DNA of 32,000 nt from Candidatus Thorarchaeota archaeon (GCA_008080745.1 SHMX01000003.1:516264-548263); one strand, 5' to 3'; numbered from the stretch's first letter, positions 1 to 32,000 are shown. The notes: generated from the letters alone by a model not told the origin. Numbers and translations are program-made.

Positions 1-21
1 GGGAGAATAGGAGGCTATTGA

Positions 22-471
22 ATGTCTGACGCAACAATACCACCAGTCGCAAAAATCGAAGAATTATTGGCTAGCTTTGAAGAACGAGTTCCCGTTTGGG
101 GAATAACGGTCTTTACGGTAGACGGGTACATAATTGCTCATAGATTGTTCTACAATAAAATGCCTCCCGACATCGAGATGGCAGTGAGCAGTCTTTCAGC
201 AAGCCTTATCACAATCGCGGAGAATTTCATTGGATTTATTGATCCAGAGAAAGTCTTCAGACAAATAACATTTGACGCAATGGATGATGCAGGGGGAATA
301 TCATTTACTATTCTCTTGAAACAAGTTGCGGACAATGTTTTATTAACATGTATCTTCCCAAGTTCAGTTCAACTCGGACTGGTAGTTTTTGAGCTGGAAA
401 ACCTCTCTGAAGAAATACGCGAGGTTGTATCTGAATGGGAGGTCAAGCTACACGAAGAAACTATGACTTGA
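22..471 (+). CDS. Roadblock/LC7-like domain protein (Asgard roadblock paralog 1)
   Basis: 149 aa; helix, then WGITVFTVDGYII hairpin, helix (AVSSLSASLITIAE), three strands and C-terminal helix LGLVVFELENL, i.e. the roadblock pattern. GGAGG RBS upstream. Confidence 0.75.
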   Translation: MSDATIPPVAKIEELLASFEERVPVWGITVFTVDGYIIAHRLFYNKMPPDIEMAVSSLSASLITIAENFIGFIDPEKVFRQITFDAMDDAGGISFTILLKQVADNVLLTCIFPSSVQLGLVVFELENLSEEIREVVSEWEVKLHEETMT

Positions 472-481
472 GGAAAGATAG

Positions 482-898
482 ATGAGTATTGGAAGATCTG
501 ACAGATTAACACAAGTTCTTGAGGACTTGTTCGATAGGGGAAATGGACGATTTCAGAGTGCAGTAGTCACAAATGAGAGAGGCCTAATAGTAACCAAGAA
601 GGTCCATGGAGACCATCCAGAGGAAAGTCTGGCTGCTATGACCGCTCTTCTGTCGGATGCTTCTGTCAGGGTTAATTCAAACCTTGAATTGGGAATGCCC
701 GAGTTAGCTGTCGTCCGTTCATCGAGCGCACAGCTAGCAGTGAAGGAATTTCCAGTCAGAAAGAAACCGTTCAGAATCGGCCTTGTCATCAAGGATAAGA
801 AAAAACGTTGGTGGCATCGAGGTATGACTCCGGAGAAGATTGAGAAATCACTCACGGAGGCTGCTGAATCGGTACGCGCAATACTTGAAAGCAAATAA
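482..898 (+). CDS. Roadblock/LC7 domain protein (paralog 2)
   Basis: SAVVTNERGLIV and LAAMTALLSDASVRVNSNLELG match the roadblock/MglB consensus. 10 bp after the previous gene. Confidence 0.8.
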   Translation: MSIGRSDRLTQVLEDLFDRGNGRFQSAVVTNERGLIVTKKVHGDHPEESLAAMTALLSDASVRVNSNLELGMPELAVVRSSSAQLAVKEFPVRKKPFRIGLVIKDKKKRWWHRGMTPEKIEKSLTEAAESVRAILESK

Positions 899-933
899 GG
901 GGAACAATATACATACAACGGGGTAAAACGAGA

Positions 934-1296
934 ATGAGTGCAAGGGTAAAGAAACTCACTTCAGTTCTACAAGAACTGGAACAAAACTGTGAAATCACGA
1001 ACTCTGCAATAGTTACCGAGAAAGGACAGATGGTTGCGCACAACCTACATGATGATGTTGATGAGAAATCAGTCTCAGCAATGGGTGCAGCTATCCTCTC
1101 AATCGGAAACAGAGTCGGTACTGTTCTGGCAGCGGGCAATCCAAAGGCCATTATTATCAATGGGTCGGAAAGCATTGTGCTTCTTCGACATATTGGCAAG
1201 ATGGTGTTGATCAGCCTTGCTCCCAAGGATGCCAAAGTCGGTCTTATCGATTTTGAACTTGAGAAGGCTTCAGAACAGATAGCGGACCTTCTATAA
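934..1296 (+). CDS. Roadblock/LC7 (MglB-like) protein (paralog 3)
   Basis: SAIVTEKGQMVA, VSAMGAAILSIGNRVGTVLAAG, IIINGSESIVLL and AKVGLIDFEL form a textbook Roadblock/LC7 pattern. Confidence 0.92.
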   Translation: MSARVKKLTSVLQELEQNCEITNSAIVTEKGQMVAHNLHDDVDEKSVSAMGAAILSIGNRVGTVLAAGNPKAIIINGSESIVLLRHIGKMVLISLAPKDAKVGLIDFELEKASEQIADLL

Positions 1297-1298
1297 AC

Positions 1299-1365
1299 TA
1301 AGGGGACATCGATGATGACCAGTACAGGTTGTGCTGGACCATCCCCCTAACTTTTTCTTTTTATT
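1299..1365 (+). terminator. Stem-loop followed by T-rich tract after the roadblock operon
   Basis: AGGGGA...TCCCCT outer arms, inner CCAGTAC-AGGTT-GTGCTGG stem, then CTTTTTCTTTTTATTTT. Confidence 0.55.
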
Positions 1366-1416
1366 TTCTAACTCACCTATCACTAACTCTATTTTGATGC
1401 TTTTGATTACAATCTC

Positions 1417-1542
1417 ATGTCTTGTGAGACCTGTACTACCATAATTAGATACGGTAAACGTGTACCATCTGGAAAACGTGTCTGTATTGATTGTTGGAAA
1501 GAAGATAATGAAAAGACAGAATCCAATGAAGAAGAGCCCTAA
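1417..1542 (+). CDS. 41-aa Cys4 zinc-finger microprotein (not in ORF track)
   Basis: Hand translation MSCETCTTIIRYGKRVPSGKRVCIDCWKEDNEKTESNEEEP*: CxxC-x16-CxxC plus acidic tail. It fills an otherwise empty intergenic gap. Confidence 0.6.
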   Translation: MSCETCTTIIRYGKRVPSGKRVCIDCWKEDNEKTESNEEEP

Positions 1543-1624
1543 TATTTAGCGAATCATTCAAAGAATCCTGTTTTGGTGCTATTGAAATAATAATGACCTA
1601 CGTATTCGTAGGCCATAATTAGTA

Positions 1625-3325
1625 TTAGAAAATCTTGGGTTCGTCCCATTCTCCAAATACATCTCGCCATACATCCATGATTTCACCAATGGATGCATAT
1701 GCTCTAACAGCCTTGACGACCCAAGGCATGACGTTTTCATTGCCTTCAGAAGCCTTTCTAAGACCATCAAGGGCATCCTTAACCTTTGAACTATCACGTT
1801 CACTTCGGACTTTTTGAAGTCGTTCTACCTGTTTTCGTTCAACATCGGGATCAATCTTGAGGACAGGGATACTGATGTCTTCGCCCTCTAGAACATACTC
1901 GTTCACACCAACGATAATTCTGCGTTTTTGCTCAATCTCACGTTGATATCTGTAGGATGCTTCCGCAATCTCTCGTTGGAAGAATCCCTTTTCGATTGCA
2001 GGAATAACACCACCAAGTGCTTCCACTTTATCGAAGTATTTGTAGGTCTCTTCTTCCATCTGATTTGTAAGGGCTTCAACATAATACGATCCAGCAAGAG
2101 GGTCTATGGTATTGGGTACCCCACTCTCATGGGCAAGTACCTGTTGTGTACGTAATGCTACTCGCACTGCATCTTCGGTTGGCAGACAGAGTGCCTCATC
2201 CATACTATTGGTATGTAGGGATTGTGTTCCACCTAATACCGCTGCTAGAGCCTGATATGCAGTCCGAACGACATTTACAGTGGGTTGTTGAGCGGTCAAT
2301 GAACAACCAGCTGTCTGAGTGTGGAATCGCATCCAAAGAGAACGATCTTTTTCAGCTCCGAAACGCTCTTTCATCTCCCGAGCCCAGATTCTTCTGGCTG
2401 CACGGTATTTAGCCACCTCTTCGAAGATGTCATTATGTGAATTAAAGAAGAATGATAGACGAGGTGCAAAACTATCAACATCAAGCCCTCTCTCAACACC
2501 CCATTTCACATATTCGAGACCGTTCATAAGGGTGAATGCAAGCTCTTGAACAGCGGTAGAACCTGCCTCACGGATGTGATACCCCGAGATGGATATTGTA
2601 TTCCATCGTGGAATGTTATCGGTTGCATACTCGATGATATCCGTGATGATTCTAAGAGAGGGTTTTGGAGCTAGAATCCAGGACTTCTGTGCTTGATACT
2701 CCTTCAATAGGTCATTCTGAATGGTCCCACCAATCTTGTCAGCAGGAACCCCCTGTTTCTCAGCCGTCACCATGTACATTGCAAGAAGAATAGAAGCTGG
2801 AGCATTGATAGTCATAGATGTGGTTACTTTATCCAAGGGAATACCGTCAAAGAGAATCTCCATATCCTTCAGAGTATCAATTGCAACTCCGAGTTTTCCT
2901 ACCTCACCCAATGCATAAGGGTGATCCGAGTCGCGCCCGAACAGTGTTGGAAGATGAAAAGCAACACTAAGACCAGTCTGTCCATTTGCTAACAAGAACT
3001 TGTATCGCTGATTGGACTCCTCTGCAGTGCCCATTCCAGCAAATTGACGCATGGTCCAGATTCGACCTCGGTACATCGTTGATTGAACACCACGAGTATA
3101 GGGGTACTGACTGGGAAACCCGAGATCTCTGAGATAATCAAAGTCAGGGATATCATCTGGGGTGTATATCCGTTTTACGGGAACACTAGATGTTGATATG
3201 AATTCCTCCTCACGTTCAGGATACTTCTTCACGTGAGGTTCTAATGTTTCTTCTTCCCATTGTTTCTTGGCTTTGCGAATCTCTTCGAGATCTTCGCAGT
3301 TCTTGGATTTCTTCTTATCCGCCAT
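1625..3325 (-). CDS. B12-dependent acyl-CoA mutase, large (substrate-binding) subunit, methylmalonyl-CoA mutase family; ICM-type active-site residues
   Basis: [62 protein letters not shown]. No C-terminal B12-binding domain. ATG at 3325 (MADKKK) preferred over GTG at 3340. Confidence 0.95.
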
Positions 3326-3356
3326 GTGAACTCGCTCCACTCGATGACTAGGTAGA

Positions 3357-3379
3357 CGGCTTCAAGCCGATGTTATTAA
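3357..3379 (-). promoter_or_regulatory. Putative mutase promoter: TATA-like TTAATAAC with adjacent palindrome CGGCTT-C-AAGCCG
   Basis: Perfect 6-bp inverted repeat at 3357-3369, between the TATA-like element (3372-3379, minus) and the mutase start. Confidence 0.35.
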
Positions 3380-3480
3380 GCTATCCGATTTGGAGAAGAA
3401 ATCGTAACAGTAGAACATCGTATTAGTTATTAGGTTGAACAGTTTTTAGAGAGTATCATCTTATCAAGCGAGGGGAATTC

Positions 3481-4005
3481 ATGAAAAGACTGCAGGTACC
3501 GTTCATTGAACAACAACAGAACAATGATTGTGTGATTGCATGTCTAGAAATGATATTCGAATACTTGGTAAGAAAATATGATGAAATTGCGACATTTACT
3601 AGGAAAGAGCTATTGAAAATTATTGACATATCTATTATTGGTACGAGAATTTGTGATGTTGAATTACTGAATGAACATAAAAAGCTAGAAAAATATCGTT
3701 ACCAACCGAGATTTTTCTGCAGTCCTGGATCAATCCAACATATATGGGAACAAATAGATAAGGAAAGACCAATAATAGCATATATTATCAAGAAGTTCCT
3801 AGGAAATCAAATTAAACATGCTATACTGGTAAACGGGTATTCTAAGGATAAGACAAAATTATCAATATGTGACCCACTGGAAGAACAACCAACATTGCTA
3901 TCAACAGGACAATTCCAAGAGAGATGGAAGCTTTTCCATAAATACCATGTATACTATGAAGTAGTCGAAGTATTACAACCGAAAATAACCGAGTACATTG
4001 AATAG
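3481..4005 (+). CDS. Peptidase C39-like cysteine protease, standalone, no signal peptide
   Basis: LQVPFIEQQQNNDCVIACLEM (oxyanion Gln, catalytic Cys), KHAILVNGY (His), ICDP (Asp). AT-rich. Confidence 0.85.
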   Translation: MKRLQVPFIEQQQNNDCVIACLEMIFEYLVRKYDEIATFTRKELLKIIDISIIGTRICDVELLNEHKKLEKYRYQPRFFCSPGSIQHIWEQIDKERPIIAYIIKKFLGNQIKHAILVNGYSKDKTKLSICDPLEEQPTLLSTGQFQERWKLFHKYHVYYEVVEVLQPKITEYIE

Positions 4006-4020
4006 GCGGAGAAATTTGAA

Positions 4021-4965
4021 ATGAAAGCTCGTAAGCAAATTGAGGAGTATATATTCAAAACATATGGTCATCTAGTACTCCATGATCCTCCAGAATTCGA
4101 CGAAGAGCTATCGGTCTGGATTACCAAACTTCGTTCTGATTATCCGATATTAATAAGAGACGACAAAAGAAGAAAAAAAACACTCAGGTTCCTAAAAATT
4201 CCCTCATTAGGGCATGTTGTTTTTGATGAGGGATTACACCTGGTAAAAGGCAAAACAACTGAAGAAGAAGTAATTGAAGAACGGGTACGAGAATATTTGA
4301 ATATGTGGAGAGAATACGCAGAAGATATTGTGGTTAAAGCTTCAGCAGAAAGAATAGCAAGTTTAGGTGAAGTACGCTTGTCATTGAATCCGATTTTTGA
4401 ACTAATCAATTTCATCGATATCAATGGCTTCATATCCAAAGACCAGATATTTGAGAAAATGTCCAAAAGAAGGCACAAAATGAATCAGTATGTATCGCTA
4501 TTACAAGATTTAGAAATAATTCGACCCTATGAAGACAAGTTTCAGCCGGGTAACCTTTTCGTTGCATTTAAAGAGAGATTTCAGTCGGATTTTGATAAAT
4601 TCATCTCAGCAATATTCTCAGAAATTCTAAGAAAACGATATTCATACCTACGTGACGTTATTCATACACAAAATCTATCCAAGTTAATTAGTGTCGAGAA
4701 TGTAATATACTATCCTGAAATTCATACTGAAGAAGCAATCCCAAGGGATTACAAAACTCTAGCCAAAGAATATAGAATAGAATACCATTCGTCCATTAGT
4801 GAGCCAGCAATTGCCGCATATCTAAGGAAATTAGAGCAAATTGATTTGGTTAGCGAGGAAAATGGGTTATATCATGGAACTCAGTATATGAGAGAGAGGA
4901 TATCTGAGATAAGAACACAAATACCCTCACCTGAACATGTTTGGTCAGTTCCGAGTATCTATTAG
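4021..4965 (+). CDS. Hypothetical protein (314 aa) with two winged-helix-like segments
   Basis: 15 bp after the peptidase, same strand, AT-rich. ISKDQIFEKMSKRRHKMNQYVSLLQDLEIIRPYEDKFQPG and DYKTLAKEY..ISEPAIAAYLRKLEQIDLVSEENGLYHG look like wHTH recognition helix + wing (my pattern reading). Confidence 0.7.
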   Translation: MKARKQIEEYIFKTYGHLVLHDPPEFDEELSVWITKLRSDYPILIRDDKRRKKTLRFLKIPSLGHVVFDEGLHLVKGKTTEEEVIEERVREYLNMWREYAEDIVVKASAERIASLGEVRLSLNPIFELINFIDINGFISKDQIFEKMSKRRHKMNQYVSLLQDLEIIRPYEDKFQPGNLFVAFKERFQSDFDKFISAIFSEILRKRYSYLRDVIHTQNLSKLISVENVIYYPEIHTEEAIPRDYKTLAKEYRIEYHSSISEPAIAAYLRKLEQIDLVSEENGLYHGTQYMRERISEIRTQIPSPEHVWSVPSIY

Positions 4966-4977
4966 CACATATCCATA

Positions 4978-5541
4978 TCAATACTCAAATCCTTTCCTGG
5001 CATCTAATTTCTCTGTAGCAAAATAGTGTTTGACTTCGCGCATCTCTGTTACAAGGTCAGCTGCTTGGATAACCTCATCACGGGCATATCGTCCGGTCAT
5101 GATCAGCTCCACATCATCAGGTTTTTCCTTAATCAAAGCCAGTTGATCTTCAACAGAGATAAGATTCCACTCAACAGCCACATTGATCTCATCAAGAATG
5201 AGAACATCGCACTTGTGATCCCGCAGTGCCTTTTGAGCCATCTTCAGTCCATCCTGAGCCATCCTAATATCGATTGGGTCAGGGTTTTCTTTATCAACCC
5301 AAGATTGACGACCCATAGGAACGATGGTATAGTTTGGAATCTGCTCTATACTCCTGAATTCACCGTAGTTGATATCATCCCCGTCACCACGCCAAGCAAC
5401 TTTTGCTTTCATGAATGAGATGACCAGTACTTCTAATCCATGCCCTGCTGCTCGAAGTCCTGCTCCGAGTGCACAGGTTGTCTTCCCTTTTCCGTTCCCA
5501 GTATAAATTTGAACCTTCCCGGGTTTAGCTGGAGATACCAT
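4978..5541 (-). CDS. cobO: Cob(I)yrinic acid a,c-diamide adenosyltransferase (CobO/CobA/BtuR family)
   Basis: GKVQIYTGNGKGKTTCALG, DVLILDEIN, ELIMTGR, ADLVTEMREVKHYF, ARKGFEY. Confidence 0.96.
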   Translation of the reverse strand: MVSPAKPGKVQIYTGNGKGKTTCALGAGLRAAGHGLEVLVISFMKAKVAWRGDGDDINYGEFRSIEQIPNYTIVPMGRQSWVDKENPDPIDIRMAQDGLKMAQKALRDHKCDVLILDEINVAVEWNLISVEDQLALIKEKPDDVELIMTGRYARDEVIQAADLVTEMREVKHYFATEKLDARKGFEY

Positions 5542-5551
5542 TATCCCAACC

Positions 5552-6181
5552 TCACTGGTTGAATCTCTTAACTAATTTAGCAATCCGTTTTCCTAGACCC
5601 TCACTGGCTGCTATGGCTAACTCGTCCTCTTTTGCAATACGCCAACCACCCTCGTCCTTTTGCATGGCTCCAGAACCAAAAGGTCCGTCTTTAACAGGGC
5701 TACCTACACCGCCAGCAATAATCATACCATGTGCCAAGGCAAATCTATGCAAAAGTTCAATGACAGGTTCTTGACCCCCGTAACGGAGTCCCGCATAGGT
5801 GATTGCCCCAAAGATCTTATCACGGAGCTCATGATTCAACATCTTCATGGGTCGAGAACGGTCCATGAAGTCCTTGAGAACACCAGGAACCGATGTGAAA
5901 TAGGATGGTGCCGCTATAATGATGGCATCAGCCTGTTTGATCTGCTCTTCGATTTTTGGCATATCATCCTTATCGCTTTCAGGGCAAGGAGTCTTTCTAA
6001 CACAGGCATCACAACCAGTACACTGTCTAATCTCATACTCGCTTATGTCTAGAAGTAGTGTTTCACCCTTTGTCTCACCATCAGATAGTGCCTCTGAGGC
6101 TGCTTCTAACGCCTTCTGAAGAAGAAAACGTGTACTAGAGTTCTTTCGTTTTGGAGAACCGCATATACCTACAATTAACAT
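5552..6181 (-). CDS. Iron-sulfur flavoprotein (Isf)/flavodoxin family protein
   Basis: IVGICGSPKRKNSST FMN loop, CTGCDACVRKTPC (Cx2Cx2Cx5C) cluster motif, ADAIIIAAPSYF, LKDFMDR. Confidence 0.92.
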   Translation of the reverse strand: MLIVGICGSPKRKNSSTRFLLQKALEAASEALSDGETKGETLLLDISEYEIRQCTGCDACVRKTPCPESDKDDMPKIEEQIKQADAIIIAAPSYFTSVPGVLKDFMDRSRPMKMLNHELRDKIFGAITYAGLRYGGQEPVIELLHRFALAHGMIIAGGVGSPVKDGPFGSGAMQKDEGGWRIAKEDELAIAASEGLGKRIAKLVKRFNQ

Positions 6182-6226
6182 GCTAAATCAATCGTACTAG
6201 TTGCATGGGTCATTTAGAATTTTTGA

Positions 6227-6967
6227 TTAGTGGGAAAGTGCATCGTTCAATGAATGGGCAATCTCACCTATGGCTTTTACAGCATCTAATCGACCCGATT
6301 CCTTGTATCCTGATACCGCAATGGTCATAGACCGAACCTTGAGTAATTGAACTTGATATCCACGTACTTTGACTACAGTAGGAACGATGTCAGTACTGGG
6401 TTTGATAGTACCCTTGACAATCTCTCTTGTTATCTTGTCCATATGACTCTGGGGAACATTTCCACACACCATCGTACCTTGAGAGTCGAAAACACCCACA
6501 TATGCAACACGATGGTTCTCAAGAACAGTATCGACCAATTCTGAAATCACATCAATAGTGGATGGGTCTGGACCGGTTAAATCGAACCGGAGATATCGCC
6601 GTACTAAAACATCGATCTCATCTATCTCGCCAATATCACCCGTCCAAACTCTAATGAGCTCCCCAAATCCCTTTGCAATAGCAGAACCGAGTGAAATTGC
6701 TTTCTTTCGAGCATTATCCAAATCGTCCTCTTTTTTCGTAGTTAGAACGACAGAGAATGAATCAAAGAATACAAAAATGTAGACTGTGCCATTCTGTTCT
6801 AAGGTATAGGGATGCTCCAAAATCGTACTGGTTCTGGAACGAAATAGGGTCGAACAGGCATTCACATTACCTGGTACCTTGATATCTTCAACCGGAGCCC
6901 CTCCCTCAATTCTTCTAGAGTATATTCGTTCACTTCCATCCTTAAGTACATAGATTTCTGATATCAT
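6227..6967 (-). CDS. Hypothetical protein, probable N-terminal longin-like + C-terminal roadblock-like domains
   Basis: N-term MISEIYVLKDGSERIYSRR (longin-like beta hairpin); C-term VLENHRVAYVGVFDSQGTMVCGN...IAVSG...DAVKAIGEIA (roadblock/profilin-like). Fold call is inference. Confidence 0.55.
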   Translation of the reverse strand: MISEIYVLKDGSERIYSRRIEGGAPVEDIKVPGNVNACSTLFRSRTSTILEHPYTLEQNGTVYIFVFFDSFSVVLTTKKEDDLDNARKKAISLGSAIAKGFGELIRVWTGDIGEIDEIDVLVRRYLRFDLTGPDPSTIDVISELVDTVLENHRVAYVGVFDSQGTMVCGNVPQSHMDKITREIVKGTIKPSTDIVPTVVKVRGYQVQLLKVRSMTIAVSGYKESGRLDAVKAIGEIAHSLNDALSH

Positions 6968-7112
6968 TTAGGCACACTGACCATATTTTTCTCGTTGATT
7001 TCGTTTCATAAGCCTTGTTTGTTGATACACAAGAGAGATATTCAAGAAAGAATATACTACGTGTAACAACGCCTTTTTATTATCAGTAAGGCGCGTATGA
7101 ATAGTGAGGACA

Positions 7113-7427
7113 ATGACAGAGAGAAGGAAGAAGAGGAAAAAGCGGCTAAAGCGTACACGCTACGATATCTATGCTGAACTCATCAGAGTCATCTATGTCT
7201 ATGGTTATTGTCCTCTAACTCGAGCCGCGAGATCTACCAATATGCCTGTGGATAGGGCAAAGACAACCATTGGTGAACTTCTCGAGAGAGGACTTTTAGA
7301 AGAGGAGGACGATGACGGCCAGATTGTTTACAAAGTAACAGTTCGGGGTCATCAATATCTAGAACTCTACAAGAGGATGGCTGGACTCGTAGGAATTCCA
7401 ATACCAGAACCAATCATCGGTATGTGA
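7113..7427 (+). CDS. Winged helix-turn-helix transcriptional regulator (ArnR1/HTH_45-like)
   Basis: KRTRYDIYAELI, LTRAARSTNM, ELLERGLLEE, YKVTVRGHQYLELY. ATG at 7113 after GAGGA preferred over GTG at 7104. Confidence 0.85.
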   Translation: MTERRKKRKKRLKRTRYDIYAELIRVIYVYGYCPLTRAARSTNMPVDRAKTTIGELLERGLLEEEDDDGQIVYKVTVRGHQYLELYKRMAGLVGIPIPEPIIGM

Positions 7428-7454
7428 TTTGAGATACTAACCGGGTATGTCGCG

Positions 7455-7497
7455 AGGTCACAATTTGTGACCTTATTTTGTGTGTCCGCTTTATATA
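7455..7497 (+). promoter_or_regulatory. Inverted-repeat operator AGGTCACA-ATT-TGTGACCT upstream of TATA box TTTATATA
   Basis: Perfect 8-bp arms at 7455-7462 and 7466-7473; TATA at 7490-7497, ahead of the bactofilin-like gene. Confidence 0.6.
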
Positions 7498-7545
7498 CCC
7501 AATTTCATCAGATAATAGTGAATCATATGTTCAAAGGTGAACAAA

Positions 7546-8781
7546 ATGGCGGAAAAATACAAGAACGAATCAAGACTCGAACTCGGCCCCGTAGAGGGCG
7601 ATCTAGAGTTGGACAGGGTTGACAGAATCTATCCCAAAGAGGGAGAAGAGATTGTTGTCAACGGAAAAATCACGATAAAAGGTGAAACCGAAATAGAAGG
7701 AACGCTAAGGGCTCATAGTATTGAGCTCAAGAGCAGAGACCGACTCACGATTAATGGAGATCTGATTCTACAGGGTGATGCATCGGCAAAAAGGGGTAGC
7801 CTAATAGTTGAAGGTTCTGCAACAGGACGTCATTTCGAAGTTGGCGGAAGTTTCAGTGTAGGAGAAGACCTGCAATGTGAAGCAGCCCGCGGCGGAGGAT
7901 CGGTCAAAGTTGTAGGTAATGCGACTGCTCAGAGAATCATGGGTGGTGGCTCTGTAAAAATCGAAGGAGATGCCAAAGTTGCTCGACTTCAAGGTGGCGG
8001 CTCAGTAAAAGTAGGCCGACTCATAACTTCTGATGAACTCAGTGCAGGAGGTTCTGGAAAGGTCAACCAAGGTAAGATTGGGAAAGTTGAGGTCGGAGGC
8101 AGTTTCAAATCAGTTGGGCCAGTAGAGGTCGAAGATATTGATGTTGGCGGCTCCGTTAAGCTAGCAGGCGGTTCCAAAGTAGAGATGATAGATGTTGGAG
8201 GCGCATTGAAAACTGACGGCGATTTGGAGTTCGGAGAGATCGATGTAGGTGGAGCTGTTAAAATTTCTGGGAACGCAAGAGGCAAGACGATAGACGTTGG
8301 AGGTACTGTTGTGATTGGCGGAACTCTCCATATTGGTAATATCGATGTCGGCGGAAAGGTAGAAGTTGATGAAGATCTCCACTGTGAACGAAAGATCAAA
8401 GTCGGTGGAACTGTCAGTGTTGGTGGAAGAATCCACACGTATCGAATAGTTGTTGGTGGAAGAATCGATGCAGAATACATCAAGGCCACTGACGGATTCC
8501 GTGTAGGTAAGAGAGCAGAAGTCACTGGTAATGTCGAATCGGGTGAGATTCTTATCCGAGAACGTGCTCGCACAAAATCTCTCTATGGTGAGGAAATCAG
8601 AATCGAAGAGCGCTCTCGAGTAGGAGCAGTATACGGACGCACTATCTATATTGAACGCGACGCAATTGTCGAGGGTGAAGTCCTGTATACCGAAGCCCTT
8701 GATTCAGAAGATGGTGTCAAGTTCAGAGTGGAGCCAAAGAAGGTAGACCAACTTCCTCCACCAGAACAAGTCTTAGAGTAG
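7546..8781 (+). CDS. Extended bactofilin-like (polymer-forming cytoskeletal, DUF583-like) beta-helix protein
   Basis: About 13 tandem ~17-aa repeats of GG(S/A/T)V(K/V)..G......IDV, with bactofilin-like ends (VEGDLEL, VTGNVESGEILI, VEGEVLY). ATG at 7546 after GGTGA. Confidence 0.82.
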   Translation: MAEKYKNESRLELGPVEGDLELDRVDRIYPKEGEEIVVNGKITIKGETEIEGTLRAHSIELKSRDRLTINGDLILQGDASAKRGSLIVEGSATGRHFEVGGSFSVGEDLQCEAARGGGSVKVVGNATAQRIMGGGSVKIEGDAKVARLQGGGSVKVGRLITSDELSAGGSGKVNQGKIGKVEVGGSFKSVGPVEVEDIDVGGSVKLAGGSKVEMIDVGGALKTDGDLEFGEIDVGGAVKISGNARGKTIDVGGTVVIGGTLHIGNIDVGGKVEVDEDLHCERKIKVGGTVSVGGRIHTYRIVVGGRIDAEYIKATDGFRVGKRAEVTGNVESGEILIRERARTKSLYGEEIRIEERSRVGAVYGRTIYIERDAIVEGEVLYTEALDSEDGVKFRVEPKKVDQLPPPEQVLE

Positions 8782-8858
8782 ATCGTGCAACACAGAAGAT
8801 GGCCTCACTCTGGGAGTTCACCGCCATCTCTTTGTTCACAACGTGAGGCCTGAATCTT

Positions 8859-8877
8859 AAGGGGGCTCTGCCCCCTT
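8859..8877. terminator. GC-rich hairpin AAGGGGGC-TCT-GCCCCCTT between convergent genes
   Basis: Perfect 8-bp stem, 12 bp beyond the methyltransferase stop. Confidence 0.5.
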
Positions 8878-8889
8878 CTCACATCAGTC

Positions 8890-9681
8890 TTAAGTGCTCC
8901 TTTTTCTCAATATTAAAATTCTCCTTCCACTTTCAGTGGTATAAGGTTCCATATCAAAACCACCAAGTTCTTGCACTACTTCAAAACCAGTAAAGTAAAC
9001 TAGGAGATCTGCCTCTCGATTGAAGATGACCGATGCTCCTGATGTGACCTCAATAAGTTCCTCCCTCTCACCTTTTGGGTCAGATACGATATATCGTAAA
9101 TCAAGTCTAAGAATCTGTTTTACAAAATCAACGTGAAACTCTCCTTCTCGTATCACACTTCTACCGTCTTCCAATTGAACAGGATTATCTTGGAACTTTG
9201 CATGCTCATTCATGGTAGCTCCAGCAAACAAGTCAAGAATAAACAGACCATCATCTGACAGATGAGCATGTATGGAAGACAAGGTGGAAAGCTGTTCTTC
9301 CGTTGTCATAGCATGTCCGAAGGAATTTGGAATTATAATCAGGGCAAATTTCTTGTCTAATGAGAAGTTTAGCATGCTTCCTGAAACGTATTCTATACGA
9401 CTTCGAACATCTTCAGGGAGTTTGTTTAGCAGGTTTTCAGCATGGATTAACATTGAGGGAGATGATTCCAAAGCGGTCACATGAAATCCGTGTTTAGCTA
9501 GATAGCGAGCGACTCGGCCAGTTCCAGCTGCTATATCAAGAATGGGAGAACCACACCTCTTTGCATATTCTAGATAGAATGGTAGGTCGCTATTGTCAGA
9601 AAACAACTCGTAAAATTCTGCAACCCCCTCATAACCCGGACCAATATTCTCGAAAAAACTCTCCTCTTTCATATGCCTCAT
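8890..9681 (-). CDS. Class I SAM-dependent methyltransferase
   Basis: ILDIAAGTGRVA motif I, VTALESSPSML, GSMLNFSLDKKFALIII, LSDDGLFILDL. The start may be the ATG at 9672. Confidence 0.92.
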   Translation of the reverse strand: MRHMKEESFFENIGPGYEGVAEFYELFSDNSDLPFYLEYAKRCGSPILDIAAGTGRVARYLAKHGFHVTALESSPSMLIHAENLLNKLPEDVRSRIEYVSGSMLNFSLDKKFALIIIPNSFGHAMTTEEQLSTLSSIHAHLSDDGLFILDLFAGATMNEHAKFQDNPVQLEDGRSVIREGEFHVDFVKQILRLDLRYIVSDPKGEREELIEVTSGASVIFNREADLLVYFTGFEVVQELGGFDMEPYTTESGRRILILRKRST

Positions 9682-9743
9682 CTCTGGTGCTATTCAAAGC
9701 AGTATATCAATAATTACTCAATGCAATATCTGTTTCTTTTCGC

Positions 9744-11465
9744 CTAGATGGAAATAACGTGTTCGTAAGGCCGTCGATATCGTTCGGGAACAGGATAATT
9801 GTTGAAGGAGTGAGTATACCACCGCTTGAAAAGGCCCTGCAATTCTTGAGTCACTCGAGCCGCCAGACTCTTTTCAACACTGGGTGACACAGACCAAACT
9901 CGTCCATTTTGGGTCTTCTCAATTGTTCCTTCTTTCGCTACTACCAGACCATTCTTGATGGTCAGATAGCTGTTTTCAAACAACGAGATGATTTTCTGAG
10001 GGTTATCAGCGAGATTGATCTTCGTAGGATCACTATCTAGTACACAGATATCAGCATCTGCTCCCACACCAAGATTGCCCTTGTCTTTCTCTAGACCAAG
10101 AATTTTACTTGGAGCTGCACGAGTGGAGATAGCTACTTCGTAGATAGACCATTCTCTATCGATTTCGGATAAGTGGGACCGTTCATGGACTATAGGATGC
10201 ACCTTCTCCAACCATTCTGTCCGCTGTTTCTTGCTCATGAGCCACGATAGAACTAGAGGGTATTTTGTGAAAGGTCCTCCATTGGGATGGTCAGTAGTCA
10301 TTACCACTCGCCAGAGATCATCTACGTTGAGTGCAAACTCTAACGGTGTTGCCCATTGGATGGTATTAGCAGGAGATTTTGGATCATAAGTATAGGGAAC
10401 AATACCAGCTCCACCCGGTAATTCAGCATCAACTGAGAGATTGGCCCATTTTGCACCAGTCATTTTGTGCAAAGCAAATTGAAAGGGTCCGTCACCAGTC
10501 ATTGTAGTAGCAGGGCCAAACGTAATTTGTCCAAGATCTACGGTAAAGTGAGTGTTCTTTTTGAAATAGTCTGCAAATCGCAGACCACCAGAGGCTACAT
10601 CTTTCCACTCAGGAACACCTCCTTCGACCATACCAAGACAGTCAAAGGACATGTGGGCAAGATGTGCTACCGCTTTACGCTTACCAAATCCACGGATATC
10701 ACGTAGGGCATCAAGGGTCTCTATGGTAGTTTCTACATTTCCGACCCTGCCCAAATTATTTGGATGCAGATGGATAGTATGGGGCAATCCTAGACTCTCA
10801 ACAGCTTGACAGAGTCCTCGAATAATCTCTCTGGGTGTTATGTCCCAGTCGGGAACAGGGGTATTAATTCGTCGGATATTACGACCGTGAGCCCATGCAT
10901 AGGTTCCACCAGGATTTACAATCTTAACACCCCAACCACCAGTGCTTTTGAGAAGCCAGGCAATATAACCCTTCAGACCCTCTAGGTCTTGTTCCTTGAT
11001 GTAGTGAAATGTGATTACGCTATTGCAGAACATAGGAAGCATAGCTAGGTCAAGATTGGGAATATCCACAAGTTCCTCCCATGCTCCAAGTGCCTTAAGC
11101 GCAGGAAGAGCTGGCTCAACAACAGTGGTGTAACCCATTGCAGAGTAGAGATAACCTGTGACGTACGAACTCGGCATAGTGGTCCCAACACCACTTCTAG
11201 TTCCGCGTGTGCGGGGAATTGAGAGACCTCTGTGGTCTTCGGGGCACATCATCCGACCCATCCCCAGCTTGCTTCCGATGATATGAGCATGCATATCTAC
11301 ACCACCGGGAAGAACAGCTCTTTTCTTCACATCGATGACTTGAGCAGACTCTGATACCTTCTCAACAATCTTTCCTTCAGATATACAGATATCCATTAAT
11401 TCACCATCGATTTCGTGAATGGGATCGTAGACCCGTGCATTCTTCAAGAGGTGGTCTTCGGTCAT
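9744..11465 (-). CDS. fwdA: Formylmethanofuran dehydrogenase subunit A
   Basis: PGGVDMHAHI, GYTTVVEPA, GVKIVNPGG, HLHPNNLG, HFTVDLGQITFG, TTDHPNGGPF, TRAAPSKILG; 573 aa. Confidence 0.96.
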   Translation of the reverse strand: MTEDHLLKNARVYDPIHEIDGELMDICISEGKIVEKVSESAQVIDVKKRAVLPGGVDMHAHIIGSKLGMGRMMCPEDHRGLSIPRTRGTRSGVGTTMPSSYVTGYLYSAMGYTTVVEPALPALKALGAWEELVDIPNLDLAMLPMFCNSVITFHYIKEQDLEGLKGYIAWLLKSTGGWGVKIVNPGGTYAWAHGRNIRRINTPVPDWDITPREIIRGLCQAVESLGLPHTIHLHPNNLGRVGNVETTIETLDALRDIRGFGKRKAVAHLAHMSFDCLGMVEGGVPEWKDVASGGLRFADYFKKNTHFTVDLGQITFGPATTMTGDGPFQFALHKMTGAKWANLSVDAELPGGAGIVPYTYDPKSPANTIQWATPLEFALNVDDLWRVVMTTDHPNGGPFTKYPLVLSWLMSKKQRTEWLEKVHPIVHERSHLSEIDREWSIYEVAISTRAAPSKILGLEKDKGNLGVGADADICVLDSDPTKINLADNPQKIISLFENSYLTIKNGLVVAKEGTIEKTQNGRVWSVSPSVEKSLAARVTQELQGLFKRWYTHSFNNYPVPERYRRPYEHVISI

Positions 11466-12760
11466 TGCATGACCTCCTCAAGCTGTTCATAGATCATTTG
11501 CAACACTTCACGGTCAGGGATAATACCCTCTGGTGGATTCATAACCTTCTTCAGATAGAGGGGAAGACCATCCATCCTTACTGCCGCTCCATCACATTCA
11601 ATACCAGCTATCGCAGTGGGAATATTTACCTCCGCAAAAAGAGAGGTCAGGTTTCTCTTAGGGTCAATGTTAATGACAGGAATTTTGCGAATGTGAGATA
11701 CCGCAACTTTTGGGAAATGAGCCACGGGATCTGCACCAATGTTCAGAAGAACATCGACCTCGCCACGTCGAAGTAGATCCACAGCAGTATACTCTCCTGG
11801 TTGGTAACGTGGGAACCCGCGTGAGAAATCTACTGCAAATGGATACCCTGTGGTCCAAGTCAATGTCTTGTTTGCCCCTGCCACATTGTAATGACCACGC
11901 ATGGACATCATGTTCCATTTGGTGTAGCTGTTCAAATCCTGTACGAGCCGAATAGCAGCATCAACATTGTGATGACGCCCGTGTGATTGAGTGAGACCTA
12001 GGCCAAAGAAGAGAATACCATATTTTGCTGATTTCATCCTTTCAGCGAGTTCTCTAATCGTATCAATTGGAACACCTCCAACCTCACTCACATCAATCTC
12101 ATGACCACGAACTAATGCCCGAAGAGCGGAAAGTACCTCAAGGTCTCGGCCAGGTTCTACTTTGACAAATCTATCAGCTAAAGTAGCTGTAATGCTTTTT
12201 CGAATATCAAAGACCCATACCTCTCTATCGGTCCGGGGGTCGTGTATGAATTCACCAGGGGGCTTGACAAATCGACTAATATGCCGCGGATGGGCAAATT
12301 GAGGATTAGACCCCCAGTATATCACGAGGTCTGCTCTGTTTTTGACCTCGGCTAAGGAACCCGCTGCCTCCCCAGACTCCTGAGTGCCAAGAATGGTGGG
12401 TCCGTGACAGACAGAAGAAGTGTTGTCAACAATTGCTCCCACTAGGTCTGCAATTTTGTAAGCCTCGCGATGAGCATCGTTCTCAACGGATGATAATCCA
12501 TAGATGAGGGGGCGTCTTGCATTTTTTAGAAGATCAACACAGTGAGAAATAGCAGTTTTCAATTCCACTGTTTGATGCGAGTCACCGTCTCTAATCTCAG
12601 GATGTTCCAGTCGATCATCAAGATGATGAAGGAATTTTGATTTGCTAATTGCACATCCATGCTCATTCTTGATAATTCGTCCATTGTCAACATGAATAAT
12701 CAAATCATCGCAAAGACAACCGCAGAAGGGACAAACAACATCTGGAATTGATATTCCCAT
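11462..12760 (-). CDS. fwdB: Formylmethanofuran dehydrogenase subunit B (Mo/W)
   Basis: VVCPFCGCLCDD 4Fe-4S motif, DNTSSVCHGP with Cys (not Sec) ligand, KNRADLVIYWGSNP, MRGHYNVAG. 4-bp overlap with fwdA. Confidence 0.96.
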   Translation of the reverse strand: MGISIPDVVCPFCGCLCDDLIIHVDNGRIIKNEHGCAISKSKFLHHLDDRLEHPEIRDGDSHQTVELKTAISHCVDLLKNARRPLIYGLSSVENDAHREAYKIADLVGAIVDNTSSVCHGPTILGTQESGEAAGSLAEVKNRADLVIYWGSNPQFAHPRHISRFVKPPGEFIHDPRTDREVWVFDIRKSITATLADRFVKVEPGRDLEVLSALRALVRGHEIDVSEVGGVPIDTIRELAERMKSAKYGILFFGLGLTQSHGRHHNVDAAIRLVQDLNSYTKWNMMSMRGHYNVAGANKTLTWTTGYPFAVDFSRGFPRYQPGEYTAVDLLRRGEVDVLLNIGADPVAHFPKVAVSHIRKIPVINIDPKRNLTSLFAEVNIPTAIAGIECDGAAVRMDGLPLYLKKVMNPPEGIIPDREVLQMIYEQLEEVMQ

Positions 12761-12766
12761 TTATGG

Positions 12767-13150
12767 TCACTCCATCAGTTCCTCAATGGATAGAATGGTC
12801 TCATCTTTGGCTGCAAAGATTATTGCCTCCATCTCCTTGAAACGTGGCATACCCGTCATCTCTGTATCCGCATTCATTATCATGTTCGCATAGGGTCCAC
12901 ATGGAATAAATGCAACCCCAGGCTCTGCACGTCTATCTAGCTTGCTTCGAACAATAACAGACCCTTCTATGGTCTCAACACGAACAGGATCGCCCTCTTC
13001 TATATCTAAAACAGAAAACGTTGTCTTGTCAAGTTCACATACTGCAACGGCCTCAAAATATTCAGGGGATAATTTTCCGACCTCCATGCTCACTCCCTGT
13101 CTTAGAGTTCGACCAGTGGTTAGTTTGACCTTGACTCCGGTTTTCGACAT
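12767..13150 (-). CDS. fwdD: Formylmethanofuran dehydrogenase subunit D (molybdopterin-dinucleotide binding)
   Basis: LTTGRTLRQG, GDPVRVET..GSVIV, AFIPCGPYAN, GMPRFK. Real start MSKTG at 13150; the upstream extension in the ORF track is not homologous. Confidence 0.92.
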   Translation of the reverse strand: MSKTGVKVKLTTGRTLRQGVSMEVGKLSPEYFEAVAVCELDKTTFSVLDIEEGDPVRVETIEGSVIVRSKLDRRAEPGVAFIPCGPYANMIMNADTEMTGMPRFKEMEAIIFAAKDETILSIEELME

Positions 13151-13276
13151 ACTATCACAGACAGAGTCTATACAGAATACCATAGAAAATAGCAGTTGCG
13201 GTGAGTCGAAAGAACAATCCAAAAAAAATTGTAAAATTTCGACTGATAGTTTATATTCTTTCAAATCAGCGTCGTG

Positions 13277-16156
13277 ATGGCGACAACCTTGAAGTTTTAC
13301 CATGGAATACTTGCGATATGTTTTGTGCTGCTTCTGATTCCTACCAACAGTCAAGCTGTTGTAATTAGTGGAGATCCGAATGCAAATGGACCATATGTTG
13401 ATACAATTGAGTTTCATGTAATGTCATCTTCTGACACTCGAAATGCACTTCTCAATGACAGTATAGACATCATCGGAGATATGATCGGACGAGATTATTT
13501 AGACACGCTTGAAGACTCAAATGTAGATATTGAAGATACATTCTATAACGGATATGGTACTGTCTACATCAGAACAAATAGATATCCATTGAATGTCACA
13601 GCACTACGAAGAGCTTTTGCGTACTCGTTCAATAAAACGTATATCTCCGAAGAGTACTACAATGGAACAGTAACTCCGATTGATTCGGTACAACCTCTAT
13701 CAAATCCGTTCAATATTGATAGTGAATACACCGATACCTATTATGACCTGGATAATGACACAGGAGCCATATTATTGGCACAAGCTGGTTTTTCTGATAT
13801 TGATGATGACGGAGATTTGGATGCTCCTAATGGAACAGCATTTCAGGTGGTAGTTGATTGCTTAGATTCAGGTGCAAACCAAGAAATTGGTATCGAATCT
13901 GTTGCAGCTCTAACAAGACTAAAAATCAATGCCACGGTAAATATTGTTGATATAGGAACATGGTTGGATAAAATTGCGAATACTGGCGATTATGACATGA
14001 TTGTATTGGCCAAAACAGGATTTACCTCAGACCCAACATGGATGGCAGACCGGTATAGTTCCAATATGGCAAATTCAGTTAGTATGAATCCAACAGGCTT
14101 CGCCAATTCGACGTTTGACAGTTGGATTCAACAATTAAAATATGGAACAACATGGACCGAAGTGAAGGAAGCTGCTACGGCTATGCAGGAGATATTACAC
14201 TATGAATGTCCGGAGGTTCCAATTTATAATGGGTACGCATACTATGCACAAAGGAATGATACGTATCAGAATTTTGTAAATGAACTTCTATATGGAACTC
14301 CATCCTACTGGACTAGTATGAAAGCCAGACTCCAAACCGATGAAGGTGGAGCTCTTGGTGGTACTCTCCGTGTTGGTACCAAAGACAACCACAGTACATT
14401 CAACTTTATGGAGGAAGTATCTACAACACAGAGAATCGAATTAATTGATGACCTGCTATGGGACACACTTCTTAAAGAAACACCTGAAAAAGAAATGATA
14501 CCTTGGATAGCTGAAGACTGGGACATAAGAACCAACGAAAGTGACCCATCCATTGATGATGGACATGTGGTGTACACATTTTACTTGGTAAAGAATGCAT
14601 CATTTACAGATGGGCATCCACTAACTGCAGACGATGTTGCATTTTCTCTATGGTTTTATGCTAATGAGTCTTCAAACCCCTATGAGCAAAATTTGGTAAA
14701 TATGCTCCGAGCGGATGCAATCTCATCATATATTCTCCAAGTCGAATTTTCAACATCCACATTCTGGAATCTATATCATACAGGTCTGAGCCCAATTATG
14801 CCAGAACATATCATGAGTGCCTATGCACCCAATGAATATCTCTTATGGAATCCAGATCCCAACACAGAGGAAATGGTTACCTCTGGCCCCTTCAATGTTA
14901 GTCAATATCACATAGGTTCTAACTATACACTCGAAAGAGTTCCAACCCATTGGAAGCATCTACCACAGCGTGATGACTCACAAGCACCAATTGTAGATGA
15001 TACCGCTGATTTTACCATAGGTTGGGGTACACCTAGTGTGAGTATATTTTGGGATGCAAATGATGCATATCCATACTCTTATCGAATCCTGAAGAACGGC
15101 ACTGTTCAAGAGTCGGGATTATGGGATGGGTCCTTTATTCAGTATAATATCGCTGAGACCCTCGAACTAGGAGTGCATAACTACACAATTGAATTCAAAG
15201 ACTGGGGTGGAAGAACATCAACAGATATGGTGCTAATTACTGTTGTAGATCATCAAGACCCAATCATTGACACATTTGGCAATTCAGCTTATCAGTATAT
15301 GACCACGGGTCATTGGCTCAATTTCACCTGTTATGATGACCATCCAGATTCCTATGAGTTCTATGCGAACGATGCGCTCATAGATTCATGGGATTGGACC
15401 GGAGAGGACCTTGGATTCAATATCGATGGATATGCAATTGGTGTGTGGAACTTCACATTACTTCTGAACGATACCAGTGGTAACATGGCAAGTGAATCTG
15501 CTTTTATCACAGTATATGAATCTGCTAATCCATTAAACGAGGCGCCAGACTCATACGTATACCAATACGGAACAGAGGGACACTGGTTGAATTGGACCTT
15601 GTTTGATGTAGCCCCTGACTCCTATGAGTTCTATGTCAATGATGAATTAGAGAGCTCTGGAGACTGGACAGGAGAGAACCTGAATTTCCCTGTGGATGGT
15701 TATGGTTTGGGTATCTGGGAGTTCACTCTGTTTGTGAACGATACTAGTGGAAACTCTGCACAAAGTACTGCTTTCGTGATTGTCGAGGATGCAGAAGATC
15801 CTGTTCTCAACGACCCAGAGGACATCCAGTATGTTGAGGGATCAACAGACAACTGGATTCATTGGCAAGTGAATGATGTTCTACCTGATAGCTATGTTCT
15901 ATATCGAAATGGCACTCCTGTGGCTTCAGGAAGTTGGAGTAATGGATTCCTGAATATCTCTATTGATAATCTGGACCCAGGTGTGTACAGATATAGACTT
16001 GTTGTAAGCGATACTAGCGGAAACACAGCTGAGAGTACAGTATTAGTCACTGTAGCTCCAGCTATTGTCCCACCACCATTATCAATAATACTAATCGGTT
16101 CTGGAATCGGTATAGTCTGTATTGTGATTGTGATAATCGCTCTCAGACGGAAATAA
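13277..16156 (+). CDS. Family-5 (Opp/Dpp-type) substrate-binding protein, circularly permuted, with four Ig-like repeats and C-terminal TM anchor
   Basis: Signal peptide; LRRAFAYSFNK, HYECPEVPIY, WIAEDW, FTDGHPLTADDVAFS, TSGPF; four ~90-aa repeats (PDSYEFY.ND...DTSGN); TM helix + RRK; many NxS/T sequons. Confidence 0.9.
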   Translation: MATTLKFYHGILAICFVLLLIPTNSQAVVISGDPNANGPYVDTIEFHVMSSSDTRNALLNDSIDIIGDMIGRDYLDTLEDSNVDIEDTFYNGYGTVYIRTNRYPLNVTALRRAFAYSFNKTYISEEYYNGTVTPIDSVQPLSNPFNIDSEYTDTYYDLDNDTGAILLAQAGFSDIDDDGDLDAPNGTAFQVVVDCLDSGANQEIGIESVAALTRLKINATVNIVDIGTWLDKIANTGDYDMIVLAKTGFTSDPTWMADRYSSNMANSVSMNPTGFANSTFDSWIQQLKYGTTWTEVKEAATAMQEILHYECPEVPIYNGYAYYAQRNDTYQNFVNELLYGTPSYWTSMKARLQTDEGGALGGTLRVGTKDNHSTFNFMEEVSTTQRIELIDDLLWDTLLKETPEKEMIPWIAEDWDIRTNESDPSIDDGHVVYTFYLVKNASFTDGHPLTADDVAFSLWFYANESSNPYEQNLVNMLRADAISSYILQVEFSTSTFWNLYHTGLSPIMPEHIMSAYAPNEYLLWNPDPNTEEMVTSGPFNVSQYHIGSNYTLERVPTHWKHLPQRDDSQAPIVDDTADFTIGWGTPSVSIFWDANDAYPYSYRILKNGTVQESGLWDGSFIQYNIAETLELGVHNYTIEFKDWGGRTSTDMVLITVVDHQDPIIDTFGNSAYQYMTTGHWLNFTCYDDHPDSYEFYANDALIDSWDWTGEDLGFNIDGYAIGVWNFTLLLNDTSGNMASESAFITVYESANPLNEAPDSYVYQYGTEGHWLNWTLFDVAPDSYEFYVNDELESSGDWTGENLNFPVDGYGLGIWEFTLFVNDTSGNSAQSTAFVIVEDAEDPVLNDPEDIQYVEGSTDNWIHWQVNDVLPDSYVLYRNGTPVASGSWSNGFLNISIDNLDPGVYRYRLVVSDTSGNTAESTVLVTVAPAIVPPPLSIILIGSGIGIVCIVIVIIALRRK
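14972..16058 (+). repeat. Four tandem ~270-nt intragenic repeats encoding Ig-like domains
   Basis: Units 2 and 3 share CCxGAxTCCTATGAGTTCTATG and GATACxAGTGG at DNA level; all four share W..D..P.SY....N and D.SGN. Confidence 0.85.
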
Positions 16157-16166
16157 TAGAACCTAC

Positions 16167-16199
16167 GATGGCCAACCCGGCCATCTCTTCATTTTTTTT
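16167..16199 (+). terminator. Hairpin GATGGCC-AACCC-GGCCATC plus T8 tract after the SBP gene
   Basis: Perfect 7-bp stem 10 bp after the stop, then TCTTCATTTTTTTT. Confidence 0.65.
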
Positions 16200-16347
16200 A
16201 TTACTTTTGTTAAAGAAAATTCCACTCGCGGATTATCGTATCTACTATTAACCTCTCAAGATCAATCCATAGGTTACTTCGAAGAGTTTATCAGACTCGC
16301 CTCTCGGATTCGCACAAAGCTCGAAGCCAATTCAGGCGGATATTATT

Positions 16348-17313
16348 ATGGTAAGCAAAAAGACCCTTGTTGAGCTATACACAAGGACGCTCAAGGTTAG
16401 ATTATTCGAGGAGAAAGTCTGGGACCTTTTCGGTCAGAACCTAGTACCAGGAACTCTACACTTGTATCTTGGACAGGAGGCCGTTGCTGCTGGAATCACT
16501 GCAGCTATGAAGGACTCTGATTGGGTACAGAGTACACACAGAGGTCACGGACATGTAATTGCAAAAGGAGCTGACCCAAAGAAGGCTCTAGCTGAATTAC
16601 TTGGAAAGAAGACAGGTTCCTGTAAGGGAAAAGGAGGTTCCATGCACATCACCGAGTTTGATGCTGGTGTGCTAGGAGCTACTGGTGTTGTTGCATCTGG
16701 TCTACCAATTGCGGTAGGTGCAGCCCTCTCTTCACAGATGAAGGGAACGAATGATGTTGTAGCCTGCTTCTTTGGTGATGGTGCATCAAATAATGGCACA
16801 TTTGGCGAATCATTGAACATGGCTGCTATCTGGAAACTACCTGTTATCTGGGTGGTTGAAAACAACTTCTACGCGATGGGCACCCCCATAAAACTCACTT
16901 GCCCAAGTGAAAATATCGCAGCTCGCGCTGATGGATACTGCACACCCAATGTTGTTGTAGACGGGAATAATGCCCTTGAAGTCTACGAGGCAGCAGTCGA
17001 AGCAGTCAAGAGAGCACGAGATGGAGATGGTCCAACACTCATTGAATGCAAGACCTACAGAAAACGAGGACACTCCCGTTTTGATCCTGCCAAATACAGA
17101 CCCAAGGAAGAGGCAGAACACTGGCTCAGTCGAGACCCTGTGGACATCATCAAAGAGATTGCAATCAAAGAGGGAGCCATTACTGAGAAAGAGGCTGAGA
17201 AGATCAGAAAGAAGCTAGAGAAAGAGATGGAAGAGGCTGGAAAGTTCGCAGTTGAATCCGATTACCCAGAGCCAGAAAAGGCACTGGAAGATGTATATGC
17301 GGAGGAGTTCTAG
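16348..17313 (+). CDS. pdhA: 2-oxoacid (pyruvate/acetoin) dehydrogenase E1 alpha subunit
   Basis: HLYLGQEAV, STHRGHGH, KGKGGSMH, TPP motif FFGDGASNNGTFGESLNMAAIWKLP, GPTLIECKTYR. Substrate (pdh vs aco) unresolved. Confidence 0.93.
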   Translation: MVSKKTLVELYTRTLKVRLFEEKVWDLFGQNLVPGTLHLYLGQEAVAAGITAAMKDSDWVQSTHRGHGHVIAKGADPKKALAELLGKKTGSCKGKGGSMHITEFDAGVLGATGVVASGLPIAVGAALSSQMKGTNDVVACFFGDGASNNGTFGESLNMAAIWKLPVIWVVENNFYAMGTPIKLTCPSENIAARADGYCTPNVVVDGNNALEVYEAAVEAVKRARDGDGPTLIECKTYRKRGHSRFDPAKYRPKEEAEHWLSRDPVDIIKEIAIKEGAITEKEAEKIRKKLEKEMEEAGKFAVESDYPEPEKALEDVYAEEF

Positions 17314-18288
17314 ATGGCAGAGATTACATACAGAGAAGCCCTCAAAGCTGGACTTCGTGAAGAGATGGCACGCGATAAGACGGTATTTCTTATGGGCGAA
17401 GATATCGGCCTTAATTGGGGTGGAGCATTCAAGGTCACGAAAGGCCTCGCTGAGGAATTTGGTGAAGATAGAGTGCGAGACACTCCAATATCAGAGAACA
17501 CCATTGCAGGTGCCGCAGTAGGTGCCGCAATCACTGGACTCCGACCTGTCGCCGAGATCATGTTTGGAGACCTCATCACTCTGGCTATGGACCAAGTCTG
17601 TAATCAGGCGGCAAAGATGCGCTATATGTTCGGTGGTCAGACTTCAGTACCACTAGTCATCAGAACAGTCTTTGGTGGCGGAAAGAACATAGCATCCCAT
17701 CACTCCCAGAGTCTTGAATCATGGTTCATGCATACACCCGGTCTCAAGATAGCCGTTCCAGCATTCGCTTATGATGTGAAGGGACTCATCAAGACTGCTA
17801 TTCGAGACCCCGACCCGGTCATGTTCTTTGAGCACAAGCTTGTCTATGACAAGAAGGAAGAGGTTCCTGATGAAGACTACACCATTCCATTTGGAGAGGC
17901 TTCTGTCAAACGTGAAGGAGCAGATGTTACCATTTGGGGAACATTCCTCATGGTACACAAGGCGCTAGCAGTTGCAGAAGAACTTGCAAAAGAGGGAATC
18001 AGTGTTGAGGTCATCGACCCACGGACACTTGTCCCATTGGACAAGAAGACGTTGATTGAATCGGTCAAGAAGACTGGTCGATTGGTGCTTGTGACAGAGG
18101 AGACCAAGACAGGAGCTACAACCGCGGAGATTGCCGCAATCGTTCAGGAAGAGGCCTTTGACTGGTTAGACGCCCCTATCAAGCGAGTCAATGCTCCAGA
18201 TACCCCAGTTCCCTTTGCGCCGTCCCTTGAGGAATACTTTATTCCTGATGAGAAGAGAATTGCACAAGCAGTTCGCGATATTGTATAG
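17314..18288 (+). CDS. pdhB: 2-oxoacid (pyruvate/acetoin) dehydrogenase E1 beta subunit
   Basis: MGEDIG, RVRDTPISE, GLRPVAEIMFGD, HSQSLE, DPDPVMFFEHK, EVIDPRTLVPLD. Confidence 0.93.
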   Translation: MAEITYREALKAGLREEMARDKTVFLMGEDIGLNWGGAFKVTKGLAEEFGEDRVRDTPISENTIAGAAVGAAITGLRPVAEIMFGDLITLAMDQVCNQAAKMRYMFGGQTSVPLVIRTVFGGGKNIASHHSQSLESWFMHTPGLKIAVPAFAYDVKGLIKTAIRDPDPVMFFEHKLVYDKKEEVPDEDYTIPFGEASVKREGADVTIWGTFLMVHKALAVAEELAKEGISVEVIDPRTLVPLDKKTLIESVKKTGRLVLVTEETKTGATTAEIAAIVQEEAFDWLDAPIKRVNAPDTPVPFAPSLEEYFIPDEKRIAQAVRDIV

Positions 18289-18299
18289 GAGGCCACAGA

Positions 18300-19523
18300 A
18301 TGGTCACAACTATGATTATGCAACGAATGTCCGTTGCAATGGAATACGGTGTAATCCTCAAATGGATAAAGAAAGAGGGTGATAAGGTAAAGAAGGGAGA
18401 TCCCGTTGTGGAGATATTTGGTGAGAAGAACGAGTTCGAACTAGAGGCTCCTGAGGATGGTATCCTTCTCAAGATTTTGTGTGATGTCAACGACGAGATT
18501 CCAATCTCTGAACCCATCGCTATTATTGGAGAGAAGGGTGAAGACATCCCTGATGTCCGACCAAAGAAACTCAACAAGCCCGCAGAGGCCCTTGAGGCGG
18601 TAGCACCACCAACACCCCAGACAACTTCTGAGCCCGCAAAAGCCCCTACAGGTTCGTCACGCATGAAGGGAGGAAGAATCAAAGCTTCTCCGCGTGCAAA
18701 GAAACGAGCTGAGGAACTAGGTATCGACATAGGTCAGATATCTGGAACCGGTCCTGGTGGAAGAATCGTTGAGAAAGATGTGCTTGATTTCAAGGCCTCA
18801 GCCCCACGAGTGGCTGATACAACCGATGAGAGAAAGGTACGAAAGACCGAGACCATCTCACACCTGCGTCGTACCATCGCCAGAAGAATGAGTGGTAGCT
18901 GGGAGCACCCACATATCACCATGATTACAGAGATCGATATGACAGAGGTGATCGAGCTCCGAAAGGAGATCAACGCTCGAACTGAGCAGACATTGGGCAT
19001 CAGAGTTTCGTTCAATGACATCATTGTGAAGGCTGTCGCGGACACGCTGGAGAGATTCCCCAAGTTCAATGCCGCACTCATTGAGAACGATCTCATCATG
19101 TACGATGACATCCACATTGGCATTGCAGTGGCAGCAGATGATGGACTCCTTGTTCCTGTGGTCAAGAGTGCTAACAAAAAATCAATCACTGAGATTGCTC
19201 AAGAAACCAAAGCTCTTGGGAAAAAGGCACGAACTGGTGAATTGACCGCTGATGACCTAACTGGGGGTACTTTCACTATATCCAACCTGGGTCCTTTCCA
19301 AGTTGATCTGTTCATTCCAGTCATCAATCCACCCGAGACTGCGATTCTTGCACTCGGGCAGATAAAGAAGCAACCCGTTGTTGTGGATGACATGATTGCC
19401 ATCAGGTCGATGATGATGGCTAGCTGTGCTGTAGACCACCGAGTACTCGATGGAGCTCCAGCAGGACAGTTTCTGTCTGCTCTCAAGGACTATCTTGAGA
19501 ACCCCTATTTCATGAAAATCTAA
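18300..19523 (+). CDS. pdhC: Dihydrolipoamide acyltransferase E2 (one lipoyl domain, PSBD, catalytic domain)
   Basis: KWIKKEGDKV lipoyl domain, ASPRAKKRAEELGID..GTGPGGRI PSBD, GGTFTISNLG, PVINPPE, DHRVLDGA. Confidence 0.93.
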   Translation: MVTTMIMQRMSVAMEYGVILKWIKKEGDKVKKGDPVVEIFGEKNEFELEAPEDGILLKILCDVNDEIPISEPIAIIGEKGEDIPDVRPKKLNKPAEALEAVAPPTPQTTSEPAKAPTGSSRMKGGRIKASPRAKKRAEELGIDIGQISGTGPGGRIVEKDVLDFKASAPRVADTTDERKVRKTETISHLRRTIARRMSGSWEHPHITMITEIDMTEVIELRKEINARTEQTLGIRVSFNDIIVKAVADTLERFPKFNAALIENDLIMYDDIHIGIAVAADDGLLVPVVKSANKKSITEIAQETKALGKKARTGELTADDLTGGTFTISNLGPFQVDLFIPVINPPETAILALGQIKKQPVVVDDMIAIRSMMMASCAVDHRVLDGAPAGQFLSALKDYLENPYFMKI

Positions 19524-19526
19524 AAT

Positions 19527-19546
19527 TGGGACCCTTCGGGGTCTCA
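19527..19546 (+). terminator. Hairpin TGGGACCC-TTCG-GGGTCTCA with C(UUCG)G tetraloop after the E2 gene
   Basis: 8-bp stem (one G-U on plus strand) 3 bp after the stop. Confidence 0.65.
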
Positions 19547-19583
19547 TATAGCTTTATTCTACCTATGTACTATCACTTCTCAA

Positions 19584-20033
19584 CTATGAATATAGAGAGC
19601 AAAAATACTTGAAGTCCAAATATTCCCGAGTGGTAGCATTAACGAACTCTTCATAGAAAACAGTATCTCTACAGGTGAGAACCATTCCTGTGTCAGCTAC
19701 GATATATCTGAATGGTAATGGTGCCTCATTGAGTACCTGAATGTCTATAGGAAGCCTAACTTTTCCTTCCAGTTCCGCAGCAAATTTTATTGTATAATCG
19801 AATATATCCTGGTTAGTTGGTCTATTCAGATAGATTGCAATATCAATATCTCTGAAATCAGAATCGGTCTGAAAGCTACCATGGAGAATTGAAAAAATGA
19901 TTTCATTTCGTTCTTCAATGAGAAGTTTGAGGTCATCAATTAAGCTATCTTTTTCTTCTGAATTTAGATTATGATACTCAAAATCAACAGATATTGGGTT
20001 TTGTATCTTTGATTCTGATTTTTTTGGTTTCAT
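19584..20033 (-). CDS. mntA: Minimal nucleotidyltransferase (MntA-type antitoxin)
   Basis: SILHGSF....DFRDIDIAIY, PIDIQVLNEAPLPFRY. AT-rich. ATG at 20033. Confidence 0.88.
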   Translation of the reverse strand: MKPKKSESKIQNPISVDFEYHNLNSEEKDSLIDDLKLLIEERNEIIFSILHGSFQTDSDFRDIDIAIYLNRPTNQDIFDYTIKFAAELEGKVRLPIDIQVLNEAPLPFRYIVADTGMVLTCRDTVFYEEFVNATTREYLDFKYFCSLYS

Positions 20034-20039
20034 ATACAA

Positions 20040-20465
20040 TCACTCCACCCAAATAAATTCAATAATGTGCTCAATATAAGCGCGAAAGTCACTTATTCCG
20101 TCTTTTGTCGAGTTATAAACCAAAGTATCATCAATAGTCCAATATCTATGTACTAAGACATTTCTTAGTCGTCCCGCTGATGCTAGTTTTTGTCCTAAAT
20201 CCTCTGGGAAAATACCTTTTTTTGACAATCGTACAAAACAATCAGGATATCCAGTGGGTTTTTCTCGGAAACACTTCTTCATGAGATGTATACATATCCC
20301 AGCAGAAGATTCAACTAGTTGAATTAACAAATATCTCAATGCATAAAGACTAGTTTGAGTTTGTTCTGCGAATTCTTTTTCAAGAATCTTTTCTATTTCA
20401 TCAATCGAATCGTTGATGTTTCTTATTCTAGATTCAATGACATCAATCTCAATCTGGTCTTTCAT
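20040..20465 (-). CDS. hepT: HEPN/DUF86 RNase toxin (HepT type)
   Basis: LRNVLVHRY Rx4H motif followed by Tyr, YPDCFVRLSKKGIF. Start MKDQIE at 20465; the longer ORF-track start is unlikely. Confidence 0.88.
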   Translation of the reverse strand: MKDQIEIDVIESRIRNINDSIDEIEKILEKEFAEQTQTSLYALRYLLIQLVESSAGICIHLMKKCFREKPTGYPDCFVRLSKKGIFPEDLGQKLASAGRLRNVLVHRYWTIDDTLVYNSTKDGISDFRAYIEHIIEFIWVE

Positions 20466-20589
20466 TTGATAGGAATATGTTTCGTTATGCAATAAATCTG
20501 ATGTTGTTATGATGTCAGGTCTACCACAAATATGTGAGAGAAAATTTTGCATAATGATTAAGAACTTTGACACAGAATGAACAATAACG

Positions 20590-20898
20590 ATGAGATCAGG
20601 AACTTGTCCAAAATGTGGTAGTGGAAAGATTGCAGGACCTCATGGTACATTGACAGGTGAAGGCCGACTGAAATTAGATCTTCCAGGAGTCTATACCACA
20701 ACGCTGGTAGCACTAACATGCATAAATTGCGGATACACCGAATTTTACGCAGATGAAAAAGGTCTACAAAATCTCAGAAGAGATGGTAGAATGTATAGCA
20801 CGGATACTAGAGGAACACCTGATATGTGCGCTCGATGTGGCACAAGATTATCACCTGGGTCCGATATCTGTAGTGAATGTGGAAACGTAATTGATTGA
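20590..20898 (+). CDS. Zinc-ribbon protein with two Cys4 ribbons
   Basis: CPKCG...CINCGYTEFY plus CARCG....CSECG. Confidence 0.8.
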   Translation: MRSGTCPKCGSGKIAGPHGTLTGEGRLKLDLPGVYTTTLVALTCINCGYTEFYADEKGLQNLRRDGRMYSTDTRGTPDMCARCGTRLSPGSDICSECGNVID

Positions 20899-20908
20899 GT
20901 ATAGGTTG

Positions 20909-20947
20909 GAAAGAGAACAGGGAGACAACGAGGTCTCCTGTCCTTTC
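20909..20947. terminator. Imperfect stem-loop between convergent zinc-finger genes
   Basis: ACAGG(G)AGAC-AACGAG-GTCTCCTGT with GAAAG/CTTTC outer arms. Confidence 0.45.
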
Positions 20948-20952
20948 TATTC

Positions 20953-21138
20953 CTATTGTTTCAATACAGCGGCAAAACTGCCTTTTGGTTGATTCTTACC
21001 AAGTTCAGCAAGAGGATAGACCATTCCGCATCCATCACACTTGATGGCACTATAGACAATGGATTGTCCCATAACACGCAGCTCGTGAAGGACCATCTTC
21101 CATTTATCGCCATTACATTGTTCACAAGTCAGTTCCAT
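20953..21138 (-). CDS. Small zinc-ribbon protein (61 aa)
   Basis: MELTCEQCNG...AIKCDGCG. GGAGA RBS before ATG at 21138; TATA-like CTATATCA at about 21176-21183 (minus). Confidence 0.72.
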   Translation of the reverse strand: MELTCEQCNGDKWKMVLHELRVMGQSIVYSAIKCDGCGMVYPLAELGKNQPKGSFAAVLKQ

Positions 21139-21235
21139 AGTTATTCTCTCCAACCATCAAAGCCGCATGAAATATGATATAGCTTTGGGCAGAAGTTGTA
21201 GGAGCTTATATTGTGCAAGCCTCACAAAAATGTGG

Positions 21236-21419
21236 CACAGAAGCATTCTGTGATCATCAATCGAATACATGGAGTTTCGCTTTCCTCTAGCCACTTTTGC
21301 CTATACGAAACTCCCCCGTCGGTGACGAGTTGCCTCCCTCCCCTGGTCACCGGCGGCCATCTCCAAAAAATACTAAGGAGGAAATGTACTATTCTGGCCC
21401 TGCAGAATGAGGTGCACAG
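21236..21419 (+). promoter_or_regulatory. Putative long structured 5' leader of lplA with an 8-codon upstream ORF
   Basis: TATA-like CTTATATT at 21205; stems at 21236-21252, 21271-21314 and 21316-21356; AAGGAGG + ATG 21384 ... TGA 21410. Confidence 0.4.
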
Positions 21420-22220
21420 ATGACCTGGCGATTGGTGGAAAAATCAGGCGACGACATATTCGAGAATCTTGCCATCGAAGAGGCTATTGTCAGGTTGTGT
21501 GCTGAGAGCGATGACAAAATCAATACACTCCGGTTTTGGCGTGCCCCAAGAGCAGTTGTGTTGGGAAGATTCCAATGCCTCCATGAAGAGGTCAACATCG
21601 ATTACTGTCTTAGAAGTAACATAGATATCGCTCGGCGGTTTACGGGTGGGGGTACAGTCTATCACGATATGGGAAATCTCAACTTTGCAGTCTGTATGGA
21701 CCAGAGTGAACACTATGTGTCACGAACTCTTCAGGAGCTCTATTGGAATGTCATTGGAGCAATTACTCGTAAGTTGCAAGAGATTGGAATACCTGCAACG
21801 TTCGACTCTCAAAGAAACTGTATCAGGCTACATGGAAAGAAAATCACAGGGACTGCTGGATGGCTCAAGCAGGGCGTGTCCTTCATTCATGGAACTCTCC
21901 TAATTGATGCGGATTTAAAAACTCTGAAGACATGTCTGACCGTTCCACCAGACCAACCAAGATATCTCAGAGACAAGACCAGGGTACGGTGTAAGGGCAG
22001 TGCAAGGGATCGAGTCACCATCATTCGAGATGAAGTAGGAGAAAAACCTGATGATGATCAGATTACACGCGCTATCGTTCATGCGATTGAAGAGTTGTCC
22101 GAACAAAGGGTGGTAGAGGGTTCACTCACCAAAGAAGAAACAGAGCGGGCCAAGGACTTACTAGCGATTCGATATAGTAACCCCGAGTGGAATCGAGGTA
22201 CTAGAGTGGATGATATCTGA
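21420..22220 (+). CDS. lplA: Lipoate-protein ligase A, catalytic domain only
   Basis: NLAIEEA, LRFW....VVLGRFQ, RRFTGGGTVYHDMGNLNF, KKITG, HGTLL, YSNPEWN. Confidence 0.92.
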   Translation: MTWRLVEKSGDDIFENLAIEEAIVRLCAESDDKINTLRFWRAPRAVVLGRFQCLHEEVNIDYCLRSNIDIARRFTGGGTVYHDMGNLNFAVCMDQSEHYVSRTLQELYWNVIGAITRKLQEIGIPATFDSQRNCIRLHGKKITGTAGWLKQGVSFIHGTLLIDADLKTLKTCLTVPPDQPRYLRDKTRVRCKGSARDRVTIIRDEVGEKPDDDQITRAIVHAIEELSEQRVVEGSLTKEETERAKDLLAIRYSNPEWNRGTRVDDI

Positions 22221-22312
22221 GTTTTACACGAATGGTGATACCGCGCAGTCTTTATATCCTAAAAAGTGGGCGTGCACCATAGACGGGAACTAAACCCATA
22301 ACAAAGATTGGA

Positions 22313-22672
22313 ATGATACCCATGCCTGAAGATGTTGATGATATTCTAAAGAGTTTCCAGAGGCACTTTGGTGCACTCAATAGAGATATTCCGGAGACCC
22401 GAAACGCGTTTTCTGACCTACTTAAGACCGTACATAAAGACGGTGCGCTCCCAGCCAAGTTCAAAGAGATAATCTGTGTTGTCGCGTCGATACTAGCTCC
22501 CTGCGAGTCCTGTATGGTATACCACACTAAACAGGCACTACAAGCAGGTGCTACTCGTGACGAGATCATGGAGGCTTGTGCAGTGGCTATTGTGATGGGC
22601 GGCGGACCGGCTGCATCACATATTGCAACTGTCCAAGATTGCCTGAACAAATGGGCTCCTAGGAAGAAGTAA
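22313..22672 (+). CDS. Carboxymuconolactone decarboxylase family / AhpD-like protein with CxxC
   Basis: GALPAKFKEII, CESCMVYH, ALQAGATRDEIMEA, MGGGPA. Confidence 0.9.
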   Translation: MIPMPEDVDDILKSFQRHFGALNRDIPETRNAFSDLLKTVHKDGALPAKFKEIICVVASILAPCESCMVYHTKQALQAGATRDEIMEACAVAIVMGGGPAASHIATVQDCLNKWAPRKK

Positions 22673-23006
22673 AATCACGAACACATAGAAATTTCACAGG
22701 CTCAGAGCTCAGATTTCTAAACTGGTGCGGTTCGTTCCCAGCGATATGAATCACATCCCCTGAGCTCAGAGTCAGCTCCTTTTCTCCTACCGTCACTGTG
22801 ACTTCACCACGCATAATGTATACACCATGTTCATGAGGATGTATATCGTAGGAAGTATGTCCACCTGGAAGCATGATGTAAGTTCGCATGGCAAAACGTT
22901 GTGAGGAATTGTCTGGATTGATGAGACGCCTACGTAAAACGCCCTTGACACCATCTGCGTCATAGGATTCGTAGGCATCATCGTCTACATCTTGTGTGAG
23001 AAACAT
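22659..23006 (-). CDS. Cupin-domain protein
   Basis: PGGHTSYDIHPHEHGVYIMRG, GDVIHIAGNEPHQFRN. Confidence 0.9.
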   Translation of the reverse strand: MFLTQDVDDDAYESYDADGVKGVLRRRLINPDNSSQRFAMRTYIMLPGGHTSYDIHPHEHGVYIMRGEVTVTVGEKELTLSSGDVIHIAGNEPHQFRNLSSEPVKFLCVRDFTSS

Positions 23007-23020
23007 CGTGCATCAAATAC

Positions 23021-24070
23021 CTATTCGAACCGTGTGAAGAGTACTTTGATCGCTCTCTGTTGTTCCATCAATTCAAAGCCCTTCTCCCACTCATCGAGAG
23101 AGAGCCGGTGAGTTATCAGGGGTTCAAGATTCAGTTTACCCGAACCCATGAGCCGAAGAGTTGTGGCCCACGATGATGGTAGTGTACCCCATGTCCCAGT
23201 CATTGTCAACTCTTTCTCAATCATCAGGTCCAGATTGAGCTCGGTTGGTTTTCCTTGCACACCAAGCAAGGCCACGTGACCTGCAACTTTGACAAAATCA
23301 AGAGCCTGTCTCCTTGCTGGCCCAGCACCAGATGCCTCTATGACTACATCAGCTCCAAGACCGTCGGTCTCGTCCTTGACCGTCTGAACAGGGTCGCTGT
23401 CTTTCTGGATGTCAATGGTCAGATCCGCACCGGTCTTCATCGCAATGTCCATTCTCCATTGATCCGAACTCATGCCAGTAACTACGACCTTCCCAGCCCC
23501 CATCGCCTTTGCCACTTGTACAGACAATAGACCCATTGGACCAGGACCCTGTATCACCACTACATCTCCAACAGTAATGGGACTCATCTCTACGACTCCA
23601 TGAACAACACATGCCGTAGGTTCAGCAAGGGCAGCCTCATCCATAGGTACATCTTCTGGAACTTGATGAATGATATATTCAGGTGCGGTCAAGAATTTAG
23701 CAAATCCGCCGTTTGCAAGAGAGACACCCAGAATTCGCTTGTTCTTTGCAGTACAACGGTTCATGTGGCCAGTCTTACATTGATAGCATTGTCCACAATA
23801 AGCAGTAGCCGGAGAGACCACACGGTCACCCACTTGTACCTCAGATACATCAGAACCAGTCTCGATCACTACGCCAGAATATTCGTGTCCCAACACAACG
23901 GGAGGTGTATAAAATGAGTGGTCCTGTTTGATGTGCAGATCAGTTCCGCAGATTCCAGCAGCCTTGACCTCGATAAGTACCTCATTTCGGCCCGGTCGCG
24001 GCTCCTCTACTTCCCTGAGCTCGATGTTCCCAGCGCCGCGTTTGGTTTTTACTAGTCCCTTCAACAGCAA
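23021..24070 (-). CDS. Zn-dependent medium-chain alcohol/polyol dehydrogenase
   Basis: GICGTDLH, LGHEYSG, CGQCYQC......C structural Zn, EPTAC, GPGPMG, ITHRLSLDEW. Confidence 0.93.
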   Translation of the reverse strand: MLLKGLVKTKRGAGNIELREVEEPRPGRNEVLIEVKAAGICGTDLHIKQDHSFYTPPVVLGHEYSGVVIETGSDVSEVQVGDRVVSPATAYCGQCYQCKTGHMNRCTAKNKRILGVSLANGGFAKFLTAPEYIIHQVPEDVPMDEAALAEPTACVVHGVVEMSPITVGDVVVIQGPGPMGLLSVQVAKAMGAGKVVVTGMSSDQWRMDIAMKTGADLTIDIQKDSDPVQTVKDETDGLGADVVIEASGAGPARRQALDFVKVAGHVALLGVQGKPTELNLDLMIEKELTMTGTWGTLPSSWATTLRLMGSGKLNLEPLITHRLSLDEWEKGFELMEQQRAIKVLFTRFE

Positions 24071-24120
24071 GACCTCTATTGGCGTCGCTGTTACAGAGCT
24101 TATAGAATCTTGTGGCTAGT

Positions 24121-24402
24121 CTATGTTGTTTCATTCTGCAGAGAGTTTAGAAAGTTCTGATCCTCACTACCCTCATCAAGAGAATGGACACGGAAATGCA
24201 ATCCGTGTTGAGCACGAATCTTCTGTGCGGTTCTAGCCCCAACGAATCGTTTTCTTACTCCAGCACTACTACCCAACCAGAGATAGACGCTTCTAGAGTC
24301 CTCATCGACAACACAGTATACATTGTCAGAATTCAAGGTCTCTTGCCGAACATCCACCTCGACGGTTGTTCCGTCTTCCTTCATAATATATCCCTGAGCC
24401 AT
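24121..24402 (-). CDS. Single-domain gelsolin-family protein (Asgard 1DGel-like)
   Basis: LNSDNVYCVVDEDSRSVYLWLGSSAGVRKRFVGARTA and DEGSEDQNFLNSL match the gelsolin repeat consensus (L.s.d.f.ld....iy.W.G; eG.E...F). 93 aa from ATG 24402. Confidence 0.85.
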   Translation of the reverse strand: MAQGYIMKEDGTTVEVDVRQETLNSDNVYCVVDEDSRSVYLWLGSSAGVRKRFVGARTAQKIRAQHGLHFRVHSLDEGSEDQNFLNSLQNETT

Positions 24403-24461
24403 GATTTTCTCACACCTTACTTCACTATATACGTTAATACTCTTACAGTAATATACGCCAC

Positions 24462-24842
24462 TTAGACCGACTCGAATTTTGCACGAACTGTGGAACCACA
24501 ATAATTGCATCTTGCTTCAAGAGGACCTGTCCAATCGATGTCCTCCTGGGAGAGGGATGCATTGCACGATGGACATTTCTCAGGTAGACGAACCGTCCTG
24601 TAACTGGAACCATCACTTCGTGTACCCTGACGATATTGGTCTGGAATCGCAAAGGATGGAGCCCTCAGGGTGAAACTTCCTACAGCCTGAGAACCAGACT
24701 GGCATACCTTGATGAACACAATAGCAAAAATCACAATGACAAAAATCGGAATGATGATGAAGAATATCGACATGAATCCAAAAATCGAGTCGAACATGTT
24801 GAATGGATCAAACATATCAAATTGCACGGCAGGTGTCCTCAT
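24462..24842 (-). CDS. Single-pass membrane protein with C-terminal zinc ribbon
   Basis: Hydrophobic IFGFMSIFFIIIPIFVIVIFAIVFI; CPSC...CNYCG. Start MRTPA at 24842. Confidence 0.75.
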   Translation of the reverse strand: MRTPAVQFDMFDPFNMFDSIFGFMSIFFIIIPIFVIVIFAIVFIKVCQSGSQAVGSFTLRAPSFAIPDQYRQGTRSDGSSYRTVRLPEKCPSCNASLSQEDIDWTGPLEARCNYCGSTVRAKFESV

Positions 24843-24996
24843 CCCCTGTTTATCCCAAGGGCTTATTATCTTTGTCGAATTGCCATTTTGTTTTGATACT
24901 TCTAGTATTGAGGCTGAAAGATTCGTACTTGAAATTCTAATTACTAGTCTAACTAAAACCTCTCTGGAAGATATCATTAGACGGACTCAAGAACTC

Positions 24997-25914
24997 CTTT
25001 CAACCCTGCTTCTAGTCTGATTGAAACACTGTCCTACTTTTCTAGGCATCTACATGACAGAACCTTTCAACCCTACTTCTAGTCTGACTGAAACCTGCAT
25101 AGTGCTGTTGTTGCAGAAGACCCATTAAGCCTTTCAACCCTACTTCTAGTCTGACTGAAACCACCAATGAGAATGAGGACTCTGAGAATTCCTACCGAGC
25201 TTTCAACCCTACTTCTAGTCTGACTGAAACCATCAATGACAGATACAGAACCCCTCCTCGACCTACTCTTTCAACCCTACTTCTAGTCTGACTGAAACCT
25301 ATAAGAACTGGCTTTTGCATCAACAAATAGACAAACTTTCAACCCTACTTCTAGTCTGACTGAAACTTGACCCAGAAAATGAGAAAGTCTTCAATGAGTT
25401 GACTTTCAACCCTACTTCTAGTCTGACTGAAACTGTGACGTCCCGAACAGACCTCTTCGAGCTCTTCGAAGCTTTCAACCCTACTTCTAGTCTGACTGAA
25501 ACCTTTTTTTTCAATCTCATTTTCGATTTAAATTATATAATCTTTCAACCCTACTTCTAGTCTGACTGAAACATCCACCGCACCATCTATTTCGAGTTTT
25601 ACAAAAGTCTTTCAACCCTACTTCTAGTCTGATTGTAACTCGGGTTTCGTTCCGAACTTCGGATTTACCACGTAATTCTTACTTTCAACCCTACTACTAG
25701 TCTGATTGTAACCTGTTAGTGCCATACATTTCATTTACTCCTTTTATTCCTTTCAACCCTACTACTAGTCTGATTGTAACACTGATAGAACATCTTCTGT
25801 ACTTTTTCACCAACCCCTTTCAACCCTACTACTAGTCTGATTGTAACCATGCAGGGAAATCCTACATGGTCAAAAAAGTATAACTTTCAACCCTACTACT
25901 AGTCTGATTGTAAC
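24997..25914 (-). CRISPR. CRISPR array 1: 14 repeats of 31 nt, 13 spacers of 36-42 nt
   Basis: Plus-strand repeat CTTTCAACCCTACT(T/A)CTAGTCTGA(C/T)TG(A/T)AAC. The reverse strand resembles Thermococcales-type GTT(A/C)CAATAAGAC...TTGAAAG repeats, suggesting minus-strand transcription; the most divergent repeat is at 24997. Confidence 0.97.
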
Positions 25915-26034
25915 TGGTGCTATTTTTATGCGTTTTTACCAAAATAAGGGTTATGGGCCTCGCTCCAGAGAGCATATTTCAAAAACCTCCGGTGCTGCAG
26001 CAATCCTTGGAAATCCAAGAAAAGCACCATATTT
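25915..26034 (-). promoter_or_regulatory. Putative ~120-bp leader of array 1, including a hairpin (25991-26028) after the AKR stop
   Basis: AT-rich segment abutting the last repeat; GGTGCT...CTTGG-AAAT-CCAAG...AGCACC stem. Confidence 0.5.
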
Positions 26035-26838
26035 CTACCAATCAGGAGCGAAAGCGGGGTCGATGAGTCTTTTTTCCTTGTCAATCGATTGGATCTTTTT
26101 GATATCTTCGTTATCCAATCTGAGATTTGCAGCATCAAGATTCTCTTGAATATGCTCCTTACTGGTGCCTTTTGGAATAGCAGCTACCTTCTCATGACTC
26201 CAAAGCCAAGCAAGACTGACCTGTGCTTCGCTGACATCATGTTTCTCAGCAATCTCTTGGAGTTCAGGGATATCCATCACATTACCTCGAGCTAGAGGAG
26301 AGTATGCAACCAGGGTCATATCCTTCTCTTGGAGATATTTTAGCATCTCATCCTGCTGATTCAATGGATGTGTTTCTACCTGATTTGCGATGATGGAATA
26401 TTCGGACACCTTCAGAGCTTCATCAAGCAATACTGGTGTAAAATTACTCACGCCAATATGTTTGATTTTGTCTTCATCCACAAGTTCACCCATCGCCTTG
26501 AATGTACCTTCGGGGTCATATTTTCCAGCAGGCCAGTGAACATAGAGAAGGTCGATATAGGCGGTATCAAGTCTCTCAAGACTCTTATCGACGCTCTTCT
26601 TCAAATCTTCGTGTCCAAGTCTATCGATCCAGACCTTTGTGGCAAGAATGATCTCACCTCTTGGCACATCGGATTGGTTCAAACCTTTTCCAACATACTC
26701 TTCATTTTTGTAGAACTGGGCGGTATCAATGTGCCGATACCCAAGTTCAAGTGCAGTTTTCACACTCTCTGCACATTGTTCTGGGTCCGTATTCTGCCAA
26801 GTTCCAAGTCCAATCCGGGGAATCACTAAATGTCTCAT
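26035..26838 (-). CDS. Aldo/keto reductase
   Basis: IPRIGLGTW, GYRHIDTAQFYKNE, LATKVW, YIDLLYVHWP, IGVSNF, AYSPLA, IPKG. Confidence 0.95.
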   Translation of the reverse strand: MRHLVIPRIGLGTWQNTDPEQCAESVKTALELGYRHIDTAQFYKNEEYVGKGLNQSDVPRGEIILATKVWIDRLGHEDLKKSVDKSLERLDTAYIDLLYVHWPAGKYDPEGTFKAMGELVDEDKIKHIGVSNFTPVLLDEALKVSEYSIIANQVETHPLNQQDEMLKYLQEKDMTLVAYSPLARGNVMDIPELQEIAEKHDVSEAQVSLAWLWSHEKVAAIPKGTSKEHIQENLDAANLRLDNEDIKKIQSIDKEKRLIDPAFAPDW

Positions 26839-27000
26839 ATACTTAACTATATTTTACTTCCTTTTAAAACTCAGGAAATGAAGAAGAAACCAAAGAAATC
26901 ATGATGATACAGAAAGAAACAGTCTATGCGTACTTCTTTATTCGGGTATGAGACCAGATAGTAACATCTATAGTATGTGTGTAATAGATGAAGTTTGTGA

Positions 27001-28137
27001 ATGACTATGAAGATTGGATTCCTGATCAATCCTATTGCGGGTATGGGTGGTAGAGTAGGCCTGAAGGGTACAGATGGGGTTGTAGAGGAGGCAATCGAGA
27101 GAGGTGCTGAACCAGTGGCACCAAAGAGAGCCAAGGCCTTTCTTACTTCACTTGAGAGCCTTATCGAATCCAATGATAGAGATATTGATGTGATTACCTG
27201 TCCTACAGAGATGGGAGCTGGTATCTGCAAAGAGGTGGGGATAGTACATGAAACAGTGGACATGGATGTCCCTGAGAAAACAACAGCGAAGCACACCAGA
27301 GAGGCAACCAGATTACTCTACGAGAGAGGGGTTAGACTTCTTGTATTCGTGGGTGGAGATGGTACTGCAAGAGATATTCTGGATGCTGTCAATGAGCACA
27401 GTCTGGAGGATCTGGAGGTGCTAGGTGTTCCCTCAGGTGTTAAAATGTACAGCGGGGTCTTTGTTGTCAGTCCACCTGATGCAACTGAAGTAGTTAGGTT
27501 GGTAATAGAAGGAAGAGCTGGTACAGCCGAAGTCGAAGTCATGGATGCGGATGAAGAGGCATTTCGAGAGGATAGATTTGACATACGACTCTACGGCTAT
27601 CTACAGGCACCCTCTGTTCCCGCTAGATTTCAGGGAGCTAAGCAGGCGAGTCCCGAGACCGTTAATGAACAGGAAGCACAAGAGGCCATTGCTCGTTATG
27701 TTGTTGACAATATGGAACCTGATAGCACGTATATCTTTGGACCTGGCACTACAGTCAAGACTGTGACAGACCTCCTCGAATTAAAGAAGACTACATTGGG
27801 CGTGGACCTGTATAAGGATGAAACTATGCATAATGATGTGAACGAGTCCAAGATTCTTGACTTGGTTGAAAACTTTGAGAGGGCACACATCATTGTATCA
27901 CCAATAGGACATCAAGGCATGTTGTTTGGACGAGGAAATCAACAGATCAGTCCGAAGATAATCGAACGTGTTGGAAAAGAAGATATCACCGTCCTATGTA
28001 CACCTGCTAAGCTTCGTGGAATCGATGGTGGTACTCTTAAAGTCGATACTGGCAATCCTGATGTGGACGAGATGCTCAGAGGATACATACGAGTGGTAAC
28101 GGACTACAATGAGATTCGACTAGTAAAAATAGAATGA
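27001..28137 (+). CDS. ATP-NAD kinase / AcoX family protein (COG3199-like)
   Basis: NPIAGMGGRVGLKGTDG, GGDGTARD, GVPSGVKMYSGVF, GPGTT, GRGNQQIS, VDTG. Confidence 0.9.
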   Translation: MTMKIGFLINPIAGMGGRVGLKGTDGVVEEAIERGAEPVAPKRAKAFLTSLESLIESNDRDIDVITCPTEMGAGICKEVGIVHETVDMDVPEKTTAKHTREATRLLYERGVRLLVFVGGDGTARDILDAVNEHSLEDLEVLGVPSGVKMYSGVFVVSPPDATEVVRLVIEGRAGTAEVEVMDADEEAFREDRFDIRLYGYLQAPSVPARFQGAKQASPETVNEQEAQEAIARYVVDNMEPDSTYIFGPGTTVKTVTDLLELKKTTLGVDLYKDETMHNDVNESKILDLVENFERAHIIVSPIGHQGMLFGRGNQQISPKIIERVGKEDITVLCTPAKLRGIDGGTLKVDTGNPDVDEMLRGYIRVVTDYNEIRLVKIE

Positions 28138-28216
28138 TAGCACCGTGTGTTCCGACTTCAGAGAAAATGTGTGAGTAAATAAGGGGGAAATGCAAACCAA
28201 TTATGCAGGTGAGTAG

Positions 28217-28966
28217 ATGATAATACTCTTGACGGATTTTGACGAGTCTGAATATGTTGGCATGATGAAAGGGGTTATCTGTTCCATATCGCCTGAAACC
28301 AGAATTATCGATTTGACCCATAGTATCCCACCTCAATCAATTCGCGAGGGTGCCTGGGTGTTATACAAGAGCTATAGATACTTCCCAAGAGGATCCATCT
28401 TCGTCTGTGTTGTCGATCCGGGGGTTGGAACTGAACGTGATGCCATCCTCATAACTACTGAAAACTACATCTTCATCGGTCCGGATAATGGATTGATGAG
28501 CCCTGCAGCTGAAGACGATGGAATCAAAGAGATCTCCAAGTTGATGGTTGATAAACAGGCCTCTATGACGTTTCATGGAAGAGATGTATTTGCAAAGAGT
28601 GCTGCATACTATTGTATTGATAAGATTCAGGGACTTCTCGGAGGGTTCAAGCCCGAGCTATCGGTTAATTTAAAGTTCTATCAAGAGGGGCATTCGGGAG
28701 AGGTAGTGCGAATCGATAGGTTTGGAAATGTCATTACCAATATTCCAGCAGCCAGTGCCACCCAATACAGATTGACCTCCCCAAGCCTAAAATGGACCTT
28801 ACCTTGGAGGGCAACATATCAAGATGGCCCAGAATCCGAACTGTTCCTTATCACCAACAGCTATGGTACTCTGGAGATTGCTGCTAGGAACTCTAGCGCA
28901 GTAGACAATATTCCTTTGAGAATCGGTGATAGACTAACCTTGAAACCGATTGAGTATCAAGGATGA
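28217..28966 (+). CDS. SAM hydroxide adenosyltransferase / chlorinase-fluorinase family (DUF62)
   Basis: LLTDF, IDLTH, VVDPGVGT, GPDNG, TFHGRDVF, IDRFGN, NSYGTLEIA. Confidence 0.93.
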   Translation: MIILLTDFDESEYVGMMKGVICSISPETRIIDLTHSIPPQSIREGAWVLYKSYRYFPRGSIFVCVVDPGVGTERDAILITTENYIFIGPDNGLMSPAAEDDGIKEISKLMVDKQASMTFHGRDVFAKSAAYYCIDKIQGLLGGFKPELSVNLKFYQEGHSGEVVRIDRFGNVITNIPAASATQYRLTSPSLKWTLPWRATYQDGPESELFLITNSYGTLEIAARNSSAVDNIPLRIGDRLTLKPIEYQG

Positions 28967-31900
28967 CCTCCTTAATTGGAGCTTATTTTCTGTAGCGCGA
29001 TTATCGGAGCGCCTCTGCCATGGCCCTTCAATCTCTTTCAATCTCCTTAGTTGGAGCTTATTTTCTGTAGCGTAAGCACCTGATATTGATATATGGTGAT
29101 GGCAACTATCTTTCAATCTCCTTAGTTGGAGCTTATTTTCTGTAGCCTGTCAGGAACTCTGGATATAAGAAGGATTGCGGGTATCTTTCAATCTCCTTAG
29201 TTGGAGCTTATTTTCTGTAGCATTTGTTCTGATTGTGGTCATGCTACTTGTGCGGAATGCTTTCAATCTCCTTAGTTGGAGCTTATTTTCTGTAGCTCAA
29301 CACAGAAACTAGCGGTTGGCGGGGACATAGACTTTCAATCTCCTTAGTTGGAGCTTATTTTCTGTAGCACAATGCTATTACAATACCACCCGCCAGACTG
29401 AGCAGATCTTTCAATCTCCTTAGTTGGAGCTTATTTTCTGTAGCCAGACTCCGTTCTTGAAGAACGACTCTCGCGACGCTGAACTTTCAATCTCCTTAGT
29501 TGGAGCTTATTTTCTGTAGCCTACTCAAACAGCATATTCTGATGAAACAGGTATTTTTACTTTCAATCTCCTTAGTTGGAGCTTATTTTCTGTAGCGAAT
29601 TGATGAAATAGTTGAACTTATAGAAGAATCAGATAGCTTTCAATCTCCTTAGTTGGAGCTTATTTTCTGTAGCAGGTAGTTGTGCCGCCAGTTCCAGCGT
29701 GGGGGATCGGCTTTCAATCTCCTTAGTTGGAGCTTATTTTCTGTAGCATTGGGAGAATCAGCGACACCTAGACCGTTCAATTCTTCTTTCAATCTCCTTA
29801 GTTGGAGCTTATTTTCTGTAGCGCTGCAAAAGGCGCAAGATTCAGTCTAGAAACAATTCACTTTCAATCTCCTTAGTTGGAGCTTATTTTCTGTAGCTCT
29901 TCTTCAAGTGTTGCTATCCAGTCGGAGACTGGGTACTTTCAATCTCCTTAGTTGGAGCTTATTTTCTGTAGCTCGGTTGAGAATTCTACAGGAGATTCAA
30001 TATTTTCCGACTTTCAATCTCCTTAGTTGGAGCTTATTTTCTGTAGCAAATAGTTCGGGAAAATCTACAACAATCAACAACAAGTGCTTTCAATCTCCTT
30101 AGTTGGAGCTTATTTTCTGTAGCGATGTTGTTGAAATTGATGGTCTTACTCCTTCAACTGACTTTCAATCTCCTTAGTTGGAGCTTATTTTCTGTAGCAA
30201 TTAGGTGGCGGTCTGATTGTCATAGATCAGGAATACTTTCAATCTCCTTAGTTGGAGCTTATTTTCTGTAGCGATGGTACTATGGCTATTTCATTGGTCC
30301 TAGACTTAACCTTTCAATCTCCTTAGTTGGAGCTTATTTTCTGTAGCTTTTGCCTATGGCAAAGACTCCACTGGAGCCTGTTTCATCTTTCAATCTCCTT
30401 AGTTGGAGCTTATTTTCTGTAGCAGAGATGTATCTATGCGTGGGGCGTTCACAGGCCTGGGTCTTTCAATCTCCTTAGTTGGAGCTTATTTTCTGTAGCC
30501 TCTGCACCATCAGGAGTAACAAAACTTCGAACCACCGCTTTCAATCTCCTTAGTTGGAGCTTATTTTCTGTAGCCGTTCAACATACTAATGCGACTTGGC
30601 TTAGGGCTTTTTATTCTTTCAATCTCCTTAGTTGGAGCTTATTTTCTGTAGCTATGTTGGCATGTACTAAGGGACGTGCAAAATATCCCCTCTTTCAATC
30701 TCCTTAGTTGGAGCTTATTTTCTGTAGCTCTACAGACCGAGTTCGTGTTGTCGCGACCGGTTCCAGCTTTCAATCTCCTTAGTTGGAGCTTATTTTCTGT
30801 AGCTTCAACTTGGGCGCGACGTGGGTCTACGACGACTCCCTTTCAATCTCCTTAGTTGGAGCTTATTTTCTGTAGCAAAATCGCATATGGAGAAACTGAA
30901 ACTTTTGATGCAACTTTCAATCTCCTTAGTTGGAGCTTATTTTCTGTAGCTATTTCATGTATTCGAAAACGGATGTAATATCAAGATACTTTCAATCTCC
31001 TTAGTTGGAGCTTATTTTCTGTAGCTCTTATTTTTCATGATCACAGATTTAAGACGTTTCTTCACTTTCAATCTCCTTAGTTGGAGCTTATTTTCTGTAG
31101 CCTATCAATGAGTGGCACATTAGTCGGGCTCGGACTGGCTTTCAATCTCCTTAGTTGGAGCTTATTTTCTGTAGCCCACAGGTAATATGAACGAAAGGTT
31201 GAGCCACTTCCTCTTTCAATCTCCTTAGTTGGAGCTTATTTTCTGTAGCATGATTCGAAGTGTCGAATAGCCTTAATTACTCCGAACTTTCAATCTCCTT
31301 AGTTGGAGCTTATTTTCTGTAGCTATGAGCCTAGACAATGCTAGTAAGAAGTATCTAGGCGCTTTCAATCTCCTTAGTTGGAGCTTATTTTCTGTAGCGC
31401 AGGTCATAGGACAACTCCCTGAGCCAATTCAAATAATCTTTCAATCTCCTTAGTTGGAGCTTATTTTCTGTAGCTGAAATAAGGAAAGCAATTGGTGATA
31501 CACACCCCTATGATCTTTCAATCTCCTTAGTTGGAGCTTATTTTCTGTAGCGATTTGACTTACAAACTGTTGTAGTAACAGAATTGTCTTTCAATCTCCT
31601 TAGTTGGAGCTTATTTTCTGTAGCATTAGATGCAACAGTGGTATAATCAGAAGTCTGCGCTGCTTTCAATCTCCTTAGTTGGAGCTTATTTTCTGTAGCA
31701 TAAGTGGCAATTCCAATAGTCTTTCCAACCAACTCGTCTTTCAATCTCCTTAGTTGGAGCTTATTTTCTGTAGCTAGTGTCTTTCGGTTTGCGCGTCAAA
31801 GACCGGTCTCGATCTTTCAATCTCCTTAGTTGGAGCTTATTTTCTGTAGCCGTAACTCGATAGCATTTCCAGCCGTGTGCGTGAATTGCTTTCAATCTCC

Positions 31901-32000
31901 TTAGTTGGAGCTTATTTTCTGTAGCTGAACATCAATGACAATGTTGAGATCCGTGTGACATTGCTTTCAATCTCCTTAGTTGGAGCTTATTTTCTGTAGC
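28960..32000 (-). CRISPR. CRISPR array 2: 41 repeats of 37 nt (40 identical + 1 degenerate), 40 spacers of 35-41 nt, truncated by the window end
   Basis: Minus-strand repeat GCTACAGAAAATAAG-CTCC-AACTAA-GGAG-ATTGAAAG: hairpin followed by the canonical 8-nt ATTGAAAG tag. The degenerate trailer repeat at 28960-28996 puts the leader beyond 32000. Confidence 0.98.

Follow-up and report, generated by a model that had tools for sequence, protein, structure and literature searches.

The gene pair and its insertion site

The DNA analysed was a 32,000-nt stretch of a Candidatus Thorarchaeota archaeon genome (GCA_008080745.1, SHMX01000003.1:516264-548263), hereafter the window, in which two neighbouring genes were found on the plus strand. 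The first of them (positions 3481-4005) encodes a stand-alone, cytoplasmic C39-type cysteine peptidase of 174 aa, and the second (4021-4965) encodes a partner protein of 314 aa. Both genes are separated by a plus-strand spacer of 15 nt carrying a GGAG-type ribosome-binding site (4006-4020), and a GAGGGG sequence appears 6 nt upstream of the protease ATG. On the left side, the pair is preceded by a methylmalonyl-CoA mutase gene (1625-3340; PF01642, 1.7e-226), while on the right side it is followed by the genes for a cobA-type ATP:corrinoid adenosyltransferase (4978-5541; PF02572, 1.6e-54) and an FMN reductase (5552-6181) and by an ORF of 246 aa (6227-6967), all of them on the minus strand. The original prediction of two coupled genes with a 15-bp gap, placed in reverse orientation among four minus-strand genes, thus agreed with the gene coordinates obtained here. 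The nearest public record was a metagenome-assembled genome (MAG) labelled Candidatus Lokiarchaeota, with proteins 80-81% identical and shared synteny. No tRNA genes were detected across the window and no Rfam matches between positions 2500 and 6000 (E up to 0.1). Moreover, no RNA runs were listed among those carrying the pair, the only holders being two DNA runs from one marine-sediment study, from which the analysed DNA may derive.

The pair had been described as richer in A+T than its surroundings, and the computed values were in line with this: its G+C content was 34.75% (33.0% for the C39 gene and 35.7% for the partner gene), compared to 41.2% in the genome and about 44-47% in the flanks. 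This places the pair within the lowest 1.2% of all 1485-nt windows of the 3.16-Mb genome. The third codon positions deviated as well, with GC3 values of 0.30-0.31 in the pair genes and 0.36-0.40 in the neighbour genes.

In 25 out of 30 related genomes, cobA directly adjoins the mutase gene, which represents the empty site; the tblastn matches of both genes were mostly separated by about 80-140 nt (160-572 nt in three of them). Three empty-site genomes (G325, G330 and G318) hold the pair elsewhere, and in three other relatives of the 30 the mutase match was absent from the stretch fetched. Among the genomes compared, the pair occupied the cobA-mutase site only in the window genome and its sister species, which belong to one genus. 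The insert consists of both genes and their 5′ region, nothing more, and its size was estimated at about 1.58 kb because a motif of the host spacer is retained at about 3372-3392 and the partner stop codon lies 12 nt from the cobA stop codon (right junction, 4966-4977). The retained motif (3372-3392, minus strand) belongs to the mutase promoter region, marks the left edge of the host DNA and is a diverged copy of ATATTAACTGTTCGATT, which is conserved in the cobA-mutase spacer of the insert-free relatives. Next to it, the 5′ non-coding part of the cassette (3393-3480, plus strand; the left junction at 3393 is approximate) is absent from the empty sites and probably contains a promoter and a ribosome-binding site. 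Furthermore, a GATTGAATAT motif was common to other Asgard copies, located about 60-70 nt upstream of the protease gene. No flanking repeats of at least 14 nt were found around the window copy.

Both genes were intact in the window genome and in the sister species, with pS of 0.64-0.67 and pN of 0.10 between the two copies. The corresponding omega values were about 0.08 for the protease and 0.06 for the partner, which are rough since dS was saturated (>1), and both genes are under purifying selection. As the comparison with the sister species indicates that the window copy is old and maintained, its low G+C content is to be read as a standing trait of the module rather than as a sign of recent arrival. 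Such a long retention (dS above 1) would also fit a domesticated role.

The two proteins and their predicted complex

The protease matched the Pfam families PF03412 (Peptidase_C39; 42.3 bits, 8e-11, cut-off 22) and PF13529 (Peptidase_C39_2; 39.2 bits, 1.3e-9, cut-off 24). It carries the complete catalytic set that had been noticed at the outset, consisting of Gln11 (3511-3513), the oxyanion glutamine upstream of the cysteine, the catalytic residues Cys17 (3529-3531) and His113 (3817-3819), and Asp131 (3871-3873) as the third residue of the set, all encoded on the plus strand. In a nine-member alignment spanning Asgard, Bathyarchaeota and Woesearchaeota copies, Cys17, Cys21, Pro97, His113, Pro132 and Trp149 were invariant, and Asp131 was kept in eight of the nine homologues. 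As judged from its sequence and catalytic residues, the protein is therefore a member of the C39 family, and its gene is the only full C39 gene of the genome. No metallopeptidase family was matched by this papain-fold enzyme, which sets it apart from the zinc peptidases of the M78/COG2856 type with their HEXXH motif. The closest solved sequences included the effector or toxin proteases AvrRpt2, CdiA-CT/StbD and GtgE, all of them weak matches (E of 0.07-0.5 for the CdiA-CT/StbD chains).

The usual functional context of C39 peptidases, an ABC exporter and a double-glycine precursor, is missing for this protein. Neither a hydrophobic N-terminus nor a membrane segment was found in the protease (maximum 19-residue Kyte-Doolittle score of 1.28), no ABC ATPase (ABC_tran) was found in the window, the nearest one on the contig being more than 150 kb away, and no ABC exporter, signal peptide or precursor gene was found in the window or in the inspected contexts of other copies. 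The usual role in leader-peptide export hence does not fit the protease, because it is a cytoplasmic protein with no ABC ATPase within the window, as had been argued in the original prediction. The sole ABC exception among the neighbourhoods was an unrelated ABC-2 exporter 1 kb downstream of one copy (L091).

Regarding the partner, no family of Pfam, NCBIfam, PADLOC or PHROGs reached the threshold; the protein belongs to no characterised family, and there is no Pfam model for the family it forms. The AlphaFold2 model, built from an alignment of 118 sequences, had high confidence (pLDDT 96.7, pTM 0.91) and recovered the layout initially proposed, an unrecognised N-terminal region followed by two winged helices. 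All its parts are encoded on the plus strand. The predicted N-domain (aa 1-80, 4021-4260) is of the alpha/beta kind, in which helix 2-15 lies against an antiparallel sheet of four strands that includes a long hairpin. It is followed in the model by a long helix (aa 82-113, 4264-4359), winged helix 1 (aa 116-186, 4366-4578), a further helix (aa 191-214, 4591-4662), winged helix 2 (aa 217-298, 4669-4914) and a short, conserved C-tail (aa 299-314, 4915-4962). The winged helices were the only parts matched in structure searches, resembling the domains of Fur/PerR, MotA, IclR, ORC/Cdc6 and JetB with Z-scores of 8-10.3 in VIA-align (2xig_A: Z 10.3, rmsd 2.3 Å, 80 aligned residues), and every Foldseek E-value was above 6e-3. 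Moreover, a basic run, SKRRHK (residues 148-153), opens the third helix of winged helix 1. From the predicted fold, we infer that the partner may bind DNA.

The N-domain was also modelled with confidence when taken alone (pLDDT 93.5). Solved structures offered no convincing relatives of it, the best Z-score (5.8) falling under the chance level for such searches. Its ESM Atlas neighbours were small unnamed bacterial proteins and some DNA methyltransferase N-termini (TM 0.55-0.62), and a feature search of the same atlas gave no usable match. Its reading as a cystatin- or PepSY-like inhibitor was rejected: chains of the YpeB/PepSY type reached Z 5.8 with an rmsd of 9.9 Å over 95 aligned residues, cystatin-like designs reached Z of about 5.2, the Foldseek E-values were at least 0.13, and residues 1-80 lie outside the predicted interface described below. 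Neither paralogues of the partner nor a connection with further tandem winged-helix cassettes were found in the genome, where a broad profile recovered the window copy only (E up to 10).

Structure prediction of the protease together with the partner, which had been suggested as a check, supports binding between both proteins at the level of a model. The ipSAE was 0.85 (0.74, 0.85 and 0.86 in the individual runs) compared to 0.01 for the best control; 58 of 80 solved complexes and 2 of 110 mismatched pairs attained the mark set for this score. In the predicted complex the pLDDT of the partner was at least 87; the agreement in contacts between the three runs was at least 0%, and the pose is uncertain because the runs had no contacts in common. 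In the best run, the protease would contact partner residues 91-102 of the long helix, 151-163 in the third helix of winged helix 1, 205-213 and the C-tail (301-314), and Cys17 and His113 were absent from the listed predicted contacts. The idea that the interface corresponds to the conserved part of the proteins proved false, the interface positions being less conserved than the remainder in both alignments.

Distribution, linkage and mobility of the pair

Homologues of the partner were collected by an exhaustive profile search, without length filter, of 1.84 billion representatives, which retrieved 237 of them with an E-value limit of 1e-3 and 38 with a limit of 1e-30; the length was 300-330 aa in nearly all members of the family. 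The named homologues came from Lokiarchaeota, Bathyarchaeota, Woesearchaeota, Marsarchaeota, Thermoplasmata and Archaeoglobales MAGs; all were archaeal and all were annotated as ‘hypothetical protein’. Within the phylum of the window genome, the close-family profile found the partner in a single family, with 13 carriers among its 85 other genomes and none among the 315 genomes outside it; counting the window genome, the carriers span nine genera. Among 401 genomes sampled from the DPANN phylum to which a Woesearchaeota carrier belongs, five contained it. The distribution of the partner is therefore rare and patchy. Fusion forms were not found, as the longest of the best 150 profile matches had 405 aa and no C39 part. 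A viral origin was likewise discarded, there being no PHROGs family and no IMG/VR relative by the close-family profile.

A protease homologue was found directly upstream of the partner in the Asgard copies and in the Bathyarchaeota and metagenomic copies, and a C39-like ORF occupied this position in all five DPANN copies. In the copies from Marsarchaeota and Thermoplasmata, the upstream protease homologue had weaker scores with the Cys, His, Asp-Pro and Trp residues kept. Overall, the pair was preserved across at least five archaeal lineages, with a 4-nt overlap of both genes in many of the other copies. The linkage was strict on the side of the protease: all the protease-profile matches, present in 11 of 86 genomes of the family, adjoined a partner gene, and none stood alone. 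The partner was found without protease beside a Rio kinase gene in G325 (L011) and, in another case, beside unrelated small genes on a contig rich in insertion sequences and restriction-modification genes. Furthermore, the protease gene was broken next to an intact partner by a frameshift (L002/L006), by a stop codon plus a frameshift (L009), by a displaced N-terminus (L013) and by a frameshift seen in two independent assemblies (L024/L025). In total, the protease was beside the partner in 12 of 14 assessable lineages (8 intact and 4 broken) and was absent in two. Some of the protease frameshifts could be assembly errors of the MAGs.

The pair was richer in A+T than its flanks at all 13 loci examined, and most of the inspected copies appeared solitary among housekeeping genes and not in defence islands. 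Their neighbours elsewhere included ribosomal protein and RNase genes, PCNA/primase/GINS genes and genes for leucyl-tRNA synthetase, a helicase and a histone. Of the expectation that homologues would stay paired within defence islands, the pairing stood across archaeal phyla, but the location was not supported by the copies inspected, given their mostly housekeeping surroundings.

Three copies were bounded by repeats and had no integrase within. In G318, the genes for a 558-aa TnpB, the protease and the partner lie between perfect 36-bp copies of the tRNA-Leu(TAG) 3′ end; in its relatives, the distance between this tRNA-Leu and the following conserved gene is about 55 nt. The site is an insertion hotspot, since in other relatives it is occupied by different inserts and by fragments of tRNA ends. 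The pair alone is surrounded by a 20-bp repeat of the tRNA-Gln 3′ end in a Bathyarchaeota contig, and the copy of a Woesearchaeota genome lies, together with one further gene, within an exact repeat of 19 bp (about 45 bp if imperfect). Moreover, TnpB adjoins the pair in three genera, though there are merely 7-12 TnpB matches per genome. The pair is thus an insertion and a horizontally mobile unit, and the horizontal movement initially proposed was corroborated by the empty sites in 25 of the 30 relatives, the other sites elsewhere and the tRNA-derived flanking repeats of some copies.

Proposed function and relation to known systems

The reading that we tentatively prefer, with confidence slightly short of even, is that of a self-contained conflict cassette that spreads horizontally and belongs to the toxin-antitoxin or abortive-infection type, in which the protease would be the effector and the partner its restraining regulator. 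Inside the cell, the C39-type cysteine protease would attack a protein of the host or of an invader, and its cleavage site would probably consist of small residues (Gly-Gly-like), as is the case for other C39 enzymes. The 314-aa partner, translated together with the protease, would bind the enzyme tightly and hold it in check; its winged helices would probably serve to repress the operon as well. A trigger, toxicity, restraint and DNA binding are what we infer for such a cassette. This interpretation is based on the strict linkage, the partner surviving alone, the recurrent inactivation of the protease, the coupling of the genes and the predicted complex, as well as on the A+T richness, the patchy spread, the solitary insertion among housekeeping genes and the integrated elements. 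In particular, the protease is never found alone but is often broken beside an intact partner, an asymmetry that a toxin-antidote pair would be expected to show. There is precedent for a toxin of this family, as GyrB and ParE are cut at a Gly-Gly motif by the C39 peptidase StbD-CT, to which the immunity protein StbI binds opposite the active site (bioRxiv 10.64898/2026.05.07.723447), and Tox-PL-C39 domains are present in polymorphic toxins (PMC3482391). Against the conflict cassette speak the lack of a PADLOC or PHROGs match and the location of the copies, mostly outside defence islands. The partner is a large, well-folded protein (314 aa), which sets it apart from the labile antitoxins typical of type II systems, and the predicted interface, of uncertain pose, is no better conserved than the rest and includes no catalytic residues.

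The most serious competitor, though an unlikely one, is a protease-gated transcription switch of the ImmA/ImmR, IrrE/DdrO, CapP/CapH or BlaR1/BlaI kind, in which a repressor partner would be cleaved after a signal and its target genes de-repressed. One operon indeed joins a protease to a protein of DNA-binding type, whose winged helices resemble the repressor domains of Fur/PerR, IclR and MecI (Z 7.7-10) and include the basic third helix of winged helix 1 (148-153, SKRRHK); several copies reside on integrated elements, and the complex prediction gives model-level support to binding. However, most loci have no further element genes to control, the repeat-bounded Bathyarchaeota copy contains only the pair, Cys17 and His113 fall outside the predicted interface, and a conserved Gly-Gly site is not prominent in the partner family. 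Moreover, such a switch would be permanently off wherever the protease is broken and the partner intact, and yet this state recurs. An improbable alternative is a function for the mobile element as such: the pair would take part in its integration, its excision or its maintenance at tRNA genes or, at the extreme, would be a minimal self-mobilising cassette with a new recombination machinery. The direct-repeat-bounded cassettes without integrase (G318, Bathyarchaeota and Woesearchaeota), the recurrent insertions at the tRNA-Leu site and the proximity of the scarce TnpB genes in three genera would suit it, but neither protein has a known DNA-cutting or DNA-joining fold, the peptidase retains its complete catalytic set and flanking repeats of at least 14 nt are missing around the window copy. 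That both proteins themselves mediate integration is very unlikely. Repeat-bounded remnants without integrase, mobilised in trans or derived by deletion, are well known, and addiction modules typically survive in them.

A similarly poor prospect, somewhat below that of a service to the element, is given to an ordinary C39 maturation protease that would act on a leader peptide or a protein whose gene lies elsewhere, and would have in the partner a regulator of its own. Full membership in the C39 sequence family and the Gln and Cys-x3-Cys residues typical of leader peptidases are what this proposal would predict, but the absence of an ABC exporter, signal peptide and precursor gene from the window and other contexts is not, and the patchy mobile distribution with recurrent protease loss speaks against a fixed physiological pathway. 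Least probable would be a decaying remnant of foreign DNA, now functionless in this genome, to which the low G+C content and the broken protease genes of some relatives could be attributed; against it, neither gene is disrupted in this genome or in the sister species, and the omega values are 0.06-0.08, rough as these are.

Compared with known systems, the protease shares with the C39 leader peptidases of the PCAT/AMS ABC exporters (ComA, LahT and PCAT1) the family, the papain-like Gln/Cys/His/Asp set and the Cys-x3-Cys arrangement. In contrast to them, it is a cytoplasmic, stand-alone enzyme with no ABC exporter fused or nearby and no precursor gene, and this type of protease is always coupled to a tandem winged-helix protein. 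The likeness to StbD-CT/StbI of the contact-dependent inhibition (CDI) system of Citrobacter rodentium lies in a cytoplasmic C39 peptidase with a cognate binder off the active site, the latter as modelled for the present pair. However, StbD-CT and the Tox-PL-C39 toxins are C-terminal tips of secreted bacterial proteins with small beta-sheet immunity proteins, whereas here there is an archaeal intracellular two-gene operon with a 314-aa winged-helix partner and no delivery domain. The same logic of a protease plus a DNA-binding fold, often on mobile elements, is found in ImmA/ImmR, IrrE/DdrO, CapP/CapH, COG2856-Xre, BlaR1/BlaI and MecR1/MecI. The pairs of the ImmA/ImmR type consist of zinc metallopeptidases and cleaved small Xre or winged-helix repressors, while the present one has a papain-fold cysteine peptidase and a partner with a predicted new N-domain and two winged helices, for which cleavage is not indicated, the catalytic residues lying outside the predicted interface. 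Finally, type II/IV toxin-antitoxin systems with winged-helix antitoxins (AbiEi/AbiEii) are likewise compact, coupled, A+T-rich, patchy and mobile pairs, with a presumed toxin that is never alone and a presumed antitoxin with domains of DNA-binding type, but here the presumed toxin is a protease and not a nuclease, kinase or nucleotidyltransferase. At the gene level, the pair has the arrangement of a type II toxin-antitoxin system, the genes being adjacent, co-oriented, coupled, conserved as a pair and mobile.

Concerning novelty, the comparison with defence systems suggested in the original prediction came back negative, no PADLOC-DB 2.0.0 model corresponding to the family of either protein (E up to 10). 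Furthermore, a published description of the pair was not found by full-text literature searches, nor by term in two archaeal and Asgard defence surveys, within the literature that could be searched. It may be, with slightly less confidence than is given to the conflict cassette itself, that the pair represents an archaea-wide, unannotated class of protease-based toxin-antitoxin or abortive-infection systems, with a stand-alone C39 effector and, as restraint and sensor, a tandem winged-helix protein that has a new N-terminal domain, travelling as an integrase-less cassette that enters tRNA genes and other sites. The integrase-less copies bounded by tRNA repeats pose a separate question, that of how such a mini-cassette moves. 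The pair is a compact experimental subject, as it measures about 1.5 kb, encodes two proteins that are soluble and has a structural model of high confidence. Archaeal immunity and toxin-antitoxin biology are poorly charted, and such a class, if true, would add a protease-based type of effector to the archaeal repertoire of immunity and toxin-antitoxin systems.

Surroundings of the pair and its genome assembly

Three other genes neighbour the protease/partner pair in the window, encoding a Roadblock/LC7 domain protein (934-1296), a small HTH_45 winged-helix protein (7104-7427) and a bactofilin-domain protein of 414 aa (7537-8781). Elsewhere in the same genome, another, partial Peptidase_C39_2 match (28.4 bits, profile positions 90-142) was found on contig C4 at 266559-266735, falling within a 507-aa open frame away from the pair. 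Moreover, five short contigs of this assembly (C14, C15, C17, C18 and C19; 2.4-14.6 kb each) had a GC content of 62-65%, compared to about 41% in the remainder, and are probably contaminants of the metagenome-assembled genome.

Possible accessory gene and TnpB-matching frames

In the Woesearchaeota copy, the pair is followed by a 226-aa gene (L019:6976-7656 and L020:1917-2597), which is enclosed by the same direct repeats and for which a search for a family match returned none; it may represent a lineage-specific third component. Regarding the 558-aa TnpB, many open frames of about 100 aa matching only its final 100 residues were detected on several contigs of genomes G383 and G384, which look like mini-elements retaining the transposon 3′ (guide-RNA) end.

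Repeats and tRNA genes

On the metagenomic contig L024, a sequence of 31-44 nt appeared four times (at 698, 1575, 3601 and 4622), always between genes and on either side of the pair, constituting an intergenic repeat family. Contigs L026 and L027, from different samples, were nearly identical base for base over the pair and the adjoining tRNA-Gln gene, while both flanks beyond them were wholly different, so the tRNA-Gln gene may travel with the cassette. Furthermore, three relatives (L096, L099 and L100) presented variable-length inserts downstream of tRNA-Leu, before the next conserved gene, with additional tRNA-Leu 3′-end copies of 26-31 nt in that interval. The region downstream of tRNA-Leu is a recurrent integration hotspot in the archaeal family of the window.
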